Virus record (IMG/VR): IMGVR_UViG_3300012931_000017
Coordinates: 33,415 to 97,414 of that record
Direction: 5' to 3' (one strand)
Length of the DNA stretch: 64,000 nucleotides
Origin: a virus
Part shown: one piece after another, positions 1 through 64,000 of the stretch
Layout: every line of letters starts with the position of its first letter
Numbering within the stretch: the stretch's first letter is position 1
Notes under the pieces: generated by a model
Database searches by the model: none
The model's input: the letters and a program-made list of their open reading frames with translations, nothing else
What the model was told of the DNA's origin: nothing
Translations under genes and position numbers: made by a program

Positions 1-3000
1 TGTCTGAATGATAAGTTATTACCAAAGAAAGAACTATCAAAATTATATGTTGAATCTGAAGTTAATCTTACAAAACATACTTCATTTACAGCCCAAGCTG
101 TTGCAGTTATACCGGAATCAATTATGTTATTATATAAAAATCCGTGATAATTATCATAATTTGTAGTGGTATAAGTTTCATCGGTGTGTCCTTTATAAAA
201 TTGTGTAGGTGAACTATAACAATTTATTAAAGTATTATTATACATAATTATTTTATAAAAACAATAACTATCGTGGGTAACAGTTGCCGTTATACCAATA
301 GAACAACTATCTAATATATTATTATGTACCTGAGAGAAGTCAGTCTCACAAACTATACCTTCAATATATCCTTTTAAAATATTATTATAAATTTTACTCC
401 CGAAATCTTTAAAATAATCATTAGGATAAGCCAATAAAGAATCACCACCTCTATAATATTGAGCTCCCTTTTCTTTTATGCCAACATAAGAACCACCCAT
501 AAAATAGTTATCATGGATTTTTAAATTTTGTCTCTGGTTTGCATTGTAAGTAAATCCTGAAACAACTGTTGTAGCATATCTATAATCCGAAAACACATTT
601 ATGTCGGGGCAGTTTCCATTAGCATTAGGATCAGATTGGAGACCCCCATTATTTTTAAAAGCACAATAAGCTATTTCAGCATTAGTCCAGTGATATCCTC
701 TAATACCTCCACTATTTTCACTTCCTGCTGATACAGTTGGGTAATTATCGTGTATGTAACAATTAGTAATTTTAAAAGGCCCTTTATTTATTTGGATTCC
801 GGCAGCATAAGCTCCAGCAGCATAAAAAGTATTTCCCGGGGTTCTTGCATTTTTTATTTCTAAAGAATCGATCCACCAGTATGCAATTCTATGTGATGCA
901 ACATCATAGTTACTATTAGAATCTCCTAATACTACGGTTGTTTGTAGTTGTCCATCTAATATAGCCCATTCCCCAGGATATGATTTAACTTTACTATAGT
1001 GTCCTATTACCCAACTTGTACCGTTCTTGGTTCCATCTATGGTTTGATGTCCATAATAAGTTCCACCTCTAACGAAAATAGTATTACCAACAGTTATATC
1101 TTTAAAAGCCGAAGTAATACTTGGGTATCCTTTATCAGTTCCACCCGTACTTAATCTTGTAGTAGGGTCATAGGTAGCTGTATATGCTGATAATACCGAA
1201 TCAACATAAACGGTATCAACAGAAAGAATAGTATCATAAGTAAAAGCTATAGTGTCTGAAATCCAACCAGAAGGAGATACTATAACATTTACAGAACCAG
1301 AAGCATGTATTGGCGTTACAATTCTTATTCTTTTTATATTCTGTGATACAATGATCGGAGAAGTTCCTCCAAAAGAAACATTATTACCAGTTGAATCAAA
1401 TGATCCTATTATATCAACAGTATCCCCTCCACTTACTGATCCAGCATTAGGAACTATGTAATTTATTTTTACTGTATCAGCATTAGAAATTGTTGTTGCA
1501 GTCAACCAAGTAGTGGTATCTGCAACACTTGTAACTCCATTAGAAAGACCATTTGACATAACCCTATAATAATATGTTGTACCAGAATTTAGTCCTGATG
1601 CTGTATACGTAGCAGACTGTCCAGCAACAATAGTATCATCTGAAGCTATAGTAAAAGTACCGGCCGTATCTGTAGCTATCTGAACACGAACTCTAGCGGT
1701 ATCTCCAGTCCACCAAGTATTTTTAACCCAGAAACTATCAGCGTAAAATTTATTATCATGGTGGAAATTAACTGCAAGCGAACAAGGGAAACTAAATGAA
1801 TTCGTGGTTGTGGTTGCTGCAGATGTATTGGATAAATATTTATGGGAACCAAATTCGAAATCAATTTCTGGATGTCGTGCCAGCTGTCTGCGATTAATAA
1901 AAGGGGCTACCACAGTGTCAATAACTAATTTTTTTGCATCGTTAGTTTTTATAATTTTATTTGTGTCAGTTATGAGTGAAAAATTTGCAGTGGTGCTCCA
2001 AGTTACACAATTGTAGGCACTGTCATTATATCCCATGTTACCAATATTAGACGTTGCTGAATTTAGCATTAACCACCCGGAAATGCTATTATCATGGTGC
2101 ATCCAGTTGCTATCAATTGACAATGCGTTAAATCCACTTGGTACAAATCCTGTAGTATTGTTTTTAAATTTATATTGATATATACTATCATATACATTCG
2201 ATGCATGACCGTAGGCCATTACCATTGAACTGCTATTAATCCAAGAGTTTGCGAAAAAACAATTTGACATTTCTGAATAAATCTGACCGTCAATTGTAAT
2301 ATTATGAGGTGTACTATCAAACGTACACCTCGTTATTTTAACATTTTTTATTGATGCTGATAAATTTTCATCTGAAGAGAAAAATTCGTTTGCCACAGTG
2401 CTACCACTGGCATTAATTGCACAGTTTTCAATTGTTATTGAGTCGCCGCGTATACTATTTTCTGCTGCACGAGAATGAAATATAGTGTTTTTAATGGTTG
2501 TACCGGGTCCAGAACCTACTGCCGAGGTATCTAAAAACAGGCATGTGTCAAGTGTATACCCAGATGCGTAAGAACTCGTAGTCCCTAAGATGTTACAGTT
2601 TTTAAATACACATTTAATAAACTCAAAGCCTCGATTAGATGAACCAAAATACGCAATACCTCTACGGTATCCAGTAGATGTATATGCACCTCTGGCAACT
2701 ATACAATTTTTTAACTTGTGTCCTTTGTAACTGCTGCTACTATAAACTAAATATCTATACGTCGTAGGGGTAACAGTACTATCATGCGATAAATAGAAGC
2801 CCTCAACTCGCATCGTGTCAGCAACGGCCTCAATTAAATTATTATCCCCAGCAAACAAAGAGTCTCTGCCAGTTGATGCAGAGCGCAGTAAAACTTTTTT
2901 ACAGCTGATCTTGGTTGTAATAGCTATTTTGTGAGGGCCATTGACCACTGAGATAGTGTCACCTGCAACCGCTGCAGTCATTGCCGCAGCGATAGTCGTG

Positions 3001-3090
3001 TACTGTCCACCTCCGAGAGGATCGACAGTTAAATTAGTTCCAAAACTAAAACTAACTAAAAATAATAAACTTAAAAATAAATTTCTCATG
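1..3090 (-). CDS. Large secreted-looking right-handed beta-helix (pectin-lyase-fold) protein with an FN3-like domain; partial, C-terminus lies beyond the window start. Candidate tail fiber or polysaccharide depolymerase.
   Basis: I translated the minus strand by hand from the ATG at 3088-3090 (GGAG RBS 8 nt upstream, in-frame TGA/TAA just upstream). It reads MRNLFLSLLFLVSFSFGTN... (signal-peptide-like), then 'YTTIAAAMTAAVAGDTISVVNG', the classic N-terminal motif of parallel beta-helix proteins. Many NxxT/S-rich beta-helix-like repeats follow, and a 'GTTYYYRVMSNG' FN3-like strand further in. The ORF track lists no complete minus-strand ORF here, so the frame stays open to position 1. Confidence 0.55.
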
Positions 3091-3101
3091 AGACTCCTTT
3101 A

Positions 3102-3686
3102 TCAAACTTTATAATCAAAATGTTCATTTTTCCAACTCTTAACTATTAAATCCCAACAATGTTTATATTGCAAAAACATTTCTTCGGTATGATTAACATT
3201 AACAATTTCATAATAAAAATTATTATATTCAGGTCTAATAATATCACCAACTTTAGGTTTATAATCATTAATATTTATTGGATATTGACCAGTTCCTCCA
3301 ACAATTTTATTAAAGTGCATTTTATTTATATAAACGTGAAAGGTATCAATTCCTTCTAAACCAAAATTAGAAACTAAAACATCTTCTCTTGGTAGCTCAT
3401 AATAAGACATAACGTTAAAAGCCGAAACTATGGCTCTATCATTATCTTCTCCCCAAATTTTATTATAGGTTGTATCAAAAGTAACTACAAAATAATCAAT
3501 TTTGTTACCATAGATATTATAAGCTTCCATTTGAAGAACTGAATATAATTCTCGTTCATTATCATAAGAACTATCTTTTCTAAAAAAAGAAGTTGGCATA
3601 TAATTATAAGTTTCATAATCAGGAAGAGAATTTGAAACTTCAACAATAAATGGTAAAATTTCAATATTAATATCAAGAACTTCCAT
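3102..3686 (-). CDS. hypothetical protein (194 aa), in an operon with the beta-helix protein
   Basis: ORF track; tight spacing to neighbours on the same strand; no motif recognised. Confidence 0.4.
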   Translation of the reverse strand: MEVLDINIEILPFIVEVSNSLPDYETYNYMPTSFFRKDSSYDNERELYSVLQMEAYNIYGNKIDYFVVTFDTTYNKIWGEDNDRAIVSAFNVMSYYELPREDVLVSNFGLEGIDTFHVYINKMHFNKIVGGTGQYPININDYKPKVGDIIRPEYNNFYYEIVNVNHTEEMFLQYKHCWDLIVKSWKNEHFDYKV

Positions 3687-3697
3687 TTATATAACCT

Positions 3698-4132
3698 TTA
3701 AGAAATTAGATTTAATATTCCTAAACTATTCCACTGAAGAGTGAAATCTCCATTAGTTGAACTTTGAACTCCACTAAAACTTAAATAACAAACTAATGGA
3801 CTATCATTAGCATTAGTTACTAACCTATAAATAACACAACCATCAGAACTTATTGTAGAATTAGACCAAGTTACATCCAAACAATCCCAAATAGCTGTTG
3901 AGCCATTTAACGAAATATCATTAGCTGTTAAAGCAATTCCATTTGCTGTATAACCAGTTCCACTAGTTTCATAAATTTGAGCTGCACTAAAACTAATCAT
4001 ACTTTCAAATGCACTTGTAGCAATAGCACTGGTTCCATTTAAAAGAGAAACATAGAATGTATTCGAGTCCATATCTATATTTCCTTGAAACAAAAGTTTT
4101 TTATAATTTTTCATAACTACTGAGCTAGACAT
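3698..4132 (-). CDS. hypothetical protein (144 aa), Ser/Thr/Asn-rich
   Basis: ORF track; operon context. Confidence 0.4.
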   Translation of the reverse strand: MSSSVVMKNYKKLLFQGNIDMDSNTFYVSLLNGTSAIATSAFESMISFSAAQIYETSGTGYTANGIALTANDISLNGSTAIWDCLDVTWSNSTISSDGCVIYRLVTNANDSPLVCYLSFSGVQSSTNGDFTLQWNSLGILNLIS

Positions 4133-4143
4133 AAGTTCCTCCG

Positions 4144-4500
4144 TTATAATAATCCAGCATGTTTACAATCACTGGATACTGATCTACTAAACATAACATC
4201 ATTAATAGTTTGTTCTTCACCTTTATTATTTATAGAAATAGTTTCATTTACTTTAACAAGTCTTCCTAAATTAGAATGATAAGGTTTTATATTATCAGAA
4301 ACTCCTTCTAATATATTTTTAGCTATATTAATATCCGAAACTACTTCTTTTGACTTTTTAATAACAAGTTTAGGTGGTTCAACTATATTAATTATTTTAT
4401 TTTCTTGTAATTCTGGTTTTTTAAGTGATAAAGAAACTTTATCTTCTTCTAATTTTTTATTAATATAGTCTAAAAAATTTGCCATAATAACTCCATTCAC
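4144..4500 (-). CDS. hypothetical protein (118 aa)
   Basis: ORF track; 4-nt overlap with the upstream gene (translational coupling). Confidence 0.35.
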   Translation of the reverse strand: MNGVIMANFLDYINKKLEEDKVSLSLKKPELQENKIINIVEPPKLVIKKSKEVVSDINIAKNILEGVSDNIKPYHSNLGRLVKVNETISINNKGEEQTINDVMFSRSVSSDCKHAGLL

Positions 4501-5333
4501 ACTAATTTATCAAATTCTGAAACATCAGAATTAAATTCACACTCTATTATTTTTATTTGACTTTCTATTTCTAGTTTTATTTTCTTAACTTCTCTATAGA
4601 CATCTTCGATTATTACACTAAATTCAGATTGTAACTGATCTATTTGATTTAGAACTTGATCTTGAGTAACTACTATACCACTAGACTTTGGATAATTATT
4701 TATAATAGTTTGTTTTATTAGAGCAGTAATTTTCTTTGATCTATTTTGAATATATATAATAAAATCGGATTCTGTTATATTATGAAAACCATTTTCTATA
4801 AATGATCTTTTGAATTCTAATTTAATAATCTTCTCTACAATTTCAAAAAGAAAAAACCAATAATATAACTTTTTTTGAGAAATCTCTTTATCATTTGAAA
4901 AATTTTCAATAATTTCATCAATTTTATAAATAAAGGTTTGGTCATCTTTAAATCTTTCTTTTAAATGAATCAAAAAAATATAAATTTCATCTGAATCTTT
5001 AGTATTCTTAAACTTATCAGCAAAATCTGAAATGAATATTAATATGAGTTCTACTAGTTTTTGTTCTGCATAATCCATTTGTTTCTGAATAATACTTTTA
5101 TAAAGTTTATCCCTATTAGCTTCCATTAGTTTCTTTTTTGAGTCTATTATTTTATAGTATTCAATAACTGAAAATCTATTTTTCTTCTTAAAAATACTCC
5201 AAAAGTTATTATTTTTTATAAACTGAAATATAGTAAAAAATATTCCAATTATAACTATTAACAGTATTCCTTGTGTTCCACTAAGTCCTAATGATTTTAA
5301 CCACTGCACAATTAATCCCAAAATCTCAGCCAT
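4497..5333 (-). CDS. hypothetical membrane-anchored coiled-coil protein (278 aa)
   Basis: N-terminal hydrophobic segment 'GILLIVIIGIFFTIF' followed by long K/E-rich helical sequence. Confidence 0.4.
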   Translation of the reverse strand: MAEILGLIVQWLKSLGLSGTQGILLIVIIGIFFTIFQFIKNNNFWSIFKKKNRFSVIEYYKIIDSKKKLMEANRDKLYKSIIQKQMDYAEQKLVELILIFISDFADKFKNTKDSDEIYIFLIHLKERFKDDQTFIYKIDEIIENFSNDKEISQKKLYYWFFLFEIVEKIIKLEFKRSFIENGFHNITESDFIIYIQNRSKKITALIKQTIINNYPKSSGIVVTQDQVLNQIDQLQSEFSVIIEDVYREVKKIKLEIESQIKIIECEFNSDVSEFDKLV

Positions 5334-5354
5334 TTTTTAATAATCCCCCAAATT

Positions 5355-6866
5355 CTAAGTTGCATTTTCCTGTAGTTCTATATCTGTAATTTGTAGATTA
5401 TGATAATCAAAACCCTGTTTATCATAATATTTTAGTCTTTCTTCAAAATGATCAAACAAATAATTATTTTTTAATCTTCCAGTTCTTAATTTAACTCGTA
5501 AATCATCAACTACATCCCATAAAATCATTTGATCTTTAGACTCATGAGTGCGTAATCCTCGACCAATTGACTGAAGAACCTTTATTTTTGATTTGTATGA
5601 TGAAAAGAACACTACGTTATGTATTTTTTTTATGTTAATTCCGACAGCCATAGTTTGATAAGTTCCAACTAATATCATATTATCTTCTATTTCCATTAGT
5701 TTTCTTAATTCTTCTCTTTTAGTTGCACTTATTTCACCATAAATAACACAAACTTTATACTTATCATCTAAATTATCAATTAAATATTGTTCAATTAGCT
5801 TTAAGTGTTCTATATGTTTGCAAAGAATGAGGGTATTTTCTTTATCATTTATATTACTGAATATGAAGTTTAATATTTTATATCTACCTTTATGACTCTC
5901 TACTAAACGTTCTTCTTCAGGATAAGATCTATTTTTGTATTCATTAATAATTCCTATCGGATATTTATAGAGCAAATTAGCAATGGTTATTTTTGCTAAT
6001 ACACCTTTATCTATTAGTTCCCCTGAAGTAAGTTCAAATATTTTAGGGCCTAAATAACCATAGATGGTAAACATATCAATATCATCATCAGGTAATGTTC
6101 CGGTAAAACCAAATTTATAATAAGCATTTGAACATTTAATCATAATGCTTTTTAAAGATTTTGAATCTAAACTTAACCCATGACACTCATCCATTAAAAC
6201 TGCATTAAATTGAGAAAAAAAATCTTCACCTTTAGTATAAATTGACTGCCAAGTTGAGACTAATATTTTTTTACCAGTTATTTTTTTGCCAGAATATAAA
6301 ATATCAACAAAATCAACAACTTCTTTCCATCCATATTCAGAAAAATCGGAGAACATTTGTTCAACTAGTGATATATTTGGTACAACTAATAAAATATTTC
6401 CTTCAACTTGTTCAATTAGAAACCTAATAATAGAATAAATTATTAGTGATTTTCCGGAACCTGTAGGAGATTCCACAACTCCACGTTTATTATAAAGGGA
6501 ATTTTTTATAGCTTCTATTTGATAATCTCTTGGTTTCAAATCACCAATAAAAATAGAATCGAAGAATATTTGTAAATTATCATCGGTTATTTCTTCATCA
6601 AAGAATTGGGAAATATCAAAGTCAAATTTAAATGGGTAGTTTTTTTCAGTTAAATAATTTACTAATTTTCCAAGTAAACCAATAGGCAGAAGGTGGGTTT
6701 TTATATCAAAAAAAGAGATTCTTCCATCCCAAATTCTAGCTTTAAATCTTGGATGAAATTTATAATTCTTAGCATAGCAACTAAAAATATCTCTAATTTC
6801 ATAAGCATATTCTTTTTCACAATCAACACAAACATAAACTTCATTAATTTTTTCAATATTTATCAC
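5355..6866 (-). CDS. uvsW: UvsW-like SF2 DNA helicase (GTG start)
   Basis: N-terminal 'FHPRFKARIWDGRISFFD' mirrors T4 UvsW 'FNPRFRYGNWDGRIRLLD'. Walker A 'SPTGSGKS', DEAD-box variant 'VLMDECH', 'TGT', and 'QSIGRGLR' motif VI. RBS AGGAGAG upstream of GTG at 6866. Confidence 0.85.
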   Translation of the reverse strand: MINIEKINEVYVCVDCEKEYAYEIRDIFSCYAKNYKFHPRFKARIWDGRISFFDIKTHLLPIGLLGKLVNYLTEKNYPFKFDFDISQFFDEEITDDNLQIFFDSIFIGDLKPRDYQIEAIKNSLYNKRGVVESPTGSGKSLIIYSIIRFLIEQVEGNILLVVPNISLVEQMFSDFSEYGWKEVVDFVDILYSGKKITGKKILVSTWQSIYTKGEDFFSQFNAVLMDECHGLSLDSKSLKSIMIKCSNAYYKFGFTGTLPDDDIDMFTIYGYLGPKIFELTSGELIDKGVLAKITIANLLYKYPIGIINEYKNRSYPEEERLVESHKGRYKILNFIFSNINDKENTLILCKHIEHLKLIEQYLIDNLDDKYKVCVIYGEISATKREELRKLMEIEDNMILVGTYQTMAVGINIKKIHNVVFFSSYKSKIKVLQSIGRGLRTHESKDQMILWDVVDDLRVKLRTGRLKNNYLFDHFEERLKYYDKQGFDYHNLQITDIELQENAT

Positions 6867-6943
6867 AAATAAACTCTCCTGAGTTAGTTTAAACTAAAAA
6901 CCTCAAGATTATTTATCTTATGATAACTTTTTATTCAACTAAT

Positions 6944-7074
6944 TCTTCAACTAATTTAAACCTCTGCAAATCAATGAAACTATCTTAGGCATAGACAAGT
7001 ATACCTTTTCTATTTTTCGCGGATTTGAACTGGTTATTATTAGTTTAAATAGGTTTTAAATATAGATTTGAAAT
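6944..7074. repeat. left arm of a ~130-bp inverted repeat (partner at 8357..8488, about 90% identical)
   Basis: The reverse complement of 6944-7074 aligns base for base to 8357-8488 with a few substitutions. It contains a tRNA T-arm-like 'GGTTCAAATCCGCG' on the complementary strand. Confidence 0.8.
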
Positions 7075-7089
7075 TATATTTGTGGATAA

Positions 7090-7479
7090 TCAAATTGGTG
7101 TCATAGAATCAAGAACTTTTTTAGTATTAAAAACCATAACTATGCCTTTGGAAGATTTCATTGAAATTCTATCACCAGAATCAATAATACCAACTATAGT
7201 CCAGACTTCATTAAATTTTTTGCTTTTAAACTGTTTACCGATAACTATATCAGGATTAGTTTTCGATTTTTTTAAAGTTTGTGCTGGTTCAGCTTGAGGA
7301 GTATCTTCTTTACTTTTCTGGTTTATTGCAGCTAATATCTTTTGTTTTACTTCATCAGTTGGATTATGAGCTTTAAGATAACTTTGTAAATCATCTTTAG
7401 AAGTTTTATTAATCCAAGCATCAGTTGAATCATCTTCGTTTAATTTATAGTTTTGATTATAATCTAAAAAACTTAACAT
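7090..7479 (-). CDS. hypothetical protein (129 aa), in the uvsY.-1 position
   Basis: ORF track; lies immediately downstream of uvsY on the same strand, as uvsY.-1 does in T4. Confidence 0.4.
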   Translation of the reverse strand: MLSFLDYNQNYKLNEDDSTDAWINKTSKDDLQSYLKAHNPTDEVKQKILAAINQKSKEDTPQAEPAQTLKKSKTNPDIVIGKQFKSKKFNEVWTIVGIIDSGDRISMKSSKGIVMVFNTKKVLDSMTPI

Positions 7480-7488
7480 TTGTTTCTC

Positions 7489-7929
7489 CTAAATTCCACC
7501 AATATAAAATTTATCAACCTCTAATTTATTTTTTAAAGACCAATGAAAATCTTTTATATTTATAAGTTGTTGAGCTAAAAACTCAACTTGTCTTCTTTGA
7601 TTCTCTACAACCCTATATTTATTGAGATAATCTTTATTTCCTTCGATATAAGTTGTAATTTCACCTTTAGAATCTAAACTATATTCAAATTCTAAACCAT
7701 CTCCTCTCTTTGGGAATTTATATTTGTGATAAAGTGTTGAGAAAGTTTCTTTTAACATAATTTCAAAATTTATTAGTTTATTCTTTTCAGTATCTAAAAG
7801 ATTTGAGGTTTCTTGTATTAAACCAGGAATCTTATTTAATTTAGTTTGTATATTGAGTTTAGAGGAATCATCTATAACCAATTCCTTCTCGTAATATTCT
7901 TTTAGTTGATCAAAATCTTCATCCTTCAT
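7489..7929 (-). CDS. uvsY: UvsY recombination mediator
   Basis: 'KFPKRGDGLEFEYSLD' matches the T4 UvsY 'YSGRGDGDEFSMD' core. Size 146 aa; adjacent to uvsW as in T4. Confidence 0.7.
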   Translation of the reverse strand: MKDEDFDQLKEYYEKELVIDDSSKLNIQTKLNKIPGLIQETSNLLDTEKNKLINFEIMLKETFSTLYHKYKFPKRGDGLEFEYSLDSKGEITTYIEGNKDYLNKYRVVENQRRQVEFLAQQLINIKDFHWSLKNKLEVDKFYIGGI

Positions 7930-7949
7930 TTATTCACCTTCTTAGAGTT

Positions 7950-7985
7950 TACTTTTAAAATAACATTTTAAAATATAATTGTCAA
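7950..7985 (-). promoter_or_regulatory. copy of the conserved early-promoter element, minus-strand orientation, driving uvsY
   Basis: The reverse complement reads TTGACAATTATATTTTAAAATGTTATTTTAAAAG, about 25 nt upstream of the uvsY start. Confidence 0.6.
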
Positions 7986-8356
7986 ATCATCTTCTAATTT
8001 TTAATCTTCATTGGCACTCTACTATATGTATTCAGATCTTAGATCTTTTCATATAATCCTAAAGGATTATATGTTGCTTAAAGTCTTACACCAAATATTA
8101 GTTAAATTAGTCTTAAAACATCTTATTAGTCTTTATAGTCTTAATAGTTAAATTTATAATCAAAAGACGTAGTCTTTTGTCTTATAGCTTTAGCTATAAG
8201 ATAATTTAATAACCTTTAATTTCTTTATTATAGTATATCATTCAAGAAATCGATAAAAATGCCCGAATTTGGTAAATAATACTTATTCTTTGGGTAATAA
8301 CTAAAATACACTAATTTGGTGATAATTTTATAAGAATATGAGTAGATTTTATTTTA

Positions 8357-8488
8357 CATTTCAAATCTATCTTTAAAACCTATTTAAACTAATAATAACC
8401 AGTTTAAATCAGTGAAAAATAGAAAAGGTATACTCGTCTATGCCTAAAATCGTTTCATTGATTTGTAGAGGTTTAAATTAGTTGAAGA
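8357..8488. repeat. right arm of the ~130-bp inverted repeat
   Basis: See 6944..7074. Confidence 0.8.
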
Positions 8489-8499
8489 TAAAACATCTA

Positions 8500-8604
8500 C
8501 AAATAGGTTTAAATCTTAGGTTCTTGTTCCTAGCGGAACAAGAAGGACTAAAGTCCGCGTTCTAAGGACTAATCTTTGTAGATAATAACTAAATAGTTTT
8601 AAGT
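8500..8604. repeat. repeat unit A1 (57-bp block plus 36-bp block) containing the perfect palindrome TTCTTGTTCC-TAGC-GGAACAAGAA at 8521-8544
   Basis: Near-identical copy at 8919-9022. Confidence 0.85.
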
Positions 8605-8653
8605 TTAATTAGTGGTTTGTGTTTAATTAGTTTATTAGATGAAGATTTTTTAA

Positions 8654-8839
8654 TTTTTACCAAAGAGGATCAAAAATTGAACGGCGCTTTATTTTACGTT
8701 AGTAAAATAAATAATAAGATAATCTTAATACACTTAATAATATTAATAATACTAATAATTATAAGTTTTATTATGAAAAATATCTGCTAAATCTTTTCTA
8801 ATTAATATAATATTTTAAAATATAATTGTCAAGTGGCAT
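8654..8839. repeat. repeat unit B1 (~186 bp) ending in a minus-strand copy of the conserved promoter (TTGACA complement at 8826-8831)
   Basis: About 90% identical copy at 9268-9449. Confidence 0.85.
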
Positions 8840-8918
8840 AATTTACCTTATTTTTATCAAAAATTTGAATCAAATAAGATAACAAAATAGTTCCTAAAAC
8901 CTATCTGGTTATAATATC

Positions 8919-9022
8919 CAAATAGGTTTAAATCTTAGGTTCTTGTTCCTAGCGGAACAAGAAGGACTAAAGTCCAAGCTATATAACTAATCTTTGTAGA
9001 TAATAACCAAATAGTTTTAAGT
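8919..9022. repeat. repeat unit A2 with the same perfect 10-bp-arm palindrome at 8940-8963
   Basis: See 8500..8604. Confidence 0.85.
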
Positions 9023-9267
9023 CCTACCTGATGTAATTAGTTTTATTAACCAAAACTTAGAAAATTTTAAATCCACCATATTATTAGTTTAACTTCAACC
9101 AAAGAAGATTTTACAGGTTCTGGTTCTTAAAGTAACCTTAAGGACTAAAGTCTAATTAAGTTTAGATTTTTGGTTAAATTAATTTTGAATATTTTTGAAG
9201 ATAATAACCAAATAATTTTTTGTTCAGAAAAACGAATTTTTTAATTCTAATTTTTAACGATGTTTTC

Positions 9268-9449
9268 AATTTTTATCAAAAAGGATGGAAATTCAGGATG
9301 GCTCTTTATTTTACGTAGTAAAATAAACAATAAGATAATCTTAATATTACTTTAAAGATTATAATATTATTATTATTTTTTTATGAAAAATACCTTATAA
9401 ATCTTTTCTAATTAATATAATATTTTAAAATATAATTGTCAAGTGGCAT
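9268..9449. repeat. repeat unit B2 ending in a minus-strand promoter copy (TTGACA complement at 9436-9441)
   Basis: See 8654..8839. Confidence 0.85.
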
Positions 9450-9531
9450 TTTATTGAACTAAAAATGCTTAATTTTACTTTACTTTAGGTAATTCGTTTT
9501 GTAAAGTAAACTGATGTTAAAATATGGTGAT

Positions 9532-9566
9532 TTGACAATTATATTTTAAAATGATATCTTATAATA
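9532..9566 (+). promoter_or_regulatory. conserved early-promoter element upstream of gp46
   Basis: TTGACAATTATATTTTAAAATGATATCTTATAAT. It is divergent from the minus-strand copy at 9436-9441. Confidence 0.6.
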
Positions 9567-9592
9567 AACAAGAGAATAATAAAGGAGACCAA

Positions 9593-11353
9593 ATGTTTGT
9601 AGAATTTATAGAACTAAAATATAAGAATTTCATCTCATTTGGAAGTCAATTAACAACTATATCCTTTGAAAAAGGGCTAAATTTAATAACAGGAAAGAAT
9701 GGTGGAGGAAAATCTGGTGGTTTACTTGATCCACTATCATTTTGCTTATTTGGAAAACCATATAGAAACATAAAAATTAGAGATTTGATCAATAGAGTTA
9801 ATAAGAAGAAACTATACACTGAATGTACTTTTAAGGTTAATGAAGATACTTTTACCATAATTAGAACTCAATTACCAGATTCTATTCAAATAATCAAGAA
9901 TGGTAGTGAATATAATTTAGAATCAGCAAAGAAGATAATTCAGGTTGAAATTAATAGAATTTTAGGAATTGACTATAATATGTTTCGCCAGATTATAGCT
10001 TTGGCTATAAACTTTAATAAATCATTTCTTGAGATGGATTCTGGTGAAAAGCGTGAAATAATAGAAAGTATAACCAATGTTAAAGTTTTAGCTGAAATGC
10101 TAAAACTTGTAAAAATAGATGTAAATAGTTTAAAAACTCAAGTTGACATTAACTTTAATACTATCAAAATTCTGGAGGAAAATCTTTTTTCAACTGATAA
10201 ACGAGTTAAAGAATTAACTTATGCCAAAGATAATTTTGAAAAAAATAAAACGGAAGATCTAGAAAAAATAGATTTAAGATTAAAAGACTACTCAAATGAA
10301 AAAAACGTTTATTTAAAACAATTAGCTGAAATTGAATTAAAAAAAGAAGATATTAAGAGTTTAGAAACACAATCTAAAGAAATAAATAAACAACTTGATA
10401 TTTTAACTAAAAAACTAAATGTTGATAAGTATAAGATTGAAGAGTCAGAAAAAAGTATTGAATTTTTAAATAAAAATGATATTTGTCCTATTTGTAATTT
10501 AAATTTAACCAAAGATCATAAATTTGAAGAAAAAAATAAACTTAATACTATTATTAGTTCTTGTAAAGAACATATAAAAAATAATCAGCAGGAATATAAT
10601 GATCTTAAAACCTCTCTAAACTCATTTAAACAGAGAATAATAGCTCAAACGGATATTAATCATAGATTATCATCAATTAATGATAAGATAACTTTTATAA
10701 ACAATGAAATAAAGAATAATGAAGTTAGAAGAATTGAAATTGTCAATAGAATATTTGATTTTGATTTAGAATCATTAAAAAATGAATTTGAACAAAAAAC
10801 TGATAATTATATTGACCTATTTAAGAAAAATGAACAAAATAGTCATGACTTACATAATTTTGAGGTTACTACTTCAATTTTATCAGATAATGGAATTAAA
10901 GCCTATTTCTTTAGAAAAATCATGCCTATTTTAAATAATAAAATAAACGAATACCTTAAAAAATTTGATATGTTGATTAAAATCGAAATTAATGAATTTT
11001 TAGAAGATAAAATATATAGTTTGGATATATCAGGTAATGAAATATCTTATTTTAGTCACTCAGAAGGTGAGAAAAAACGTATTGATATTTCAATTCTATT
11101 AGCTTTTATAGATATAACCAAATTAGTCTGTAATTGGGATTGTTCTCTTCTAATTTTAGATGAAATTCTCGATTCAAAGGTTGATGAGGATGGTTTAGAA
11201 ATAATGATTTCTTCACTGAAGAATTTGATAACTAATAATAAAAGTTTATGTGCTTATATTATATCACACAGACTACATGAATCTGATGCTTTTGATAGAC
11301 AATTTAGAGTATCTAAAGCTAGTGGCTTTTCAAGAATAGAACAATTATACTAA
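9593..11353 (+). CDS. gp46: gp46-like recombination nuclease subunit (Rad50/SbcC family ATPase)
   Basis: 'KYKNFISFGSQ...ITGKNGGGKSG...FCLFGKPYR' matches the T4 gp46 N-terminus, with a long coiled-coil middle. I moved the start to the ATG at 9593 (RBS AAAGGAG), which matches the T4 gp46 start. The track ORF begins 14 codons earlier at 9551. Confidence 0.85.
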   Translation: MFVEFIELKYKNFISFGSQLTTISFEKGLNLITGKNGGGKSGGLLDPLSFCLFGKPYRNIKIRDLINRVNKKKLYTECTFKVNEDTFTIIRTQLPDSIQIIKNGSEYNLESAKKIIQVEINRILGIDYNMFRQIIALAINFNKSFLEMDSGEKREIIESITNVKVLAEMLKLVKIDVNSLKTQVDINFNTIKILEENLFSTDKRVKELTYAKDNFEKNKTEDLEKIDLRLKDYSNEKNVYLKQLAEIELKKEDIKSLETQSKEINKQLDILTKKLNVDKYKIEESEKSIEFLNKNDICPICNLNLTKDHKFEEKNKLNTIISSCKEHIKNNQQEYNDLKTSLNSFKQRIIAQTDINHRLSSINDKITFINNEIKNNEVRRIEIVNRIFDFDLESLKNEFEQKTDNYIDLFKKNEQNSHDLHNFEVTTSILSDNGIKAYFFRKIMPILNNKINEYLKKFDMLIKIEINEFLEDKIYSLDISGNEISYFSHSEGEKKRIDISILLAFIDITKLVCNWDCSLLILDEILDSKVDEDGLEIMISSLKNLITNNKSLCAYIISHRLHESDAFDRQFRVSKASGFSRIEQLY

Positions 11354-11364
11354 AAGGACTAATT

Positions 11365-11745
11365 ATGGCTAAAATTTATGTTAAAAATAGTGAGTTTCTT
11401 GAACTTTTAAGAAAATTTGAAGAAACTAAAGATAGAAAAATATATGAAAAGCTAGGAAAGATTTTCATGTTAATTGCTCAGAATTTTTTAAATAAACCTT
11501 GGTTTATTAATTATACTGATGATAGAAAAGATGAAATGATTAGTGATGCTTATTATTGTATGATAAAGTATCGAGAAAATTTTGATCTTTCAAAAAATAA
11601 CCCATTTGCTTATTTTACAATGATAGCTCATAATGCTTTTCTTCAAAATATTAAAAAATATAAACTAAGACAAGAAAAATATATTAGTTTAGATTTAACC
11701 GAAACTTTAGATTATAGTCAGTCAACAATTATGATGGGTGAATAA
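11365..11745 (+). CDS. gp55: gp55-like late-transcription sigma factor
   Basis: 126 aa; 'IFMLIAQNFLNKPWFINYTDDRKDEMISDAYYCMIKYRENFDLSKNNPFAYFTMIAHNAFLQNIKKYK' parallels T4 gp55 ('[69 protein letters not shown]'). Confidence 0.7.
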   Translation: MAKIYVKNSEFLELLRKFEETKDRKIYEKLGKIFMLIAQNFLNKPWFINYTDDRKDEMISDAYYCMIKYRENFDLSKNNPFAYFTMIAHNAFLQNIKKYKLRQEKYISLDLTETLDYSQSTIMMGE

Positions 11746-12789
11746 ATGAAGATAGTTTTAATTAGTGATATTCATTTTGGAATAAAAAAGTCAGACAAAA
11801 TATTCTTAGAGAATCAACTTAATTTTTTTAAAAATGAACTTATTCCTTATATGCAAAATAATAATTTAACTACTATGGCTATTCTCGGAGATTTATTTGA
11901 TACCAGAAATAGTTTAAATTCTTATATGAAAAGTGAAGTTTATAAGTTATTTGAATATATAAATGATCAAAAAATTAAAGTTTATATATTTCCCGGAAAT
12001 CATGATATATACTTTAGAAATACTATAAATGTTCACTCATTAGATTTTCTTAAGAAATTTGAAAACGTAACCGTAATTGAAGATATAGAGCTTAGAACTA
12101 TCGAAAATAGACAAATATTATTCGTTCCATGGAGAGTTGATTATAATGACTTTAAACGAAGAGTAGCTAATAAAAACTTTCATTGTGATATTTGTCTTGG
12201 CCATTTTGATATTATAGGATTTCCTTACAATAATCATCAAATTTGTGAAGATGGAATCGAAACTAATATATTATTAAATAACTATTCTTTAACATTTTCT
12301 GGTCATTTTCATAAAAGAAATGTTTATAAACTTGGTAATGAAGAAGTAATAATGATTGGTTCCCCATTTCAACAAAATCGTGGTGATAAAAATGATGAAC
12401 GAGGATTTTGTGTTCTAAATTTAGAAGATTTAAAATATGAATTTATTAATTCTAAAGAAACTATCAAATTTATTGAATTACATTATCCCGAAGAAATACA
12501 GGAAGAATTAATAAAAGGTAATGTAGTTGATGTAAAAGTTAATTATGATGGTAATAAAATAGATGAAAAATTTCAAGATTATATAAAACTAATTGAAAAA
12601 TTTAATCCAGCTTATCCACCAAATATCTTTATAAATAATACACTTTTTGATAATGTTGATGATAATAATTATGAGATTAAGAGTTTATCAGAATTAATAA
12701 ACGAATTTATTGAAAATTTAAAAATAGAAAATAAACGAGAAATTAAAGAAATAATTGCAGATCTTTATACAAGAGTGAAAGGTGAATAA
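11746..12789 (+). CDS. gp47: gp47-like recombination nuclease subunit (Mre11/SbcD phosphoesterase)
   Basis: N-terminal 'MKIVLISDIHFG', 'GDLFD' and 'GNHD' calcineurin-like phosphoesterase motifs; adjacent to gp46. Confidence 0.85.
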   Translation: MKIVLISDIHFGIKKSDKIFLENQLNFFKNELIPYMQNNNLTTMAILGDLFDTRNSLNSYMKSEVYKLFEYINDQKIKVYIFPGNHDIYFRNTINVHSLDFLKKFENVTVIEDIELRTIENRQILFVPWRVDYNDFKRRVANKNFHCDICLGHFDIIGFPYNNHQICEDGIETNILLNNYSLTFSGHFHKRNVYKLGNEEVIMIGSPFQQNRGDKNDERGFCVLNLEDLKYEFINSKETIKFIELHYPEEIQEELIKGNVVDVKVNYDGNKIDEKFQDYIKLIEKFNPAYPPNIFINNTLFDNVDDNNYEIKSLSELINEFIENLKIENKREIKEIIADLYTRVKGE

Positions 12790-13982
12790 TGAAATTACCA
12801 ACTAGTGATATAAAAACATTTGAATATCAACTTAATAACCCTAATAAAGTTGTTAATAGTTCAATTAATGTTGAACAAAAAATTAAAAGGATGAATAAAA
12901 ATATAGTTATAGCCCATCCCTCTGATGCTACAGGCTGTGGTCATATACGTTGTTTATTTCCATTTAATTATTTAAACTCTCAATTCGGAAATGATGGATC
13001 TTTAGTTCCTTTTATTTCGCCACATTTTATATATCAGACTGATATTTTAATGAAAACTAGATCTATTTACTTTCAAAGAACCATGAGTATTCATCAATAT
13101 GAACATGTTTTGAAATATAAAGAAGCACAAAAGAAATATGGTTTTAAGATGGTTTATGATTTAGATGACTTCATTTGGGATGGTAAAAATCCTGGTGAGT
13201 GTATTCCTGATTATAACTTATCTTGTACTAAAATTGGTTTGGATGTAAAAGAAAATTCTTTAAAAATTATGAGACTAATGGATACTATTTGTGTAAGTAC
13301 TCAATTTTTAAAAGACTATTTGCAAAATGTAAAAGGTTTAACTAATAATATTGAGGTTGTTCAAAATACGGTTTCTAAATTTTTCTGGTTTGGTAATGGT
13401 AAAAGACCTCCTATTAAAAAAACTATTGAGAAACCTAAAGTGGTTTATACTGGTTCTCCATCTCATTATTGTAATATAAGAAGATTAAAAGGTGATTGGA
13501 ATAATGCTTTTCTTGATTGGACTATTAAAAATGTTAAAGATAATAAAATTGATTTATTAGTTCTTGGAGGTTTACCTTGGTTTTTTGAAACAATTAAAAA
13601 TAAAATAAAAGTTATAAATTGGGTTAATAGTTATCAATATCATTTACCAATTTTAAGATTTAAACCAGATTTTAGTTTATCTCCATTGGTTCCTAATTAT
13701 TTTAATTATTCTAAATCTAATCTGAAGACATTAGAAAGTTCTGCTGTTGGTGCTATTGCTATTGGTAATTCCTTTGATAATTCTATGCCTAGTCCTTATG
13801 ATGATAATATAGTTAAAATAAAAGAAAGTGTTAGTGTTGAACAGTTAGATGAAATATTTAACAAGTATAAAGAACCAGATCTATTCAATTCTACCATTGA
13901 AAATCAATATAAAATGTTGGATGGAGGTGGTTATTGGACAGAATCTCCAAAATATATTGATAAATTAAATTCAATTTTATAA
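12789..13982 (+). CDS. hypothetical protein (397 aa), possible GT-B-fold glycosyltransferase in the position T4 a-gt occupies after gene 47
   Basis: Weak 'ESSAVGAIAIG' resemblance to the GT4 E..G motif; synteny only. Confidence 0.25.
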   Translation: MKLPTSDIKTFEYQLNNPNKVVNSSINVEQKIKRMNKNIVIAHPSDATGCGHIRCLFPFNYLNSQFGNDGSLVPFISPHFIYQTDILMKTRSIYFQRTMSIHQYEHVLKYKEAQKKYGFKMVYDLDDFIWDGKNPGECIPDYNLSCTKIGLDVKENSLKIMRLMDTICVSTQFLKDYLQNVKGLTNNIEVVQNTVSKFFWFGNGKRPPIKKTIEKPKVVYTGSPSHYCNIRRLKGDWNNAFLDWTIKNVKDNKIDLLVLGGLPWFFETIKNKIKVINWVNSYQYHLPILRFKPDFSLSPLVPNYFNYSKSNLKTLESSAVGAIAIGNSFDNSMPSPYDDNIVKIKESVSVEQLDEIFNKYKEPDLFNSTIENQYKMLDGGGYWTESPKYIDKLNSIL

Positions 13983-13987
13983 ATTTG

Positions 13988-14020
13988 TTGACAATTATAT
14001 TTTAAAATTTAATATTATCA
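13988..14020 (+). promoter_or_regulatory. conserved early-promoter element
   Basis: TTGACAATTATATTTTAAAATTTAATATTAT. Confidence 0.6.
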
Positions 14021-14052
14021 GAAAATTAAACAAAACGAGGTAAGTAAAAACA

Positions 14053-14520
14053 ATGAATTATATTGAAGCACCTAATTATAATTACAATAAAAATCAAAAG
14101 TCTTTATTTTTAGCAGGTTCAATTACTGATTGTCCTGATTGTCCTAATTGGCAACAAGAAGTTATTAATAAACTAAGACCTTTGGACATTAATATCTTCA
14201 ATCCAAGAAGAGCTAATTTCCCAATTAAAGATCCTAATGCAGCATTAGAACAAATAAAGTGGGAATTTAATATGCTTAGAAATGCTGATATAATTTCTTT
14301 TTGGTTTAGCAAAGAAACTCTAGGCCCTATAGTTCTTTATGAATTAGGTGCACATTCAATGACTAATAAACCAATAATAATTGGAATAGATCCTGATTAT
14401 AAAAGAAAACAAGATGTAGTTATTCAGACATTATTAATTAGACCAGAAATTCAAATAACATTTAATTTTGACACATTCATCAATAATATCGAATTTTATA
14501 TAGGAAATAATTTAAAATGA
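14053..14520 (+). CDS. nucleoside 2-deoxyribosyltransferase-fold protein (NDT/Rcl-like)
   Basis: 'LFLAGSI' N-terminal motif and C-terminal 'GPIVLYELGAH...KPIIIG', which resembles the NDT catalytic-Glu region. Confidence 0.45.
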   Translation: MNYIEAPNYNYNKNQKSLFLAGSITDCPDCPNWQQEVINKLRPLDINIFNPRRANFPIKDPNAALEQIKWEFNMLRNADIISFWFSKETLGPIVLYELGAHSMTNKPIIIGIDPDYKRKQDVVIQTLLIRPEIQITFNFDTFINNIEFYIGNNLK

Positions 14521-14903
14521 GTAAAAAAGTGTTTCTTGGAGGGACTTGTAATAATTCTACTTGGAGAGATAAATTAATTCCAAAACTTAAAATATCTTAT
14601 TTTAACCCAGTTGTAAAAGATTGGACTACACAATGTCAAAAAGAAGAGATTAAACAAAGAGAAACTTGTGATTATTGTCTCTATGTTATTTCAAAAGAAA
14701 TGACTGGAGTTTATTCTATAGCTGAAGTTGCTGATGATTCAAATAAAAGACCTAATAAAACTATTTTTTGTTATTTAGTTGATGGATTTTCTTCTGCACA
14801 ATTAAAATCATTAGAAATGGTTGGTCAAATGGTTAAAAATAATGGTGGTACATTTTTGTACTCTTTGGATGATGTAGCTAATTATTTAAACTCTAATAAT
14901 TGA
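14517..14903 (+). CDS. second NDT/Rcl-fold paralogue, translationally coupled to the first
   Basis: 'VFLGGTC...' and 'GVYSIAEVA'; ATGA overlap with the upstream gene. Confidence 0.4.
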   Translation: MSKKVFLGGTCNNSTWRDKLIPKLKISYFNPVVKDWTTQCQKEEIKQRETCDYCLYVISKEMTGVYSIAEVADDSNKRPNKTIFCYLVDGFSSAQLKSLEMVGQMVKNNGGTFLYSLDDVANYLNSNN

Positions 14904-14916
14904 AGGAATCAGAATA

Positions 14917-15321
14917 ATGAACTCAAATTTACATCTTTTTAAACTTGGAATTTTATCTCAATTAGAATTAATGTCTGAATCTTGTAATGAAAATTACGAT
15001 TATTATAATTGGTTAGAAAATAAAAGAACTATAAAACTTCAACTTCCAAGACAGTGTGGATCTACTACATTAGCTATAGAACTTCAAAAAGAATTACCTA
15101 AATCTGTGATTTTTACATTTAGTCCCTATATTGCGTGTCAATTAAAACGATTAAACATTCCAGTTATTGATACCAGTAATTTATATAGAGAAATCTGCGG
15201 TTGTAATTTTGAAACTTTTATTTATGATTGTCCTAAACTTTTTAAACCCGAATTTTTTAAAAATATTGAAGAATTTCAGTTCAACGTAAATTTAAAAATC
15301 ATACAACTCGGTCAAATTTAA
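14917..15321 (+). CDS. hypothetical protein (134 aa)
   Basis: ORF track only. Confidence 0.3.
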   Translation: MNSNLHLFKLGILSQLELMSESCNENYDYYNWLENKRTIKLQLPRQCGSTTLAIELQKELPKSVIFTFSPYIACQLKRLNIPVIDTSNLYREICGCNFETFIYDCPKLFKPEFFKNIEEFQFNVNLKIIQLGQI

Positions 15322-15340
15322 TTCAAGAAAGTAAAAAAAA

Positions 15341-16237
15341 ATGAATCCTTCAGATTTGAAACCTAAGTCAAATGTCTTAAGTATAAGTCATTTTGATTTT
15401 GATGGTGTTAGCTGTGCTATAGCTTTAGCGGGATATTTTAAAAATTTGAAATGTAAAAGCTGTACATTTTCAAATATAGATGGAATGTTGAAAAAAACTA
15501 ATTTTGATGATTATGATGCTGTATTCCTTACTGATTGTCATCCTAAAGATGAACATTTGATGAATATTTCTGATAAGTTAATAGTTCTTGATCATCATCC
15601 ATTTGTAGATGAGATAACTAGAGAAAATGTATATTCTATAACCGATAATTGTGCTGCAATATTAACTAAAAATTGGTTAGAAGCTACTTATAATATTAGT
15701 ATATCACATTTAGATACATTTTTGAAATATACTGATGATTATGACCGATGGATTCATCAATATAAGAAGAGTAAAATGATAGAATGTCTATTCTGGAGAT
15801 ATGGGTACTATAATTTTAAAGATAGATTTATAACAGGTTCTACGCAGTTTAATCAAGACGAAATAACCTATATTAGACAACAAATGGCTGACTTCAATAA
15901 AATATATAATGAACTAGAACTTTTTGAATTTGAATCTATAAATGCTTGTTTAACTTCAACTAATAAATTTATTAACGATATATCTGACAAAATGCTATAT
16001 TATGATAATTATCAACTAACTGTAGTAAGAAATTCAAAATCTGGTCATACTTCTGTTAGAACTAGAAAAGATAATAATATTAATATTGGTGAAATACTTA
16101 AAGATTTGGATATTGGTGGAGGCCACCCAAAGGCAGGAGGTTTGGCTGTTGATCACAAAGAACTCGAAACTCTTATAATTGATTTAAACAAATTGGAAAA
16201 ATATCTTTATGATAATTTTAAAGAAATCCGAAAATAA
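15341..16237 (+). CDS. DHH-family phosphoesterase (NrnA/RecJ-like)
   Basis: 'HFDFDGVSCA' (DHH motif I-like), 'VFLTDCHP', 'LIVLDHHPF' (DHH motif III), C-terminal 'GGGHPKAGG' (DHHA1 GGGH motif). Confidence 0.55.
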   Translation: MNPSDLKPKSNVLSISHFDFDGVSCAIALAGYFKNLKCKSCTFSNIDGMLKKTNFDDYDAVFLTDCHPKDEHLMNISDKLIVLDHHPFVDEITRENVYSITDNCAAILTKNWLEATYNISISHLDTFLKYTDDYDRWIHQYKKSKMIECLFWRYGYYNFKDRFITGSTQFNQDEITYIRQQMADFNKIYNELELFEFESINACLTSTNKFINDISDKMLYYDNYQLTVVRNSKSGHTSVRTRKDNNINIGEILKDLDIGGGHPKAGGLAVDHKELETLIIDLNKLEKYLYDNFKEIRK

Positions 16238-16242
16238 TTGAT

Positions 16243-16275
16243 TTGACAATTATACTTTAAAATTAGATTTTAAAT
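16243..16275 (+). promoter_or_regulatory. conserved early-promoter element upstream of the DNA polymerase
   Basis: TTGACAATTATACTTTAAAATTAGATTTTAAAT. Confidence 0.6.
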
Positions 16276-16294
16276 CATAAAGAAAGGCAAAAAG

Positions 16295-18838
16295 ATGTTT
16301 AAAAGATTAAATGTAAACCAATATAGTGGTAAGGTAGATCTTTGGGAAAGTATTGAAGGAAGAACTTATCATAGAGAATTAGAACCAGATTTTACTTATT
16401 ATATTCCTGATAAGAGTGGTAGTTCAGATATAAAAGATATTTATGGTAATCCCGTTATAAAGAAAACTGCTAAGTCGTTCAATGAAATAAAAGAATTCAA
16501 AAAAACTGGTGTTAAATGTTGTGAAACTGATATTTCACCAACTACTAAATTTCTTCAGTCTTATTATAAAGATCAAGATTTAAAAGTTGATATGAATAAT
16601 ATTAATATTTGCACTTTGGATATTGAAATAAGCAGCTTGGAATTTCCCGATCCACAATACGCAAAATATCCGATAGATTTAGTTACGATGCACTTTTCTC
16701 AAAGTAATAGAACTGTAACATTAGGTTTAAAAGAATATACGGGTTCATCATCAGTAGTTAAGGAATATTATTGGATACCTGATGAGAAAAAACTTATTGA
16801 AACAATGATTGATATTTTTAGAAAAGAAAAGGTTGATATAATAACGGGTTGGTATGTAGAAACTTTTGATTGTCATTATATAGTTAATAGAAGTAATATT
16901 CTTCACATTGAATCAAATTTTTCTCCTCTTAATAAAGTATCAATAAGGGAAAAAGAAGTAGCTGGACAAACTACATTTTCTGTTAAATTTGATGGAATAA
17001 CCATTCTTGATTATATGGAACTATACAAAAAATATACCTTTGAATCTCAAGAAACCTATACATTACAAGCTATAAGTAAATTAGAAATTGGTGAAGGAAA
17101 GAATGATTATGAAGGTGTAATAAATGACTTATCGGATAGAGATTGGAATGGCTATGTAGAATATAATGTTCAGGATGTTTTATTAGTTACAAAACTAGAA
17201 CGTGGTAATCCTGATGCAAAAGAAACCAAATATAGGTCTGGTCTTAAATTTATTGAATTGGCTATAACAATGGCTTATGAAGCTAGAATTTCTTTTGATG
17301 ATATATTTTCACAAATGGCTGTTCTTACTGGTTATATTTTAAGATATTTGCATTCAGAAAATTTGGTTTTACCTGATAAAGTATATAAAGTGAAGGATAA
17401 GTTACCTGGTGCTTATGTATTTGCAAAAACTGGTAAATTTAAAAATGTAATTTCTTTTGATGTAGAATCTATGTATCCTAGTTTAATTAGATCATTTAAT
17501 ATTGGTCCTGATACTATTATTGTAGATCCTACTGAAGAAGAAAAGAAAATATGTTATTCGACACCTTTATCTGAATATAAAACCTGGGATATGGCTGATG
17601 GTTCATCTATTCATATTGGTGGAATTTATTATAGAAAAGATAAAATTAGTGTATTGAATAAGATAGTTTCTAAGATATTTTTAGAAAGAAAAGAATTTAA
17701 AAATCAAAAAAATAAAGCAAAGAAAGAAGGAAGATCTGATTTAGTTGAATATTATGATAAACAACAAATGATTCGTAAGATTTTGATTAATAGTATGTAT
17801 GGTGTATTAGGTAATGAACATTTTCATTTATTTAATTTAAATTGTGCTACAACTATTACTTTAGGTGCTCAACATTTAATTAAATACTTATCTCAAACTA
17901 CCAATGATTATTTTAAAAATTATTTCTATTTAGATACTAATTATTTTCCAATTACAGATGAAAGTAATAAACTACAAGAGGATTTGATTAGTTTAATAGA
18001 TACAGACTCAAATTTCTTTTGTTTTGATGAACTTATTAATAAACTTAATTTAAAATTTAATGATAATTTTGAGATGATGGATTGGATAAATAAATTAGAT
18101 AAAACTGTAATTAAACCATTATTTGATGATATATTGAAGTTATATTTTGATAATTATGGTGCTGAAGGTAAGATAAATTTTAAACGTGATAAAACCATAA
18201 CTGATATGTTAATATTAGCTAAGAAAGCTTATATAATGAGAGTTATAGATATTGAAGGTGAAACGTTTAATGAATATAAATTAAAAATAACAGGAACTGA
18301 ACTTAAAAAGAAATCTACTCCAAAATTTTGTAGAGATAATTTATTAAAGTTAGTTGATAAGATGTTTGATGTTGATAAAGATATTATAATTAAAGAAATT
18401 TCTAATTTTAAGAAAATCTTCAAATCTGTTAATATTAATGAAATTTCTTCATTAAAGGGAGCTAAAGAGTATTCTAAATATGCTAAAGATATTGGCTATT
18501 ATATTAAAAATGGTTTAGATTACACAAAAGGTTGTCCTATGCAGGTTAGAGCTGCACAAAATTATAATTATACTATTGCTAAATATAAACTAAAACTTAT
18601 ACCTATTGGAAATGGTGCAAAAGTTAGATTTATACCAATTAAGAATAATAACTACCTAAAAGATGATATTATTGGTTGGATAGGTTCATATCCTGAAGAA
18701 TTTAAAGAAATATTCAAGATTGATTATGATCTACAGTTTGAAAAGACTTTTCTTGCAACTATACAAAATATATTTAATATAGTTAATTGGGGAGAAATAA
18801 ATTTAATGAAAAGTAAAATGGACAAATTTTTACTTTAA
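16295..18838 (+). CDS. gp43: family-B DNA polymerase (T4 gp43-like)
   Basis: Exo motifs 'CTLDIEI' and 'YNVQDV'; pol motif A 'DVESMYPSL'; motif C 'LIDTDSNFF'; 'KILINSMYG'. Confidence 0.9.
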   Translation: MFKRLNVNQYSGKVDLWESIEGRTYHRELEPDFTYYIPDKSGSSDIKDIYGNPVIKKTAKSFNEIKEFKKTGVKCCETDISPTTKFLQSYYKDQDLKVDMNNINICTLDIEISSLEFPDPQYAKYPIDLVTMHFSQSNRTVTLGLKEYTGSSSVVKEYYWIPDEKKLIETMIDIFRKEKVDIITGWYVETFDCHYIVNRSNILHIESNFSPLNKVSIREKEVAGQTTFSVKFDGITILDYMELYKKYTFESQETYTLQAISKLEIGEGKNDYEGVINDLSDRDWNGYVEYNVQDVLLVTKLERGNPDAKETKYRSGLKFIELAITMAYEARISFDDIFSQMAVLTGYILRYLHSENLVLPDKVYKVKDKLPGAYVFAKTGKFKNVISFDVESMYPSLIRSFNIGPDTIIVDPTEEEKKICYSTPLSEYKTWDMADGSSIHIGGIYYRKDKISVLNKIVSKIFLERKEFKNQKNKAKKEGRSDLVEYYDKQQMIRKILINSMYGVLGNEHFHLFNLNCATTITLGAQHLIKYLSQTTNDYFKNYFYLDTNYFPITDESNKLQEDLISLIDTDSNFFCFDELINKLNLKFNDNFEMMDWINKLDKTVIKPLFDDILKLYFDNYGAEGKINFKRDKTITDMLILAKKAYIMRVIDIEGETFNEYKLKITGTELKKKSTPKFCRDNLLKLVDKMFDVDKDIIIKEISNFKKIFKSVNINEISSLKGAKEYSKYAKDIGYYIKNGLDYTKGCPMQVRAAQNYNYTIAKYKLKLIPIGNGAKVRFIPIKNNNYLKDDIIGWIGSYPEEFKEIFKIDYDLQFEKTFLATIQNIFNIVNWGEINLMKSKMDKFLL

Positions 18839-18850
18839 GGAGAATTTTTA

Positions 18851-19930
18851 ATGGCTAAAAGTACAACTACAGATTCAGGTAAAAAATTAGTAGATTTATT
18901 AATGAAAAATTCAAAGTCTAAGTTTACTTCAAGGATTGATAAATCGAACTATTTTAATGAAGAAAAGGAATTAGTAACTACTGATATTTTGTTATTAAAT
19001 ACAGCTCTGTCTGGATCATTAGATGGTGGATTAGGTAATGGCGTAACAGCAATTGCTGGTGAATCTAAAAGATTTAAAACTATGTATGGTTTATATATGG
19101 TTAGTGCTTTCCTTAAAAAATATAAAGAAGGTATTTGTATATTTTATGATACAGAAGGTGGAGCTAGTAGAGACTATTTTGAATCGTTTGGTATAGACTT
19201 ATCTAGAGTTATTTGGGTTCCTATATCTACAGTAGAAGAATTAAAAACTGAAGTAGTTAATCAGTTAGAATCACTCAAGCAAATTGATGATCCAACTAAC
19301 AAAGTTATTATTTTTATTGATTCTGTTGGAAATTTAGCTTCATTGAAGGAAACTGAAGATGCATTAGAAGGTTCTAATAAAGCTGATATGACTAGAGCTA
19401 AACAATTAAAAAGTTTTTATAGAATTGTTACACTTCCAACTAAATTACTTAATATTCCTATGGTTGTTATAAATCATGTTTATAAAACTATGGCGTTTAT
19501 ATCAGAAGATGTAATGTCTGGAGGAACTGGAGGAACATTAGCTGCCGATACTATTATATTCATTAACAAAAGACAGATTAAAGATTCTGAAAAAGATCTT
19601 GAAGGTTTTACTTTTGAATTAAAGATTAATAAATCGAGATTTGTTAGAGAAGGTTCTAAATTTCCTATTAATGTTTATTTTAATGAAGGTATAGCCAAAT
19701 ATAGTGGTTTAGATGAATTAGCTGAAGATCTTGGTGTAATAACTACTGGTAAAAATGGAAAAAGTAAAACTTTAATATTCGATAAAATGGAAATTCCTGA
19801 AAAAGAAAATGATAGAAATGAGGAATTTTGGAGTTTTGTTGTTGATAATTCGGATTTGAATGAAAGAATAAAAAATAAATATAAGATTTGTTCTCCAAAA
19901 ATAGAAAGCGATACAGTTACTGATGAATGA
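18851..19930 (+). CDS. uvsX: UvsX RecA-like recombinase
   Basis: Runs of near-identity to T4 UvsX: 'IFIDSVGNLASLKETEDALEG...DMTRAK', 'NHVYKTMAF...MSGGTGG', 'ADTIIFINKRQIKD'. Confidence 0.9.
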   Translation: MAKSTTTDSGKKLVDLLMKNSKSKFTSRIDKSNYFNEEKELVTTDILLLNTALSGSLDGGLGNGVTAIAGESKRFKTMYGLYMVSAFLKKYKEGICIFYDTEGGASRDYFESFGIDLSRVIWVPISTVEELKTEVVNQLESLKQIDDPTNKVIIFIDSVGNLASLKETEDALEGSNKADMTRAKQLKSFYRIVTLPTKLLNIPMVVINHVYKTMAFISEDVMSGGTGGTLAADTIIFINKRQIKDSEKDLEGFTFELKINKSRFVREGSKFPINVYFNEGIAKYSGLDELAEDLGVITTGKNGKSKTLIFDKMEIPEKENDRNEEFWSFVVDNSDLNERIKNKYKICSPKIESDTVTDE

Positions 19931-21326
19931 ATCAATAGTTTCTCCGTTATTTTTTGAAAAAATATTATTACGCTATATTTTTACAGATTTAGAGGTAAGA
20001 GATAAAATCTTACCTTTTATAGTTGAAGATATATTTGATGATTTTTCAGTTAAAGAAAATATAAGAACTATTATTAAGTTTGTTGATGAACATTCAAAGT
20101 TTCCTACAATTCCTGAAATGAAAATGGAAATAAAAAATAAGGAAGCTAATGATGTTCTAGTTGAGAGTTTAGATATTGATACTTCTGAATATGATCGTAG
20201 TTATATCTTAAATAAGATCGAAGATTTTTTTAAGCGTAAGATGATTCTTAATGATTTAACTGATGCTGCAACTAAATTAAAAGAAGATGATTTAGGTATT
20301 CTTAATGATACACCAGATAAATTAAGAGAGAAATTAGCTTTTACTTTTAATAATGATATTGGTTTAAATGTTTTTTCTGAAACAGGCAGAGATAAATTTT
20401 TTAATTTTCTTCATAATAAAGATAAAACCATTTCTACTGGTATTAGTTATTTAGATAAGATTATATCTGGAGGTTTTCACGAGAAATCATTATCTTTGAT
20501 CATGTCTGAATCAAATTTAGGTAAAAGTTTAATAATGTGTTCATTAGCAACTACTTCATTATTAAATAATAAAAATGTTCTATATATTACCTTAGAAATG
20601 TCAGAAGAGAAGATAACTGAAAGAATATTAGCTAATTCTTTTGATTTAGATATTAATCAGCTACAGTATTTAACCAAAGATGCTTTTAATACTAAATTTG
20701 ATACATTAGCTTCAAAAATTGATAAAAAGCTTATTATTAAAGAATATGCTCCAAGATCTTTGAATGCAAGTAGAATAAGAAACTTATTAAAAGAATTAAA
20801 AATTAAACAACAATTTGTTCCAGATATAGTCTTTGTAGATTATATGGGATTAATGGTTCCAATAAACTCAAAAAATATTGAAAATACTTATGGAGAACAA
20901 AAAAGAGTTTCTGAAGAATTACGTGCTATTGCTGTCGAAGAAACTTTAACTTTAGTTTCGGCTGTACAAACTAATAGAGGAGGTTTTTCTAATTCAACTT
21001 TAGATTTAACTGATATTTCTGATTCTATAGGAACTGTAGCAACGGCTGATCTTATTATTGGAGTTATGCAGTCGGATGAATATAGAGCTGCTGGTAAATA
21101 TAGGTGGATAATTTTAAAGAATAGATATGGTTTGAATAAAATTCCTATGAATATTTGTGTTGATTATCCGAAGATGAGGATTTTTGGTGATGAATCAGAA
21201 GAAAATAATTCTGAATTGAAGACTGTATCTATAGTTGATGATGCTGCTGTTGATATTCTAAAAAGTGTAAAAACTGAAAAGAAGAAGAAATTATCGGACT
21301 TAACTGGAGGTGGCATTGAAATGTGA
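19923..21326 (+). CDS. gp41: DnaB-family replicative helicase (T4 gp41-like)
   Basis: 'ISYLDKIISGGFHEKSLSLIMSESNLGKSL' (Walker A), 'VFVDYMGLM' (Walker B) and 'AVQTNRGG' motifs of gp41/DnaB. Confidence 0.85.
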   Translation: MNESIVSPLFFEKILLRYIFTDLEVRDKILPFIVEDIFDDFSVKENIRTIIKFVDEHSKFPTIPEMKMEIKNKEANDVLVESLDIDTSEYDRSYILNKIEDFFKRKMILNDLTDAATKLKEDDLGILNDTPDKLREKLAFTFNNDIGLNVFSETGRDKFFNFLHNKDKTISTGISYLDKIISGGFHEKSLSLIMSESNLGKSLIMCSLATTSLLNNKNVLYITLEMSEEKITERILANSFDLDINQLQYLTKDAFNTKFDTLASKIDKKLIIKEYAPRSLNASRIRNLLKELKIKQQFVPDIVFVDYMGLMVPINSKNIENTYGEQKRVSEELRAIAVEETLTLVSAVQTNRGGFSNSTLDLTDISDSIGTVATADLIIGVMQSDEYRAAGKYRWIILKNRYGLNKIPMNICVDYPKMRIFGDESEENNSELKTVSIVDDAAVDILKSVKTEKKKKLSDLTGGGIEM

Positions 21327-21334
21327 GTTATCTA

Positions 21335-21368
21335 TTGACAATTATACTTTAAAATTTAATATTATATC
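21335..21368 (+). promoter_or_regulatory. conserved early-promoter element
   Basis: TTGACAATTATACTTTAAAATTTAATATTATATC. Confidence 0.6.
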
Positions 21369-21389
21369 ATAAAGAAAGGAAATCATTTT

Positions 21390-21782
21390 ATGTCAGAGAA
21401 ATCTACAGTTAGCAGTAATCAACAATCATTTATTAATTTAAGTGAAATGGTTGAACATGAATTTTGTGACCAGATAGATGAAGAAGATTTTTTTGAATTA
21501 GTTGATACATTTAATATAGATTTTTCTGATTTCTTAAAAAAGAAAACCTGTATAAATATGGAGAATGTTAAACGATTTAATCAATTTATCTTAAAATGTA
21601 AAACTAAACTAGGTATTAATATATATGAGTCATTAATCTTTATAGAGAAAAATTTTGTTTCGTTTTCAAAACTTATAAATTTATTAACTGATGAAAATAA
21701 GCAAATATTAACAAGAGAGATGGCTGATAAGTATAGAATTAAGATAAAGAGAAGTGCATTAAGTGAGTTTCTTATTTATTAG
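21390..21782 (+). CDS. hypothetical protein (130 aa)
   Basis: ORF track only. Confidence 0.3.
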   Translation: MSEKSTVSSNQQSFINLSEMVEHEFCDQIDEEDFFELVDTFNIDFSDFLKKKTCINMENVKRFNQFILKCKTKLGINIYESLIFIEKNFVSFSKLINLLTDENKQILTREMADKYRIKIKRSALSEFLIY

Positions 21783-21794
21783 AAAGGCTTAATC

Positions 21795-22355
21795 GTGGGA
21801 TCTAGTTCTTTAAAAGTATTTTCTATTTATCAAAATACAAAGAGATTTATAACTAGTAAACGTGATGTAAATATATTTAAAACTCAACCAGTAGTTTGGT
21901 ATAATAAATCTCCTGAATATATAATTAGACATTGTAAAAGAATATATAATGAGTTAGAAAACTCAAATTTTAATTATGATGATTTGGCTATATATTTTCT
22001 TCATAGTTATATCTTTAATGATAAAATTGTGATGGGAGATGTAAGAGATAAAAGTATAAATACAGTAAAGAATTTATATACAATTGATAGGTTAGAAGAA
22101 GACCAAAAGTTTATTTTATCTATCAATGAAAAACTTAGAATGGAGTTAAAAGATTATTTTGAAATTAATACGTCAGGAGGAAATCTTATTTATGATGAGT
22201 TGATAATGAAAGATCGTTTAAGTCCTTATTTTTATATAGAATATGAAAATATAGTTGAATTGAATAATAAAAATGAAGAAAAAATCGAATTAAAACTGTT
22301 TAAAAAAATTATTAAAAAAATTAAAGAAGTGAAAAAGGAGGCCAAATATGGCTAA
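21795..22355 (+). CDS. hypothetical protein (186 aa) in the position of T4 gp59 (helicase loader) immediately upstream of gene 32
   Basis: Synteny only; no convincing sequence match recalled. Confidence 0.25.
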   Translation: MGSSSLKVFSIYQNTKRFITSKRDVNIFKTQPVVWYNKSPEYIIRHCKRIYNELENSNFNYDDLAIYFLHSYIFNDKIVMGDVRDKSINTVKNLYTIDRLEEDQKFILSINEKLRMELKDYFEINTSGGNLIYDELIMKDRLSPYFYIEYENIVELNNKNEEKIELKLFKKIIKKIKEVKKEAKYG

Positions 22356-23187
22356 GAAGTTTTCGATGGATTGGAATAAAATTAATGAAAAAATCAAAGA
22401 ATCAGAATCAAAAGGAAGCTTTGAGAAAGATCAAAGAATCTATACACTAAAAGCTAAAGATGATGGTTCTGCTAGTGCTATTATCAGATTCATCCCTCAG
22501 AATGATCTAAGTAAGGTTCCATTTGTTAAATTGTACAATCATGGATTTAAGAATGGTGGACAGTGGTTTATTAATAACTGTCCTACTACAATTAATAAAC
22601 CTTGTCCGGTTTGCAAAGCTAATTCCGATCTTTGGGATTCTGATCCTGAAACTGTCAGATCGAGGTCTAGAAAGACTAGTTATTATACAAATATTCTTAT
22701 TATCAAAGATCCTCAAAAACCTGAAAATGAAGGTAAGGTTTTTATATATAGATTTGGTAAGAAAATATTTGATAAAATTATGAATGCTTGGCATCCACCT
22801 GAAGGTAGTGTTGATGATCCTATTGAAGTTTTTGATTATTATGCTGGTTCTAATTTTAAATTGATTATGAAATCAACAAAAAATGGGCCTAATTATGATG
22901 ATTCTAAATTTGTTGAAACTATTACTGAAGTTGGTGATGATGATACAATTGAAAAAATTCATAGTCAGACATATAATATTGATGAATTTATTTCTGCTGA
23001 TAAATTTAAAACTTATGAAGAATTAGAAAATAGATTTAATGAAGTTGTTGGTCTTAAATCAACCATTGAATCTAAATCTCCCGAAATTTCTAATTCACCT
23101 GATCCAACCGAAGATAAGGTTGAACTTAAATTAGATGAAAGTAGAGAATCATTTCTTTCTAAGTTGAAGAAAAAAGCTAAAGAATAA
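22348..23187 (+). CDS. gp32: gp32 single-stranded DNA-binding protein
   Basis: 'ASAIIRFIPQ', zinc site 'CPTTINKPCPVCK', acidic C-terminus; strong resemblance to T4 gp32. Confidence 0.85.
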   Translation: MAKKFSMDWNKINEKIKESESKGSFEKDQRIYTLKAKDDGSASAIIRFIPQNDLSKVPFVKLYNHGFKNGGQWFINNCPTTINKPCPVCKANSDLWDSDPETVRSRSRKTSYYTNILIIKDPQKPENEGKVFIYRFGKKIFDKIMNAWHPPEGSVDDPIEVFDYYAGSNFKLIMKSTKNGPNYDDSKFVETITEVGDDDTIEKIHSQTYNIDEFISADKFKTYEELENRFNEVVGLKSTIESKSPEISNSPDPTEDKVELKLDESRESFLSKLKKKAKE

Positions 23188-23193
23188 AGAAAG

Positions 23194-23222
23194 GATGGAC
23201 TGATATTAATTATCAGTCCATT
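23194..23222 (+). terminator. rho-independent terminator after gene 32
   Basis: Perfect hairpin GGACTGATA-TTAAT-TATCAGTCC followed by ATTTTAATTT. Confidence 0.7.
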
Positions 23223-23229
23223 TTAATTT

Positions 23230-24264
23230 ATGATACTGTACAATTCAATTCTCGAAAGACATTTGAAAATAGTTCTCGGATCATTTTTAAATGTTAATAC
23301 TACAAATAAAAAAGTAATGAATTTTAGATGCAATATTTGTGGTGATACCGATATTAATAAGCATAAGAAAAGTGCTTATATCTTAAAAAGATTTAATAAA
23401 AAATTAGGTTATGATACTTGGCAGTTTTATTGTCATAGAGGTTCTTGTGGTTCATCTATGTTAGCTGAATATTGGTTGGAACGCTATTATCCAACCAATT
23501 ATAGATCATTTAGAAAAGATTTATTATTCTCTAATAATTTAGAAACTAAAAAAGAATTAGAATTTTTAGAATTAGAGTCAAAAAAACAAGAACTAATTGA
23601 TAAAGAACAAAAGAAAATAGAAGAATTAGAAGATATAAGTTTCTTCATTCCAATACATAATCATAATCGTTTATGTGATCTTGCAAGGAACTATTGTAAA
23701 ACTCGTTTAATTGATGAACAAATCTGGTCTAAATGGTACGTTGCTGTAGATGGTAAATATAAAAATAGGATGATTATACCATTCTATAATGAGTTTAATG
23801 AGGTTTATTACTGGCAAGGTAGATCTCTATTTAATTATATGTCACCAAAATATTTAAATAGAGTTGATAATAGAGATGAAGCTATTTATAATTATAGTTT
23901 TATTGATAAATCAAAACCAGTAATACTTCTTGAAGGCATTATAGATTCATTATTTGTTAAAAATTCTATTTCAGTTTTGGGTACAAATATAACCGAAGAA
24001 TGTGCTAAAAAGATAAATCTATTAGATAAATATTACTTATTTGATAATGATGAACCCGGATTTAAAAAGTCTTTAGATTATTTAATCAAAGGTTGTAACA
24101 TTTTTTTATGGAAGCCTTTCCTTAAAGATATGAAATGTTTTTCTAAAGTTAAAGATATTAATGATTTGGTTATTAAAGATACTAATTATATAAAAATGTT
24201 AAATTTTGAAAATCTTCAGAAATATTTTACAAATAATATTTTTGATAAAATTTATTTGAAATGA
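23230..24264 (+). CDS. gp61: DNA primase (T4 gp61-like); true start may be the ATG at 23317
   Basis: Zinc ribbon 'FRCNICGDTD...YCHRGSCG' parallels T4 gp61 'FRCPVCGDS...HCYNCNY', followed by a TOPRIM-like region. The first ATG abuts the terminator and has no RBS. Confidence 0.75.
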   Translation: MILYNSILERHLKIVLGSFLNVNTTNKKVMNFRCNICGDTDINKHKKSAYILKRFNKKLGYDTWQFYCHRGSCGSSMLAEYWLERYYPTNYRSFRKDLLFSNNLETKKELEFLELESKKQELIDKEQKKIEELEDISFFIPIHNHNRLCDLARNYCKTRLIDEQIWSKWYVAVDGKYKNRMIIPFYNEFNEVYYWQGRSLFNYMSPKYLNRVDNRDEAIYNYSFIDKSKPVILLEGIIDSLFVKNSISVLGTNITEECAKKINLLDKYYLFDNDEPGFKKSLDYLIKGCNIFLWKPFLKDMKCFSKVKDINDLVIKDTNYIKMLNFENLQKYFTNNIFDKIYLK

Positions 24265-25022
24265 GGTTAAAAATGAACTTTGATTCTGGTTATGCTGGTT
24301 ATAAAACATTTCCGGTTTGTGATAATAAATCCGAGGAATGTAAATTTAGATATATAAATTATTGTCATCTAAGTTTTGTATGTACGAATGGAAAACTTAA
24401 ATTGACTGATCATGATTATATTCCATCATCGTGTATTTTAAAATTTGAATATGACAATAAAATTATATTTAATAGAGAAGAATTAGAAATAACCGACCAA
24501 GATTATAGTAATCTACATAAATTTATTAATAAAAATGATAATATTAATAAGTTTAATAATGCTAGCTATCAACCATTAGATTTATTAGAAGATCATTTAG
24601 ATGAATTAGAATTTGATTTTGTAATTATTAATAACCCGTTGTTATCTATTAGTTGTAATAAAGACATTAAAACTTTAGTTTGTAAATCTGTTAAATTTGA
24701 TTCATTTAGTGCTATGAATGATAAATTTAGAGGAAAATTAGTTTTTATTCATAATTGTGAAAAGAATCATGAAGAAATTCCAGAAAAAACTCTTTATAAA
24801 ATTACTACAAATACTTGTAGTGTTATAATTGATAATATGGCTTCATACTTTAATGATGTTAAAAATTATAAAATTGGTGATACTATACAAATAGAAAGAA
24901 ATAATTCAAAAACTGATTCGCTTGAAATAAAATATGATATAATAACTAATATAGAAACTAAAATTATTCCAAAACATGAGAAGGATTTTATAATTTGTCG
25001 ATATTTAATAATTGGAGAATAA
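24261..25022 (+). CDS. hypothetical protein (253 aa)
   Basis: ORF track; ATGA coupling. Confidence 0.3.
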   Translation: MRLKMNFDSGYAGYKTFPVCDNKSEECKFRYINYCHLSFVCTNGKLKLTDHDYIPSSCILKFEYDNKIIFNREELEITDQDYSNLHKFINKNDNINKFNNASYQPLDLLEDHLDELEFDFVIINNPLLSISCNKDIKTLVCKSVKFDSFSAMNDKFRGKLVFIHNCEKNHEEIPEKTLYKITTNTCSVIIDNMASYFNDVKNYKIGDTIQIERNNSKTDSLEIKYDIITNIETKIIPKHEKDFIICRYLIIGE

Positions 25023-25695
25023 GATGAATATAGTCGGGATTGATAATTCGGTTAATTCCCCCGGTGTAGTTTGGTTTACATTAGATACTGAAATGAATAT
25101 AATCAAAAAGAATTATTTAGGTTTCACTTCGGTTAAGAAAAATGAAACTAAAAATATAATTTTTTATAAAAAGAAAGATTTTTTAGATCCTATTCATCAA
25201 TATATTTGGAATAGAGATCAAATTTTTGGAAGAATTGTTGAAGATATTGGTTGTAAACCAGATTATTTGGCAATGGAGGATTATGCGTATGCTGCACTTG
25301 GGAAGGTATTCAACATTGCAGAAAGCACTTCAGCACTAAAGGTTAGATTTTATGAACAAAGAATTCCTATTAGACTATATGATCCGTGTTCAATTAAACT
25401 TTTTTCTACAGGATTTGGAAACTCAGATAAAGAAAGAATGAAACAAAGTTATAATTTGTTACCTGAAAATGAAAAATTAAGTGGAATAATTAATGAAGAT
25501 ATAATTGATGCTTATTTTATAACCAATCTACTTTATTTAGAACTTAAAATTAGACGAGGTTTGATAAGATTATCAGATTTAGATGAAAGTAAGATAAAGG
25601 TTTTTAATAGAACTTCAAAATCGCACCCCGAAAACTTATTAGTTCAAAATTTTATAGCTTATAAAGAAAGTGAAAAATATGTTAAGATCAACTAA
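25012..25695 (+). CDS. RuvC-like Holliday-junction resolvase
   Basis: 'NIVGIDNSVNSPG' (RuvC 'ILGIDPGSR'), 'LAMEDYAY' (RuvC 'FAIEQVF'), 'EDIIDAYFIT' (RuvC 'DAADALAIA'). Confidence 0.5.
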   Translation: MENKMNIVGIDNSVNSPGVVWFTLDTEMNIIKKNYLGFTSVKKNETKNIIFYKKKDFLDPIHQYIWNRDQIFGRIVEDIGCKPDYLAMEDYAYAALGKVFNIAESTSALKVRFYEQRIPIRLYDPCSIKLFSTGFGNSDKERMKQSYNLLPENEKLSGIINEDIIDAYFITNLLYLELKIRRGLIRLSDLDESKIKVFNRTSKSHPENLLVQNFIAYKESEKYVKIN

Positions 25696-26572
25696 ACTTA
25701 ATAGTTTTCTAAAAATAGAAGACTCTAATAAGGTTTTGATTATTGATTTGAATAATTTGGCTTATAGAGTCTTACATATTGCTCATTCTAGTGCACCTGA
25801 TGATATAGAATTTAATTATTGGAAATATCTAATGATTAATTCAATTTTTACATCACTAAAGATTTTTGATCCAACTAAAGTTATTATAGCAATAGATCAT
25901 CCTAATAGTTGGAGAAAGTCAGTATATTCTGAATATAAAGCTAATAGAAAGGAAAATAGAAAAGCTTCAGCTATAGATTTTGATCAATTTTATAAAGTTC
26001 TTGATGCTTTCTTAATAAGTTTTAAAGAAGTATTTTCAAATTTTTATGTTTTAAAGGTTGATAGATGTGAAGCTGATGATATAATAGCTATAGTAGCTAA
26101 AGAATTATTTAGTGGTATGACTAAGATTATAGTTTCCATGGACTCTGATTTACATCAATTATTACAATATAAAGGTGTTAAAGTTTACAATCCTATTGAG
26201 AAGAAGTTTATAGAAAGTTTAAATCCTAAGTATATGTTAGAGATTAAGATATTAACTGGAGATAAAACCGATAATATTAAAGCTATAAGACCAAGATTAG
26301 GTAAAGGTACAGCAAAGAAAATCATGGATAATGGTTTAGATATTTTCCTTCAAAATGAAGAAAATAAGAGTCTTTATACGAGAAATAAACAACTTATTGA
26401 CTTAGATTTTATCCCTTTAGAACTAATAAATAATATCAAAAATGAAATAAATTCCTATCAAATTTCAAAGTTAAATGAAATGAAATTATTTAATTGGTTA
26501 ATGAAGAATAAAATACAGAAATTTGCTGAGGAACTTACACTATATACTCAATTTTTAAGAAGAATTTGTTAA
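25670..26572 (+). CDS. rnh: RNase H / flap endonuclease (T4 rnh-like 5'-3' exonuclease)
   Basis: 'VLIIDLNNLAYR', 'IIAIDH', 'EADDIIA', 'SMDSDLHQL', 'ILTGDKTDNI' of the FEN/T4 RNase H family. Confidence 0.8.
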   Translation: MKNMLRSTKLNSFLKIEDSNKVLIIDLNNLAYRVLHIAHSSAPDDIEFNYWKYLMINSIFTSLKIFDPTKVIIAIDHPNSWRKSVYSEYKANRKENRKASAIDFDQFYKVLDAFLISFKEVFSNFYVLKVDRCEADDIIAIVAKELFSGMTKIIVSMDSDLHQLLQYKGVKVYNPIEKKFIESLNPKYMLEIKILTGDKTDNIKAIRPRLGKGTAKKIMDNGLDIFLQNEENKSLYTRNKQLIDLDFIPLELINNIKNEINSYQISKLNEMKLFNWLMKNKIQKFAEELTLYTQFLRRIC

Positions 26573-26573
26573 T

Positions 26574-27038
26574 ATGGGTGAGTGGAAACAGAATTTTTAT
26601 GATATAATTAATAAGGAAAAATATATTGGTTTAAAAACACCTTATTATAGATCTAGTTGGGAACAGAGATTTATGTACTTATTAGATTCTAATAATAGTG
26701 TAACAAAATGGTCTTCTGAATCAATAAAAATTCCTTATACTTTGGATGGTAAAACTCATACTTATATTCCTGATTTTTATTTTGAAGCTGTAACGAGAGA
26801 AGGAAAAGTTGATAGATTTATAGTTGAAATAAAACCTTATAATCAAGGGCCAACACAAGGAGAACATGGAATTTATGTTCCTAAACCTCCAAAAAATAAT
26901 AATTCAAAAGCTTTAAAACGATATTATGTAGAACTTAAAACTTATAAAAAGAATGCACAAAAGTGGTTAGCTGCAAAACTATATTGTGAAAAAATTGGAA
27001 TTAAGTTTAAAGTTCTCACAAAAACCGATATTTTTTAA
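26574..27038 (+). CDS. putative PD-(D/E)xK-fold nuclease
   Basis: 'IPDFYFE...RFIVEIKP' D...E-x-K arrangement. Confidence 0.35.
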   Translation: MGEWKQNFYDIINKEKYIGLKTPYYRSSWEQRFMYLLDSNNSVTKWSSESIKIPYTLDGKTHTYIPDFYFEAVTREGKVDRFIVEIKPYNQGPTQGEHGIYVPKPPKNNNSKALKRYYVELKTYKKNAQKWLAAKLYCEKIGIKFKVLTKTDIF

Positions 27039-27059
27039 AAATTAAACGAGGTTATTTTT

Positions 27060-27251
27060 ATGATAATTGATGGTTGGGGACCAACTCAATCTTTCTTAAG
27101 AAATGTTCAAACTATGAATATTGAACAAATTAAAAGTTCCATTGAATATTTGGAAATGTTATTGAATAGTGAAAAGTTCTCTTATGATCCAAAAATGATT
27201 ATTAAACGATTAGCTGATTTAAAAGAACAAGTTGAGTTTTTAACTACATGA
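27060..27251 (+). CDS. hypothetical small protein (63 aa)
   Basis: ORF track. Confidence 0.25.
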   Translation: MIIDGWGPTQSFLRNVQTMNIEQIKSSIEYLEMLLNSEKFSYDPKMIIKRLADLKEQVEFLTT

Positions 27252-27760
27252 ATATAATATTTCCTTTAAAAACTACATTTATAGATTATCCTGATAATGA
27301 AAGTGAAGCTATATTAATATTTTTTATGGGTTGTGACAATAATTGTTCTGGTTGTCATAATATAAATTTTAAAAATTATAATTATAAAAATGCTAAGGTT
27401 TTCTCACCAACTGATTTAAAACTAGAAATTGATAAATTATCAAAAAGAATTAATTCTAATAAAGTAGTTTTAACTGGTGGAGATCCTTTATCTAAGTTTA
27501 ATATAAATGAAATAAAACAATTGACAATTATATTAAAAAATTATAATTTAATGATATATACAGGACATGATATTGAATATGTAAAGAGAAATGAAATTAA
27601 AAATTTTGCATTTATAAAATGTGGTATTTTTGATATTAATCAAAAGCAAATATCAGAAAAAAATGATATTTTTTTTAAACTTGCATCTAAGAATCAACAA
27701 TTATACGATGCAGATTATAACTTAATAAGTAATACTGGTGTTTATTATTTTAACAATTAA
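27248..27760 (+). CDS. nrdG: anaerobic ribonucleotide reductase activating protein (radical SAM)
   Basis: 'FFMGCDNNCSGCHN' CxxxCxxC cluster; immediately upstream of nrdD. Confidence 0.75.
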   Translation: MNIIFPLKTTFIDYPDNESEAILIFFMGCDNNCSGCHNINFKNYNYKNAKVFSPTDLKLEIDKLSKRINSNKVVLTGGDPLSKFNINEIKQLTIILKNYNLMIYTGHDIEYVKRNEIKNFAFIKCGIFDINQKQISEKNDIFFKLASKNQQLYDADYNLISNTGVYYFNN

Positions 27761-27774
27761 TGGAGATTTAAGAA

Positions 27775-29253
27775 ATGTTTGATAATGATGATAATATTAC
27801 TACTTATAGAACCCTCAAAAATATGAGGAATGCTTTAAAACAATCATTAAAAACTAAATATAACATAGAAGATGATGATAAAATAGACCAAATATTATCA
27901 ATTCATGGAATTACCAAAGACAGATTTGATTTTATAAAAACTATTGAATCTACTATAATGGATAAATTAAATGATGTTTCTATTGATGCAAATTCAAATA
28001 AAAATGAAAAAACTATTGAAGCTATAACACAAGAAGCTATTGCTCCAGTTAAAAAAGCTATTGGTTATGATTTTTTGTATAGACAAATGAAAATACTCTA
28101 TGGAAAAGAAGAAGCTAAAAGACTTACTGGTGAAATGTACGATTTAAGTTTAGGACTATCAGATAGCACTAACATTATGAAGTGTTATTGTTGGGCTCTT
28201 GATGCTTCAAAGTTAGTAACTATAGGAAGAGAATTTGGGCAGCTTTGGTCAAAACCATCAAAACGAGTTTCTAGCTATATTTCAGCTCTTTGTGAAACTA
28301 TTCATCAAATGAGTAGCCATTTAGCTGGTGCAATAGCCATCGGTACTTTTTTTCTTGATGTTGCTCATCTGTCTTTATTTAAAGAACAGTTTGATTTAAG
28401 GGAACTAAAAACTAATTCTGAATTTAGAAAAAAATTAGAAAATGAATTTCAGCAATTTATACATTCGGTTAATCATTTAAGTAGAAATGGTAGTGAAAGC
28501 CCGTTTACAAATATTAGTGTATTCGATAGAATAAAACTAAAATCTCTTATTAATGACATGAGTTGGTATTTTCCTTTTGAAGAACTTCCTATCAATCATC
28601 CAAAAGAATTAGAAACGGAAGAACAACAAAAAGAATTCTATATTAACTATATTATAGATTATGTAATGGAAATTCAAAATATATTTCTTGACTTCTTTGA
28701 TAAAGGTGATGTAAGTAAAGATGGTTTACCATATAGATTCCCTCTAGTTACGGTTAATATTTCAAAGAAAAAATGGGGAGACAAAGAAATAATTGAGGAT
28801 TTGGATTTTCTTAAGTCTATATGTAAAAGGGAAATTTATCGTTATAATATTTTTACTAGTGAAGGAACTAAAATTTCAAGCTGTTGTTTTTCTGGAAATG
28901 AGATAATAAAAATCAAAACAAAAGACGGTGAGTCTATATATAGTTCATTAAAAAATTTTGTTGAACTATATTCCGAAGATTTAGAATTTGAACAAAAAAT
29001 TCCTGACGAATATTATATTGATTCGTTGAATAATGAAAATAAAATAGAAAGTACCAAAATACTTGGTGTATTAAAAAAGAAAAATAATACAGGAAAATTA
29101 ATATCTATAACAAGTAATGGAAGAAATATTAAAATTACACCGGATCATATTTTAAAAGTTTTAGATAAAACAACTAAAAAAGAAAAAGAAATTACTGCAT
29201 TAGAATTGAAAAATAATTTTAATAACTATTTGATTCCATTAAATTTAAAATAA
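27775..29253 (+). CDS. nrdD: anaerobic ribonucleoside-triphosphate reductase NrdD, N-terminal extein (27775-28884) fused in frame to the N-terminal half of an intein (28885-29250), ending at a stop codon
   Basis: NrdD-like N-extein. Intein block A 'CFSGNEIIKIKTKDG' starts at the second Cys of 'SSCC', block B is 'ITPDHIL', and a TAA stop follows 'IPLNLK'. Confidence 0.8.
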   Translation: MFDNDDNITTYRTLKNMRNALKQSLKTKYNIEDDDKIDQILSIHGITKDRFDFIKTIESTIMDKLNDVSIDANSNKNEKTIEAITQEAIAPVKKAIGYDFLYRQMKILYGKEEAKRLTGEMYDLSLGLSDSTNIMKCYCWALDASKLVTIGREFGQLWSKPSKRVSSYISALCETIHQMSSHLAGAIAIGTFFLDVAHLSLFKEQFDLRELKTNSEFRKKLENEFQQFIHSVNHLSRNGSESPFTNISVFDRIKLKSLINDMSWYFPFEELPINHPKELETEEQQKEFYINYIIDYVMEIQNIFLDFFDKGDVSKDGLPYRFPLVTVNISKKKWGDKEIIEDLDFLKSICKREIYRYNIFTSEGTKISSCCFSGNEIIKIKTKDGESIYSSLKNFVELYSEDLEFEQKIPDEYYIDSLNNENKIESTKILGVLKKKNNTGKLISITSNGRNIKITPDHILKVLDKTTKKEKEITALELKNNFNNYLIPLNLK

Positions 29254-29261
29254 TTGCTTCC

Positions 29262-29310
29262 TGTTGTTTTTAGTTAAAGTATAAATATTGATAATACTTT
29301 AAACAACAGG
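29262..29310 (+). promoter_or_regulatory. stem-loop between the Int-N stop and the endonuclease-gene RBS
   Basis: CCTGTTGTTT...AAACAACAGG 10-bp inverted repeat, followed by AGGAGATAATTATG. Confidence 0.5.
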
Positions 29311-29318
29311 AGATAATT

Positions 29319-30503
29319 ATGATTGAGTGTCCATATTGTAAAAACCTTTACTCTAATATAAAAACCCATATATTTTATAAACATGGTAAAAGTTATGAAG
29401 ATTTTAAACGGGAATTTCCTAATTTTGGAAAGACTCAAGAAACTGTTTCTTATTGGGACGGCATTTATTATAAATGTGAATTTTGTAAAAATGTTGGAAA
29501 AACTAAACGCAAATCAATGTTATTAAATCATTATAAAAAATATCATTATAATGAATTAAACGAAAGTCAAAAAATAGAGGTTGATAAATATGTTGAATCT
29601 AAAAACAAATTGGATCTAAATGAATTAATAACCTGTCCAATTTGTGAAAGAAAAGTAAGAATGTTTAAACAACATATTGAGAGAGGTCATTGTTTAAATT
29701 GGAATAAATTTTGTGAAGATTATAATTTTGATAAAAATTTAAAATGTATTATTACTAAAAATCACAAAAATCAATTGTCCATTAATAAGAAACTATTTTA
29801 TCAATCTGAAATTGGATTAGATCAAAGAAAACATTTATCAAAAAAATTTTCAGGAAATGGTAATTTTGCAAAACTAAAATATGTTAGAGAAAAAATTTCA
29901 AAATCAATGTTGAGTAATAATAGAACAAATCAACAATTAGGTAGTTTTGGTTTAATAGTTAATTTCATTTATAATAACCAAGAATATTTTTGTAGAAGTT
30001 TTGTTGAATTTAGAATTTTATTTGCTTTACTTGAAAATAATATTCCGTTTGAATATGAAAAAAATAGATTTTTATATGAATTAGATAGTGGTTTAAAACG
30101 GATTTATATTAGTGATTTGAAAATAAACGACCATATATATGAAATCAAAGCATTTTCTGGAGTTAATATAGAGGAAGGAAAATTTAAGGGTTTTGATGTT
30201 TACAATAAAAATATAAGAATCATTATAGAGAAATCTGGTTTTTCTTTTAAAATAGTAAATTATTCTATGCTTATGGATGAACTAAATTTAGAAAAAAATC
30301 CTGATTTTTATTATGCAAATAAAATAAAAGAAATGTTAGAAAAAAATGAAATTAAAAAATTGCAATTTCTGGTTTTTTCACGAAGTAAATTGAAAAGCAA
30401 TTTTTTTAAAAAATACAACATAGATATAGAAAAATATGCTTGTGTTAATTATAAAGAATTTATAAAAGAAAATGGAGATAAAATAAATGATAACTTGGTG
30501 TGA
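29319..30503 (+). CDS. free-standing homing-endonuclease-like protein: three C2H2-like zinc fingers plus a C-terminal PD-(D/E)xK/Vsr-like nuclease domain
   Basis: 'CPYC...HIFYKH', 'CEFC...HYKKYH', 'CPIC...HIERGHC' fingers; C-terminal 'ISDLKINDHIYEIKAF'. Confidence 0.55.
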   Translation: MIECPYCKNLYSNIKTHIFYKHGKSYEDFKREFPNFGKTQETVSYWDGIYYKCEFCKNVGKTKRKSMLLNHYKKYHYNELNESQKIEVDKYVESKNKLDLNELITCPICERKVRMFKQHIERGHCLNWNKFCEDYNFDKNLKCIITKNHKNQLSINKKLFYQSEIGLDQRKHLSKKFSGNGNFAKLKYVREKISKSMLSNNRTNQQLGSFGLIVNFIYNNQEYFCRSFVEFRILFALLENNIPFEYEKNRFLYELDSGLKRIYISDLKINDHIYEIKAFSGVNIEEGKFKGFDVYNKNIRIIIEKSGFSFKIVNYSMLMDELNLEKNPDFYYANKIKEMLEKNEIKKLQFLVFSRSKLKSNFFKKYNIDIEKYACVNYKEFIKENGDKINDNLV

Positions 30504-31512
30504 AATCGAAAAGGTTGAAGAACTTGAAGATAATAACTATGTCTATGATATAGAACTTGAAAATAATCATTATTTTCCTTCTAATGGAATTGTTAGTCAT
30601 AATTGTAGACTAGTTTCGCAGCCAGAAATGTTAAAATTAGCTTCTCAAGTAAATTCGTTTGGTGGAGGTGGTTCTATTTCTTTAGGTAGTCATAGAGTAT
30701 GTACTATAAATTTTAATAGAATTGCATTAGAATGTAAGGATTATGATGATTATTTTAAAATTTTGGAAAATAGACTAGAAGATTCAACCAAAATTTTAGT
30801 TTCTCATAAAGAGCTTATAAAAAATCTAACTAAACAAGGTTTACAAATGTTTATTTCTAATGGTTGGATAAACATGAACAGAATGTTTTCTACTTTTGGT
30901 TTAATAGGTATTTATGAAGCTTGTCAATATATGAATGAAAAATTCGGTTCTTATGATGATTTAGAAAAAGATATATTAGTTTTTGTTAATAAAAAGGTTG
31001 AAGAATTATCCGTAAAATATAACATTAGTGGAAATATTGAGCAAATTCCTGCTGAAAGTTTTGCTATTAGATTGTGTAATGCTGATAAAATTCTTTTTGG
31101 TGAGGATAAAGTAAATTATAAAATTTATGCAAACCAGTTTATACCACTTTGGAATGACGCTACTATTTGGGAAAAAATGGAAGCCGATGGTAGACTTAAT
31201 AAACTTATTACAGGGGGCTCTCTTGTCCATTGTCAAATTGGAGAACGAGTTACATCAAAACAAGCAGAAAAAATAATTAGATACGCCGTTCAAAGTGGGT
31301 GTGAACATTTTGCTCTTAACTCTGTATGGTCTCAATGTGAGCACAATCACGCTTCTTTTGGGAAAGTACTAATTTGTCCTATATGTGGTGGAAAAATAGT
31401 AGATTATTTAACTAGAGTTGTAGGATTCTTTACTCCAGTTTCTTCTTGGACTAAAATTAGAAGAGAGTGGGAATTTGAAAATAGAAAATTTAATAATTTA
31501 GATCAAATATAA
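30487..31512 (+). CDS. nrdD: Int-C (39 aa) fused to the NrdD C-terminal extein (glycyl-radical domain)
   Basis: Int-C blocks F/G '...NGIVSHN' then 'CRLVSQPEM...'; C-terminal zinc site 'CEHNHASFGKVLICPICGG' and glycyl-radical-like 'TRVVGFFTP'. Confidence 0.8.
   Translation: MITWCEIEKVEELEDNNYVYDIELENNHYFPSNGIVSHNCRLVSQPEMLKLASQVNSFGGGGSISLGSHRVCTINFNRIALECKDYDDYFKILENRLEDSTKILVSHKELIKNLTKQGLQMFISNGWINMNRMFSTFGLIGIYEACQYMNEKFGSYDDLEKDILVFVNKKVEELSVKYNISGNIEQIPAESFAIRLCNADKILFGEDKVNYKIYANQFIPLWNDATIWEKMEADGRLNKLITGGSLVHCQIGERVTSKQAEKIIRYAVQSGCEHFALNSVWSQCEHNHASFGKVLICPICGGKIVDYLTRVVGFFTPVSSWTKIRREWEFENRKFNNLDQI
31399..31492 (+). repeat. 94-bp direct repeat, copy 1 (nrdD 3' end)
   Basis: Identical to 32469-32562. 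Confidence 0.9.
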
Positions 31513-31616
31513 ATACACATAAGGATATAGAGGACAGTGATTGATCGTCATTTTCTTCCACTAAAGAATTACTTTATATCCTCTTACTTTTATAAACCTG
31601 TAGTGGAGGTGTCGTT

Positions 31617-32585
31617 ATGTGTATTCCTAATTCAATTTATGTAAGTGTAAAACCCGAAACATTAATTTTAGATCTTAGGATTAAAAGACATAAAGTAAAA
31701 ATGGTTTATTTTATTGTATATAAAACTACTAATTTAATAAATCATAAGATTTATGTTGGAATTCATTTACAATTAAATAATTTAGATTTTGATGGTTATT
31801 TGGGTTCTGGTAAACTTATAAAGCTTTCTATAAAGAAATATGGAAAAGAAAATTTTAAAAGAGAAATTATTGAAGTTTGTAAATCTTGGAATGAACTAGA
31901 AGAAAGAGAAGTTTATTGGATTGAATATTTTCACACTTATATTAAAAAATATCCTAATGACAAAGGGATGAATTGTAGCATTGGAGGTACAAGTGGGTTA
32001 AGTGGATGCAAAAATAAACATTGGAGTAAAGGTAGAACTAAGAATGATTGTGAATCTTTAATGAGAATGGCAGAATCAAGAAAAGGTTTAAATAATCCAG
32101 TACATAAAATACCAAAAGAAAAAATGAAATTAATAAATGAAAAAAGATCAAAAATTATGATTGGGATATTAAAAGGTAGAAAAGTTCCTTGGATTGATAA
32201 ATCTGCTAAAACATTAAAATTACGATACAAAAATGAACCAGAATTAAAAGAATATTGTAAAACTTTTAAATATATTATTAAAATTATATTTAAAAATGAA
32301 TCTAAAGTAGAATATGGTTTCTGTTTAGAAGATATTTCTAAGAAATATAATGTAAGTTTGGGTGCCATTTATTCTATAACCCGTAAAAGAAGAAAAAATA
32401 TTTGGGTTGATGATTTAACCTTTGAAATTATACATACTTTTGTTCCAGTTGTTAAATTAGAAAAAGTTGTAGATTATTTAACTAGAGTTGTAGGATTCTT
32501 TACTCCAGTTTCTTCTTGGACTAAAATTAGAAGAGAGTGGGAATTTGAAAATAGAAAATTTACAAAAATACCTGAAGTTCAATAA
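31617..32585 (+). CDS. GIY-YIG homing endonuclease whose 3' end is a duplicated copy of the nrdD 3' end
   Basis: 'VYFIVYKTTNLINHKIYVGIH...YLGSG' GIY-YIG motif. The last 31 codons '...VDYLTRVVGFFTPVSSWTKIRREWEFENRKF' are identical to the NrdD C-terminus. Confidence 0.8.
   Translation: MCIPNSIYVSVKPETLILDLRIKRHKVKMVYFIVYKTTNLINHKIYVGIHLQLNNLDFDGYLGSGKLIKLSIKKYGKENFKREIIEVCKSWNELEEREVYWIEYFHTYIKKYPNDKGMNCSIGGTSGLSGCKNKHWSKGRTKNDCESLMRMAESRKGLNNPVHKIPKEKMKLINEKRSKIMIGILKGRKVPWIDKSAKTLKLRYKNEPELKEYCKTFKYIIKIIFKNESKVEYGFCLEDISKKYNVSLGAIYSITRKRRKNIWVDDLTFEIIHTFVPVVKLEKVVDYLTRVVGFFTPVSSWTKIRREWEFENRKFTKIPEVQ
32469..32562 (+). repeat. 94-bp direct repeat, copy 2
   Basis: See 31399..31492. Confidence 0.9.
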
Positions 32586-32847
32586 AGAAATAATAAAAAT
32601 GATAACTAAAAAATCTTGGTTTGAATTTAGAAACACCGGACTATTATTAATAATTAATCAAATTCTGCATATTTTTGGTTGGGCGATTGTAATTGATACA
32701 GATGATGAAGGAAATCTTATAGATTGTTATCCTGCAAGAGTTAAATTTAGAGGTTTTTCTGAGGATTCTGTTTCAGCTGCCTATATAAAACTTAGTAAAT
32801 TTATGAAAGATAATGTAGATTCTTTAGTTGATGAAGCAAATTCTTAA
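32545..32847 (+). CDS. hypothetical protein (100 aa)
   Basis: ORF track; overlaps the 3' end of the GIY-YIG ORF. Confidence 0.25.
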   Translation: MKIENLQKYLKFNKEIIKMITKKSWFEFRNTGLLLIINQILHIFGWAIVIDTDDEGNLIDCYPARVKFRGFSEDSVSAAYIKLSKFMKDNVDSLVDEANS

Positions 32848-32856
32848 TAATTTTTA

Positions 32857-32890
32857 TTGACAATTATACTTTAAAATTTAATATTAATAT
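32857..32890 (+). promoter_or_regulatory. conserved early-promoter element upstream of queE, followed by a short hairpin (ATCCAGAGAAGAAATTCTTTGGAT)
   Basis: TTGACAATTATACTTTAAAATTTAATATTAATAT. Confidence 0.6.
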
Positions 32891-32953
32891 CCAGAGAAGA
32901 AATTCTTTGGATATTTTTATTTTGTAAAACTTAAAAATTGGACTAATTAAAAA

Positions 32954-33625
32954 ATGAAAATAATTGAAAAATACGCCGGTTTTCAAGGCGAAGGAAAATA
33001 TCAAGGTAGAAACTCATTGATTCTAAGATTTCCTAATTGCCTTTGTTCGTGTAAATTTTGTGATTCGAAATATTCTTGGTTAAGTCCTAAAATTTTAGAT
33101 ATTCCGGATGAAGAGATATTTAAAGATATAGAAAAATCTGATAATATTATGTTTACTGGTGGAGAACCCTTAATTCCAGAAAATTATGAAGAAATAGAAA
33201 AAATTATAGTTAAGTTTCAAAAACTTAAAACTTATGAAATAGAAACTAATGGAACCATAAATCTTAAAGATAATGCATTAATTTCTTATTTTAAAGAAAA
33301 TATTACATTTAATATTTCACCAAAAAATAATATTGACCAAATTAATATAGATTCTAAAACAGAACCGATTTTATTAAATAATATTAAGTCATATAATTAT
33401 ATTGTGAAATATTTATTTGATTCTTATGAAGATTTGGTTTTTATAACAGAGCAACAAAAAATTTATGATATTCCAAGAAATTTAATTTATGCTCAACCAA
33501 AAGGAACTAATTCAAAAGTATTGAAAGATTTAATAACTAAATACTATGATATAATTATTAGTAAGGGTTGGAATATTTCTTACAGAAGTCATATATTCTT
33601 GTTTGAAAATGATAGAGGATTTTAA
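32954..33625 (+). CDS. queE: 7-carboxy-7-deazaguanine synthase QueE (radical SAM)
   Basis: 'FQGEGKYQGRNSLILRFPNCLCSCKFCDS' radical-SAM cluster in the QueE arrangement; 'FTGGEPL'. Confidence 0.7.
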   Translation: MKIIEKYAGFQGEGKYQGRNSLILRFPNCLCSCKFCDSKYSWLSPKILDIPDEEIFKDIEKSDNIMFTGGEPLIPENYEEIEKIIVKFQKLKTYEIETNGTINLKDNALISYFKENITFNISPKNNIDQINIDSKTEPILLNNIKSYNYIVKYLFDSYEDLVFITEQQKIYDIPRNLIYAQPKGTNSKVLKDLITKYYDIIISKGWNISYRSHIFLFENDRGF

Positions 33626-33673
33626 TAGTACAATAACAAAGATATTTAAAACTGAAACTAATTTTAAGGAGAT

Positions 33674-34045
33674 ATGATGATTCTAAAACTTTACACAGAA
33701 ACTGTAATTGATATTGCTCATTATTTGAGCGGGTATGCTGGAAATTGTAGTAATACTCATGGCCATTCGGAAAAAATATGTATTTGGGTTGAAGGTGATA
33801 GTAGATGGAAAAATGATGTAGGAATTCTTTTTGATTTTGCTTCTGTTAAAAAAATTAAAGAAAAATATGATCACAGAATGCTTAATGAAATTGAACCTTT
33901 TGATAAAATTAATCCAACTGCAGAAAATATTTCTGAAGTAATTTATAATGATTTAAAAAATGAAAGACCCGAATTAAAATTTAAAGTTAGAGTTTATGAA
34001 ACATATGTTGGTAAAGAAACTTATTGTGAACTCGGTGATTTTTAA
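33674..34045 (+). CDS. queD: 6-carboxy-5,6,7,8-tetrahydropterin synthase QueD
   Basis: 'CSNTHGHSE' Cx3HGH zinc/catalytic motif of the PTPS/QueD family; about 120 aa. Confidence 0.8.
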   Translation: MMILKLYTETVIDIAHYLSGYAGNCSNTHGHSEKICIWVEGDSRWKNDVGILFDFASVKKIKEKYDHRMLNEIEPFDKINPTAENISEVIYNDLKNERPELKFKVRVYETYVGKETYCELGDF

Positions 34046-34178
34046 ATTGATTCCATTGATTAAACTAAGATGTAAAGAAACTGTTAAGAAGTTACCTAAA
34101 GTTATTCCACCAAAGAAAGGGAAACAAAAACCCTTTCAAAGAAGAAAGCGAGTTGATTTAGATGAAAACCAACAATAA
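33996..34178 (+). CDS. possible small basic protein (60 aa, K/R-rich); may be spurious
   Basis: ORF track; overlaps the queD 3' end in another frame; 'KKLPKVIPPKKGKQKPFQRRKR'. Confidence 0.15.
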   Translation: MKHMLVKKLIVNSVIFKLIPLIKLRCKETVKKLPKVIPPKKGKQKPFQRRKRVDLDENQQ

Positions 34179-34632
34179 TTCTTATATTATGACTTGGGAC
34201 GATTTAATTAAACGAGTTCAATATCTTCAGGATGATATTTATACTTATTTAGGAGAGTTTAATAGACTAAAAATATATGGTGTTCCGAGAGGTGGTCTTA
34301 TGTTAGCTTCAGTATTTACAACTCTTGGTTGGAATGAATTAGTATTTGATCCTAATAAAGCCGATATAATTATTGATGATATTATTGATAGTGGTGCAAC
34401 TAAAAAATATTATACCGAAAAGTATAATAAACCATTCTTTGCTCTTATTGATAAACAAAATAATGAAGAACATAAAGAACTTGGATGGTTAGTTTTTCCG
34501 TGGGAATCCTCAAAACCAGATACTCTAAATGATAATTTACTTCGTGTTCTTCAGTTTTATAATTTACCTGATAGTTATTTACCTGCATTAAATGATAATA
34601 TTGAATTGTTTATTAAAAATTTAGATTATTAA
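34162..34632 (+). CDS. small type-I phosphoribosyltransferase-domain protein
   Basis: PRPP-binding motif 'ADIIIDDIIDSGAT'; 'GVPRGG'. Confidence 0.55.
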   Translation: MKTNNNSYIMTWDDLIKRVQYLQDDIYTYLGEFNRLKIYGVPRGGLMLASVFTTLGWNELVFDPNKADIIIDDIIDSGATKKYYTEKYNKPFFALIDKQNNEEHKELGWLVFPWESSKPDTLNDNLLRVLQFYNLPDSYLPALNDNIELFIKNLDY

Positions 34633-34641
34633 TGATTTTTA

Positions 34642-34675
34642 TTGACAATTATACTTTAAAATTTAATATTTAATT
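34642..34675 (+). promoter_or_regulatory. conserved early-promoter element upstream of folE
   Basis: TTGACAATTATACTTTAAAATTTAATATTTAATT. Confidence 0.6.
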
Positions 34676-34697
34676 AAACATTTATGAAAGGATCATT

Positions 34698-35396
34698 TTG
34701 GAAACATTAGTTAAAGTTTGTGCTAAATGTGGAACTTATGAAGACTTAACCGAATTTGATAATATAGTTATTTGTAAGTCATGTCTTAAAAAGTATTCTC
34801 TGAAAAATAATATTCGTAAGTTTACAGGCATTCCAGAAATAGAACGTGCCGGAGAATTAATATTAGAAGGTCTTAAAAATACTTTTGGTTTGGATATAAC
34901 CGATCCTAATTTCAAAGATACTCCTAAACGTATGGCTAGAGCTTATTATGAAATCTTTGAAGGAATAAATTCCAAAGAAGAAATTGATGATATATTATCT
35001 ACTAGTTTTCCTTCACAATATAATGCAATGGTGGTTGCTAAAGATATACATTGTTTTTCAACCTGTCCTCATCATATATTACCAGTTGAATATAAAGTTA
35101 ATTTGGGTTATATTCCTTCAGAACAAGTTTTAGGAATATCTAAATTATCAAGATTGGTTGAATTATTAGCTAAACAACCTAAATTACAAGAAGATTTTAC
35201 TAATGATATAGTTAATATTCTTGAATCTAATATTAAACCTAATGGTGTTATTTGTCAAGTTAGAGGAAGACATTTGTGTATGGCTATGAGAGGTGCTAAA
35301 CAACCTAATTCTTGGACTCTTACAAGTACAATTACTGGAGCATTTAATAGATTAGAAACTCGAAATGAATTTCAAATGTTGATAACGGGTGAATAA
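34698..35396 (+). CDS. folE: GTP cyclohydrolase I
   Basis: 'KDTPKRMARAY', 'CPHHILP', 'GISKLSRLV', 'GRHLCMAMRG' - all four signature blocks of FolE. Confidence 0.9.
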   Translation: METLVKVCAKCGTYEDLTEFDNIVICKSCLKKYSLKNNIRKFTGIPEIERAGELILEGLKNTFGLDITDPNFKDTPKRMARAYYEIFEGINSKEEIDDILSTSFPSQYNAMVVAKDIHCFSTCPHHILPVEYKVNLGYIPSEQVLGISKLSRLVELLAKQPKLQEDFTNDIVNILESNIKPNGVICQVRGRHLCMAMRGAKQPNSWTLTSTITGAFNRLETRNEFQMLITGE

Positions 35397-36730
35397 TGAT
35401 TGATATAAATGAATACTTTAAAAAGGTTAATTATTATATAGCAACCTCCGATGAAATGATCGGAATTGATGCTAATTATGATTATTTGAACGATAATTTT
35501 TCTCACGAAAATAAACAAGAACGAGTTAACGTAACCTATTATGATTTGATTGATGACAAATATATGGATGGAGTTTTAACATCCAAAGCATTAGTTACTG
35601 GTAGACAAGTAGAAACTTATACTTCATTAGGAGGACTAAGGAAATACTTTAATATTCCAAAAAGTTATTATTTGATGGGTGATTGTGGAGCACCTACATA
35701 CTTTAACGAAGATAATCCACCATTTACGATTAGTGATCTTTTAGATTTTTATGAAAATCTTGATTTAGATTTTGGTATAACATTAGATCATATTGTTGAT
35801 ATGGTTGATATGACTAACAGAATTAAACCAACAAAAACTCATATTTATCGAAGAGAACTTTCTTGTAAAAATGCAATTGAAATGCTAAAATTAGTTAAAG
35901 AAAGAAAATCGAAAATATATTTATTAGGTTCTGTACAAGGTTGGAGTCCCGAATCTTATAAGCAATCATTAATTGAGTTAGGTGAAGCAGGATTTAAATA
36001 TTGTGCTATTGGTGGATTAACTATGACAGGTAATACTGATATAGTATCACAAATTCTTAGTTATTTAACACCAACAGCTAAGAAATATGGAATTAAATTA
36101 CATTTACTTGGGTTTGGTAGATTAGCTCTATTATCATCATTTTTAAAATATGATATATTGAGTTCTATTGATAATTCTACACCATTATTAAATGCCAGTA
36201 ATGCACCAACATCGGCTTATTTCTTTAATTTAAAAAATAAGTTTTATAAATATGACACTATTTATCTTCCAATTTTTAGTAAAGGAGCTCCTTCCTTGAA
36301 TAAGAAGATAAAGAATCTTTATGAAAATGATTATAGTGATATTATTGTTGAGTTAGATGAATTTTCCCATAATATAGTTAAACAATTAAGAGAATTTGAT
36401 GAATTAGAAAACTCAAAAGAAATAAAAAATAAAGAATTATTTAATTCAATATTAAGAAATATACAAAAGTTTGAGTTAATGCATCGTAAATATTCTGGAA
36501 CTAATCATGATGGAATGAATACTTATTTAAACGAAATTAAATTAGTATTAAATAGCAAATGTTGGAAAAACTGTAGTTGTCCTCTTTGTAAAACTTATGG
36601 TATTAATATGGTTACTTTTAGATCTCAAATGAGAAATAAATTGAGAGGTATTCATAATTTAAAACATTATTACGATTATTTTTGTTGTGAGTTAAATAAA
36701 AATAATAAAATGAACAAATTTTTACTTTAG
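35396..36730 (+). CDS. dpdA: tRNA-guanine-transglycosylase-family protein, probable DNA 7-deazaguanine transglycosylase DpdA
   Basis: 'LGSVQGW...CAIGGLTM' (TGT 'GIVQGG...AIGGLSVGE'), 'LHLLGFG...DSSTP', zinc site 'CSCPLC'. Lies inside the queCDE/folE cluster, as dpdA does in phage 7-deazaguanine systems. Confidence 0.7.
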   Translation: MIDINEYFKKVNYYIATSDEMIGIDANYDYLNDNFSHENKQERVNVTYYDLIDDKYMDGVLTSKALVTGRQVETYTSLGGLRKYFNIPKSYYLMGDCGAPTYFNEDNPPFTISDLLDFYENLDLDFGITLDHIVDMVDMTNRIKPTKTHIYRRELSCKNAIEMLKLVKERKSKIYLLGSVQGWSPESYKQSLIELGEAGFKYCAIGGLTMTGNTDIVSQILSYLTPTAKKYGIKLHLLGFGRLALLSSFLKYDILSSIDNSTPLLNASNAPTSAYFFNLKNKFYKYDTIYLPIFSKGAPSLNKKIKNLYENDYSDIIVELDEFSHNIVKQLREFDELENSKEIKNKELFNSILRNIQKFELMHRKYSGTNHDGMNTYLNEIKLVLNSKCWKNCSCPLCKTYGINMVTFRSQMRNKLRGIHNLKHYYDYFCCELNKNNKMNKFLL

Positions 36731-36739
36731 ATTGATTTT

Positions 36740-36958
36740 ATGGATGAAATGAATAATATAACAAAACAGATTAATGATAATGTTATTGGAGAACTCTATA
36801 ATAGATATACTATAATATTAAATGAACACCTTCCAGAAAAAACTTTGTGTGTTAGTTCAGATATTTTTAACACTTTTAAAAAAGATAAAAAGTTTGAGGA
36901 AAATATAACTAAAATGAAAAGAATTATAGAAGAAATGGACGATGATAAAAATGTATAA
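36740..36958 (+). CDS. hypothetical small protein (72 aa)
   Basis: ORF track. Confidence 0.2.
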   Translation: MDEMNNITKQINDNVIGELYNRYTIILNEHLPEKTLCVSSDIFNTFKKDKKFEENITKMKRIIEEMDDDKNV

Positions 36959-37382
36959 TCATATTTCTGTAGATTTTGATGGAACTCTATTTGTTAATGG
37001 TGAAATTGATAAAGAACTTGTTGATAAACTTAATAAACAATATAATGGTAAGGTTTTTATATTTACCAGTCGGAGTTGGGGAGATTATTTTTTAATTAAG
37101 AATCTTATAACTGAAGCTAAATTAAAGTTTGAAGGAATAGTTTGTGGTAAGTTAATTGCAGGTAAATATCTTGATGATAGAAATATTAGTATTGATGAGT
37201 TTAAAGATTCATCCAATAAAATATCTAATAACAATGAAGAAATATCACGAAATTATCTTATTTGCTTCACTTGTCATTTAGCAAAAACATCTCCGTATGA
37301 TGATGGTAAATTTTGTGCATTTATTATAGATAAACACGATTGGTCTGAACTACCACCTAATTGCCCAAGAAGTAGGTGGTAG
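36942..37382 (+). CDS. HAD-superfamily phosphatase-like protein with a C-terminal Cys/His cluster
   Basis: 'ISVDFDGTLF' DxDGT motif I, 'IFTSR' motif II-like; C-terminal 'CFTCH...CAF...CPRS'. Confidence 0.45.
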   Translation: MIKMYNHISVDFDGTLFVNGEIDKELVDKLNKQYNGKVFIFTSRSWGDYFLIKNLITEAKLKFEGIVCGKLIAGKYLDDRNISIDEFKDSSNKISNNNEEISRNYLICFTCHLAKTSPYDDGKFCAFIIDKHDWSELPPNCPRSRW

Positions 37383-37400
37383 AAGAAAGTAGATAACTAA

Positions 37401-37595
37401 ATGAATAATGAAACTAAACTTAAAAGACTGAATGATAAAATGGATATTCTAAGAAGACAAATATCTGATTTAGAATATACTATTAAACAAGAAAAACAAG
37501 CTAAATGTACTAATCATGATTTTGAATATTTCTGTAGTTCTCATAATGATAGTGTTTATAGATGCATTAAATGTGGTTTAATGGAGGAAAGATGA
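37401..37595 (+). CDS. hypothetical small zinc-ribbon protein (64 aa)
   Basis: 'CTNHDFEYFCSSH...CIKCG'. Confidence 0.2.
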   Translation: MNNETKLKRLNDKMDILRRQISDLEYTIKQEKQAKCTNHDFEYFCSSHNDSVYRCIKCGLMEER

Positions 37596-38449
37596 GCTAT
37601 TCAACTATTACATTCACTCGTGGTGATAAAGATTTAATTCCTACATTTATAACTATATCAATGCAAGATTATAAACCAAAAGAAAGTATTTTGGTAATTG
37701 ATAGTAGATGGATACATGGCAACTATACTTTATATCATCAAATATCATTGATTGAAAATATTTTAGTTCCATTAAATATTAAATTTTCTGTTTATATTAG
37801 TGGAAAATTACATAATAATTTTGCTAAGGTAAAGAATTTTGGTTATTCAAAAGTAGAAACCTCTCATGTATTATATGTTGAAGATGATTGTTTAATTCCT
37901 GCAAACTATGCAAACAATTTGTTTTGTTTGATGATAAGAAATTATTATTATGGTTCATCGGGTGGTATTCAATTACTTATAGAAGATTCTGATGATATTC
38001 AAGAAAAACCAATTTTTGATAAAATTGAATTACCAGAAGAAAAATATTACCAAAGACTCAAAGTCGAAAATGGTAAACTAGAATATGATTCTATTAAACA
38101 TCAATGCTACCTATATAAACATAGTTCATCGGAAAAAGGTAGAACAATACCATGTCATGCATTATTGCATACTTATATGTTAAATATGGAGGTTTTACGA
38201 GAGGTTGGAATGTGGGATGAGAATGCTCCTGAACATGGATCACTAATCTTTGAAGAAATGGATGTAATGTTTAGAATGCACTTAAAAGGATATATAAACT
38301 GGATTCATACAGATTTGATTATGTATCATTATAGGAAATCAAATAGAAGAACTGAAAATGATAAAATATCCCAAAGAGAAGCTTTAAGAGAAGAAAGAAA
38401 ATTATATTTTGGTCAGAAATACATTAGAGAGGGTTTAATAAATGGGTAA
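37571..38449 (+). CDS. hypothetical protein (292 aa) inside the deazaguanine cluster; possible glycosyltransferase or oxygenase fold
   Basis: 'YVEDDCLIP' DxD-like; no firm assignment. Confidence 0.3.
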   Translation: MWFNGGKMSYSTITFTRGDKDLIPTFITISMQDYKPKESILVIDSRWIHGNYTLYHQISLIENILVPLNIKFSVYISGKLHNNFAKVKNFGYSKVETSHVLYVEDDCLIPANYANNLFCLMIRNYYYGSSGGIQLLIEDSDDIQEKPIFDKIELPEEKYYQRLKVENGKLEYDSIKHQCYLYKHSSSEKGRTIPCHALLHTYMLNMEVLREVGMWDENAPEHGSLIFEEMDVMFRMHLKGYINWIHTDLIMYHYRKSNRRTENDKISQREALREERKLYFGQKYIREGLING

Positions 38450-39008
38450 TGAAATATACGAATATAAAAATAATGAAGATTTTAGTGTAACAACTAAAAC
38501 TAGAATTCATGAATTTCTTGGAATTATGAATAAAATTATAAAATTTAAATCTGGATTACATACAATAGCTGATGTTTGTTGTGGAAATAAGTTTATTGGT
38601 AATGCTATACAATCTTATGTACCAACTAGGACTTGTGATTTTTATGATTATTATCCTATTGATTCCACTATATCTAAAATTGATTTGAATTTTAAAGTTG
38701 AATCTAAGATAAAATATGATTTGGTTATATTTAGTCATTCTTTAGAACATTTTGAAGATTCAGGAATGGTTTTAAATTCATTAAAAACTTTTCTTAATGC
38801 TTCTGGACAATTGATTATTGTAGTTCCTAATTGTGAATATAATATAAAAGCTAGAGATCCTAATCTTGGTCATTTTAAATTTTTTGATTTTAATAGCTTA
38901 AAAGAAGAAGTTAATAAAGTTTTTACCATTGATTTTATTGCTGAAAATAATCAAGATGTTGGTTTTGAAGAACTTTGGATAGTTTGTTCTAATAAATTGA
39001 AAAGGTAA
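38442..39008 (+). CDS. class I SAM-dependent methyltransferase
   Basis: Motif I 'IADVCCGNKFIG'; 'DLVIFSHSLEHFED'. Confidence 0.55.
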   Translation: MGNEIYEYKNNEDFSVTTKTRIHEFLGIMNKIIKFKSGLHTIADVCCGNKFIGNAIQSYVPTRTCDFYDYYPIDSTISKIDLNFKVESKIKYDLVIFSHSLEHFEDSGMVLNSLKTFLNASGQLIIVVPNCEYNIKARDPNLGHFKFFDFNSLKEEVNKVFTIDFIAENNQDVGFEELWIVCSNKLKR

Positions 39009-39012
39009 GTTT

Positions 39013-39903
39013 ATGAATACTCAAAAGGAAGTTAAATATTCTGATTTAGTGAAAAATAAATTTCCTGAATTATTTGCACCTTATATAGATGGAGTTTCAT
39101 TTGAAATGAATAAGCATATTTTGATTTTATATTCTGGTGGATTAGACTCAAAAATATTAGAACGTTATGCACAAGTAACTAATCCAAATGCAAAAATAAC
39201 TAAAGTTTGGTTTGATATTGGACAAGAATATAATGAAAAAGAACGCGCTTGTCTTGATTCATCTGTTGAAATTAGAAAAATAGACTATCTTAGAGATGTG
39301 AAAGGAGTTTCTAAAGATGGTAATGTTTGTGGTTCTATTATGATTCCTGGTCGAAATGCTGTATTAGCTATGTTAGGAGCTTCAATATATCTTCCTGATG
39401 AAATTTGGATGGGTGCTGTAAAAGGCGAAGATAACTCTGGAGCTACTGATAAAAATAGAGAATTTGTTAGATTGTTTAATGATTGTATTGGTTATGTACT
39501 TTCACCTTACAAAAAAGTAACTCTTAGATTTCCTTTTGTTGAAACTTTTAAAGGAAAATCAGAAATTGTTTCATGGGCTTTACGTAATGGATTAAGTAAG
39601 GAAGAATTGATGGCTACTTCATCTTGTTTATCGGGTGAAGCTGGTAATTGTGGAACCTGTATTGTTTGTGTTAGAAGGTGGGGTATTTTTTATAGTTTGG
39701 GTTTTGAAGAGAAGTATAATAATAACTTATTTTCTGATAAGAATGCTATAGATTATTTGATTAATGTATTAATTGATGATGGTTCTCATTATGATGAATA
39801 TAGAAAAAGAGAGGTAATTCCTGCACTAAAAAAGAAATTTAATGTTAATAATGAAGATGAATTACTTAAAATTTTAAATGATTTAAAAGAGAGGTGTAAA
39901 TGA
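39013..39903 (+). CDS. queC: 7-cyano-7-deazaguanine synthase QueC (PP-loop ATPase)
   Basis: PP-loop 'LYSGGLDS'; C-terminal zinc cluster 'CLSGEAGNCGTCIVC'. Confidence 0.8.
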   Translation: MNTQKEVKYSDLVKNKFPELFAPYIDGVSFEMNKHILILYSGGLDSKILERYAQVTNPNAKITKVWFDIGQEYNEKERACLDSSVEIRKIDYLRDVKGVSKDGNVCGSIMIPGRNAVLAMLGASIYLPDEIWMGAVKGEDNSGATDKNREFVRLFNDCIGYVLSPYKKVTLRFPFVETFKGKSEIVSWALRNGLSKEELMATSSCLSGEAGNCGTCIVCVRRWGIFYSLGFEEKYNNNLFSDKNAIDYLINVLIDDGSHYDEYRKREVIPALKKKFNVNNEDELLKILNDLKERCK

Positions 39904-40331
39904 TTACAATTAATGTGAAGAAACTTAGTGATACAGCTCAACTTCCAGAATATAAGTCTGAGAATGCTATTGGAGCTGATATTTGTTCAAATGAAAAGCT
40001 TATAATTAAAGCAGGTAAATTTAGTTTAGTAAAAACTGGATTGGCTATAGATCTTCCACAAACTCATGAAGCTCAAGTTAGATCAAGAAGTGGTTTAGCA
40101 GCAAAGAATGGTGTATTTGTACTTAATTCACCCGGAACTATAGACCCTGATTATGTTGGTGAAGTTGGTGTAATATTAGCTAATTTTGGTGATAAAGATT
40201 TTGAAATTAATATTGGTGATAGAATTGCTCAATTAGTTATTTCCGAAAAACCATTAGTTCACTTCAAATTGGTTAAGGAAATTAAAAATACAGATAGAGG
40301 AACGAACGGATTTGGTTCAACAGGAAAATAA
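39900..40331 (+). CDS. dut: dUTPase (trimeric dUTP pyrophosphatase)
   Basis: 'AIGADICS', 'RSRSGLA', 'GTIDPDYVGEVGVIL', C-terminal 'RGTNGFGSTG'. Confidence 0.8.
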   Translation: MITINVKKLSDTAQLPEYKSENAIGADICSNEKLIIKAGKFSLVKTGLAIDLPQTHEAQVRSRSGLAAKNGVFVLNSPGTIDPDYVGEVGVILANFGDKDFEINIGDRIAQLVISEKPLVHFKLVKEIKNTDRGTNGFGSTGK

Positions 40332-40336
40332 TTTTA

Positions 40337-40370
40337 TTGACAATTATACTTTAAAATTTAATATTATAAT
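40337..40370 (+). promoter_or_regulatory. conserved early-promoter element upstream of the sliding-clamp gene
   Basis: TTGACAATTATACTTTAAAATTTAATATTATAAT. Confidence 0.6.
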
Positions 40371-40405
40371 AAACGAAAAGATATTTTTAATGAATAGGAG
40401 CTTTA

Positions 40406-41113
40406 ATGAGTAAAGAGTTAAATTATAAGATTGAAACCTTAAATTTGCTTAATCAGTTATCTTCAATCAGTACTGGTATTATTATTAAGAAGAGTGATGA
40501 TGGTAAATCTATAGTTATAAATCGTAAAAATCCATCTGAAAGTATTTCATACTTTTTTGAAGCTGATATTAATGATTTTTGCTTTGAAGGTGAAGAATTA
40601 TCAATTTATAATTATCCAGAATTTTATCAACTACTTTCGGTTTTCAAGAATCCAAAGATTGTTCAGAATATTAATAAACTTGAGATTTCTAATAATAATT
40701 CCAAAATTAAGTATGTATTAACTGATTCTGAAATTATGTCTCCTGGTCCTAAAGGTTTCAATATGCAAGAGGAACCTAATTGTGTCTTTGAATTAAGTGA
40801 AGATGAATTAAAGAATTTTTGTAAAATGATAGGTTTAGTAAGTTCAGAAAGTGCTAATTTGTTAGTTAATAATGATAAATTAGTTATTACTTTGAAGAAT
40901 GAAACTCATGAAAATACATTTGAAAAGAATTTTTCGGTTATTAAATCTGATGGTGAAGATGTAGATTTTAATATTCCTTCTGAAATTTTTTCAGTTATTC
41001 CTACTGGTAACTATACAGTAAGTATTTGGGGTGCTGGTGTAGTTATATTTGAATACAAATCTAATATTGCTTCACTTAAAATAATGACCGCAGAACTAGA
41101 AGATAGGAGCTAA
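40406..41113 (+). CDS. gp45: sliding clamp (T4 gp45-like)
   Basis: N-terminal 'TLNLLNQLSSISTGIIIKKS' parallels T4 gp45 'TALLKNFATINSGIMLKSG'; size and position next to gp44. Confidence 0.7.
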   Translation: MSKELNYKIETLNLLNQLSSISTGIIIKKSDDGKSIVINRKNPSESISYFFEADINDFCFEGEELSIYNYPEFYQLLSVFKNPKIVQNINKLEISNNNSKIKYVLTDSEIMSPGPKGFNMQEEPNCVFELSEDELKNFCKMIGLVSSESANLLVNNDKLVITLKNETHENTFEKNFSVIKSDGEDVDFNIPSEIFSVIPTGNYTVSIWGAGVVIFEYKSNIASLKIMTAELEDRS

Positions 41114-41117
41114 ATAA

Positions 41118-41735
41118 ATGTCAGAAGATATTATTGATGGAGAGTTTGAAGATCAAGTTATATCATCTGAAGAAGAAGAGTCTGACTCTTCTTCTAATTT
41201 TGATACTTCAGAATTTAGTGAAGAATATGCTAAAGTTAATGCTAAAGAAGAATTGGTTGATATTGAGTCTGGTAATGTAATTGATAAAGAAAAACTTACC
41301 ACTCTTGATTATATTAAAGCTATTTCTAAGAAAATGGGAATAGAATTGGTTGATCCAGATCCTAGTTGCAAATTTTGTTTAGGTAGAGGTCATACTAATT
41401 TTATAGAAAAACCTAAATCTTCAGAAGATTTAATACCAAAGAATAGAGCTGAAAGAAGAAGATTAGAAAAAGAAAATCTTAAAAATAATAAAGAAGCTAC
41501 TAAGGAGTTAAATGTACCGATTCCTTGTAAGTGTATTTATAAAAATAAAGAAGATTTTAATGCTGAGAATAAGATGCCAAGACTAACAAATAGGTCACAA
41601 AGGCGTAAATTAGAATCAGCTTCTAAAAAACAAAGTGATAAAATTATTGATCGTTATAGAAAAACGTTAAAAAATAAAGGTCAAGAAGAATTTAAAGAAA
41701 AGGTTAAAGAAGAAGATGGCAACTCCCGATATTAA
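41118..41735 (+). CDS. hypothetical acidic/basic protein (205 aa)
   Basis: Very acidic N-terminus, CxxC plus basic C-terminus. Confidence 0.3.
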   Translation: MSEDIIDGEFEDQVISSEEEESDSSSNFDTSEFSEEYAKVNAKEELVDIESGNVIDKEKLTTLDYIKAISKKMGIELVDPDPSCKFCLGRGHTNFIEKPKSSEDLIPKNRAERRRLEKENLKNNKEATKELNVPIPCKCIYKNKEDFNAENKMPRLTNRSQRRKLESASKKQSDKIIDRYRKTLKNKGQEEFKEKVKEEDGNSRY

Positions 41736-42678
41736 AAAACAATTAAGTAATTATCTTTGGGTTGAAAAATATAGACCTACTACTATAATTGGTGATGGTT
41801 TTGATATTATTCTTCCTAATTCATATAAGACTTATTTTTCTAATCTTATTAAAGAAGGACAAATTCCTAATCTTATTCTACACTCAGTTTCGCCTGGCGT
41901 TGGCAAAACTTCTCTGGCTAAGGCTCTTTGTTATGATTTAGGCTGTGATTTTAGATATATAAATATCTCTGCCAATGGTGGAATTGATACTTTGAGAAAT
42001 GATATTCAAAAATATGCATCAATGAAATCATTAAATGGTAAGCCTAAAATTGTTATAATGGACGAAGCTGAAGGTGCTGGCAATTCACTAAACTTAGCTT
42101 TGCGTGCTGCACTGGAAGAATTTAAGAATAGTTGTAGATTTATTTTCACTTGTAATAATATTTCAAAGATTATAGAACCTATTAAATCCCGATGTGCAGT
42201 TTTCGATTTTAATATGTCGGATCCTAATATTTTAAAAGAAGTAAAACCTAAAGTAGTTGATCGGCTTACTTCAATTTTAGAGTTTGAAGAGATTTCTTAT
42301 AAATTAGAAACTGTAGAAACTATGGTTGATACTTTCTTTCCCGATATAAGAAAAATGATTGGTTTATGTCAAAAGTATTCAAGTATGACTAAATCAATTG
42401 ATGAAAATATATTTAGATGTGAAAGTATAGATGAAGAGTTTTATTCTTATGTTCTTGAGAAAAAATTTGGAAAAGCTAGAAAATATCTAATTGATAAGAA
42501 TTATAATTATTCAGAATTATATAGGGAATTGTTTGATAATGTAGTTCCGAGATTAGATACTTCAAAACAAGGACCTGCTATTCTTGTAATTGGTGAATTT
42601 ATGTATAAGCATTCTACTGTAATTGATCCAGAAATCAATGCAGCGTGTTGTTTATTAGAATTAATGTCAAATATTTAA
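41716..42678 (+). CDS. gp44: clamp-loader large subunit (T4 gp44-like AAA+ ATPase)
   Basis: 'WVEKYRP', Walker A 'SPGVGKTSLAKAL', 'IVIMDEAE', 'SRC' sensor; close to T4 gp44. Confidence 0.85.
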   Translation: MATPDIKKQLSNYLWVEKYRPTTIIGDGFDIILPNSYKTYFSNLIKEGQIPNLILHSVSPGVGKTSLAKALCYDLGCDFRYINISANGGIDTLRNDIQKYASMKSLNGKPKIVIMDEAEGAGNSLNLALRAALEEFKNSCRFIFTCNNISKIIEPIKSRCAVFDFNMSDPNILKEVKPKVVDRLTSILEFEEISYKLETVETMVDTFFPDIRKMIGLCQKYSSMTKSIDENIFRCESIDEEFYSYVLEKKFGKARKYLIDKNYNYSELYRELFDNVVPRLDTSKQGPAILVIGEFMYKHSTVIDPEINAACCLLELMSNI

Positions 42679-42681
42679 AAG

Positions 42682-42996
42682 GTGGTAAAAATGATTGATC
42701 TTCCTGAAGGTTCAAGTAAAAAATTAAACTTTACTTGGTTGTTAAAAGAGTTTAGAAGTAATACATTAAATAAAACTCTTGATTCTATTAAGAAACGTGA
42801 AGTAGCTGATATGATGTTAGATCTTGAGTTTAATATGACTCAATTAAGCGAAAAACGTTTTCAGGGTTCTTTAAGTGAAGGAAAGTATAGTGTAATGATT
42901 AAAGAATTAGCTCAGATTAAAGATATTTTCACAAATAATCTATCTCAGAGAGTTAATGAAGATTCTGATGAAGGAGTTTCAAGCCATGCTTACTGA
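42682..42996 (+). CDS. hypothetical protein in the gp62 (clamp-loader small subunit) position
   Basis: Synteny only. Confidence 0.25.
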   Translation: MVKMIDLPEGSSKKLNFTWLLKEFRSNTLNKTLDSIKKREVADMMLDLEFNMTQLSEKRFQGSLSEGKYSVMIKELAQIKDIFTNNLSQRVNEDSDEGVSSHAY

Positions 42997-43237
42997 TGAT
43001 CTATTTACTAGATTTAAAGATGGAACCTTAGATAAATTCTTATCTATTACTATTGATAAAACCTTACTTAATAATTATTATGTTGAACTAGACGGATTTA
43101 TTGCTGACTATAAGCAGAAATTGTTTACTAAACCTAATAATAGTAGTGGTATTAATTTAGCTATTAATAATCTTACCTTAGTTAGAGATAAGGTTTATAA
43201 TAGAATAAAAGAACTAGGTAAAAATGTTCGTTGGTAA
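42956..43237 (+). CDS. hypothetical protein (93 aa); +1-frame continuation of the previous ORF
   Basis: Overlaps the previous ORF by 41 nt; the two together total about 190 aa. Confidence 0.2.
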   Translation: MKILMKEFQAMLTDDLFTRFKDGTLDKFLSITIDKTLLNNYYVELDGFIADYKQKLFTKPNNSSGINLAINNLTLVRDKVYNRIKELGKNVRW

Positions 43238-43263
43238 GTTAATTAAACAGAAAGTTTATATTT

Positions 43264-43710
43264 ATGGAAAAAGAATTTATTTTTGATACTGATTTGGATA
43301 TTATGGTTAGAAAAGTTATAGTTGATAATAAATTAGATTTAAATGGTGTAAAAATTAAATCGGTTTTAGTAGCACCTTATATTTCAAAAACTGTAGCCGG
43401 AAAGTGTATAAAACCAAACTCAGAGTTAAAGTTTTTTTGTGAGTCTGATTACTTGCTAGAGTTTTCTAATGATCTTTGGGAAAAACTTAAAGAAGAAACT
43501 AAAGAAATTTTAGTTCTTCATGAATTAAAGCATATTTTGGTTACTACTGATGCTAAAGGGGAAACTAAATTTAAAATTGCCGATCATGATGTTAAAGATT
43601 TTTACTCTATTATTTCAAAACATGGTATAAGTTGGTTGGATGAAATTAAAACTGTGTCTGCTTCAATTTATGATCTTCAGAATGGCAAACAAGATAAAAT
43701 TAAAATATAA
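43264..43710 (+). CDS. putative HExxH zinc metallopeptidase-like protein
   Basis: 'VLHELKHIL'. Confidence 0.35.
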   Translation: MEKEFIFDTDLDIMVRKVIVDNKLDLNGVKIKSVLVAPYISKTVAGKCIKPNSELKFFCESDYLLEFSNDLWEKLKEETKEILVLHELKHILVTTDAKGETKFKIADHDVKDFYSIISKHGISWLDEIKTVSASIYDLQNGKQDKIKI

Positions 43711-43732
43711 AAATTAAAGAAAGAATATAAAA

Positions 43733-44521
43733 ATGAAAATACTAAAGAATGCTGGTGAATTTGAAGTTTTATCAAAGACTGAAGATATTATATCATCTAT
43801 AGCTAATGCTGCTAGAACTTGTTATCAATCACAAGATAAGTCAACTCCAGAGAATGATATTAAACTTGTAAAGAATTTAATTACAAGAGGTCATGGAGCT
43901 ATGATTGAATTTGCTGATATAACTATAAAGTTTAAAAATGTTTCACGTGGATTAACTCATGAACTAGTTAGACATAGAGTTGCTAGTTTTGCACAAAAAA
44001 GTACCCGTTACGTTGATGAAGAAGAGTTTGAATTGGTATTTCCACCAAATTTAGACAAAGATCGTTTAATAATTGATGGTTTAGATTTAACTATTGAAGA
44101 TATTTGTAATCAAAATGAATTGGTTTATAGAAATCTTAGAGTTCTAGGTTATAAACCAGAAGACGCTAGACAATTCTTATATACAGCAGAAACAGCCGAA
44201 ATAGTTATGAAAGTTAATTTGAGAGAATTGCGTCATATTTTTACTATGCGATGTGATTATTTTGCTCATTGGGAAATAAGAACTATAATGTTAGATCTAT
44301 TAAAATGGTGTAAAGAAAATATACCTGTTATATTTGATGATTTTAAATTTTTGAAGTTAAATAATATTGATTATGCTAGACCAATTCTTTCATCATTTAA
44401 TATGTCTGATAAGTTTAAAGATTATGTTAATTCTGATAGTAGTTTAGAAGAGTTTATAAATAAACTACCAAAAGACATAACCGATAAATTATATCAAGAA
44501 TTAAAAATAAGGAATACTTAA
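43733..44521 (+). CDS. thyX: flavin-dependent thymidylate synthase ThyX
   Basis: 'RHRVASFAQKSTRY' ThyX signature. Confidence 0.85.
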   Translation: MKILKNAGEFEVLSKTEDIISSIANAARTCYQSQDKSTPENDIKLVKNLITRGHGAMIEFADITIKFKNVSRGLTHELVRHRVASFAQKSTRYVDEEEFELVFPPNLDKDRLIIDGLDLTIEDICNQNELVYRNLRVLGYKPEDARQFLYTAETAEIVMKVNLRELRHIFTMRCDYFAHWEIRTIMLDLLKWCKENIPVIFDDFKFLKLNNIDYARPILSSFNMSDKFKDYVNSDSSLEEFINKLPKDITDKLYQELKIRNT

Positions 44522-45249
44522 TGATTAAGTTTATTATTAGAAGAAAACATCCTGAAGAATATGCTAATTATTTGGAATTAAGTTTAAAGAAGTTAAAATT
44601 AGCTGATACTTGTGATGTTCATGTTTTGCCAGAAGAAGAAACGTTTGGTTATTCTCATTCTTGGAATAGAGGAATTGATGCTTATATTAATAATAAACTT
44701 AATGATGATGATATAGTTTGTTTTTGTCATGAGGATGTGTTAATATTAGACCCAAATTTTTCTCAAAAGTTAGAAATGATCTTTAAATTAAAGCCAGAAG
44801 TTGGATTAGTTGGTGTTACTGGTTCATCAAAATTACCAGAACATGGAAGATGGTTTGATGAAAATTTTGAAGATTTAGTTGGACAGTGGGCTACAAATAT
44901 GGACAATAAAACGATTATAATGGGTCGAAATCGTATAGGTTACTTCGATGATGTTTTGGTATGTCATAAGTTTTTTATTGCAGTTAGAGCCAGTTTATTA
45001 AAGGAAGGGCTACGGTTTGATCAGTGTTTTACCTTTGATCTTTATAATTTAGATTTTTGTCTACAAGTTCTTGAAAGAGGATTTAAGGTAGCTGTAGCTG
45101 ATATATTATTGTTACATAAATCGCAAAGAGAAGAAGAGTCTAATTTAGATCTATTTAATAGTAAATATATAGAACGTGGTTATAAAATACCACTAACTAT
45201 AGATCAATTTAAAAAAGATCAATTAATAGGAGTTGACATTTCATTATGA
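44521..45249 (+). CDS. hypothetical protein (242 aa), possible glycosyltransferase-like
   Basis: Weak; 'CFCHEDVLILD'. Confidence 0.25.
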   Translation: MIKFIIRRKHPEEYANYLELSLKKLKLADTCDVHVLPEEETFGYSHSWNRGIDAYINNKLNDDDIVCFCHEDVLILDPNFSQKLEMIFKLKPEVGLVGVTGSSKLPEHGRWFDENFEDLVGQWATNMDNKTIIMGRNRIGYFDDVLVCHKFFIAVRASLLKEGLRFDQCFTFDLYNLDFCLQVLERGFKVAVADILLLHKSQREEESNLDLFNSKYIERGYKIPLTIDQFKKDQLIGVDISL

Positions 45250-45674
45250 ACTATTATATTCCAAAGTATTTTAAAATTGAAGAATTAGTAGATCCTGTAA
45301 TGTTGAAACGTTTTGGTTCTTATAATTTATTTAAAAATGCTCTTGATTCCAGAATTCTATTTGAAATAGATAATATTAGAACTTTCTTTAATAAACCAAT
45401 AACTATTAATAATTGGAATATAGGTGGAGAATTTAGTTTACGAGGATTACGACCTTTTGATTGTAAAGAAGGTGGACTACTATCTGCTCATAAATTTGGA
45501 AAAGCTTTAGATTTTGATGTAAAAGGTTTAACTGCCGAAGAGGTTAGACAAGCTATTATTAAAAATTCTTCTAAATTTATTAATATTTCAAGAATGGAAG
45601 ATAATGTTTCCTGGGTTCATATAGATTGTGTGAATATCAATAAAACTAATGGAATTGAGTTATTTACTGCTTAA
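45246..45674 (+). CDS. peptidase M15 (zinc D-Ala-D-Ala / L-Ala-D-Glu peptidase fold), candidate endolysin
   Basis: 'SAHKFGKALDFD' (SxHxxGxAxD) and downstream 'WVHID'. Confidence 0.55.
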   Translation: MNYYIPKYFKIEELVDPVMLKRFGSYNLFKNALDSRILFEIDNIRTFFNKPITINNWNIGGEFSLRGLRPFDCKEGGLLSAHKFGKALDFDVKGLTAEEVRQAIIKNSSKFINISRMEDNVSWVHIDCVNINKTNGIELFTA

Positions 45675-45737
45675 TGAAGAGTAAATTAATAAAGTCTTTT
45701 TTGATACAGTTTTTAATGACATAAAGAAAGTAGTAAA

Positions 45738-46184
45738 ATGAAAAAGATAGAATCCCAAGAATTGGTTTCTAAACCAATTAATTTATTTAAACATTTAGAA
45801 AATTTAACTTTTAATAAGGTAGAGTTCGATCCGTTAGATGATAATCAAACTAAAGAATATGAACCTTATATGATTAATCGTTATGTTTCTATGTGTGAGT
45901 TTTATATTCCTTTGGTTAATGCTATTAATAAATATGATATTTCTAAAGAAACTCATTATAGATTTCTATTAGCTTCATTACCCAAAAGAAAACAATTCTT
46001 TAAGTATATGTCTAGAGCTAAAGATTTATTAAAAGATGAGAAAAATAAGATTTCTAAATATTTTGAGTGTGGAACTAGAGATCTTGAGGAATATCTAAAT
46101 ATATTAACCGAAGAACAAATTAATAATATTGTACGTAAATTTGATGGAGGTAAGGAAAATGGCAGACCAAATTCTAAAAAATAG
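45738..46184 (+). CDS. hypothetical protein (148 aa)
   Basis: ORF track. Confidence 0.3.
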   Translation: MKKIESQELVSKPINLFKHLENLTFNKVEFDPLDDNQTKEYEPYMINRYVSMCEFYIPLVNAINKYDISKETHYRFLLASLPKRKQFFKYMSRAKDLLKDEKNKISKYFECGTRDLEEYLNILTEEQINNIVRKFDGGKENGRPNSKK

Positions 46185-46344
46185 AGTAAGGTGTAATAAA
46201 TGTGGAGAAGTTCTATATTCAAAAGATCCTATTAAAAATATAACTTGTGAATGTGGTAATGTTACAATAAGTGGTGGGCAGTCTTTCTTAATTAGAGAAG
46301 GTTCTGATTTTGAGGAATTAACTGAATTTCTATTTAATGACTGA
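46129..46344 (+). CDS. small zinc-ribbon protein
   Basis: 'CNKCGE...CECGN'. Confidence 0.3.
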   Translation: MYVNLMEVRKMADQILKNRVRCNKCGEVLYSKDPIKNITCECGNVTISGGQSFLIREGSDFEELTEFLFND

Positions 46345-46353
46345 AAGGTTCTT

Positions 46354-47010
46354 ATGAAAAAGTTAATTATTTTAGTTTCTGGTAAAATGAAATCGGGTAA
46401 AAATACTTTTGCTGAGATTATGCAAAAAGAATTAATTAGTTCTAATATTGCGGTTGAAACTGATTATTTTGCAAAAGATTTAAAAAATGGTTGTAAAGAA
46501 GATTTCCAAATGTTGAAATATAACTTAAATAATTATGTGAATAATTTTCTAAAGTTATTAACAGATAAAAATCTTTTGAATGAAGATTTAAAAAATGAAC
46601 TAAATAAATTAAGAATAGAAGATGATAATTGGTTTGAAGATAAAACCTTTATTACCAGAGCTATTTTACAGTGTTATGGAACCGAAATATTTAAAAACCG
46701 AGTTAAGGAAACTTATTGGGTTGATAAAGTAAGAGAAAGATGTGAATTAAGTAAGTCTAATATAATTATTATAACCGATCTAAGATTTCCTGATGAAATA
46801 GAATATATGTATTCTGATAGTTATGATCTGATTACCGTAAGACTAGAAAGAAATGTAAATAAAAGTAATAAAAATCCTCATATATCAGAAACATCTCTTG
46901 ACAATTATACTGCGTGGAATTATATTATAGATAATAAAAGAAATTCAGTAAAATCGTTTGAAAAACAAGTTTCTATTGTTACTAAAGATATTTTATCAAT
47001 TTTTTCTTGA
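46354..47010 (+). CDS. deoxynucleoside-monophosphate kinase (T4 gp1-like)
   Basis: P-loop 'ILVSGKMKSGKNTFAE' resembling T4 gp1 'IFLSGVKRSGKDTTAD'; 'DLRFPDE'. Confidence 0.55.
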   Translation: MKKLIILVSGKMKSGKNTFAEIMQKELISSNIAVETDYFAKDLKNGCKEDFQMLKYNLNNYVNNFLKLLTDKNLLNEDLKNELNKLRIEDDNWFEDKTFITRAILQCYGTEIFKNRVKETYWVDKVRERCELSKSNIIIITDLRFPDEIEYMYSDSYDLITVRLERNVNKSNKNPHISETSLDNYTAWNYIIDNKRNSVKSFEKQVSIVTKDILSIFS

Positions 47011-47040
47011 CAATTATATTTTCAAATGTTATTTTATTAT
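47007..47040 (+). promoter_or_regulatory. variant promoter element (TTGACAATTATATTTTCAAATGTTATTTTATTATAAAT), early-like box plus late-like TATAAAT
   Basis: Shared variant with 49309..49345. Confidence 0.5.
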
Positions 47041-47064
47041 AAATTAATGGAGAAAGAATAAGAA

Positions 47065-47331
47065 ATGCCTATATTTGATTATAAATGTGAAAAATGTGGA
47101 TTTACCGATGAATATATTAAATCTATTAGTGTACCAAAAGATATGCAACCACCAGAAACCTGCCCTAAATGTGGTGGTAAAATGGATAAAATTGATAGTT
47201 TTGGTAAACTAGGATTTGATTTGCGTGGTGCCGGATTTTATACAAATGATTATGGAAAACATGCTTGGCAAAAAAATCTTTCTGTCGCTCAACAAGCAGC
47301 AGTTTTAACTGGAGATAAAAATCCTTATTAA
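47065..47331 (+). CDS. FmdB-family zinc-ribbon protein
   Basis: 'YKCEKCG...CPKCGG'. Confidence 0.5.
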   Translation: MPIFDYKCEKCGFTDEYIKSISVPKDMQPPETCPKCGGKMDKIDSFGKLGFDLRGAGFYTNDYGKHAWQKNLSVAQQAAVLTGDKNPY

Positions 47332-47478
47332 TTATGAAAGAGAACATGAATAATTTTGATGATAAGCTAAGTAGACGATTACAATGGTCTAAAAAGAAAG
47401 GTTCTAAATCATTTAAACAAAATAGTCAGTTTAAAGTTAAAGAACCCTATAAACGAAACAAATCTATTTCTTATTCTG

Positions 47479-48768
47479 ATGAACAATAATCTAAAGAATG
47501 GTTTATTTATGAACAATAATGAAGCATGTGTAGTTACTCTTAAAAATATATCTTCTATTGAAGGTGCTGACAAAATTAAACAAGCTGATGTATATCTTAA
47601 AGATATAAAACTTACTCAGGTTGTTGTTGGTGTAGAAACTAAAGAAGATACTAAAGTAGTTTATTTTGATTCTAATATTTGTATTAATGAATGTTTGACT
47701 CAAGATTTTCCAGATCTTGCAAAATATTTGGGTAAACATAATCGAGTTAAAACTATTAAACTTAAAGGCATTATTTCTAATGGTCTTTGTGTAGATTTAG
47801 ATAAATTTTACAAATACTTTAAAAATGAAAAAGAAGCTAAGTCCACTTTGGTTGAAGGTTATTCTTTCTCAAAAATTAGAGAACAAGATATTTGCAAAAA
47901 ATATATTGTTATGGTTAATGAACCTTCAAAATCTAAAAAGACTAAAGGTAAAGGTAAAATTAGTTCGCGAATGATTCCGGGTATATTTGCCTTTCATTGT
48001 GATACAAATCAGCTTCTTAGAAATATTCATAAGATAAATCCTGATGATATAATCTCAATTTCGGCAAAATTTCATGGCTCCAGCTCGATTGTATCTAATT
48101 GTTTGGTAAAAAAGAAACTTAACTTTAAAGAAAGAATTGCTAAGAAACTTGGAGTTAAAGTAGTTGAAACTGAATATGATTATATTTACGCTTCAAGAAG
48201 AGTTATTAAAAATAAGGAATTCCCAAATTCTAAGTCTTTTTATTCCGAAGATATTTGGGCTAAGTCTGGTAGAGAAAACTTTGAAGGTAAACTTAATAAA
48301 GGTGAAACAGTTTATTATGAAATTGTAGGTTTTCTAGAAAATGGAAAATATATTCAGAAACAATATGATTATGGTTGTACTTCACCAAATTATAAGATTG
48401 TAGTTTATAGAATTACATCAACTAATATTGATGGTGTAGTAACTGAATATAGTTGGTCCTCTATGAAAGAAAGATGTAAAGAACTTAATGTTCCAATGGT
48501 AAAAGAATATTACTACGGGAAAGCTAAAGATCTTTATCCTAATATTTCAATAGAAAATCATTGGCAAATTAATTTTGTTGAACAACTCAAAAAAGATTTT
48601 CTTGAGAAGAAGAGTGCTGATTGTATTAATGACGTTCCTGATGAAGGTATTGTTATTAGAAGAGAGTCTATTTCTATTGATGTTTATAAGTTGAAATCTG
48701 AACTTTTTATTCTAAGAGAATCTAAGTTGAAAGATGATGAAGTTGAAGATATTGAAGATTTGAACTAA
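47479..48768 (+). CDS. RNA ligase (Rnl2-like nucleotidyltransferase)
   Basis: Motif I 'SAKFHGSS' (T4 Rnl2 'KIHGTN'), 'VYYEIVGF', motif IV-like 'EGIVIRRE'. Confidence 0.55.
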   Translation: MNNNLKNGLFMNNNEACVVTLKNISSIEGADKIKQADVYLKDIKLTQVVVGVETKEDTKVVYFDSNICINECLTQDFPDLAKYLGKHNRVKTIKLKGIISNGLCVDLDKFYKYFKNEKEAKSTLVEGYSFSKIREQDICKKYIVMVNEPSKSKKTKGKGKISSRMIPGIFAFHCDTNQLLRNIHKINPDDIISISAKFHGSSSIVSNCLVKKKLNFKERIAKKLGVKVVETEYDYIYASRRVIKNKEFPNSKSFYSEDIWAKSGRENFEGKLNKGETVYYEIVGFLENGKYIQKQYDYGCTSPNYKIVVYRITSTNIDGVVTEYSWSSMKERCKELNVPMVKEYYYGKAKDLYPNISIENHWQINFVEQLKKDFLEKKSADCINDVPDEGIVIRRESISIDVYKLKSELFILRESKLKDDEVEDIEDLN

Positions 48769-48774
48769 TTATAA

Positions 48775-48800
48775 ATAGAATTATAAAATATAATTGTCAA
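48775..48800 (-). promoter_or_regulatory. reverse-oriented copy of the promoter element just downstream of the RNA-ligase stop
   Basis: The reverse complement reads CTTGACAATTATATTTTATAATTC. Confidence 0.35.
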
Positions 48801-48866
48801 GAATTATGTTTTTAAACCGTTAGATCTTAATGACTAACACAAAACTCACAAAAGGAGGAACCCAAT

Positions 48867-49289
48867 ATGGGCGAAAGATTTTTTTATGCACAAGATGTTT
48901 TTGATATTTTAACACGTAATATTCATGATGGTTTTTATTCATCTATTTTTAAGTCGGATTATAAACCAGATTATCCTTATGATCTTTATAAACAAGATAA
49001 TGACATTTATATTGAACTTCCTGTAATTGGAATCAATAAAGATGATATTAAAATTAAGGTTGAAAAGGATGTTTTGAGGATTTCCTGTAATAAAGATAAT
49101 GAAAAGATCACTAATCGTGATTATTATGTAAAAAGGATAACTAGAAAAAACTTTGATATTCCTTTTAAAATTGATGGCGATTTTGATATTAATTCAATAG
49201 ATGCAACTGTAGATAAAGGTTTACTAAGAATTAAAATACCTGCTTCTATTGAGTCTAAATCAAATTATTTCGATGTAAAAATAAAATAG
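48867..49289 (+). CDS. small heat-shock protein (Hsp20/alpha-crystallin)
   Basis: 'LPVIGINKDDIKIKVEKDVLRISC...GLLRIKIP' ACD pattern; RBS AAAGGAGG. Confidence 0.65.
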   Translation: MGERFFYAQDVFDILTRNIHDGFYSSIFKSDYKPDYPYDLYKQDNDIYIELPVIGINKDDIKIKVEKDVLRISCNKDNEKITNRDYYVKRITRKNFDIPFKIDGDFDINSIDATVDKGLLRIKIPASIESKSNYFDVKIK

Positions 49290-49308
49290 AATTTTTTAAT
49301 AATTTTTC

Positions 49309-49345
49309 TTGACAATTATATTTCAAAATATTATTTTATTATAAA
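49309..49345 (+). promoter_or_regulatory. variant promoter (early-like box plus TATAAATA late-like box) upstream of the tRNA cluster
   Basis: TTGACAATTATATTTCAAAATATTATTTTATTATAAATA. Confidence 0.5.
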
Positions 49346-49443
49346 TACAAAATCTTTGCTCGTGTCGAATAATGATTAGTTCAACTGATTTTCAGTCAGT
49401 TAATTGGAGTTTGATTCTCCACACGAGTATTTTTAATTTATTT

Positions 49444-49527
49444 GGGTGATTCGCATAGTGGTCAAGTGCTCCTGACTGTAGATCAGGCGGCGAAAGCCTT
49501 TCGGTGGTTCAAATCCATCATCACCCA
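49444..49527 (+). tRNA. tRNA-Tyr (GTA), class II with long variable arm
   Basis: Hand-folded. Acceptor GGGTGAT/ATCACCC, D-stem GCAT/GTGC, anticodon stem CCTGA/TCAGG with loop CTGTAGA, 15-nt variable arm, T-arm GGTGG-TTCAAAT-CCATC. Confidence 0.8.
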
Positions 49528-49539
49528 TTTTTATTTTAA

Positions 49540-49603
49540 TGACTTGTATTTCAATTGGTAGAACCCAGAGATGTAGTTGTAGGTTCAAATCCTTCCAAGT
49601 CAG
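49540..49603 (+). pseudogene. degenerate tRNA-like element (64 nt): acceptor, D-arm and T-arm present, anticodon arm truncated
   Basis: Acceptor TGACTTG/CAAGTCA, D-arm TTTC-AATTGGTA-GAAC, T-arm GTAGG-TTCAAAT-CCTTC, but only about 13 nt where the anticodon arm plus variable region (about 22 nt) should be. Confidence 0.45.
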
Positions 49604-49612
49604 TTTTCTTAT

Positions 49613-49685
49613 TGCAGGGTTGAGAAAGGGATTCTCACAAGCCTCATAAGCTTGGATATGAAGTTTCAAATCCTTCCTCTGCAAG
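49613..49685 (+). tRNA. tRNA-Met/fMet/Ile2 (CAT)
   Basis: Acceptor TGCAGGG/CTCTGCA, D-arm GAGA-AAGGGAT-TCTC, anticodon arm CAAGC-CTCATAA-GCTTG, T-arm GAAGT-TTCAAAT-CCTTC (one mismatch). Confidence 0.7.
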
Positions 49686-49699
49686 TTTTTATTTTTACT

Positions 49700-49734
49700 T
49701 TCCTCTTGACAAACACCTTTCCAACAATTATATT
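49700..49734 (+). repeat. 35-bp direct repeat, copy 1 (TTCCTCTTGACAAACACCTTTCCAACAATTATATT)
   Basis: Identical copy at 50323-50357; flanks the HNH gene. Confidence 0.9.
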
Positions 49735-49771
49735 TTATTATTACTTCAAATAAAGAAGGATTAAATATAAA

Positions 49772-50368
49772 ATGTATCATATTATTTTGAATGAGTCGAG
49801 TCAAGCTTTATCTAATTCTCTTACTTGGGTTGATAGATTATCCGAAGATGTAAAAATCTTTGTTAGAGGTAAAGGACATTCGGCAGAATCTTTCAAAGAT
49901 AAAATTATAAACTGTGGATTCAAAACTAAATTGAAAGTTATAAATGTTCATCCTTATTTTAAAAATAAAAGATTTTCGATTGAAGATTTCGTTTATATTT
50001 TATCCTCAAATGAAGTAATTTACCAATTTGAAAAAAATAACAAAAAATATTCGGTTAATTTAGAATCTGATAGATATAAGAATTTTATGACTAATGGATT
50101 TTCTTGTAAATATTGTGGTTTTCAAGGAACTCATTTTTGGGCAGAATCTAATGTTCTAAATGATAGTAAGCTTCATTTTAATCTTTATGGATTAACAAAA
50201 AATAATAACGAAATGATGTTGACCAAAGATCATATTATTCCTAAATCTGCTGGTGGTTTGGATGTAGTTGAAAATTTTCAAGTTCTTTGTGAACATTGTA
50301 ATAGTAGCAAAGGTTCTATGATTCCTCTTGACAAACACCTTTCCAACAATTATATTAATAATAATTAA
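49772..50368 (+). CDS. HNH homing endonuclease
   Basis: 'CKYCGFQG...HIIPKSAGGLDVVENFQVLCEHCNSSKG' HNH motif. The C-terminal 12 codons read through the second repeat copy. Confidence 0.75.
   Translation: MYHIILNESSQALSNSLTWVDRLSEDVKIFVRGKGHSAESFKDKIINCGFKTKLKVINVHPYFKNKRFSIEDFVYILSSNEVIYQFEKNNKKYSVNLESDRYKNFMTNGFSCKYCGFQGTHFWAESNVLNDSKLHFNLYGLTKNNNEMMLTKDHIIPKSAGGLDVVENFQVLCEHCNSSKGSMIPLDKHLSNNYINNN
50323..50357 (+). repeat. 35-bp direct repeat, copy 2
   Basis: See 49700..49734. Confidence 0.9.
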
Positions 50369-50381
50369 AGAAAGAAAAGAT

Positions 50382-51242
50382 ATGCTTCAAACTAAAGATG
50401 AACAAATAATAAAATCTGGAATTGGTATAATTGTTGGTAGATTTCAGGTTTCTAGTTTACATCCTGGTCATGTAGATCTTATAGATTCGGTAAGATTTAG
50501 ACATAATAAAGTTATTATAGTTTTAGGATCTTCTCCTCTGAAAGCAACCAAAAATAATCCGTTAGACTACACTTCAAGAAAATCAATGATAAATGAGAAA
50601 TATCCTGATATTTTAGTTTTGAATATCAAAGATAATGAATCTGATATAATTTGGTCTAAAAATTTAGATGAACTAATTACAGACTTCATTCCTCCTGAAT
50701 GTAATGTAGTAATTTATGGAAGTAGAGACTGTTTTGCTAAATTTTATTTTGGTAAGTTTCCTGTTAAAGAGTTAATTCCTGAACAGATTAATTCAGGTAC
50801 AGAACTAAGAATAAAAGATTCCTTCAACACTAAAGATTCAGAAGATTTTCGCTGTGGAGTTATATGGACTACACAAAATCAATCAATTACTAATAATGTC
50901 AAAATTTTAGCTATTATTAAAAAAGATGATTGCATATTGACATTTAATGATGATAATCGTAGTTTTATTAACTGCGATTTAGATTTTACCATAAGTTCTA
51001 ATATTTTTGAAAATTCAATAAAAGCTTTTGCAATAAGACATAATATTAATGTTGGTGAAATAACTTATTCAACTACTATTATTAATGATGATTGGATGCT
51101 TAGAAAAGAACCTAATAAAAATATATTGGTAGTTTTTACTTGTAAATATCTTGATGGAAATATTGATAAAGAACTTAATTGGACTACTATAGATGAATTA
51201 AACGATTGTAATAAACTCTTTTTGAAAGGTTATTTAAAATGA
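50382..51242 (+). CDS. natV: nicotinamide-nucleotide adenylyltransferase-like (NatV-type) with a C-terminal Nudix-like domain
   Basis: 'IGIIVGRFQVSSLHPGH' (H/T)xGH nucleotidyltransferase motif. I placed the start at the ATG at 50382 (after the repeat). It sits upstream of nadV, as in KVP40-type phages. Confidence 0.55.
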   Translation: MLQTKDEQIIKSGIGIIVGRFQVSSLHPGHVDLIDSVRFRHNKVIIVLGSSPLKATKNNPLDYTSRKSMINEKYPDILVLNIKDNESDIIWSKNLDELITDFIPPECNVVIYGSRDCFAKFYFGKFPVKELIPEQINSGTELRIKDSFNTKDSEDFRCGVIWTTQNQSITNNVKILAIIKKDDCILTFNDDNRSFINCDLDFTISSNIFENSIKAFAIRHNINVGEITYSTTIINDDWMLRKEPNKNILVVFTCKYLDGNIDKELNWTTIDELNDCNKLFLKGYLK

Positions 51243-52624
51243 ATAACATTGTTGGATTAACTGATAGTTATAAGATTGGTCATCATAACATGTATCCAGA
51301 AGGAACTCAAAAAGTGTATTCTTATTTTGAAGCTAGAAATGGTGCAAAATATGATGAAACTACATTTTTTGGATTGCAATATTTACTTAAAAAATATTTT
51401 TGTGGTAAAGTTGTAACTAAAGAGAAGATTGATGAAATTGAAGAATTTTCTAAATTTCATTTTAATAATGATCAAATCTTTAAAAGAGAACGTTGGGATT
51501 ATATTCTCAATGAACATGATGGTTATTTACCATTAAAAATTAAAGCAATTCCTGAAGGTTTATCTATTCCAATTAATAATGTTATGATGACGGTAGAAAA
51601 TACAGATAATAAGTGTCATTGGTTGACTAATCATTGTGAAACTATTCTAACCCATGTTTGGTACGGAAGTAATGTCGCAACTATTAGTAGATTTACCAAA
51701 AAATTGTTTATAGAATATCTTGAAAGAACTAGTGATTTTGGTAAAGATTTCCCTGGTTTAAATTTTATGTTGCATGATTTTGGATTTAGAGGGGTTAGTA
51801 GTTCTGAAAGTGCTGCGATGGGAGGTTCTGGTCATTTGATTAATTTTTATGGAACCGATACAATTATTGCTCCATTTATGATTAAAAATTATTATAATAA
51901 TGGTAAATTTCCAAATGCGTTTTCTGTTCCGGCTACAGAACATTCTATTATGACTTCATTAGGTAAAAATGGAGAAATTGAAGTTATTAAAAACTTAATT
52001 GAAAAATATAATACTGGAATTTTATCTGTAGTTTCTGATAGTTATGATATTTTTAATTGTGTTGAGAATATCTATGGAAAAGAACTAAAAGATTCTATTC
52101 TCAATAGAAATGGTAAATTTGTTGTAAGACCTGATAGTGGTGATCCTGTCAAAACCATCGAAACATTACTTAATATTTTATGGAATAAGTTTGGTGGAAC
52201 AATTAATACCAAAGGTTATAAAGTTCTAAATCCTAAAGTTGGTTTGATTTGGGGTGATGGAATTAACTATGATGGAATATCTTCAGTTTTACACAATATG
52301 GAATTGAATAAATTCTCTGTTGAAAATATAGTTTTTGGTATGGGCGGAGGATTATTGCAAAAACATAATAGAGACACTCAAAGATTTGCATTCAAGTCTT
52401 CTAGTCAGTTTAGAAATAATGTCTGGCAAGATATTTTCAAAGATCCTATTGATTCTACCAAAGTTTCTAAAAAAGGTAGACTAAAATTGATTAAAGAAAA
52501 TAATCAATTTAAAACGGTTCATATTGATGATTCTGGTGATGATATTATGAATGTAGTCTTTGAAAATGGTATTATAAAAAATGAAATTGATTGGTCGTCT
52601 ATTGTTAATAATTCGGCTATTTAA
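51239..52624 (+). CDS. nadV: nicotinamide phosphoribosyltransferase (NAMPT/NadV)
   Basis: 'LTDSYKIGHH', 'GFRGVSS', 'GTDT', 'GDGI' blocks of the NAMPT family; 461 aa. Confidence 0.85.
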   Translation: MNNIVGLTDSYKIGHHNMYPEGTQKVYSYFEARNGAKYDETTFFGLQYLLKKYFCGKVVTKEKIDEIEEFSKFHFNNDQIFKRERWDYILNEHDGYLPLKIKAIPEGLSIPINNVMMTVENTDNKCHWLTNHCETILTHVWYGSNVATISRFTKKLFIEYLERTSDFGKDFPGLNFMLHDFGFRGVSSSESAAMGGSGHLINFYGTDTIIAPFMIKNYYNNGKFPNAFSVPATEHSIMTSLGKNGEIEVIKNLIEKYNTGILSVVSDSYDIFNCVENIYGKELKDSILNRNGKFVVRPDSGDPVKTIETLLNILWNKFGGTINTKGYKVLNPKVGLIWGDGINYDGISSVLHNMELNKFSVENIVFGMGGGLLQKHNRDTQRFAFKSSSQFRNNVWQDIFKDPIDSTKVSKKGRLKLIKENNQFKTVHIDDSGDDIMNVVFENGIIKNEIDWSSIVNNSAI

Positions 52625-52644
52625 TTAAACGGAAAGATTTTAAA

Positions 52645-52971
52645 ATGTCTAATTCTAAAGATGATTTAAGTAAATTAATGACTCCTTGTGAAGTTTTCTT
52701 TGATAGTATTGAACTAGAAGAGTTGAATAATTTTATTAAACTCTTTCTTAATTATAAAGATTTAGACCTATTATCAAAAGAACGAGTTGACAATAGAATT
52801 AAATTCCAACAGGCTTTCGATTATCATCCACAAACACCTTATTGGACTCATTCTTTAGAAGAAATAACCGATGCATTATTATTAGTTTCAACTAAAAAGT
52901 TAAGTTTATTAGTTGAACAAAAGATGCATAAAACTCTCAATAAACTAAACAAATCTTTGAATAAAATTTGA
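52645..52971 (+). CDS. hypothetical protein (108 aa)
   Basis: ORF track. Confidence 0.3.
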   Translation: MSNSKDDLSKLMTPCEVFFDSIELEELNNFIKLFLNYKDLDLLSKERVDNRIKFQQAFDYHPQTPYWTHSLEEITDALLLVSTKKLSLLVEQKMHKTLNKLNKSLNKI

Positions 52972-53011
52972 AGTAGTAATGATTAAGAAAAGAAATTAAT
53001 ATAAATTTGTT

Positions 53012-53359
53012 ATGCTAATAGAAAGGTTTAAATTAAAAATGTCTGATAATAAAATATATTGCAAGAATTGTAAATATTACAAGTTTATTAAATCTGAAAC
53101 TATTGTATCACCCAATTTTGTTGATCCTACTCCTCCAACAAATATACCAACCTGTGTTGGTGATTACCATTATTATTGGGGTTCATCTATGTGCACTCAT
53201 GATATTTGTTTTGTAAAAATAACAGAAGAAAAACCAGAAAAATCATACGTACACGTAGAAAGAATAAATGGTCAAGGCCAACTTAATTGGAATAATTCTT
53301 GCAAATTATATAAACCTAATTGGTTTACTATTTTAAAAGATTGGTTTAATAAACTATGA
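53012..53359 (+). CDS. hypothetical Cys-rich protein (115 aa)
   Basis: 'CKNCKYY...CVGD...CTHDIC'. Confidence 0.3.
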   Translation: MLIERFKLKMSDNKIYCKNCKYYKFIKSETIVSPNFVDPTPPTNIPTCVGDYHYYWGSSMCTHDICFVKITEEKPEKSYVHVERINGQGQLNWNNSCKLYKPNWFTILKDWFNKL

Positions 53360-54315
53360 TTTACACTAATTTATTGGCTGAAAAAAGATTTGAATCTCAC
53401 GAACAATGGATTAAAGATAACTTGCTATTTGAAGCTATTATGGGTTCTAATGCTTATGGTTGTAATACGGCAGAATCTGATATTGATATAGTTGCTATAG
53501 TTATGCCGAAAGATGAAGTAATAAATCCTCAAAAATATGGTTATATTAGTGGATTTGAAACAGTTCCTAATTTTGAATCTAAAGAAGTAAAAGGTGAAGG
53601 AAAAAAACTAGTTCTTGATAATGGAAAAGATATTGAAGGTGAATTTGTTAGTTTAATTAGATTTTTCTTTTTAGCGGGAATTAAAGGTTCTCCAAATTTG
53701 ATAGAAACTCTTTTTGTTCGAGATAATTTAATCACTTTTAATTCTAAAATTGGCGGAATGTTAAGAGATAATAGAAAAAAGTTTCTTAGTCTCAGGACAT
53801 TTAATTCTATGAAGGGTTATACTTGGAATCAAATAGAAAGAATTAGACGTGGAGTTTTATCAGGGAAAACTGATAATTCAAAAAGGCAAGCTATGTTTGA
53901 TAAAACGGGATTTGATTGCAAAATGGCTGGCCATTGCCTTAGATTATTGGATAATCTAAACCAACTACTTGATTATGGAAACATAGATCTTATGAATAAT
54001 AAAGAAGAAGTAAAAAACATGAGAAATGGAACCTGGGGAGATTTTAATAAATTTGTAACTATAACTACTGAAAGATTAGAAGCTATAGAAAGAAAAGCCT
54101 TAACTCAAAATGCTTTAAGTATATCACCACAAAGTGGATCATTAAAGATTCTTCTTCGAGATTGCATTGAAGAATTTTATGGTAGTGATAGCAATGCACA
54201 AAAGTTTCAGACTGAATATGTTTCTGCTAAAATGGTTTATGAAAAATTGGATGAAATTAGCTCTTTGCTTGGTAAAACTCAAACCTTTATCAATTTAAAC
54301 TCAAGAAGAGGCTAA
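53356..54315 (+). CDS. Pol-beta-superfamily nucleotidyltransferase (cGAS/DncV-like or PAP/OAS-like) with a helical C-terminal domain
   Basis: 'AIMGSNAYGCNTAESDIDIVAIV' GS-x10-DxD motif; about 200-aa helical domain downstream. Confidence 0.5.
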   Translation: MIYTNLLAEKRFESHEQWIKDNLLFEAIMGSNAYGCNTAESDIDIVAIVMPKDEVINPQKYGYISGFETVPNFESKEVKGEGKKLVLDNGKDIEGEFVSLIRFFFLAGIKGSPNLIETLFVRDNLITFNSKIGGMLRDNRKKFLSLRTFNSMKGYTWNQIERIRRGVLSGKTDNSKRQAMFDKTGFDCKMAGHCLRLLDNLNQLLDYGNIDLMNNKEEVKNMRNGTWGDFNKFVTITTERLEAIERKALTQNALSISPQSGSLKILLRDCIEEFYGSDSNAQKFQTEYVSAKMVYEKLDEISSLLGKTQTFINLNSRRG

Positions 54316-54387
54316 AATTTTAGAACTAATTTGATTTTGATAAATAATTAGATGGTTTAGAATTAAAAACTTAATAAGGTTGTACAA

Positions 54388-54642
54388 ATGCAACTAATAA
54401 CAAGTGCTGGTTCATTTTCTTTAAATAAGTTTATGAAATGTCAAGTTGCAAAAATAGTTAAAGATGAAGATGATTCTGATGATTATTCCGATGATTTTGT
54501 ATTCAATTGGATAAACAAAAATAGTTCAGAGTTTAGACAAAAATGGAATAAATCATTATGCAAATCTTGTAAATATAGTGATGAGTGTGGTTGGTCAGTA
54601 GTACAAAATTGTATCAAATATAAAGAAGAGGAATTTCTTTGA
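54388..54642 (+). CDS. hypothetical small Cys-rich protein (84 aa)
   Basis: 'CKSCKYSDECGW'. Confidence 0.25.
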   Translation: MQLITSAGSFSLNKFMKCQVAKIVKDEDDSDDYSDDFVFNWINKNSSEFRQKWNKSLCKSCKYSDECGWSVVQNCIKYKEEEFL

Positions 54643-55550
54643 AACGAGTTATAATTCATTCTGGAGGTGGAGTTAAAGGTTATTTAACTCTTCAAACTCT
54701 TGTAAAAATAGAAGCGATGAATGGTCCATTATATAGATATTATGATTTAGGTGTAGCTAGTTCTGTGGGAGCTATTATTTTGGCAATATTAGCAACTGGA
54801 AAACTTTCAGCTAAACAACTTAATGAAATATTTCCCGAAATGATAACAAAGATCTTTAAAAAGGTTCCTTTCTATAAAACCTTATTTATTAAACCAATAT
54901 ATGATAGACAAAACTTTATTGATGTTTGGAATAGTTTAATCGGTAAAGATTTTAAAATGAAAGATTGTAAGTTTAAATTAATAATTTCTGCTGTTAATTT
55001 AATGACTCAAAGAAATCATTTCTTTAAGTCTTGGGAAGATAAAGATGGTGAAGAGAACTTATTAGATGTAGTTCTAAGATCATTTGCTGCTCCTTTGTAC
55101 TTTGGAAAATTAATTGATGTAAAAAATAATGCTATTTGGTTAGATGGAGGTGTTGGAAACTCGAATCTTCCTTTAGATACTGCATCTATAGAAGCTATAG
55201 ATCTTTTAAAATGGCATGATTTTTATCTTCAATTTGATGCTTTTGGATGTGGATTTTCTAATAATGATATTTCTTTCAAAGAAGCCTCAAAGTTTCAAAA
55301 TTTAAAGCAAATTTTAAGTTATCTTGATTTTAATGATGGTGGATTGGCTAGAGCCCAGTCTAGACATGAACAAGTTATGAAAATGAAAATAAAAGCCGAA
55401 AATAATAATTATATTGGTTTTGATTATTATGATATTGAAATTCCTACAAAAATTAATAAATTAGATGGTGTAAAATTTCTAGAAGATTATAAGCATTATG
55501 GTGAGTTAATGTTTAACCAACCATTAATTAGAATTAAACCAAGAAAGTAA
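54639..55550 (+). CDS. patatin-like phospholipase
   Basis: Oxyanion 'HSGGGVKGY', nucleophile 'GVASSVGA' (AxSxG), catalytic 'DGG' in 'WLDGGVGN'. Confidence 0.75.
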   Translation: MKRVIIHSGGGVKGYLTLQTLVKIEAMNGPLYRYYDLGVASSVGAIILAILATGKLSAKQLNEIFPEMITKIFKKVPFYKTLFIKPIYDRQNFIDVWNSLIGKDFKMKDCKFKLIISAVNLMTQRNHFFKSWEDKDGEENLLDVVLRSFAAPLYFGKLIDVKNNAIWLDGGVGNSNLPLDTASIEAIDLLKWHDFYLQFDAFGCGFSNNDISFKEASKFQNLKQILSYLDFNDGGLARAQSRHEQVMKMKIKAENNNYIGFDYYDIEIPTKINKLDGVKFLEDYKHYGELMFNQPLIRIKPRK

Positions 55551-55558
55551 TAATTCTC

Positions 55559-55900
55559 ATGTTAATAAATAGAGTTGTAAAAATTAGAGATGTTAAAAGT
55601 ATAAAATGTAAATTTCCTGGTTGTGATAAAACAATTGAAACAAATGGTTATGCTGCTAAATTCTGCAAAGAACATAAAAAAGTTAAATACAGAGAAATTA
55701 AAGAAAAGGTAGTTGATAATAATAATCAAGTAATAGAACATAATTATAAAATAACTACAAAAATGATGATTAAATGCCAATTAGAAGGTTGTAATAATGA
55801 GTTTGAAATAACTATCTCTCCAAGAACCTTTATCTTTCCAAAATTCTGCGAAAATCATAGATCCGAATATAAAAGAAAAATGTTTAATAAAAATTGTTGA
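55559..55900 (+). CDS. tandem zinc-ribbon protein (113 aa)
   Basis: Two repeats of C-x4-C-x13-C-x2-H ('CKFPGCDK...FCKEH', 'CQLEGCNN...FCENH'). Confidence 0.3.
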   Translation: MLINRVVKIRDVKSIKCKFPGCDKTIETNGYAAKFCKEHKKVKYREIKEKVVDNNNQVIEHNYKITTKMMIKCQLEGCNNEFEITISPRTFIFPKFCENHRSEYKRKMFNKNC

Positions 55901-55930
55901 CAATTATATTGTAATTTATTATTTTAAAGT
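55897..55930 (+). promoter_or_regulatory. conserved early-type promoter element upstream of the MVP-like gene
   Basis: TTGACAATTATATTGTAATTTATTATTTTAAAG; no TATAAATA late box. Confidence 0.55.
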
Positions 55931-55972
55931 AGTAAAGAATAATTATTATTACTAAACGAAAGGTTTCTATTT

Positions 55973-58510
55973 ATGGCTGATGTTAGAGAAAATGATTTGG
56001 TTTTAGCTCAGAATGAATACGCTTTTGTTAGGAATACCAATGATGGAACTATTATAACCCATGTTGGCCCTACCAAAGCTACTCTTACTGGAACAGATCA
56101 ACCAATGAAGTTTGATGAAAAGACTTCACAATTTGTATGTTGTTCAACTAAAGAATGCATAAAACAAATGATTTATGCTGATGAGCGTTCTTATGTAGTT
56201 CTTCAAAATCCTTATTATAAGAATATTGGAGATCAATTAACAGTTTCATTTCCGGCAGGAAATACTTCCAATACACCCGTTAAATTGGAACAAGGTAAAT
56301 CAATTAATATTCAAGGCCCATGTTCATTTCCTTTGTGGCCTGGTCAGGTTGCTAAAACTATTCCTGGTCATCAATTAAGAACAAACCAGTACCTTTTGGT
56401 TCAAGTAGTTAATGCTGAAGAAGCAAAAAAGAATTGGGAAAAATCAACAATTGAAACTGTTGAAACAAAGAAGAATGAAGCAAAGAGTAAAACACAAACA
56501 GAATTTAAGTTTGTTACTGGTAGATTGAATATTATTAGAGGAAACGAAATTTCTTTTTATATTCCACCAACTGGAGTTGAAGTTGTTTATGATCATGAAT
56601 CAAATTCATATCAAAGAGATGCTTTAACTCTCGAAACTCTATTTTATTGTATTTTGAAAGATGAATCGGGTGATAAAGAATATGTAAAAGGCCCTGCTGT
56701 GGTGTTTCCAAAACCAACACAAACTTTTGTAACTACAGGTAAATCTTCAGAAAATAAGAAATTTAAGTCTTTAGAGCTTAACAAAGACATGGGTGTTTAT
56801 ATTAAAGTTATCTGTTCTTATGAAGATCCAAATGGTCATGAGTTTGTTAATGTTGAAGGAAAGAAAGTTGTTGGATATGAAGCAGGAGAAGAGTTATTCA
56901 TAACTGGCGAACAACAAAAGATTTATTTTCCAAGACCCGAACATGCTATTATTAAGTATGATAATCAGGTTATACATTATGCTATTGTTATTCCTGAAGG
57001 TGAAGCCCGTTATGTTCTTAATAGAACTACAGGAACCATTGATACAATTAAAGGCCCTATAATGTATCTTCCTGATCCTAGATTCACAACTATTGTTAAA
57101 AGAGTTCTTGATACTAAAACAGCGGAACTTTGGTTTCCGGGAAATACTGAAGTTCGTGATCATAATTTAGCCGCAGCTAATGAGAATAAAAATGAATTGG
57201 GGTTTATTGAAACAGATCGTTCAGCAAAAGCAACTAGAAATTCTGTTGCTGGAGATTATTCAATGTCTACACTTAAATTCTTTGATTCTCCAAATGGTGG
57301 TTTAGAAGATTTTGCTCTTCTTCAAGATGCAATGTCAAGAAAATCAACATTTACACCTCCAAGATCTATTAAGATTAATACCAAATATGATGGTGCGGTA
57401 TTAATTAATGTGTGGCCTGGTTATGCTATTCAATTAGTTTCTCGTTCTGGTCAAAGATCTGTTATTTGTGGTCCAAAAGCTGTAATACTTGATTATAATC
57501 AGACTTTAGAAGTTCTTACTATTTCTGCGGGAAATCCTAAAGGAAGTAAAGCTCCTGTTCAAACTACTTATTTGAATATCAAAAATAATAAAGTAAGTGA
57601 TATAATTGATGCGGAAACTAAAGATCTAGTTCCTGTAAAATTATCCGTTTCTTATAAGGTTAATTTTGAAGATAAAGATTGTGATAAATGGTTTAACATT
57701 CAAGACTATACTAAATTCCTTACTGAGCATTTGAGAAGTGTAATTAGAAATTCAGTTAAGAAATTTGGAATTGAAGAGTTTTATGCTAAATCTATTGATA
57801 TTATTCGCGACACTATTCTTGGTGAAAAAGTAAAAGATAAAGAAAGAACTGGTAAATATTTCTCTGAAAATGGAATGAGAGTTTATGATATTGAAATTTT
57901 GAATGTTTCAATTAATAATCCAGAAATTTCTAAACTTCTTATTAATGCTCAACACCATGCGGTTGAATGTACTTTAACAGTAACTCGTGAAGAAGCTGAT
58001 CTATTTGTAGTTAAACGTCTTGAAACTGTTAAACAGAATAAATTGGATATTATTGAGCAAACCAAAGATAAAATGTTAGCTATTGAACTTAAGAATTTCG
58101 AGAATTCAAAAACTGTCGAAAAAATTAAAGCAGAAATAGAAGAATCGAAGGTTGAGTTTAAAGATAAACTTGCTCAAATAGAGTTTGAAAGAAATAAATT
58201 ACAAGATTCTCAAGAAATATTTAAGATCGGTGAGAAAACTAAAATTGCTACTGAAGCACATGAAAAGAGAATGGCTGCTATTAGTGAAAAATTGATTGCG
58301 GCTATTAATAATCTTGGTGATAAACAGTTGGCTATGGCGTTTGCTGAAAATCTTCCTAAAGCAACTGGAACTAATGGTTATCTATTTGGTACTGGTGGTA
58401 ATGAAGGTTTGCTAAAATTAATTACTGGTAATGAGTTGCTTGAAAGTAAAATCAAACAACATGTTGGTAAAACTATTACCCGTGATGGTGAAGGTCTTAT
58501 CAACGAATAA
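55973..58510 (+). CDS. major vault protein (MVP) homologue, full length (845 aa)
   Basis: The N-terminal repeats match MVP repeat 1-2: 'NEYAFVRNTNDGTIITHVGPTKATLTGTDQPMKF' against human '[33 protein letters not shown]', and 'FPLWPGQV' against 'FPLYPGEV'. More repeats follow ('EELFITGEQQKIYFPRPE' against 'EWLFEGPGTYIPRKE'), then a shoulder-like region and a 130-aa coiled coil (cap-helix) in the same order and at the same length as the 861-893-aa eukaryotic MVP. Confidence 0.65.
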   Translation: MADVRENDLVLAQNEYAFVRNTNDGTIITHVGPTKATLTGTDQPMKFDEKTSQFVCCSTKECIKQMIYADERSYVVLQNPYYKNIGDQLTVSFPAGNTSNTPVKLEQGKSINIQGPCSFPLWPGQVAKTIPGHQLRTNQYLLVQVVNAEEAKKNWEKSTIETVETKKNEAKSKTQTEFKFVTGRLNIIRGNEISFYIPPTGVEVVYDHESNSYQRDALTLETLFYCILKDESGDKEYVKGPAVVFPKPTQTFVTTGKSSENKKFKSLELNKDMGVYIKVICSYEDPNGHEFVNVEGKKVVGYEAGEELFITGEQQKIYFPRPEHAIIKYDNQVIHYAIVIPEGEARYVLNRTTGTIDTIKGPIMYLPDPRFTTIVKRVLDTKTAELWFPGNTEVRDHNLAAANENKNELGFIETDRSAKATRNSVAGDYSMSTLKFFDSPNGGLEDFALLQDAMSRKSTFTPPRSIKINTKYDGAVLINVWPGYAIQLVSRSGQRSVICGPKAVILDYNQTLEVLTISAGNPKGSKAPVQTTYLNIKNNKVSDIIDAETKDLVPVKLSVSYKVNFEDKDCDKWFNIQDYTKFLTEHLRSVIRNSVKKFGIEEFYAKSIDIIRDTILGEKVKDKERTGKYFSENGMRVYDIEILNVSINNPEISKLLINAQHHAVECTLTVTREEADLFVVKRLETVKQNKLDIIEQTKDKMLAIELKNFENSKTVEKIKAEIEESKVEFKDKLAQIEFERNKLQDSQEIFKIGEKTKIATEAHEKRMAAISEKLIAAINNLGDKQLAMAFAENLPKATGTNGYLFGTGGNEGLLKLITGNELLESKIKQHVGKTITRDGEGLINE

Positions 58511-58554
58511 TAAACCGAAGTAATTAATGACTTCTGTTTGTACTTTGTGTAAAA

Positions 58555-64000: not shown

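Follow-up and report, generated by a model that had tools for sequence, protein, structure and literature searches.

Among the genes of an uncultured T4-like phage, the recombination gene uvsY is bracketed by a genuine 131-base inverted repeat, which raises the question of how such arms arose and what they might do at this locus. It is the sole long inverted repeat across the window, by which we mean the whole 64-kb stretch of DNA that was analysed. The two arms (unit U, Table 1) have 131 nt each and align without gaps, being complementary at 123 of 131 positions (8 mismatches, 93.9% identity), and a BLAST of the arms within the window gave E = 5e-53, far above chance level. The first-pass annotation had already described them as inverted copies; this was confirmed, with the right arm starting at 8358 instead of 8357 and the identity higher than the claimed value of about 90%. 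Its account of the enclosed 1.28-kb segment was also borne out, since this contains uvsY, the 129-aa ORF and the uvsY promoter, together with a palindrome-rich spacer of about 370 nt.

Table 1. Features of the uvsY locus and of the inverted repeat around it (positions in the window).
Feature	Positions	Strand	Remarks
uvsW helicase	5355-6866	-	Downstream of left arm, same strand
uvsW translation-initiation hairpin	6874-6917	-	CTTGAG (6907-6902) pairs with CTCAGG (6883-6878), covering the Shine-Dalgarno sequence (SD); read from sequence
Left arm	6944-7074	Unit U reads on minus (transcribed) strand	15 nt past stop of 129-aa ORF, 78 nt ahead of uvsW start
129-aa ORF, uvsY.-1 position	7090-7479	-	Without family match; positional homologue in relatives 36% identical
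uvsY (recombination mediator)	7489-7929	-	PHROG 231, E 5e-14 over full length; Pfam UvsY sub-threshold
P3, early-type uvsY promoter inside bracket	7957-7985	-	Exact 21-nt family core
ORF-free spacer inside bracket	7990-8357		Perfect palindromes at 8050-8073, 8162-8178 and 8181-8200
Right arm	8358-8488	Unit U reads on plus strand	310-440 nt downstream of promoter at 8832
D element copy 1 (~110-nt multi-hairpin repeat)	8495-8604		Abuts outer end of right arm
P2, early promoter (leftward)	8804-8832	-	Transcript passes through right arm
P1, early promoter (leftward)	9414-9442	-	Head of ~610-bp unit paralogous to P2 unit, 79% identity

The repeat is not an assembly artefact, because the arms differ at eight sites and two Logan contigs from an independent sample (run SRR6436070) matched the window at 100%, over 7031-8401 and 7057-3438. 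The left arm was found at 100% in the Logan contigs L089 and L005 and the inner 44 nt of the right arm in L005, and both SRR6436070 contigs terminate within a 33-nt run that is identical in the two arms. Between samples there were 0 differences over 5 kb. Because short-read graphs break at both arms, k=31 assemblies, that of the Logan sample included, cannot give the orientation of the uvsY segment. This would be compatible with a switch at the DNA level, in which UvsX/UvsY recombination at the arms flips the 1.28-kb segment, giving two isomers with different uvsY and uvsW transcription. The arms (131 bp at 94%) offer ample homology for recombination of the T4 type (PMC3016280), and promoter P3 would move with the segment. 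However, the assembled orientation is the ancestral synteny in all relatives, and the arm-specific variants are identical in the two samples; therefore, repeated crossovers have not scrambled the arms. In addition, neither a site-specific recombinase nor a recombinase Pfam family is on record among the neighbours in a range of about 6 kb, which comprise gp46/gp47-like genes, UvsW, structural proteins and unknowns, and the inverted isomer would set uvsY head-on to P1 and P2. Such a switch is considered very unlikely.

With respect to the origin of the arms, it had been proposed that each of them contained a T-loop motif of the phage tRNAs, GGTTCAAATCC(GCG), and that they were tRNA-derived ends of a MITE-like element or an integration relic. 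Neither statement held. The left arm carries AGTTCAAATCCGCG (minus strand, 10/11), which differs in a single base from a T-loop sequence present in two phage tRNAs, but the motif is missing from the right arm, which reads AGTTTAAATCAGTG, and the resemblance is owed to three of the eight substitutions by which the arms differ. In the left arm (ACCAG-TTCAAAT-CCGCG) pairing is possible at only two of five positions, so that no T-stem is formed; the right arm at the motif is ACCAG-TTTAAAT-CAGTG. ARAGORN revealed no tRNA in either arm, and the Rfam tRNA model RF00005 gave no match in 6850-9600 (2.75 kb) at E ≤ 5 or in each arm at E ≤ 10; Rfam at the gathering threshold was also negative for tRNA origin. 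As a positive control, the focused Rfam search recovered a weak 64-nt tRNA at 49540-49603. Among other RNA families, only sub-threshold matches resembling miRNA precursors were obtained, and they were attributed to the long AU-rich hairpin of the arms. A MITE was rejected on account of two copies only, none in the scanned collections, and no transposase. No target-site duplication was found at the arms, the dyad symmetry is internal to the unit, at positions 30-126 only, and the ends of the unit lack terminal inverted repeats. The probability left to a tRNA-derived MITE or integration relic is negligible; this reading is refuted at the sensitivity of the tools used and may be dropped.

Comparison with relatives was informative in this regard. 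In three lineages the gene order gp46 / uvsY - small ORF - uvsW is retained, and the closest relative (L091) is distant, with UvsW at 67% amino acid and about 70% nucleotide identity; its spacers have 500 and 73 nt vs. 1663 and 223 nt in the window. A word search with UvsY for closer relatives retrieved only itself, and the best UvsW in the corresponding search had 67% amino acid identity. The JGI cluster representative P0002 was 100% identical. No arm-like sequence was found in the four related loci, where the compact spacers leave no space for either arm, nor any long inverted repeat at at least 80 uvsW loci. Absence of the arms from all relatives with an otherwise identical locus had been named beforehand, along with a lack of processing sites, as a sign of chance local duplication, and this absence was observed in every relative available, the locus being otherwise syntenic and the relatives distant (UvsW ≤67% amino acid identity). 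Since the relatives keep the gene order and compact spacers without arms, the inverted duplication is lineage-specific, and since the arms are missing from every relative, a function has no conservation behind it. Extra arm copies were not found by blastn-short or a two-arm nhmmer profile, nor in a further 6.9 kb of the contig outside the window, the count of two thus covering 71 kb of the 97.8-kb contig. Four arm-derived probes of 21-27 nt, one to three per collection, gave no exact match in IMG/VR, JGI metagenomes or GTDB (185,579 species genomes), which also speaks against a relic of tRNA or MITE type, and blastn of the arms against GenBank phages gave no match. In sum, a non-coding module able to form a hairpin was duplicated in inverted orientation in this lineage, and the arms are neither a tRNA relic nor a mobile element.

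Upstream of uvsY there is a 1.66-kb ORF-free, repeat-expanded region that contains three identical early promoters, all directed leftward. P1, P2 and P3 share, without a mismatch, a 21-nt promoter core that was found 16 times vs. 0.24 expected, always co-oriented with genes, which confirms the leftward promoters at 8832 and 9442 (previously placed at 8831 and 9441). The spacer 7990-8357 contains TAGTCTTAA repeated 4.4 times at 8108-8148, further copies of the D element are present at 8914-9022 and 9115-9223, and the adjacent duplications are of various ages (92-97% identity for the D elements, 79% for the ~610-bp units). A 10-nt repeat, TTCAACTAAT, was detected at the outer junction of the left arm, and at this junction only of that arm. 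The short motifs AGGTTTAAA, AATAGGTTTWAAA and TAGTCTTA showed weak or no enrichment, and therefore the case for binding sites fails. In a simple consensus scan of the minus strand over 6700-9700, which AU-rich terminators may escape, nothing resembling a terminator was found. Several hairpins lie within the spacer. At the other end of the locus, a late-promoter-like sequence (GATAAATA, 6917-6910) is located just 5' of the stem of the uvsW hairpin, and relatives have an equivalent hairpin that hides the SD of uvsW, with a late promoter (TATAAATA) in the loop. The presence of this hairpin both in the relatives and in the window implies that, in this clade, early transcription ordinarily continues from the uvsY operon into uvsW.

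Alternatively, the ORF-free region could serve as an origin of replication resembling T4 oriF (ori(uvsY)), flanked by the two arms, whose hairpins form on opposite strands, as structural or priming elements. It coincides with a switch in transcription direction and a cumulative GC-skew minimum (~8-9 kb), as for T4 oriE/F/G (PMC3016281), and it combines three promoters, AT-rich DNA (23-25% GC), the iteron-like 4.4-fold repeat, palindromes and a highly structured leader (z -7.7). Nevertheless, a promoter and an unwinding element suffice for T4 oriF, which does not need hairpins on its flanks (PMC3016281), and at this locus the arms are separated by 1.28 kb and two genes. Moreover, the region is compact and armless in relatives, and motif TAGTCTTA is not enriched. 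It must be noted that the promoters, the low GC content and the skew minimum are also expected from divergent transcription alone. A role of the arms at an origin is thus regarded as highly improbable.

The likeliest consequence of the repeat appears to be pairing of the arms at the RNA level. The computed energy of the arm-arm RNA duplex is -172 kcal/mol vs. about -24 and -23 for the local folds, with 123 Watson-Crick pairs (125 of 131 when two G-U wobbles are counted), and in the minimum free energy structure of a 1932-nt transcript 124 of the 131 right-arm bases are paired with the left arm. Strong leftward early promoters precede both arms, and the scan revealed no terminator in the interval from one arm to the other. 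The duplex proposed in the first-pass annotation is sound in geometry and energetics, and its processing by RNase III is putative.

In addition, each arm folds singly into a hairpin of about 97 nt (-23.3 kcal/mol, z -2.6, for the left arm; -29.6 kcal/mol, z -4.6, for the right arm on the + strand). Each also contains a 13-codon ORF, in which three of the eight arm differences fall, all of them at synonymous third positions (simulation p = 0.008), a pattern that hints at a possible constraint on unit U as a tiny gene instead. The arms may accordingly act singly and their inversion be incidental, either as an RNA hairpin serving 3' stability, processing or weak termination, or as a gene for the 13-aa peptide MPKIVSLICRGLN; the sharing of one long hairpin by both arms and the sense orientation of the left-arm copy with respect to the uvsY operon agree with this. 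However, the right-arm unit reads on the plus strand, at which no promoter of the family is aimed (generic AT-rich matches only). As for a tiny gene, its SD is weak (AAGG, 12 nt upstream) and its start codon AUG is enclosed in the apical stem, the three synonymous sites are also unpaired in the hairpin, and no similar peptide was found in 90 related loci. A terminator was rejected as well: read in the opposite orientation, the hairpin followed by U4 has a weak fold, with -12.7 kcal/mol over the entire 3' part, and the consensus scan was negative. Function of the single arms is therefore held to be distinctly unlikely.

It is also possible, though on balance unlikely, that the repeat is a neutral by-product, i.e., a duplication tolerated in rearrangement-prone non-coding DNA of a recombinogenic T4-like phage, in which RNA pairing is incidental. 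The repeat is private to one lineage, being absent from the four related loci and from all scanned collections, and it is surrounded by tandem and dispersed duplications. Two left-arm substitutions disrupt the hairpin of that arm. No G-U bias was found among the five transition differences in the minus-strand duplex (two G-U vs. three A-C), and no covariation between the arms was seen, for which eight differences are too few. Against neutrality, phage genomes are compact, and at 6% divergence the arms have remained sharply delimited and free of indels, whereas the repeats nearby contain gaps (12 openings in 272 nt). The substitutions in the 13-codon ORF are likewise non-random (p~0.008). Furthermore, a cost of inversion is expected under active recombination, yet the repeat has outlived the coalescence of the sampled genomes, in which no difference was seen over 5 kb.

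In attention to the above, the reading we favour, tentatively and at somewhat less than even chances, is a lineage-specific inverted duplication of unit U followed by pairing of the arms in early RNA and cleavage of the resulting double-stranded RNA near uvsW; co-transcription of the arms, their cleavage and any benefit are inferred. A 131-bp non-coding module, itself an imperfect hairpin, would have been duplicated in inverted orientation, with one copy in the repeat-expanded early-promoter region upstream of uvsY and the other inserted in the short spacer that separates the gene at the uvsY.-1 position from uvsW. Template switching or illegitimate recombination may have been its origin, which would fit the 10-nt microhomology TTCAACTAAT at the outer junction. 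Leftward early transcription from P1 (9442) or P2 (8832) would proceed through the right arm, P3, uvsY, the 129-aa ORF and the left arm into uvsW. As the right-arm unit reads on the plus strand, leftward transcripts would contain its complement, and as both arms lie on one path, early RNAs would bear two complementary 131-nt segments. Pairing in cis would loop out the 1.28-kb uvsY message, and pairing in trans would join the P2 leader RNA to the uvsY-operon mRNA. The most likely effect would be a long double-stranded RNA adjoining the start of uvsW, which a double-strand-specific RNase would cut. The uvsY message would be trimmed or made more stable by this cleavage, which would also split uvsW from early read-through.

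A more elaborate version, which we consider improbable, is a 131-bp RNA clamp, in which the complement of unit U in non-coding early RNA from P2 or P1 would pair with the unit upstream of uvsW. Cleavage would then free a duplex-capped uvsY message and block early expression of UvsW, the helicase that unwinds R-loops, shielding R-loops of the adjacent origin. Against the favoured reading, folding of the local hairpins would come first as the RNA is made, and either arm could become trapped in its own hairpin. In T4, uvsY and uvsW are the two genes that balance recombination-dependent replication against replication from origins (R-loops). If arm pairing is used, the locus would hold an unusually long and recently evolved RNA-RNA device controlling uvsY and uvsW, and phage regulation built by a simple inverted duplication. 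If the clamp is true, it would be an RNA-based early/late insulator, of which we know no described counterpart in T4-like phages. Even if neutral, the repeat would still provide a dated case of a sequence duplicated in inverted orientation in the genome of a T4-like phage.

Long-range stalks processed by RNase III are formed by the flanks of 16S and 23S in bacterial rRNA operons, RNase III sites are also present in T7 early mRNA, and about 20 bp are needed. As in such stalks, two complementary segments of one predicted transcript would bracket a functional RNA of about 1.3-1.5 kb, and the predicted arm duplex, stable and with 123 Watson-Crick pairs, is much longer than these 20 bp. To our knowledge, 131 bp is far longer than any known RNase III stalk. 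In contrast to these, the arms are not conserved in relatives, they bracket an mRNA with its own internal promoter, and cleavage of their predicted duplex is putative.

Palindromic intergenic repeats and MITEs such as ERIC, Correia and RUP are imperfect palindromes of about 100-130 bp in transcribed intergenic DNA, and those of Correia are RNase III targets. Unit U shares with them the long hairpin made from an imperfect palindrome in intergenic DNA, but not the multi-copy dispersal; its hairpin is confined to positions 30-126, and terminal repeats, target-site duplication and transposase are all missing. Hairpins of the T4 gene e or soc type block translation on early transcripts. The sequestration of the uvsW SD by a hairpin in relatives, and in an altered form in the window, is of this kind, and uvsW of T4 is expressed late only (PMC3016281). 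The left arm lies immediately upstream but does not belong to the SD hairpin, being an added element that relatives do not have.

The PeSL cassettes of T4-type phages (PMC2839356, PMC4122927) are likewise repeated regulatory sequences in plastic regions, and the window has, as those phages do, a highly conserved early-promoter family, with duplicated promoter-containing units adjoining the arms. Unlike PeSLs, the arms have a stem-loop and no member of the promoter family, are inverted rather than tandem, exist in two copies and flank a conserved core gene, uvsY, rather than variable ORFs. In the Campylobacter group II phages CP21 and CP220, bipartite arms of direct or inverted repeats surround unique DNA or genes and have been tied to module inversion (PMC4546147). 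Each arm there is an array in which as many as 18 units of 72-86 bp are repeated, and four regions per genome share these units, whereas here each arm is a single 131-bp unit with no sequence similarity to them; what both cases have in common is a low-GC T4-like genome in which non-coding arms, in CP21 and CP220 sometimes inverted, enclose genes (PMC4546147).

The repeat search returned a single inverted pair, 6944-7074 and 8358-8488, with arms of 131 nt that are 94% complementary and separated by 1283 nt. The pairwise alignment of the arms was ungapped, with 123/131 identical positions and homology ending sharply on either side, and the arm-to-arm match had an E value of 5e-53 in this 64-kb window with 26.4% GC. 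The inverted repeat placed by the first-pass annotation at 6944-7074 and 8357-8488 with about 90% identity was confirmed, except that its right arm starts one base later, at 8358, and the identity is 93.9%. A 97.8-kb MEGAHIT contig (ENA ERZ27227667 k141_4222033) contains the window in reverse orientation, as bases 2-64001. No third copy of the arm was found in the window by blastn-short, the whole-window repeat search or an nhmmer profile of the two arms, nor was any further copy found in the 6.9 kb of the ENA contig lying outside it. A direct repeat of 101 nt and 98% identity (31392-31492 and 32462-32562) was also observed at the 3' ends of the adjacent ORFs 30487-31512 and 31617-32585, whose common C-terminus (...CPICGGKIVDYLTRVVGFFTPVSSW...) may resemble the glycyl-radical C-terminus of anaerobic ribonucleotide reductase.

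An assembly artefact would yield identical arms, and these differ at eight sites. In addition, a different run (SRR6436070) supplied two Logan contigs that are 100% identical to window positions 7031-8401 and 7057-3438. Each of them ends within a 33-nt stretch identical between the arms, which is the behavior of a k=31 graph at a true inverted repeat; therefore, both arms and their private variants are present in the second data set. The repeat is a real, independently confirmed inverted duplication, private to this lineage. The protein record P0002, a UvsW identical to that of the window over the aligned length, comes from a JGI contig of 97,414 bp (the ENA contig has 97,815 bp) and may represent a third independent assembly of the same phage.

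The features enclosed by the arms and flanking them are listed in the table below. The core of the promoter family, TTGACAATTATAYTTTAAAAT, is present in 16 copies against 0.24 expected, always in the orientation of the genes; exact copies are found leftward at 7985, 8832 and 9442 and rightward at 9532.

Features enclosed by the inverted repeat and flanking it
Feature	Coordinates	Strand	Location and remarks
uvsW	5355-6866	minus	left of left arm
129-aa ORF	7090-7479	minus	inside bracket; no Pfam or PHROG match
uvsY	7489-7929	minus	inside bracket; PHROG 231 'UvsY-like recombination mediator', E 5e-14, full length
Promoter	7985-7957	minus	inside bracket
ORF-free stretch, 370 nt			inside bracket; three perfect palindromes and TAGTCTTAA x4.4 array
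ORF-free DNA, ~1.06 kb			right of right arm; reaches gp46/SbcC-like gene, divergently transcribed

The phage is poorly sampled, and GenBank phages matched it only over short stretches (~150-280 nt, 67-73% nucleotide identity), nearly all in uvsW. The best relatives were three IMG/VR contigs (L001, L002 and L003; ~70% nucleotide identity, UvsY 49-50% amino acid identity) and the Logan contig L091 (UvsW 67%, gp46 64%, UvsY 50% and the small ORF 36% amino acid identity). The gene order gp47 - gp46 / uvsY - small ORF - uvsW, with the switch of direction between gp46 and uvsY, is common to all of them and the window. The gp46-uvsY spacer is 1663 nt in the window against 500 nt in L091 and ~500 nt in L003, and the spacer between the small ORF and uvsW is 223 nt against 73 nt in L091 and ~55-65 nt in L001. 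No arm-like sequence was detected in 86 loci by sensitive blastn, and no long inverted repeat in more than 80 uvsW loci or in L091. Given these compact spacers and the absence of arms, the arms, the extra promoters and the D elements (hairpin repeats beside the right arm) are expansions private to the lineage of the window. Going by these sequences, the duplication took place after the known relatives had split off; it predates the sampled population, since the two samples had 0 differences over ~5 kb while the arms are 6% apart. As a mechanism, flipping of the enclosed DNA through homologous recombination is plausible for a T4-like phage, but the assembled orientation agrees with the ancestral synteny, and neither of the two samples shows scrambled arm variants.

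With respect to the origin of the arms, the first bases of the left one (TTCAACTAAT) are tandemly repeated in the flank at its outer junction. Taken with the better hairpin of its partner, this points to the left arm as the derived copy, which would have been inserted via microhomology. An exact 12-nt tandem duplication (TTCAACTAATTC x1.9, 6934-6956) lies across this junction and may be the microhomology footprint of the insertion event.

The proposal that both arms carry a tRNA T-loop motif and are tRNA-derived or MITE-like ends did not hold. The sequence GGTTCAAATCC occurs exactly at 49506 and 49582, within tRNAs, and the minus strand of the left arm reads AGTTCAAATCC(GCG), with one mismatch to it, while the right arm reads AGTTTAAATCAGTG. 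The three bases giving the left arm its T-loop look are three of the eight arm-specific differences, and the flanks of the motif (ACCAG / CCGCG) are incapable of forming a T-stem. ARAGORN identified five tRNAs elsewhere in the window and none at the arms, and the Rfam tRNA model had no match in 6850-9600 at E<=5 or in each arm alone at E<=10. This negative is meaningful, as the focused Rfam mode recovered a short tRNA missed by the whole-window run. This 64-nt tRNA-like gene (49540-49603, between tRNA-Tyr and tRNA-Met) scored 35.7 bits, above the gathering score; it was also missed by ARAGORN, and its anticodon arm appears poorly paired. A tRNA relic was therefore rejected. So was a MITE: terminal repeats at the unit ends and a target-site duplication are both absent, blastn of the arms against 50,697 GenBank phages gave no match, and exact arm probes of 21-27 nt had none either, with three run against IMG/VR, one against JGI metagenome contigs and two against GTDB with one genome per species.

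Each arm alone folds into the same imperfect hairpin of ~97 nt (unit positions 30-126). The plus strand of the right arm reached -29.6 kcal/mol (z -4.6), and the remaining three strand and arm combinations -23 to -24 kcal/mol (z -2.4 to -2.7). Five of the eight arm differences are unpaired in this hairpin, one changes U-G to C-G and two break left-arm pairs, a placement that is uninformative. Each arm also holds a 13-codon ORF, MPKIVSLICRGLN (8440-8481, plus strand; 6951-6992, minus strand), within which three of the eight differences fall, all at synonymous third positions; in simulation, the chance of an all-synonymous pattern in any ORF of at least 10 codons of the unit was p = 0.008. It is possible that each hairpin, or the tiny ORF, acts independently. 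Against a real gene count a weak and distant Shine-Dalgarno (SD) sequence, an AUG buried in the apical stem, the location of the right-arm copy on a strand without a family promoter and the lack of a similar peptide in related loci. The synonymous pattern is a mildly significant, unexplained signal.

The left arm lies within an intercistronic spacer of an operon under an early-type promoter. In T4, hairpins that hide the SD sequence are the classical arrangement silencing translation of early read-through transcripts, as in genes e and soc. In L001 (1074-1140) and L091 (4427-4505), a hairpin hides the uvsW SD, with the late promoter TATAAATA in its loop; in the window (6874-6917), a CUUGAG/CUCAGG stem covers the uvsW SD, the loop is gone and GATAAATA is located just 5' of the stem. 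The device seems conserved in the clade, and read-through from the uvsY operon into uvsW would therefore be normal. Counted from an exact copy of the operon's promoter, the right arm is 310-440 nt downstream, and a scan of the minus strand over 6700-9700 gave no terminator-like site. Therefore, leftward early RNAs should hold both arms; alternatively, the arms may be carried on separate co-expressed RNAs. The arm-arm duplex was computed at -172 kcal/mol against ~-24 per local fold, and in the minimum free energy structure of a 1932-nt transcript, 124/131 right-arm bases paired with the left arm. As to the RNA duplex envisaged in the first-pass annotation, its energetics and geometry, with both arms downstream of promoters, are sound, and as a physical model it appears well founded. 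A near-perfect RNA duplex of 131 bp is a substrate for RNase III-type enzymes. Cutting of the duplex, should it occur, would shorten the uvsY message on either side and separate it from uvsW, possibly to the benefit of the phage. In T4, the late expression of uvsW is explained by the ability of its product to unwind R-loops at origins (PMC3016281). Nearly as likely is a neutral duplication in a rearrangement-prone region: the transitions among the arm differences comprise two G-U against three A-C, a pattern that gives no argument for selection on the duplex.

The DNA between uvsY and the divergently oriented gp46-like gene is free of ORFs over 1.66 kb (7930-9592), against ~500 nt in relatives. 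This region is itself a product of duplication: it contains the three exact leftward copies of the promoter core, ~610-bp paralogous promoter-bearing units (79% identity, 12 gap openings) and three copies of the multi-hairpin D element of ~110 nt (8495-8604, 8914-9022 and 9115-9223). The RNA leader starting at the 8832 promoter shows an unusual degree of structure (z = -7.7). The perfect palindromes, within 8034-8200, are CATATAATCCTAAAGGATTATATG (8050-8073), AAAAGACGTAGTCTTTT (8162-8178) and CTTATAGCTTTAGCTATAAG (8181-8200); the iteron-like array (8108-8148) is a short way upstream of the uvsY promoter, and its 8-mer is not enriched across the window. Cumulative GC skew reaches its minimum in this region, and transcription changes direction there. 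The region is a candidate for a cluster of non-coding RNAs or for a replication origin, comparable to T4 ori(uvsY). An origin-related role is suggested by location only, T4 oriF, that is ori(uvsY), sitting at a comparable divergence point (PMC3016281). This promoter- and structure-rich region may merit more attention than the inverted repeat itself.

Among the known families with which the repeat of the window was compared, tRNA-derived elements, MITEs and PeSL cassettes have defining features that it lacks, and no recombinase family of the kind expected beside a site-specific invertible segment was recorded for the genes within about 6 kb. In working principle, the repeat is most like the long-range RNase III stalks found in rRNA operons, with which it has a stable predicted duplex in common. 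Where genomic setting is concerned, it comes nearest to two systems: PeSL cassettes, known from T4-type phages (PMC2839356, PMC4122927), and the bipartite repeat regions that Campylobacter group II T4-like phages carry, in which inverted arms sometimes enclose genes (PMC4546147).

Follow-up and report, generated by a model that had tools for sequence, protein, structure and literature searches.

The uvsY and gp46 genes of the analysed window (64 kb of DNA of a T4-like phage, to which all coordinates refer) are separated by 1.66 kb (7930-9592), which makes this the largest non-coding gap of the window, against a median of 24 bp. The spacer has UvsW, UvsY, gp46 and gp55 as neighbours. All genes to its left are leftward and form the block uvsY-orf129-uvsW, and all genes to its right are rightward over 54 kb, in a block that runs from gp46-gp55-gp47 to the DNA polymerase. 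The start of gp46 was set at 9593, because homologues are 586 aa long and this start is preceded by the Shine-Dalgarno sequence AAAGGAG. As originally predicted, the interval between uvsY and gp46 has no ORF reaching 60 aa; the longest has 57 aa (8617-8790, plus strand). The gap holds four of the 15 early-promoter copies in the window and seven of its 12 perfect hairpins (stem at least 9; binomial p = 6e-9). The features are as follows, with the strand given where a feature has one.

6944-7074: unit A', a second copy of unit A in inverted orientation, located after the orf129 stop and before the uvsW start
7489-7929, minus: uvsY
7957-7985, minus: early promoter nearest uvsY (promoter scan), TTGACA-17-TATTTT with extended TG, leader of ~20 nt
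8050-8073: perfect palindrome CATATAATCC-TAAA-GGATTATATG
8082-8176, plus: cluster of direct (T)AGTCTT repeats (8082, 8108, 8127, 8136, 8170), candidate protein-binding array
8161-8201: abutting double hairpin, CAAAAGAC-GTA-GTCTTTTG followed by TCTTATAGC-TTTA-GCTATAAGA
8358-8488: unit A, 131-nt element predicted to form a long hairpin (inverted repeat and fold)
8495-8604: unit B1, with the abutting double hairpin 8521-8544 and 8545-8556 as its core
~8640-8839, minus: unit C1, orphan copy of the uvsY promoter-leader, with hairpin 8688-8711, AT-rich DNA 8703-8762 and a start-of-transcript block beginning AGAAAAGATTTA
8804-8832, minus: P8832, promoter of unit C1 (promoter scan)
8914-9022: unit B2, with double hairpin 8940-8963 and 8964-8975
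9115-9223: unit B3, decayed third B copy, large stem mostly broken, AAGGACTAAAGTC kept
~9255-9449, minus: unit C2, second orphan promoter-leader cassette, with hairpin 9305-9327 and AT-rich DNA 9324-9383
9414-9442, minus: P9442, promoter of unit C2 (promoter scan)
9532-9560, plus: early promoter directed rightward, serving gp46-gp55-gp47 and genes further on (promoter scan, phage-wide consensus)

These features show that the region is a divergent early-promoter control region between two gene blocks, in which duplications have brought the length to 1.66 kb. They involve the uvsY promoter-leader cassette (C1, C2), the double-hairpin unit (B1, B2, B3) and the inverted 131-nt hairpin element (A, A'), and their borders coincide with promoter copies. 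The repeats and palindromes of the original prediction were all recovered, far above chance, with small corrections of coordinates: its two ~185-bp units, each ending in a leftward promoter, are C1 and C2, and its two ~100-bp units, each with a TAGC palindrome, are B1 and B2, to which B3 is added. A partial echo, AAGGACTAAAGTC, is also present, at 9140-9152 rather than at 9131. The second arm of the inverted repeat, A', falls outside the stretch that the prediction covered.

C1 and C2 are 81% identical overall, with one 74-nt block at 95%, and each terminates in the same leftward promoter, TTGACAATTATATTTTAAAATATTATATT. The cassette consists, in this order, of an early promoter, a conserved block spanning the first ~30 nt of the transcript, an extremely AT-rich stretch of ~60 bp and a hairpin. 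Conservation between the copies is uneven, as the promoter is identical at 29/29 positions and the first transcribed block and the hairpin block at 95-97%, while the sequence between these two blocks has diverged, with indels. Both copies align with the uvsY promoter and 5'UTR of two relatives (L010 and L012), AAAAGATTTA being invariant in all four sequences, and the Shine-Dalgarno/ATG part has decayed in the C units. By this homology, C1 and C2 are identified as duplicates of an ancestral uvsY promoter and its 5' leader.

The phage-wide early consensus TTGACAATTATAyTTTAAAAT has 15 matches in the window (0.01 expected), and its conserved flanks reach 35-80 nt. P8832 and P9442 are identical and match the sigma-70 consensus, at sequence level, in 11 of 12 positions. 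Together with the promoter nearest uvsY they form a series of three leftward promoters, spaced 847 and 610 bp apart and pointing at uvsY, and the outermost of them lies 90 bp from the rightward promoter at 9532. All are of the early type (-35 TTGACA, 17-bp spacer) and not MotA-type middle promoters. The original prediction had missed the leftward promoter at 7985 and the rightward one at 9532, as well as several further perfect hairpins and the short TAGTC[TC]T repeats. A consensus scan of 7400-10000 gave no terminator-like site on the minus strand, and leftward transcripts should therefore continue into uvsY; intrinsic terminators that would delimit small RNAs are rejected on the same result. 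The hairpins of the region are also without U-tracts.

B1 and B2 share a 62-nt and a 37-nt block, each 97% identical, and the corresponding blocks of B3 are 78% and 73% identical to the B copies. The palindrome TTCTTGTTCC-TAGC-GGAACAAGAA followed by GGACTAAAGTCC occurs exactly twice (0 expected). Unit A is 94% complementary to A', and the resulting 131-nt inverted repeat brackets uvsY-orf129. The short repeat TAGTC[TC]T has eight copies in the region against 0.6 expected, four of them direct in the 8082-8176 cluster and four within B units. The original prediction described the palindromes as iteron-like, which did not hold. Iteron-type origins carry a number of evenly spaced direct repeats, ~17-22 bp each, to which an initiator binds. 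Here the direct repeat is only the 7-nt TAGTCTT at irregular spacings of 19, 9 and 34 bp, the prominent repeats are long duplications or palindromes, that is, inverted repeats of unrelated sequence, and no adjacent initiator gene for such an origin was identified.

The hairpins sit 86-275 nt downstream of a promoter; those of the C units lie at least 86 nt past the transcription start and the double hairpins of the window at least 240 nt from it. Their loops include C-GTA-G, C-GTTA-G and C-GCTA-G. The GN(N)A loop is not always on the same strand: it is on the minus strand for the B-type double hairpins (C-GCTA-G in B1) and on the plus strand for the C-type hairpins (C-GTA-G in C2) and for 8161-8179, the first hairpin of the 8161-8201 pair (C-GTA-G). 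Across the whole family, C-GN(N)A-G loops close 15 of 45 distinct spacer hairpins and 2 of 280 hairpins outside spacers (Fisher p = 1.5e-12), and the relatives' spacer hairpins include exact GCGAAGC and CCGAAGG. To our knowledge, RNA hairpins have no bias towards C-GNA-G triloops. In DNA, GNA triloops closed by C-G are a hallmark of stable hairpins (PMC13037366). Abutting double hairpins with unrelated stem sequences were found in the uvsY leader of the window and of L003, L005, L013, L002/L007 and L045, and are almost absent outside uvsY leaders. Enrichment of perfect hairpins in the spacer was likewise seen in most relatives; long hairpins are few or absent in the spacers of L010, L012 and L015, and L010 and L012 carry a GC hairpin immediately ahead of the Shine-Dalgarno sequence.

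The relatives were reached through gp46 (37-64% identity). They have the same gene order and spacers of 0.28-0.93 kb, in every case at least 10 times the median gap, with a single leftward promoter 120-330 nt upstream of uvsY, so that the hairpins belong to the uvsY 5' leader. Independent tandem duplications are present in three of them (L007, 220 bp; L005, 104 bp; L014, 15 nt in four copies), and the relatives have nothing that corresponds in sequence to units A and B. The comparison of copy number across related phages that was originally suggested showed that the number of units varies, and extra copies are therefore dispensable. A spacer with structure and a promoter is nonetheless retained by all relatives examined. 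No match was obtained for the region in 50,697 phage records (blastn), for the exact B-core in IMG/VR, for a degenerate B pattern in JGI metagenome contigs or for gp46 in IMG/VR, and UvsY matched only itself in the protein database.

Several other identities of the region were tried and rejected. Protein coding is contradicted by the lack of ORFs of 60 aa or more, by small ORFs without a plausible Shine-Dalgarno sequence and by a frame-broken ORF fragment shared by C1 and C2; the frame of the 57-aa ORF is not preserved from one C copy to the other, owing to a 1-nt indel in the loop of the hairpin. A tblastn search of the region with the ORFs of the relatives' loci, for decayed protein genes, gave only artefacts from spurious promoter-overlapping ORFs. 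There is no tRNA or tmRNA in the region, the five tRNAs of the window being at 49-63 kb. Relics of IS200/IS605 elements or MITEs would share ends, and no common ends and no TnpB were found (no TnpB/IS605 family match among the ten large window ORFs scanned); the promoter is all that the spacer has in common with the rest of the window, L002 or L007. A CRISPR-repeat mimic or ToxI-like antitoxin repeats do not fit the irregular unit sizes, and Rfam (4227 families) gave no such family.

The original prediction placed the repeats in an AT-rich tract. The excess of AT is only modest (22% GC in the region, 26% in the genome); what stands is that the tract contains the two least stable segments of the window. 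At lengths of 60, 100 and 150 bp, the bodies of C1 and C2 rank as the two segments of lowest stability in the 64 kb (z = 3.0-3.7), 35-100 nt downstream of the inferred transcription starts, with 8703-8762 in C1 as the least stable 60-mer (z = 3.4) and 9324-9383 in C2 as the second (z = 3.1). Other promoters of the window are also among the top 12 ranks of low stability. In five of seven relatives the least stable 60-mer of the locus lies in the uvsY-gp46 spacer, and in the other two the second-ranked one does; three of the five have a mapped leftward promoter (L002, L010, L012), and in each of these the least stable 60-mer is downstream of it. On the same measure the known unwinding element of T4 oriF, used as a control, is only in the top 2-4% (z about 1.8-2.0), and therefore low stability fits an origin and is not diagnostic of one. 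The cumulative GC skew has its minimum at 8400 and the AT skew at 8658, at the single switch of transcription direction in the window, and this skew switch is inseparable from the switch in gene orientation.

We hypothesize, tentatively and with a little less than even confidence, that the region is a transcription-activated replication origin like T4 oriF or the lactococcal c2 ori. Host RNA polymerase would start early at the three co-directional leftward promoters, and transcription would enter easily melted AT-rich DNA, as at T4 oriF and at lactococcal c2-type origins. The transcript may remain annealed as an R-loop, and the perfect palindromes on the exposed single strands could then fold into very stable DNA hairpins with GNA/GNNA loops, which would keep the region open and mark a loading site for the primosome. 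The RNA would prime leftward leading-strand synthesis, and the same leftward transcripts would double as uvsY mRNA. Extra cassette copies would provide additional initiation sites, which are not essential, as relatives have a single copy. The origin suggested in the original prediction is thus consistent with the position at uvsY shared with oriF, the skew minima, the promoters that fire into the least stable DNA and the mini-hairpin loops, and is not proven by them. Points counted against it are the confounding of skew with gene orientation, the non-diagnostic stability, the early-type promoters, the mixed strand of the loops, the hairpin-poor spacers of L010, L012 and L015, the lineage-specific A and B units and the decaying B3. 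A long structured 5' leader could also act at the RNA level alone.

That last point leads to the closest alternative, which we regard as somewhat unlikely, namely that the region controls expression only and has no role in replication. The promoters and the leader would set the level and timing of uvsY-orf129(-uvsW), the hairpins would be attenuators, insulators between promoters or mRNA stabilisers, and the short repeats (TAGTCTT here, CTAGA boxes in relatives) would be operators for a regulator; in effect this is a promoter and stem-loop array of the PeSL type without cargo genes. It agrees with the relatives' hairpins being simply part of the uvsY 5' leader and with the C units being copies of the uvsY 5'UTR, and CTAG, nearly absent in the relatives' genomes yet concentrated in the uvsY-gp46 spacer, has an operator-like distribution. 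The promoter is moreover a cassette repeated genome-wide, like the attenuating PeSLs (PMC2839356). However, the hairpins lack U-tracts, the consensus scan gave no terminator-like site on the minus strand, and the C-G-closed GNA triloops are typical of stable DNA hairpins (PMC13037366). Expression control also leaves unexplained why orphan promoters with a decayed Shine-Dalgarno/ATG are perfectly conserved, and why the least stable DNA follows each of them.

It is improbable that the region encodes structured RNA acting in cis or trans, either as put-like antitermination double hairpins, as in phage HK022, or as discrete small RNAs from the orphan promoters. A double hairpin after an early promoter recurs across lineages with wholly different stems, as a folded single strand predicts, and HK022 put is a precedent (PMC8632103). 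Units A and B also fold far better than shuffled sequence (z about -4.6): unit A reaches -29.6 kcal/mol on the plus strand (z = -4.6), B1 has z = -4.6 on both strands, and A' folds on the minus strand into a long imperfect hairpin of -23.3 kcal/mol (z = -2.6). An Rfam search in E-value mode (7400-10000, 4227 families), however, placed no family above chance and returned eukaryotic miRNA and snoRNA models, so that a known RNA family was rejected; the best matches were eukaryotic miRNA models at E = 0.04-0.14, far under gathering scores, and the sole match of unit A was a chance-level miRNA that reflects its hairpin. Short, perfectly paired stems also set these hairpins apart from put with its bulges, and the prevalence of triloops favours folding as DNA. 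B2 has moreover lost the stem that closes B1, and the double hairpins of the window lie far from the transcription start. The small structured RNAs that the original prediction expected from the leftward promoters are disfavoured by the same Rfam result, by the lack of minus-strand terminator-like sites that could define them, by the decay of B3 and by the absence of counterparts of A and B in the relatives.

There is a similarly low probability that the enlarged region arose neutrally, promoter-mediated duplications having gathered at a non-coding spot that tolerates them, with function confined to one uvsY and one gp46 promoter. In line with such drift, a spacer of 0.28-0.93 kb with a single leftward promoter suffices in the relatives, A and B are restricted to this lineage, the third B copy is decaying, and the duplication borders match promoter copies. 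A neutral spot would not be expected to show the uneven conservation of the C duplicates (promoter 29/29, blocks at 95-97%, diverged between), a spacer of at least 10 times the median gap in every relative, or the family-wide loop bias and abutting-pair architecture.

Least probable are two related views centred on recombination. In the first, the region would be a recombination hot spot, where extruded palindromes are cut by SbcCD-like gp46/gp47 or by a junction resolvase and lead to UvsX/UvsY-dependent replication; the same process could drive the local duplications and possibly an inversion of the uvsY segment via the 131-nt inverted repeat. The extreme cluster of palindromes, the repeated independent tandem duplications in one spacer, the inverted repeat around uvsY-orf129, the SbcC-like nature of gp46 and the several relatives' contigs that terminate within the spacer fit this view, but gene adjacency is not functional evidence, and in a highly recombinogenic phage any repeats would be expected to give duplications and broken contigs. 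No sign of an inverted isomer was seen either: the sole extra contig (Logan L001) merely ends inside both A arms, as a de Bruijn graph would produce, and a single arrangement explains it equally, so that inversion between A and A' was rejected. The second view, for which we see only a slim chance, is that the palindrome cluster is a site of programmed breakage, so that a T4-like phage would carry a dedicated 'break-induced origin' encoded in its sequence, where ultra-stable GNA-loop hairpins would form in duplex opened by transcription or a passing fork, be cut by the phage SbcCD-like gp46/gp47, whose gene starts 60 bp away, and pass the break to UvsY/UvsX for recombination-dependent replication; if true, it would also explain the repeated duplications and the 131-nt inverted repeat around uvsY.

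We know of no T4-like phage other than T4 itself in which replication origins are experimentally defined, and since origins are not conserved in sequence they are essentially unmapped in divergent metagenomic T4-like phages. The present clade offers a signature, recognisable from sequence, at the uvsY promoter, in the position of T4 oriF: an early promoter, DNA of minimum stability and abutting hairpins with mini-hairpin loops. If the region is an origin, the link between the uvsY promoter and the origin would be ancient, the role of stable single-strand hairpins in R-loop origins becomes testable, and the signature would be a marker with which to predict origins and interpret coverage peaks in uncultured phages. 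As a leader only, it is still a clear case of promoter-cassette duplication reshaping a core region.

Several known systems share parts of this architecture. HK022 put is a ~65-nt double hairpin that acts in cis downstream of early promoters (PMC8632103), and a double hairpin shortly downstream of early promoters is found here too; put stems, however, are longer with conserved bulges, whereas those of the spacer are perfect and often short with DNA-type triloops, and no downstream terminator-like sites to overcome were identified. GNA/GNNA mini-hairpins occur at the primase site of phage G4 and at plasmid ssiA; such hairpins have exceptional stability in single-stranded DNA, are poorly bound by SSB and serve to mark sites for primase (PMC13037366). 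The G4 complementary-strand origin and the RSF1010-type ssiA resemble the spacers of the window and its relatives in having C-GNA-G or C-GNNA-G loops and hairpins in adjacent pairs or groups. These signals act on DNA that is already single-stranded and are read by specific primases, whereas here transcription or unwinding would first have to open a DNA duplex.

With the PeSLs of T4-type phages the region shares a strong sigma-70-like early promoter that is conserved over tens of bases and repeated genome-wide (15 in the window), stem-loops associated with the promoter, and rearrangement borders at the cassettes, as could result if promoter copies recombine with each other (PMC2839356, PMC4122927). 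PeSL stem-loops attenuate read-through from upstream promoters (PMC2839356) and are typically G/C-tract terminators beside or inside the promoter, whereas the hairpins here are found 86-275 nt downstream. PeSLs flank small cargo ORFs in hyperplastic regions; between the promoter copies here there is no cargo ORF, and the array sits within the conserved replication/recombination core.

[quoted passage not shown] The spacer likewise is a non-coding stretch between divergent gene blocks with co-directional early promoters and no ORF or ribosome-binding site, and in both cases the sequence differs greatly among related phages while the architecture is kept (PMC7150918). The c2 phages are unrelated siphoviruses of Gram-positive hosts without sequence similarity to the window, and their origin supports plasmid replication experimentally.

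[quoted passage not shown] The original prediction had compared the region with oriF and oriG as lying near uvsY; this is right for oriF, which is annotated at the uvsY start in the T4 RefSeq record ('primer RNA is same as transcript for gene uvsY'), and not for oriG, which is ori(34) and not near uvsY (PMC3016281). There is no sequence similarity to either origin, and early sigma-70 promoters (TTGACA -35) take the place of the MotA-dependent middle promoters of T4, with no MotA box at -30. The two orphan cassette copies beside the proximal promoter are a further difference, as are the clusters of perfect hairpins with GNA/GNNA loops and the short direct repeats, which are not among the required parts of oriF listed in the review (PMC3016281). 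The parts that are shared with the oriF/oriG class, as read from the sequence, are a promoter that fires into the element and is predicted to be active by the onset of replication (here of the early type), an easily unwound A+T-rich element of ~100 bp downstream of it, and a site at the switch of transcription direction and compositional skew (PMC3016281). As at oriF, or ori(uvsY), the element is on the 5' side of uvsY, directly upstream of or at the uvsY start, the UvsW helicase gene is near in both phages, and the T4 origin transcript is the uvsY transcript, just as the leftward transcripts here are predicted to run into uvsY.

The phage of the window is T4-like, highly divergent and very AT-rich (26% GC; own contig ENA ERZ27227667 k141_4222033, 97.8 kb), and the best isolate match of its gp46, a group of cyanomyophages, reaches 29% identity only. 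Between uvsY and gp46 lies the largest non-coding gap of the window (1.62-1.66 kb; median intergenic gap 24 bp). All genes to its left, among them orf129 and UvsW, run leftward and all genes to its right, among them gp55, gp47, DNA polymerase, UvsX and gp41, run rightward (54 kb); the cumulative GC-skew and AT-skew have their minima at 8400 and 8658, respectively. A mechanical ORF call starts gp46 at 9551 (600 aa), which would put a promoter -10 element (9555-9560) inside the ORF. We place the real start at 9593, because homologues of 586 aa and a Shine-Dalgarno sequence (AAAGGAG) point there. Every element that the original prediction had listed in the spacer was present, with slightly corrected coordinates, and the features are as follows:

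7489-7929, minus strand: uvsY (PHROG 231)
9593-11353, plus strand: gp46, right-hand border of the spacer
8495-8604 and 8914-9022: double-hairpin units B1 and B2 (97% identical)
9115-9223: B3, a third, decayed copy of unit B
about 8640-8839 and 9255-9449: C1 and C2, promoter-leader cassettes without a gene of their own, each closing with an identical leftward promoter
7985, 8832 and 9442: -35 hexamers of the three leftward early promoters
9532: the one rightward early promoter
8082-8176: five direct (T)AGTCTT motifs, newly added here
8358-8488 and 6944-7074: unit A and its partner A', a 131-nt inverted repeat, 94% complementary
8161-8179/8180-8201, B1 core and B2 core: abutting double hairpins

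The promoter of the C units is the phage-wide early promoter (TTGACAATTATAyTTTAAAAT) and not particular to the spacer. Its consensus occurs 15 times in the window against 0.01 expected; four copies are in the spacer and one directly precedes the tRNA cluster. The sole minus-strand copy outside the spacer (48778-48800) sits between two rightward genes, antisense into an RNA-ligase-like gene (47479-48768). Shortly after the tRNA cluster, an ORF (49772-50368) is flanked by a variant promoter-like motif, TTCCTCTTGACAAACACCTTTCCAACAATTATATT, in two identical copies of 35 nt (49700-49734 and 50322-50356), an arrangement similar to that of PeSLs, the promoter-early stem-loop cassettes of T4-type phages.

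The spacer also holds more than was first described: of the 12 perfect hairpins with a stem of 9 or more in the window, seven were located there (p = 6e-9). The A/A' inverted repeat is the longest repeat of the whole window and was found in no relative. A' is placed downstream of orf129, outside the region originally delimited; between the two arms lie orf129 and uvsY, then the proximal promoter and the segment with the TAGTCTT motifs and hairpins. Pairing of the arms over 131 nt would be possible in RNA started at the distal promoters, as would inversion of the uvsY segment at the DNA level. A separate 101-nt direct repeat (98%; 31392-31492 and 32462-32562) lies near the 3' ends of the adjacent ORFs 30487-31512 and 31617-32585, which suggests that these are paralogues with a recently homogenised C-terminal segment. 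We found no protein-coding sequence, RNA-family match, tRNA, or likeness to a decayed gene or IS end in the spacer.

Only gp46 led to relatives (37-64% identity), whose contigs come from several metagenomes and are denoted L002 to L045 (L001 is the Logan contig of the window phage itself). The gene order UvsW-(orf128)-UvsY followed by divergent gp46-gp55-gp47 was kept in all of them. Where promoters could be mapped, one leftward and one rightward early promoter were present 150-200 bp apart; the leftward one lies 120-330 nt from uvsY, and the spacer is therefore mostly uvsY 5' leader. A four-way alignment with the uvsY promoter and 5'UTR of L010 and L012 shows C1 and C2 to be copies of this region. 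The promoter is conserved and AAAAGATTTA at the transcript start is invariant, followed by an AT-rich stretch and then a hairpin, and in the C units the counterpart of the Shine-Dalgarno sequence and ATG is decayed. The window spacer is thus an expansion, in which the ancestral promoter-leader cassette was duplicated together with unit B, a new promoter copy arose beside uvsY and unit A was copied inverted to the far side of the uvsY-orf129 pair. Promoter copies coincide with the duplication borders, consistent with recombination between copies of a promoter cassette of the kind reported for PeSLs (PMC2839356, PMC4122927).

Leader expansion is a recurring event in the clade. The comparison of units with related phages, suggested by the original prediction, showed spacers of 0.28-0.93 kb with leader duplications in three relatives: in L007, which shares 98% identity with L002 and L008, the hairpin segment is duplicated in tandem (220 bp), L005 has tandem units of 104 bp within which the contig ends, and L014 carries a 15-nt unit, ACTAGATTCTAGAAT, in four tandem copies. 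In L010 an Hsp20 gene is inserted between uvsY and gp46. Contigs of up to 57 kb from three independent relatives end inside the spacer (L005 1-373, L006 1-212, L009 1-330), and the ends of L001 fall within the two arms of the 131-nt inverted repeat; all these ends are probably assembly breaks at repeats, or possibly heterogeneity at the locus. Accessory or mobile insertions in relatives (L002 605-2167 and 14563-15741; L007 9284-9649; L010 11990-13764 and 5372-5800; L004 1380-1931) comprise TnpB/IS605-type genes, a DNA polymerase intein, the Hsp20 gene and a GIY-YIG-like ORF beside uvsW, all absent from the window segment.

Our analysis points tentatively to a transcription-activated replication origin as the best-supported functional reading of the spacer. 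Three co-directional early promoters would transcribe leftward into uvsY across DNA that has no ORF, melts easily and is rich in hairpins. Over the whole 64 kb, duplex stability is lowest in the two C bodies (8703-8762 and 9324-9383; z = 3.0-3.7), at segment lengths of 60, 100 and 150 bp alike; they are located 35-100 nt from the inferred transcription starts. Such a segment of low stability is conserved in the family although the sequences turn over: the spacer holds the locus's least stable 60-mer in five of seven relatives and ranks second in the other two; in L002, L010 and L012, where the promoter was mapped, this 60-mer is downstream of the leftward promoter. Plausibly, stable hairpins would then form on the strands exposed by opening of the duplex, keep the DNA open and mark a primosome loading site.

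Short repeated motifs also recur in the spacers, TAGTCTT in the window and CTAGA/ACTAGAT boxes in relatives. In a set of relatives (L002, L003, L005, L007 and L010) CTAG is almost absent (L002 has 2 sites in 21.8 kb and L010 has none in 13.8 kb), and the few sites are concentrated in the spacer as ACTAGAT/CTAGA boxes and palindromes (L005 17 of 22, L007 4 of 4). CTAG shows no such avoidance in the window phage (89 sites), whose spacer is without these boxes. In several relatives the hairpins are separated from uvsY by a polypurine/polypyrimidine tract of 50-60 nt, which has AAAGAAAAG repeats in its plus strand (L002 9560-9615, L045 4460-4530, L015 about 2790-2850), with no equivalent in the window. 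Possibly, the locus serves expression control only, by means of promoters in tandem, hairpins that attenuate or stabilise transcripts, and operator boxes, in the manner of PeSLs, which we regard as somewhat unlikely.

One or more abutting double hairpins were present in the uvsY leader of L003, L005, L013, L002/L007 and L045, with entirely unrelated stem sequences. In a strict search all four abutting pairs of the window were inside the spacer, and almost none were found elsewhere in the relatives' loci. Such persistence of structure under changing sequence speaks for an element that works as a folded single strand rather than as a site for a sequence-specific duplex-binding protein. A structured RNA, either a double-hairpin antiterminator like put of HK022 (PMC8632103) or the small RNAs proposed originally, which gained no support, is improbable, being weakened by the lack of terminator-like sites, Rfam support and RNA-type loops. 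Among perfect hairpins (stem 6 or more, loop 3-4), a C-GNA-G/C-GNNA-G loop on one strand was carried by 15 of 45 distinct spacer hairpins vs. 2 of 280 outside spacers (Fisher p = 1.5e-12; 1.5e-9 with conservative de-duplication). They include exact GCGAAGC and CCGAAGG; such DNA mini-hairpins are exceptionally stable as single-stranded DNA, bind SSB poorly and are known from ssiA, a plasmid single-strand initiation signal, and from the primase site of phage G4 (PMC13037366). These family-wide biases in structure and loops, and the uneven conservation between duplicates, make a neutral by-product of duplication quite unlikely. A palindrome-driven recombination hot spot, cut by the adjacent SbcCD-like gp46/47, is very unlikely.

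The double hairpins have the GNA loop on the minus strand, the strand carrying the motif being mixed in the window, and the C-type hairpin (C1/C2, L010, L012) has it on the plus strand. The minus strand is non-template for leftward transcription and would be displaced by an R-loop. The original origin proposal is partly supported, through analogy and architecture and not through function. We hold it tentatively because the switch in skew cannot be told apart from that in gene orientation, the unwinding element of T4 oriF, as positive control, ranks only in the top 2-4% for low stability, the promoters are of early and not of MotA type, the loop-motif strand is mixed in the window, hairpins are few in some relatives, and units A and B are lineage-specific with B3 decaying.

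Taken together, these results class the locus as a candidate origin at uvsY of the promoter-plus-unwinding-element type. Its kind is no surprise, but with it the mapping of origins in divergent T4-like phages becomes open to direct test. The candidate is unusual in its duplicated cassettes, its abutting double hairpins and its DNA mini-hairpin loops, and the hairpins and loops return throughout a clade of uncultured T4-like phages. Two systems that have been studied by experiment match the origin reading. T4 oriF is likewise situated at the uvsY start, with the uvsY transcript as primer. It combines a promoter with an A+T-rich unwinding element, where the R-loop forms, and like oriE and oriG it lies where transcription direction and skew switch (PMC3016281). 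The spacer also matches the lactococcal c2-type origins, non-coding stretches with two flanking co-directional early promoters between divergent gene blocks, which differ strongly in sequence from one another and for which a non-coding transcript has been proposed as the mediator (PMC7150918).

Follow-up and report, generated by a model that had tools for sequence, protein, structure and literature searches.

An nrdD gene of a metagenomic virus that appears to be fractured by a split intein and a zinc-finger nuclease gene

In the stretch of viral DNA analyzed here (64,000 nucleotides, called the window below), nrdD, the gene of a class III (anaerobic) ribonucleotide reductase (RNR), appears to be fractured by a split intein, with an independent endonuclease gene between the halves and nrdG adjacent, a reading that the sequence supports. 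The anatomy of the split gene, its homology, insertion site, and conservation, and its occurrence in independent assemblies were observed directly, and we consider it likely that the locus is a fractured class III RNR gene carrying both a trans-splicing split intein and a selfish homing endonuclease.

All features lie on the plus strand. nrdD consists of two ORFs, 27775-29253 (492 aa) and 30487-31512 (341 aa). The product of the first is the NrdD N-extein (27775-28884, 370 aa, C-terminus ...GTKISSC; Pfam NRDD E=1.7e-17; 83% identity to the uninterrupted relative P0274), which runs in frame into a 122-aa Int-N (28885-29253) ending at a TAA stop at 29251. The product of the second is a 39-aa Int-C (30487-30603) followed by the NrdD C-extein (30604-31512, 302 aa plus stop), the first residue of which is the +1 Cys of an SC/CR motif (the slash marks the intein junction). 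Between the halves lies a 394-aa ORF (29319-30503), and nrdG, the gene of the class III RNR activase, is found directly upstream (27248-27760; Pfam Fer4_12 E=5.6e-11 and Radical_SAM E=6.8e-8; phrog_626, the anaerobic RNR small subunit, E=3.2e-17). This is the arrangement given in a preliminary description of the locus, including the TAA stop, the Cys that follows Int-C, the C-extein motifs discussed below, and the adjoining nrdG. That description had allowed for a frameshift or an assembly artifact. The two nrdD halves share a common reading frame and the middle ORF is out of frame with both, so the split is not a frameshift. Identical 492-aa and 394-aa ORFs were called on contigs of three separate samples (ERZ27227667, SRR6436070, and SRR15532677), the SRR6436070 contig being 100% identical to the window across all 10,092 nt, and given this recurrence in independent assemblies the split is not an assembly artifact either. 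The "complete phage context" of the preliminary description has to be given up, as the window is part of a 97.8-kb metagenomic contig rather than an isolated or demonstrably complete phage.

Removal of the intein yields a 672-aa NrdD that aligns without gaps to uninterrupted 670-aa relatives across SSC/CRL (~80% identical), which confirms the insertion point, and the predicted spliced protein is colinear with P0274-P0281. The predicted product also matches Thermotoga maritima NrdD (4coi; E=2.1e-63, residues 48-667), and the C-half matches positions 252-560 of the Pfam NRDD profile (E=5.9e-53). In the C-extein, the glycyl-radical motif RVVGFF (31414-31431) follows the zinc-site motif C-x3-H...CxxC (31336-31386). 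The class III RNR features are thus an NRDD domain, an SCCR motif, a C-terminal glycyl-radical motif, and an adjacent NrdG, with SCCR complete only after splicing. The intein junction lies inside this motif, between its two Cys residues, and the +1 Cys aligns with T. maritima C330 and T4 Cys290. The C329A and C330A mutants of T. maritima NrdD are inactive, and the motif aligns to MGCR of the T4 enzyme (PMC4493059). The exteins are both intact and free of internal stops, and comparison with uninterrupted relatives gave dN/dS values of 0.09-0.22 (0.09-0.13 for the N-extein). In the uninterrupted relatives the gene order is exonuclease, TnsA-like, nrdG, nrdD, as at this locus, and the nrdG-nrdD order is also found in the uninterrupted relatives L018 and L019.

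All four intein blocks (A, B, F, and G) can be recognized, as can the +1 Cys, and they are conserved in six lineages, which disposes of the alternative, raised in the preliminary description, of two unrelated genes lacking intein blocks. Block A, CFSGNEIIKIKTKDG, starts at 28885 with the codon of the N-terminal nucleophile Cys1 (28885-28887); its opening residues, CFSGNE, begin at aa 371 of the N-half, and C1, F2, and G4 do not vary among the six lineages. Block B, ITPDH at 29134-29148, contains the TxxH motif, as do the other type-1 lineages; at the type-2 loci L014 and L016 the sequence is TPNQ/TPDQ. Block F is VYDIELENNHYF at 30541-30576, and block G, NGIVSHN at 30583-30603, ends in His-Asn and is followed by the +1 Cys. 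The two Cys nucleophiles (Cys1 and +1) and the terminal Asn occur in all six lineages, and the four type-1 lineages, the window among them, also have the His of block B and the penultimate His. Neither half spans the whole Pfam Intein_splicing model (aa 415-479 of the N-half are matched, and aa 2-39 of the C-half, E=1.3e-6, align to profile positions 118-155), and the bit scores of the single halves, 18.6 and 28.8, are below the gathering cut-off of 35.8. The fused halves match solved inteins both as a single sequence (phmmer; 2jmz E=5.9e-8, 6rpq E=1.3e-7) and as a six-lineage profile (2jmz 2.1e-12, 6rpq 2.3e-10, gp41-1 2e-4), with alignments that continue through the split point. An AlphaFold model of the fused intein from the single sequence gave no reliable fold (pLDDT 40). 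The conserved blocks and the matches of the fused halves bear out the earlier "fractured gene" reading, and we infer that the two halves form a class 1 intein (HINT fold) that splices in trans.

In the mechanism we propose, one polypeptide would consist of the NrdD N-extein and Int-N and the other of Int-C and the NrdD C-extein. The C-terminal part of Int-N, which is basic (net charge of +8 in its last 60 residues), and the acidic Int-C (net charge of -8) would associate to give the class 1 HINT fold. The reaction would begin with an N-S acyl shift at Cys1, proceed by trans-thioesterification to the +1 Cys and cyclization of Asn39 of Int-C, and end with an S-N shift, releasing the 672-aa NrdD with SCCR rebuilt and a junction-spanning peptide ...GTKISSCCRLVSQ... 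NrdG would then install the glycyl radical in RVVGFF. It is conceivable, if improbable, that the NrdD fragments instead assemble non-covalently without splicing, the intein halves being interaction domains only, as in nrdA/mobE of phage Aeh1. A fragmented RNR joined via interaction domains derived from a mobile element is a precedent (PMC3045599), and the opposite charges of Int-N and Int-C would also favor plain association. However, association alone would need neither the nucleophiles Cys1 and +1 Cys and the terminal Asn, which six diverged lineages have kept, nor the block B Thr/His and penultimate His, which the window and the other type-1 lineages (four in all) have kept. Moreover, the break falls inside SCCR of the radical-transfer loop, where both Cys residues are essential (PMC4493059), and a free chain end is therefore unlikely to be tolerated there.

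The predicted product of the middle ORF is a C2H2 zinc-finger protein with a T7-endonuclease-I-like PD-(D/E)xK domain. Three C2H2 fingers (Cx2C...Hx4H) are encoded at 29328-29690, with residues C4/C7/H17/H22, C53/C56/H71/H76, and C106/C109/H119/H124; the profile matches the designed C2H2 array 2i13 (2.1e-10) and Ros (6.4e-5), and among the 55 members of the nuclease family Pfam ROS_MUCR and zf-C2H2_4 are each found in 31. The nuclease domain spans approximately aa 211-350 (29949-30368) and has the attributes of a restriction-endonuclease-like fold. Its catalytic residues, E230 and the D266...E275-x-K277 core, are invariant among the 55 family members, and the family aligns to T7 endonuclease I (E=3.8e-8) with these residues falling on the FRSGLE, PDF, and ETK segments, the catalytic residues of that enzyme being E20, D55, E65, and K67. 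The window protein has no match to Pfam Phage_endo_I or Tn7_TnsA-like_N, which are found in 9/55 and 4/55 family members, respectively. The length, the three fingers, and the PD-(D/E)xK core of the preliminary description stood. Its Vsr-like identity did not, since EDxHD, the motif of the Vsr-like family, is missing from the 394-aa protein, whose canonical E...D...ExK residues align instead to T7 endonuclease I. No GIY-YIG Pfam match was found in the 394-aa protein. The same phage encodes a separate endonuclease-I-like protein at 26574-27038.

The sequences flanking this ORF suggest how its expression might be controlled. After the Int-N stop, the endonuclease gene has a hairpin (29260-29312) in its 5' UTR, with 29260-29269 paired to 29301-29310; this is the 10-bp stem, followed by a ribosome-binding site, that had been noted earlier. 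The Shine-Dalgarno sequence AGGAG (29308-29312) lies partly in the 3' arm of the stem, upstream of the ATG at 29319. The hairpin has a folding energy of -22.4 kcal/mol (z = -5.0), which 0/200 shuffled sequences match. In L007, L008, and L017 the Shine-Dalgarno site is likewise covered by a hairpin, built on a different stem sequence. The hairpin loop contains TATAAATA (29280-29287), and the exact sequence is also found upstream of the homologous endonuclease gene in L008 and L080. As TATAAATA is not enriched in the window, which is 26% GC (22 occurrences found versus 27 expected), its putative use as a late promoter rests on its position and its recurrence in homologous loci. In read-through transcripts the hairpin would hide the Shine-Dalgarno site, and the late-promoter-like TATAAATA would start transcripts that lack the 5' arm. 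At its 3' end the endonuclease ORF overlaps the start of the Int-C ORF by 17 nt (30487-30503), which would couple translation of the Int-C half to that of the nuclease.

All relatives of the nuclease with a readable neighborhood (L003, L007, L008, L013, L016, L017, L080, and, in part, L011) sit between the Int-N and Int-C of nrdD, and in all of these but L011 the full order of N-half, endonuclease, and C-half on one strand is seen. The presence of the nuclease is patchy, as the split intein of L014 has no nuclease gene, and the gene is absent from closely related phages with uninterrupted nrdD. This all-or-none and site-specific distribution is a signature of a homing element. Many clusters at 43-65% identity have the same split; of the 120 listed per search, about 24 are N-halves and several dozen are C-halves. 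The split nrdD layout is common in metagenomes and not rare, dozens of intein-bearing nrdD halves being found among the 120 clusters listed in each protein search.

We think it quite improbable that the middle ORF encodes, in place of a mobile endonuclease, a protein that serves the phage and lies here by chance, such as a nuclease that resolves junctions or an nrdD regulator of the zinc-finger type. The nuclease domain is closest to the T7 endonuclease I/TnsA family, phage members of which are resolvases, the zinc fingers are similar to those of Ros/MucR regulators, and the separate endonuclease-I-like protein given above could also be cited for such a role. In contrast, every member with readable context lies exactly between the nrdD intein halves, both the close relatives with uninterrupted nrdD and the split locus L014 do without the gene, and the 5' hairpin and 3' overlap are as in other fractured-gene endonucleases (PMC2677866). 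The middle gene is more plausibly a selfish free-standing homing endonuclease in which the fingers would recognize DNA and the PD-(D/E)xK domain would cut. It would probably cut insert-free nrdD alleles near the SCCRL codons, so that repair would copy the nuclease gene together with both intein halves.

A second endonuclease gene is found at the 3' end of the same nrdD. Its 5' UTR (31508-31624) contains TATAAATA at 31508-31515, and ATACACATAA (31513-31522) pairs with TTATGTGTAT (31615-31624), covering the ATG at 31617. The ORF (31617-32585, 322 aa) encodes a GIY-YIG homing endonuclease (Pfam SegE_GIY-YIG E=1.5e-5; phrog_314, homing endonuclease, E=1.5e-26). The nrdD 3' end, with its glycyl-radical codons, is covered by copy 1 (31399-31492) of a perfect 94-nt direct repeat; copy 2 (32469-32562, 100% identical) lies within the GIY-YIG ORF, where it represents the ancestral nrdD 3' end. 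The last 39 codons of the ORF consist of copy 2 plus the ancestral nrdD tail (VDYLTRVVGFF...NRKFTKIPEVQ), and in uninterrupted relatives the tails TKIPKD and TKIPE match the terminal TKIPEVQ at both the protein and DNA levels. The insertion brought a replacement nrdD 3' end. This second insertion, and the cycles of invasion and decay through which homing endonuclease genes and inteins pass, would fit a decaying nrdD pseudogene with a broken intein, unjoined halves, and a phage reliant on the host RNR, but the intact exteins under constraint (the dN/dS values given above), the same split in many diverged clusters, the retained nrdG, and a replacement 3' end in which the glycyl-radical motif stays in frame make this very improbable.

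The fractured layout is known for other genes; what appears to be new here is the host gene, nrdD, and the zinc-finger kind of nuclease. Dassa, London, Stoddard, Schueler-Furman, and Pietrokovski (2009) described fractured gp41, IMPDH, DnaE, NrdA, NrdJ, ligase, and terminase loci in the GOS metagenomes, with a hairpin, often with TATAAATA, before the endonuclease start and a 6-69 bp overlap with the Int-C ORF (PMC2677866). The present locus shares with these the host enzyme split by a split intein, the three ORFs on one strand, the phage context, a short non-coding spacer whose hairpin precedes the endonuclease start codon, the endonuclease/Int-C overlap (17 bp), and RNR insertion at or beside the radical cysteine. 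It differs in an endonuclease that is neither GIY-YIG nor Vsr-like, a longer spacer (65 nt versus 27-51 nt), and a longer Int-N (122 aa versus 88-105 aa). Class III nrdD has no occurrence in PMC2677866, and the nuclease family of the middle ORF is likewise absent there. The NrdD intein of Clostridium phage c-st and D-1873 (AP008983, CST076) has the same insertion point between the Cys residues of SC/CRL and similar blocks (CF.G... and ...YFTLPNGIITHN/CRL), but it is one cis-splicing polypeptide with a nested LAGLIDADG-type domain, whereas here the intein is split and the separate endonuclease gene encodes an unrelated fold. Contiguous c-st-like inteins were found at the SC/CRL site in 11 of 80 IMG/VR NrdD loci. 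In Aeh1 nrdA/mobE an RNR large-subunit gene is also broken by a free-standing endonuclease gene (HNH in Aeh1), and an RBS hairpin limits translation of mobE, which also has a late-promoter element (as summarized in PMC2677866). Split Aeh1 NrdA works without covalent joining of its halves (PMC3045599) and has no intein, whereas a full set of splicing residues is present here. Unlike the Vsr-like/EDxHD endonucleases (I-Bth0305I, PDB 3r3p), the middle protein has the canonical E...D...ExK in place of EDxHD and a C2H2 array rather than NUMOD helices as its DNA-binding part. Members of the T7 endonuclease I/TnsA N-terminal family are structure-selective resolvases or transposase subunits without zinc fingers, whereas the related domain here is joined to three C2H2 fingers and associated with a single genomic site.

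The locus comprises four consecutive plus-strand ORFs, found both in the ORF listing and in the raw sequence: nrdG (27248-27760), a 492-aa ORF encoding the NrdD N-extein plus Int-N (the N-half, 27775-29253), a 394-aa ORF (29319-30503), and a 341-aa ORF encoding Int-C plus the NrdD C-extein (the C-half, 30487-31512). The Pfam NRDD model matched the N-half over profile positions 49-234 (E=1.7e-17) and the C-half over positions 252-560 (E=5.9e-53), and the Intein_splicing model gave partial matches at the C terminus of the N-half and the N terminus of the C-half. The split-nrdD layout of the preliminary description is therefore borne out by ORF listing, raw sequence and Pfam. Neither nrdD interruption is attributed to a group I intron, since an Rfam search over 27000-33500 gave no matches at E<=1. 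A single nonsense or frameshift error, against which the preliminary description had advised a check, cannot explain the layout because the two nrdD halves share one frame and the middle ORF lies in another. Moreover, identical 492-aa and 394-aa ORFs were called on contigs from three samples, and the SRR6436070 contig equals the window at all 10,092 of its bases; an assembly artefact is excluded as far as sequence data allow. The first interpretation is essentially right and the finding is real.

Joining the exteins gives a 672-aa protein (...GTKISSC/CRLVSQ..., the slash marking the junction), the predicted junction-spanning peptide being ...GTKISSCCRLVSQPEMLK. This predicted spliced product matched Thermotoga maritima NrdD over residues 48-667 (E=2.1e-63) and aligned with five uninterrupted relatives without gaps or extra residues at SSCCRL, which confirmed the insertion point. 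Among the matches listed, the database proteins most similar to the N-half are NrdDs of 670 aa with no interruption, whose 83% identity extends precisely across the extein. Two of these relatives, L018 (an NCBI assembly) and L019, share the gene order of the window (5'-3' exonuclease, TnsA-like protein, nrdG, nrdD), carry the site DNA ...GAAGGAACAAAATTAAGCTCGTGC/TGTAGACTTTTAAAC..., and are true empty-site alleles. When both exteins were compared with those of L019 and L018, dN/dS was 0.09-0.22, rough values given that dS is near saturation. The C-extein is 71% identical to the uninterrupted NrdD cluster P0274 versus 83% for the N-extein, and the idea of a recombinant C-extein was dropped because two uninterrupted relatives show the same gradient (79.7% vs 69.0%).

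The radical cysteine of T4 NrdD is Cys290. The intein junction falls within the SCCR motif, and T. maritima NrdD 328-SCCR-331 aligns to T4 288-MGCR-291; in T. maritima neither the C329A nor the C330A mutant is active (PMC4493059). It follows that the +1 splice nucleophile corresponds in the alignment to the radical cysteine of T4.

The first intein residue is Cys371 in the N-half (CFSGNE, nt 28885); block B (ITPDH) is at 29134-29148 and the reading frame continues to TAA 29251, giving an Int-N of 122 aa. The 39-aa Int-C contains blocks F and G (VYDIELENNHYF...NGIVSHN), and the next residue, at 30604, is Cys. Hence blocks A, B, F and G and the +1 Cys were all found, as had been proposed, and the fused halves match solved inteins. 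Taken alone, neither half reaches the Pfam gathering score. When Int-N and Int-C were fused and searched as a single sequence, they matched the M. jannaschii KlbA intein (2jmz, E=5.9e-8) and a CDC21 intein (6rpq, E=1.3e-7), and a six-lineage intein profile gave E=2.1e-12 and 2.3e-10, respectively, and also reached Pho RadA, Spl DnaX and gp41-1. Alignments of the fused intein to solved inteins cross the split point unbroken; the single-sequence AlphaFold model of the fused intein was unusable (pLDDT 40). All six lineages conserve Cys1, the terminal Asn and the +1 Cys, and the block B His and penultimate His are conserved in the window and the other three type-1 lineages (the type that includes the window). 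The last 60 Int-N residues carry a charge of +8 and Int-C one of -8, so Int-N is basic and Int-C acidic as in gp41-1, for which Dassa et al. report the same polarity. From these features we infer that the NrdD halves would trans-splice. More speculatively, the three neighbouring cysteines (-1 Cys, Cys1 and the +1 radical Cys) could redox-gate splicing, in which case the oxygen-sensitive NrdD would be assembled only in reducing conditions.

The 394-aa protein gave no Pfam matches, and a word-indexed search returned only three relatives, all encoded between nrdD Int-N and Int-C on other phage contigs. With an exhaustive profile search the number rose to 594 relatives at E<=1e-3, and 70 clusters (clustered at 50% identity) scored E<=1e-30. 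In a 55-member alignment C106, C109, H119, K157, G166, S227, E230, E247, D266, E275 and K277 are invariant. The profile of this alignment matched T7 endonuclease I (E=3.8e-8), with E230, D266, E275 and K277 aligning to the T7 endonuclease I segments FRSGLE, PDF and ETK; the family profile also matched a designed C2H2 array (2.1e-10) and Ros (6.4e-5), and family members matched the Pfam models ROS_MUCR, zf-C2H2 and Phage_endo_I. The preliminary description had likened the nuclease to Vsr, a claim that did not hold: the EDxHD motif is absent from the protein, which has the canonical ExK set instead, and Vsr-like membership was ruled out on these grounds. The 394-aa protein is a predicted C2H2 zinc-finger plus canonical PD-(D/E)xK nuclease, its endonuclease activity being putative. 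The C2H2 finger array would read the target DNA and the T7-endonuclease-I-like PD-(D/E)xK domain would cut it.

Distant members of the family, in L013, L016, L017, L080 and (partial) L011, are also located between nrdD intein halves. One cluster, P0145, has the nuclease joined in a single reading frame to Int-C and the C-extein of NrdD, the split nrdD locus of L014 lacks the nuclease gene, and the gene is absent from close relatives with intact nrdD, a pattern that fits a homing endonuclease gene. Tentatively, the 394-aa protein may belong to a homing-endonuclease family not described before, one that would amount to a natural zinc-finger nuclease specialised on the SCCRL-coding nrdD site. GenBank phages gave no DNA matches to 27200-33000 and no tblastn matches to the 394-aa ORF, and an IMG/VR scan with a four-member endonuclease alignment gave no confirmed relatives. 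Note that P0145 (689 aa, one ORF) could be an intermediate between free-standing and intein-embedded endonucleases, or a gene-calling or sequencing artefact. Elsewhere in the window, 26574-27038 encodes a TnsA-N/T7-endonuclease-I-like PD-(D/E)xK protein (Pfam Tn7_TnsA-like_N, E=6.4e-17). Synteny of this gene is conserved in phages with uninterrupted nrdD, and the PHROGs label of its family, 'head closure', is an apparent misnomer. The protein has an E...D...ExK core in common with the intein-borne nuclease, but the similarity between the two sequences is only marginal (BLASTP E=0.036).

The hairpin and ribosome-binding site noted earlier ahead of the middle ORF are present in its 65-nt spacer (folding energy -22.4 kcal/mol, z -5.0). 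The 3' arm of the hairpin (29301-29310) overlaps the Shine-Dalgarno AGGAG and the loop holds TATAAATA (29280-29287). L007, L008 and L017 have hairpins at the corresponding place with other stem sequences, the Shine-Dalgarno being covered in each, and the exact TATAAATA is also found in L008 and L080. L003 and L013 lack the spacer, their nuclease ORFs abutting or overlapping the N-half. Enrichment of TATAAATA across the window is unsupported (22 found vs 27 expected at 26% GC), so the evidence comes only from where it lies and from its reappearance at homologous loci; 5 of its 13 plus-strand copies are intergenic, though coding sequence makes up ~88% of the window. The end of the nuclease ORF, stop codon included, shares 17 nt with the beginning of the Int-C ORF, whose ATG is preceded by GGAG at a distance of 9 nt, and no terminator-like sites were found in the spacers between N-half, middle ORF and C-half. 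According to Dassa et al., fractured genes show all three features, which are read as control by a late promoter plus Shine-Dalgarno sequestration, an interpretation that cites the phage Aeh1 mobE work (PMC2677866). By analogy the middle gene may use a late promoter, and it would be controlled by that promoter together with Shine-Dalgarno sequestration as those authors propose. In L007 (620-663) the homologous start-codon position is occupied by ATA, and the ATG that was called precedes it by 33 nt, within the hairpin loop; the true start codon of this nuclease homologue is uncertain.

The 3' end of nrdD records a second invasion. A 322-aa GIY-YIG endonuclease ORF (31617-32585) has as its last 39 codons a duplicate of the nrdD 3' end, and a 94-nt perfect direct repeat (31399-31492 and 32469-32562) spans the glycyl-radical codons. 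Repeat copy 2 is followed by the tail TKIPEVQ, which agrees in both protein and DNA with the tails found in the uninterrupted relatives L018 and L019, whereas the tail following copy 1 (NNLDQI) has no match to them. Since the copy-2 tail is ancestral and the copy-1 tail is not, a ~1070-bp cassette, now flanked by the two repeat copies, entered the nrdD 3' end and supplied its own replacement nrdD terminus and stop codon. The downstream repeat copy, with the ancestral tail, is fused in frame to the GIY-YIG ORF, and the new NNLDQI tail and stop codon of the upstream copy keep nrdD intact. The GIY-YIG start codon (31617) pairs with the 10-nt ATACACATAA (31513-31522), which starts inside a copy of TATAAATA (31508-31515). 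The proposed control logic, late promoter plus occlusion, is the same as that of the first endonuclease gene. Farther along, 32954-39903 holds a 7-deazaguanine (queuosine-precursor) gene set that suggests modified DNA: QueE-like radical SAM protein (32954-33625), PTPS/QueD (33677-34045), GTP cyclohydrolase I (34698-35396), TGT-like protein (35396-36730) and QueC (39013-39903), coordinates being converted from the L001 gene table.

Of the 120 clusters listed in the C-half search, several dozen are proteins of ~335-357 aa that start with a 35-45-aa Int-C; the 120 listed in the N-half search include 84 with no interruption and 24 that have Int-N at their end. From IMG/VR, a pattern-limited sample comprised 80 NrdD loci, classified by inspecting the residues before CRL: 65 were inteinless at the site, 11 had contiguous inteins like that of the Clostridium phage c-st, and one was split with a 394-aa-type nuclease. 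The split-nrdD arrangement is common in metagenomes and is neither rare nor categorically new. The complete-phage setting claimed in the preliminary description falls away, as the window comes from a metagenomic contig of 97.8 kb and not from an isolated phage; nrdG does adjoin the split gene.

At this NrdD site the IMG/VR loci L032, L038, L060, L062, L077, L082, L083, L085, L097 and L098 have large contiguous inteins of the c-st kind (...EPYFTLPNGIITHN/CRL), and the presence of such inteins in many viral contigs makes the site a hot spot for inteins. Among the other NrdD ORFs, several of 860-1184 aa are inteinless at SC/CRL and may carry inteins or insertions elsewhere. A second split-intein type, with block B TPNQ or TPDQ and ending SN or EN, was found at the same site in L014 and L016. 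These type-2 inteins (L014 3390-6005, L016 2397-5339) lie at SC/CRL, lack the block B His and do not end in HN; in L014 (NCBI GCA_001684375.1) the endonuclease gene is missing and the spacer is just 111 nt long, and L016 has an extra ribbon-helix-helix ORF ahead of its endonuclease gene. At a single site, the nrdD locus family would preserve several stages in the evolution of inteins and their endonucleases: contiguous LAGLIDADG intein, split intein without an endonuclease gene, and endonuclease fused to Int-C (P0145).

These data extend the fractured-gene architecture to the third RNR class and show that class III, like classes I and II, has a hot spot for inteins at the radical-cysteine site. 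They add a naturally split intein family with many diverged natural variants to compare, and split inteins are the raw material of protein-ligation tools. In the candidate nuclease family the modular C2H2 fingers suggest a readable, perhaps re-targetable, specificity. The nrdD locus offers a well-defined empty site and many natural variants, and because uninterrupted alleles are ~80% identical to the window NrdD, the model of Dassa et al., in which endonuclease genes enter inteins and create split inteins, is testable by comparison.

The loci named by Dassa et al. are gp41, IMPDH, DnaE, NrdA, NrdJ, ligase, terminase and one unknown gene; NrdD is absent from them (PMC2677866). A literature search, not exhaustive, found no report of a split intein in NrdD or anaerobic RNR, and a 2013 survey gives only the contiguous c-st intein. 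That intein has the same insertion point but is contiguous and has LAGLIDADG-type motifs (...ASC/CFDG...ITHN/CRL), so the split intein of the window and a contiguous intein already known are allelic. The 394-aa protein is not a member of the Vsr-like family of Dassa et al. Current understanding is not overturned; the finding is a well-supported extension in which the architecture is known, and the host gene (class III RNR) and the endonuclease family are new.

Follow-up and report, generated by a model that had tools for sequence, protein, structure and literature searches.

A Seg-like GIY-YIG endonuclease gene between two identical copies of the nrdD 3' end in a metagenomic phage

Hybrids of host genes and mobile open reading frames (ORFs) are known from fungal mitochondria, where they involve atp6 of Allomyces macrogynus and atp6, atp9, cox2 and nad3 of Glomus. 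The ORF in Glomus atp9 is of the GIY-YIG type, and the native C-terminal piece of the host gene is expressed in some cases (PMC3630166). In phage T4, mobC adjoins the 3' end of nrdD (Table 1 of PMC2988022). For SegB of phage T6, an endonuclease-driven local duplication was demonstrated experimentally; the novel junction lies within the 3' end of the endonuclease gene itself, and the C-terminus of the enzyme is removed (PMC13096335). Here, a phage locus is described in which a GIY-YIG endonuclease ORF is located between two identical copies of the nrdD end. All positions refer to the window, i.e. the whole stretch of 64,000 nucleotides that was analysed, and all features of the nrdD locus are on the plus strand. 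The host genome is that of a T4-like metagenomic phage with 26% GC.

Comparison of the window with itself bore out the exact recurrence of 94 bp reported in the initial annotation. Bases 31399-31492 match 32469-32562 without a single difference, and the identity stops at both edges. The pair is the longest exact repeat of the window (second longest, 57 nt), and a chance origin of an exact 94-mer in a sequence of 26% GC is excluded. Local alignment of the flanks (200 nt on the left and 128 nt on the right) revealed no meaningful similarity when compared to shuffled sequences. A protein likeness past the 94 nt (CPICGGKI and VPVVKLEKV) was without support at the DNA level and was rejected as evidence of further homology. 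The reading frame of NrdD is used in both copies, as (31399-30487) and (32469-31617) are multiples of 3, and the encoded peptide is VDYLTRVVGFFTPVSSWTKIRREWEFENRKF. Copy A (31399-31492) comprises residues 305-335 of the nrdD C-terminal ORF, with the codon of the glycyl-radical residue Gly313 at 31423-31425. Copy B (32469-32562), the displaced native nrdD segment, comprises residues 285-315 of the endonuclease ORF, with the Gly293 codon at 32493-32495. The glycyl-radical motif is present in each copy, RVVGF being aligned with the corresponding motif of the NrdD family, and in NrdD the duplicated part corresponds to the glycyl-radical finger together with the terminal helix. The repeat had been described as the last 31 codons of nrdD and the C-terminal 31 residues of the endonuclease, and both descriptions were corrected. 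In nrdD, six unique codons (NNLDQI) follow before the stop codon at 31510-31512, and in the endonuclease ORF seven unique codons (TKIPEVQ) precede the stop codon at 32583-32585.

The nrdD C-terminal ORF (30487-31512, 341 aa) was recognised by the Pfam models NRDD (5.9e-53) and Intein_splicing (1.3e-6). Residues 1-39, ending in VSHN, are a C-terminal intein fragment, and the remainder is the NrdD C-extein. Among solved structures, NrdD of Thermotoga is the nearest relative (4coi, 1.5e-50), and the best NrdD match among GenBank phages is that of Clostridium phage c-st (35%). The split-intein interruption of nrdD extends over 27775-31512. The view that nrdD was entered by two different mobile elements was supported, these being the split intein with its endonuclease-like ORF and the GIY-YIG gene. 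The present end of nrdD, tail A (31492-31512), consists of the six new codons for NNLDQI and a TAA stop codon. The end of the endonuclease ORF, tail B (32562-32585), encodes TKIPEVQ and is also terminated by TAA; the next gene starts 13 nt further on, and there is no non-coding sequence 3' of the endonuclease ORF. This next gene (32599-32847, 82 aa, phrog_16397) has no assigned function and was missing from every related locus retrieved; its only match in GenBank phages is from Brevibacillus phage Sundance. Downstream of the 82-aa gene are a promoter-like element, which is conserved, and a hairpin resembling a terminator.

The two copies were assigned by comparison with related loci. The closest relatives (L016, L023 and L034) contain one unsplit NrdD and no endonuclease, and their NrdD ends in NRKF-TKIPKD followed by a stop codon. 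NrdD of L016 has 670 aa and is 83% identical in the N-extein and 66% identical to the nrdD C-terminal ORF; the alignment continues through NrdD-C to KFTKIP. The upstream gene order (RNaseH, TnsA-like, NrdG, NrdD) is common to both, with NrdG at 27248-27760 of the window. The codons of L016 and tail B pair as ACG/ACA, AAG/AAA, ATT/ATA, CCA/CCT, AAA/GAA, GAT/GTT and TAA/CAA, the first four differing at the third position, and the loci L023 and L034 fit tail B equally well. Because tail B is homologous to the TKIPKD end of an endonuclease-free relative, the downstream copy is taken as the displaced native terminus of nrdD. Tail A has no similarity to the tail of L016. In the syntenic relatives L003 and L004, nrdD-C leads directly to QueE and the endonuclease is absent. 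The nearest relatives are about 66-83% identical, with none closer in the collections searched, and a search of IMG/VR with the NrdD-C protein alone yielded no related loci.

As read from these comparisons, the insert probably consists of tail A together with leader and endonuclease gene, and the downstream copy represents the native terminus, now displaced. Comparison with endonuclease-free relatives had been proposed as a means to identify the ancestral copy, and it points to the downstream one. The initial annotation was thus right in that the nrdD end is duplicated, but the copy fused to the endonuclease is the resident nrdD end and not one that the endonuclease gene carries along. Its proposal that a GIY-YIG gene was inserted at the nrdD 3' end, with a duplication that spared nrdD, agrees with a genuine enzyme, with relatives that lack the endonuclease and with the unsplit nrdD of L016.

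The repeat, the reading frames, the identity of the endonuclease, its lack in relatives and the native status of tail B follow directly from the data. The preferred explanation, to which a probability of about 0.7 is assigned, is that a Seg-like cassette entered the last codons of nrdD and is flanked by an exact 94-nt duplication of resident sequence, with the native end displaced. The cassette (31493-32468) would consist of tail A with its stop codon, a structured leader of 104 nt and an endonuclease ORF without its own stop codon, and would be free-standing and promoter-poor. The upstream copy together with the new six-codon tail would keep nrdD complete. The downstream copy would retain the native tail, the stop codon and the junction to the next gene, and the endonuclease ORF would enter it in frame and end in 38 NrdD residues. 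The duplication may have arisen in one recent illegitimate event, either by template switching or by a join between two sister genomes at points 94 nt from each other, and a break made by the endonuclease possibly started it. Products that had lost the glycyl-radical end of nrdD would not have persisted.

Alternatively, the mobile unit may have brought copy A and tail A from a donor phage, entering just upstream of the glycyl-radical motif. The copies would then have been made identical by gene conversion, for example if the resident copy was cut and repaired from copy A. The architecture is that of the fungal hybrids, with a gene core, an inserted C-terminus, an endonuclease ORF and the native C-terminus, and an insertion at 31398/31399 without a carried 3' end would destroy nrdD. 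Tail A also conforms to the family rule F-x-x-[ILV], by which a hydrophobic residue is conserved at +3. It resembles the tails VDLKKI, VDVKDI and ISLKDI of several relatives, and shares the isoleucine at +6 and the position of the stop codon with P0123 (ISLKDI) and P0154 (VDVKDI). Given this resemblance, tail A may really stem from a foreign NrdD. However, the likeness amounts to 2-3 residues in an AT-rich genome, for which a chance of roughly 0.05-0.1 was estimated. The copies have 0 mismatches in 94 nt, as opposed to about 18% divergence from relatives in this part and 63-81% identity in the fungal pairs, and an additional step of homogenisation is required. In L016, the corresponding sequence is about 82% identical to the 94 nt, copies A and B being equally near to it; this is the value expected of resident sequence, so that copy A bears no foreign mark. 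No donor was found, and the nearest relatives of the endonuclease are in unrelated contexts. Import of copy A is considered unlikely.

The duplication could also have been produced by the assembler, if variants with and without the endonuclease were joined into a strain chimera, and the locus is known from a single metagenome contig of one sample. The contig name k141_4222033 suggests, however, that the final k was 141; single k-mers would then span the 94-nt repeat together with unique flanks on both sides. Moreover, two variants in which the 3' end of the endonuclease does not meet copy B could not have given rise to such a junction, and the ORFs are intact and in frame. An artefact is the least probable of the explanations considered, with an almost negligible chance.

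The endonuclease ORF (31617-32585, 322 aa) was identified as a Seg-like GIY-YIG homing endonuclease from Pfam and PHROG matches, conserved residues and fold. The Pfam model SegE_GIY-YIG matched with 1.5e-5 and 25.6 bits (cut-off 25), PF01541 remained slightly under its cut-off (20.4 and 22.6 bits, respectively), and PHROG 314, 'homing endonuclease', matched with 1.5e-26. A total of 2215 homologues was found. In 79 homologues, Y46, G48, Y61, G63, E98 and N119 are invariant and Y35 is nearly so. From a reading of the motifs, the GIY and YIG tyrosines are presumably among these residues, as are the Glu and Asn equivalent to E75 and N90 of I-TevI. The AlphaFold2 model has a pLDDT of 95-98 across residues 31-120, and its best fold match in the PDB is the catalytic domain of I-TevI (1mk0; probability 1.00, target TM-score 0.68, rmsd 3.3 A); no solved structure matching the endonuclease by sequence was found. 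By profiles, core residues and modelled fold, the ORF is assigned as a genuine Seg-like GIY-YIG enzyme.

Beyond the catalytic domain (residues 30-125), a helical linker leads to a beta/helix-turn-helix-like domain at the C-terminal side (about 218-275), a candidate DNA-binding module. Residues 218-275 were modelled as strands and two helices with a pLDDT of up to 91. Helix-turn-helix profile matches were all sub-threshold (Mor 0.098, Sigma70_r4 0.19), and PF02796 is carried by the homologue P0119. Homologous endonucleases with a C-terminal helix-turn-helix terminate 6-20 residues past this element, and the enzyme is therefore regarded as essentially complete ahead of the junction with copy B. 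Among GenBank phages, matches to T4-like seg genes are confined to the GIY-YIG domain. The closest homologues (P0002 and P0006) occur in unrelated gene contexts, and neither a paralogue of the endonuclease nor a second copy of the leader was found within the 64-kb window. An endonuclease encoded by a group I intron was rejected, since there was no Rfam match in the whole window at the gathering threshold or in 31300-32700 at E <= 1.

The last 38 residues of the endonuclease (285-322) are NrdD sequence, i.e. copy B plus TKIPEVQ, and the radical motif RVxG[FY] is present as TRVVGFF at residues 289-295. The NrdD finger on the endonuclease might be put to use, either by acting as a substrate or decoy of the NrdG activase or by supplying a spare part to NrdD that oxygen has cleaved. 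What was duplicated is the entire RVVGF finger with all sequence C-terminal of it, and the ORF is intact and in frame. Spare-part glycyl-radical proteins are known, including one in T4, and others were proposed for further glycyl-radical enzymes (PMC8683613). T4 gp49.2, annotated as 'ribonucleotide reductase', was considered as a further spare-part analogue and was rejected, having no likeness to the glycyl-radical region. Against a function of the fusion, the chance of an in-frame junction is 1 in 3, only eight NrdD-like residues precede the Gly, and the zinc-binding cysteines are gone (CPICGGKI compared to VPVVKLEKV). No Gly_radical or NRDD match of Pfam was obtained on the endonuclease at E <= 0.01. 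The tail was modelled by AlphaFold2 as a low-confidence helix and not as the NrdD hairpin (mean pLDDT of 10-residue blocks 32-66, residues 271-322). In addition, the fusion is a singleton without a conserved counterpart, and the leader structure masks the translation start signals. A functional fusion is regarded as very improbable. Still less is expected of the more specific proposal that the tail is seen by the phage NrdG and acts as a spare part or decoy for damaged NrdD, or couples the nuclease to anaerobic conditions. If true, a spare-part-like element would for the first time be known for a class III ribonucleotide reductase, and it would be located on a selfish gene. Most likely, a recent illegitimate insertion produced the fusion tail incidentally, and the tail has no function of its own.

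Further doubled ends or fusions were searched for in several collections. No second copy of the nrdD tail was found in 74 loci (18 related ones and 56 metagenome/viral pattern matches), each nrdD locus being single-tailed. The 55 metagenome pattern matches were mostly due to chance, the real ones being only L023 and L034. Within 5.8 billion protein clusters, the exact endonuclease-NrdD fusion protein is a singleton. Among 1.84 billion representatives, a non-NrdD body with an NrdD tail was obtained only for P0258, which has the N-terminal domain of a DNA ligase, and for P0250. Their contigs are 1069 and 519 bp long, respectively, and possibly chimeric, and both were set aside as uninformative. 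The same arrangement was not found reported for phages in the literature; known examples are from fungal mitochondria.

The structured leader (31512-31626, with 104 nt between stop and start) was identified by its fold and an inverted match. The partly palindromic leader noted earlier proved to be real, since bases 31510-31640 fold to -32 kcal/mol (z = -3.0), with 2 of 200 shuffled sequences being as stable. A perfect stem of 11 bp is formed by 31512-31522 and 31615-31625, with the AUG (31617-31619) inside. The sequence CCUCU (31580-31584) pairs with the ribosome-binding site GGAGG (31605-31609), for which CUUCCACUA (31555-31563) is an alternative partner. Masking of the ribosome-binding site and the start codon by this fold is predicted from the model as a T4-style control of the endonuclease. 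In T4, hairpins that sequester ribosome-binding sites are found together with late promoters (PMC2988022). Translation of the endonuclease from read-through nrdD mRNA would be kept low by these pairings.

Two routes of release may be envisaged. Late transcripts could start just past TATAAATA, the T4 late-promoter consensus, which is present at 31508-31515, where it shares bases with both the stop codon of nrdD and the 5' arm of the AUG-masking stem; these transcripts would lack the 5' arm. The other route may be provided by ribosomes terminating at the nrdD stop codon, which adjoins the 5' arm. A homologue of the late sigma factor gp55 is encoded in the window at 11377-11658. Five of the 13 plus-strand occurrences of TATAAATA are intergenic, and two of these lie ahead of the two endonuclease-like ORFs. 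The layout of the leader recurs at the second endonuclease-like ORF of nrdD, where a hairpin (z = -5.3) carries TATAAATA in its loop. RNA from 31521, which lacks the 5' arm, folds no better than shuffled sequence. The ribosome-binding site is still able to pair in this shorter RNA, and TATAAATA is not enriched in the window (22 found, 27 expected); both count against release by a late promoter. A gating of endonuclease translation by the leader is a prediction of this analysis.

The locus offers a clean and apparently fresh view of how a free-standing homing endonuclease may become established in the terminal codons of an important gene and yet leave that gene alive, with the native terminus still intact and identical beside its replacement. 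In a reconstructed endonuclease-free allele, all stretches of up to 94 nt persist in the present genome. Self-immunity is therefore not achieved by disruption of the target, and the target of the endonuclease is predicted to be elsewhere or in a variant allele. Were the enzyme to cut these stretches, another protection, such as the 7-deazaguanine modification of the phage, would be needed. As the copies are direct repeats, homologous recombination would precisely delete the cassette and restore the native nrdD. For the phage, the insertion is probably neutral. As a single case, the locus is of illustrative rather than conceptual value; it ties together the Seg/Mob biology of phages, the gene hybrids of fungal mitochondria and Seg-driven local duplications.

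As with the Seg and Mob endonucleases of T4, a Seg-like GIY-YIG enzyme is located among genes of nucleotide metabolism; unlike the present locus, duplications are not mentioned in the main text of the T4 review (PMC2988022). SegB in T6 is similar in that a GIY-YIG endonuclease is linked to a local duplication, but there, tandem arrays of the whole tRNA-segB unit are selected by host defence, whereas here a single 94-nt duplication flanks the endonuclease. A second glycyl-radical motif outside the parent enzyme is also found in YfiD/GrcA of E. coli and in Y06I of T4, the latter being a phage case (PMC8683613). These proteins of about 14 kDa are stand-alone and demonstrated only for pyruvate formate-lyase, whereas here 31 residues are fused to a nuclease and the part preceding the finger is missing. 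The pattern of 'fractured genes', in which a free-standing endonuclease gene lies between split intein halves (PMC2677866), fits the other interruption of nrdD (27775-31512) but does not cover the 94-nt repeat or the GIY-YIG insertion. In architecture, the known system nearest to this locus is the mitochondrial hybrid of fungi, a mobile ORF plus a C-terminal duplication, which likewise has a host-gene core, a completing C-terminal copy, an endonuclease ORF and the native C-terminus downstream (PMC3630166). The inserted copy of the fungal hybrids is foreign (63-81% nucleotide identity), whereas the phage copies are 100% identical over 94 nt, with only the six-residue tail A differing. In the fungal hybrids, the ORF frequently shares the reading frame of the gene before it; in the phage, a stop codon and a masking leader lie between the two, and the endonuclease is fused to the downstream native end. 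Finally, the fungal hybrids are organellar, whereas the present case is found in a phage.

The 94 bases at 31399-31492 recurred exactly at 32469-32562, as claimed in the initial annotation, and this pair was the longest exact repeat of the window (runner-up, 57 nt). Identity stopped at both edges, and comparison of the flanks of the two copies gave no meaningful similarity. Both copies share one reading frame (translation VDYLTRVVGFFTPVSSWTKIRREWEFENRKF), which includes the RVVGF glycyl-radical motif of class III ribonucleotide reductases. The repeat had been described as the C-terminal end of both proteins; it is actually their next-to-last segment. In the nrdD C-terminal ORF (30487-31512) the upstream copy continues into NNLDQI and a stop (tail A), and in the 322-aa endonuclease ORF (31617-32585) the downstream copy continues into TKIPEVQ and a stop (tail B). 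An assembly duplication is improbable because the repeat is shorter than the k of 141 taken from the contig name (97.8-kb contig k141_4222033, ENA assembly ERZ27227667). Two other exact direct repeats were located in 8500-9450, at 8500-8556/8919-8975 (57 nt) and 8788-8839/9398-9449 (52 nt).

Relatives of NrdD were identical at up to 61-68%. Using a degenerate DNA pattern for RVVGFFxPVSSW, 13 IMG/VR loci were retrieved. The closest, L016, shares the upstream gene order of the window and encodes a single, unsplit 670-aa NrdD (83% identity in the N-extein, 66% over the NrdD-C alignment) with neither intein nor GIY-YIG gene. Its C-terminal end (...EFPNRKF-TKIPKD*) is matched codon by codon by tail B, codons 1-4 differing at the third position only and codons 5-7 by one base each. 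The metagenome contigs L023 and L034 matched the window NrdD-C plus tail B as well as L016 did, and no such counterpart of tail A was found in L016, L023 or L034. Since tail B is matched in all three and tail A in none, the original nrdD terminus is the downstream copy plus tail B, whose stop lies 13 nt ahead of the next gene. What was inserted is tail A, leader and endonuclease gene. The syntenic contigs L003 and L004 have QueE directly after nrdD-C and lack both the endonuclease and the 82-aa gene (32599..32847, plus strand); gp32 and RNaseH are present in syntenic relatives. The proposed insertion of a homing endonuclease gene at the nrdD 3' end with duplication is thus supported by the endonuclease-free L003, L004 and L016. 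The comparison with such relatives, suggested for finding the ancestral copy, pointed to the downstream one. The endonuclease had been said to carry its own duplicate of nrdD: the fused copy is real, but judged by the L016 tail it is the native end and not the duplicate.

By sequence and model, the 322-aa ORF is a genuine Seg-like GIY-YIG homing endonuclease. It matched Pfam SegE_GIY-YIG barely over threshold and PHROG 314 'homing endonuclease' at 1.5e-26, and residues Y46, G48, Y61, G63, E98 and N119 were unchanged in 79 homologues. Residues 31-120 were modelled by AlphaFold2 with a pLDDT of 95-98, and the I-TevI catalytic domain was the best solved structure match (probability 1.00, target TM-score 0.68). 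The catalytic domain is followed by a helical linker and a predicted beta/helix-turn-helix-like module (about residues 218-275). Because homologues with a C-terminal helix-turn-helix terminate 6-20 residues past it, the enzyme is probably as good as complete by residue 284/285, where the junction lies. Among 5.8 billion protein clusters, the fusion with NrdD was a singleton; the endonuclease homologue ranking next matched the N-terminal half only (46% identity). An intron around the ORF was excluded, as no Rfam match was found at the gathering threshold over the whole window.

Use of the NrdD tail on the endonuclease as a functional spare part, comparable to YfiD and T4 Y06I (PMC8683613), has little support. 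The NrdD part starts just 8 residues ahead of the glycine and lacks the zinc-binding cysteines, and neither a profile match on the tail nor a conserved counterpart of the fusion in protein searches was obtained. The tail was also poorly modelled (residues 271-322, 10-residue block means of pLDDT 32-66) and did not form the NrdD hairpin. Among other NrdD-tail matches, the glycyl-radical motif itself was micro-duplicated in tandem in the proteins P0292 and P0299. In P0258 a DNA-ligase N-terminal domain runs into an NrdD tail whose first residue is almost the one at which the window repeat starts, and in P0250 such a tail follows unrelated sequence; the contigs of these last two are very short (1069 and 519 bp), so that both may be chimeras. 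These oddities go with loci L078 and L079.

The most economical account would be a single recent illegitimate event in which the cassette was inserted and 94 nt of resident sequence were duplicated. This could have occurred by a template switch returning 94 nt behind the departure point, or by joining of two sister genomes, and products without a complete glycyl-radical end would have been lost to selection. In phage T6, experiments have shown that SegB drives local duplication whose junction falls within the 3' end of the endonuclease gene itself (PMC13096335). The chief alternative is the mitochondrial model: a mobile ORF brings in a C-terminal copy of foreign origin, and the native C-terminus is displaced, as for Allomyces atp6 and Glomus atp6, atp9, cox2 and nad3 (PMC3630166). 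Its part order is identical to that of the window locus, tail A retains the conserved hydrophobic residue at +3, and several relatives have tails similar to tail A (VDLKKI, VDVKDI* and ISLKDI*), a likeness of few residues only. Later gene conversion must, however, be added, because the copies are 100% identical here versus 63-81% in fungi. Copy A (94 nt, ~82% identical to L016, as expected of resident sequence) bears no foreign mark.

The partly palindromic leader noted ahead of the endonuclease gene was confirmed: the 104-nt spacer between nrdD stop and endonuclease AUG folds at -32 kcal/mol (z = -3.0). A perfect 11-bp stem pairs 31512-31522, directly 3' of the nrdD stop, with 31615-31625 over the AUG, and the GGAGG ribosome-binding site pairs with CCUCU (31580-31584) or, alternatively, with CUUCCACUA (31555-31563). 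The T4 late-promoter consensus TATAAATA is located at 31508-31515, and in RNA begun about 6 nt past it the excess stability was gone (z = -0.4). Release of the leader by ribosomes terminating at the nrdD stop would be equally possible, because the 5' arm abuts that stop. A gp55 late-sigma homologue is encoded at 11377-11658 (38% identity over 103 aa to T4 gp55, E = 2.5e-11). The same design, in stronger form, precedes a second endonuclease-like ORF inside nrdD (394 aa, 29319-30503), where a hairpin at 29243-29328 (-24.7 kcal/mol, z = -5.3, 0/200 shuffles) masks ribosome-binding site and AUG and holds TATAAATA in its loop (29280-29287), a textbook T4 I-TevI-type arrangement. A hairpin-masked ribosome-binding site with late promoter has been described for I-TevI, I-TevII, I-TevIII, segB and mobE (PMC2988022), and the arrangement here would be the same. 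TATAAATA was not enriched in the AT-rich window, although 5 of its 13 plus-strand copies are intergenic.

The nrdD gene (27775-31512) counts in addition as 'fractured' (cf. Dassa et al. 2009, PMC2677866). NrdD-N with the N-terminal intein fragment (27775-29253) and the C-terminal intein fragment with NrdD-C (30487-31512) flank the 394-aa ORF, which has three CxxC...HxxxH zinc-finger-like motifs, a D...ExK-like motif and a phrog_22215 match, and matched no Pfam family. The intein occupies the SSC|CRL site of a gene unsplit in L016, and ORFs of about 340 aa combining this C-terminal fragment with NrdD-C are common in the clade. In L003 (5736-8068) nrdD also forms two ORFs (387 and 355 aa), separated by about 100 nt; the second begins 5' of the SSCCRL site with no recognisable C-terminal intein fragment, a split of a different kind.

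This T4-like phage, very rich in AT at 26% GC, has five tRNA genes in two clusters (49358-49684, 62517-63303). A 32-nt promoter-like element, TTATTGACAATTATACTTTAAAATTTAATATT, occurs in six copies with <=2 mismatches (0 expected by chance) at 13985, 21332, 32854, 34639, 40334 and 63327 on the plus strand; the one at 32854 separates the 82-aa gene from QueE, with a terminator-like hairpin (32886-32915) after it. Directly 3' is a 7-deazaguanine DNA-modification gene set (32954-36730) comprising QueE-like radical-SAM, QueD/PTPS, GTP cyclohydrolase I and TGT/DpdA-like ORFs.

Any segment of 94 nt or less from the reconstructed endonuclease-free allele is still present in the genome; self-immunity therefore does not come from target disruption. 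Like other Seg/Mob enzymes, the endonuclease probably targets a variant sequence carried by other phages. Protection might otherwise have a different source, given that the 7-deazaguanine pathway is encoded right downstream. The direct repeats permit exact loss of the cassette by homologous recombination, regenerating native nrdD.

In T4, the HNH endonuclease gene mobC likewise directly follows nrdD, which makes the nrdD 3' end a recurrent landing place for endonuclease genes. In the open-access papers searched, partial gene duplications beside free-standing homing endonucleases were reported from organelles only, and the phage locus is therefore a new version of a known arrangement. By the order of its parts it would be the phage counterpart of the fungal mitochondrial gene hybrids, with copies that are still identical.
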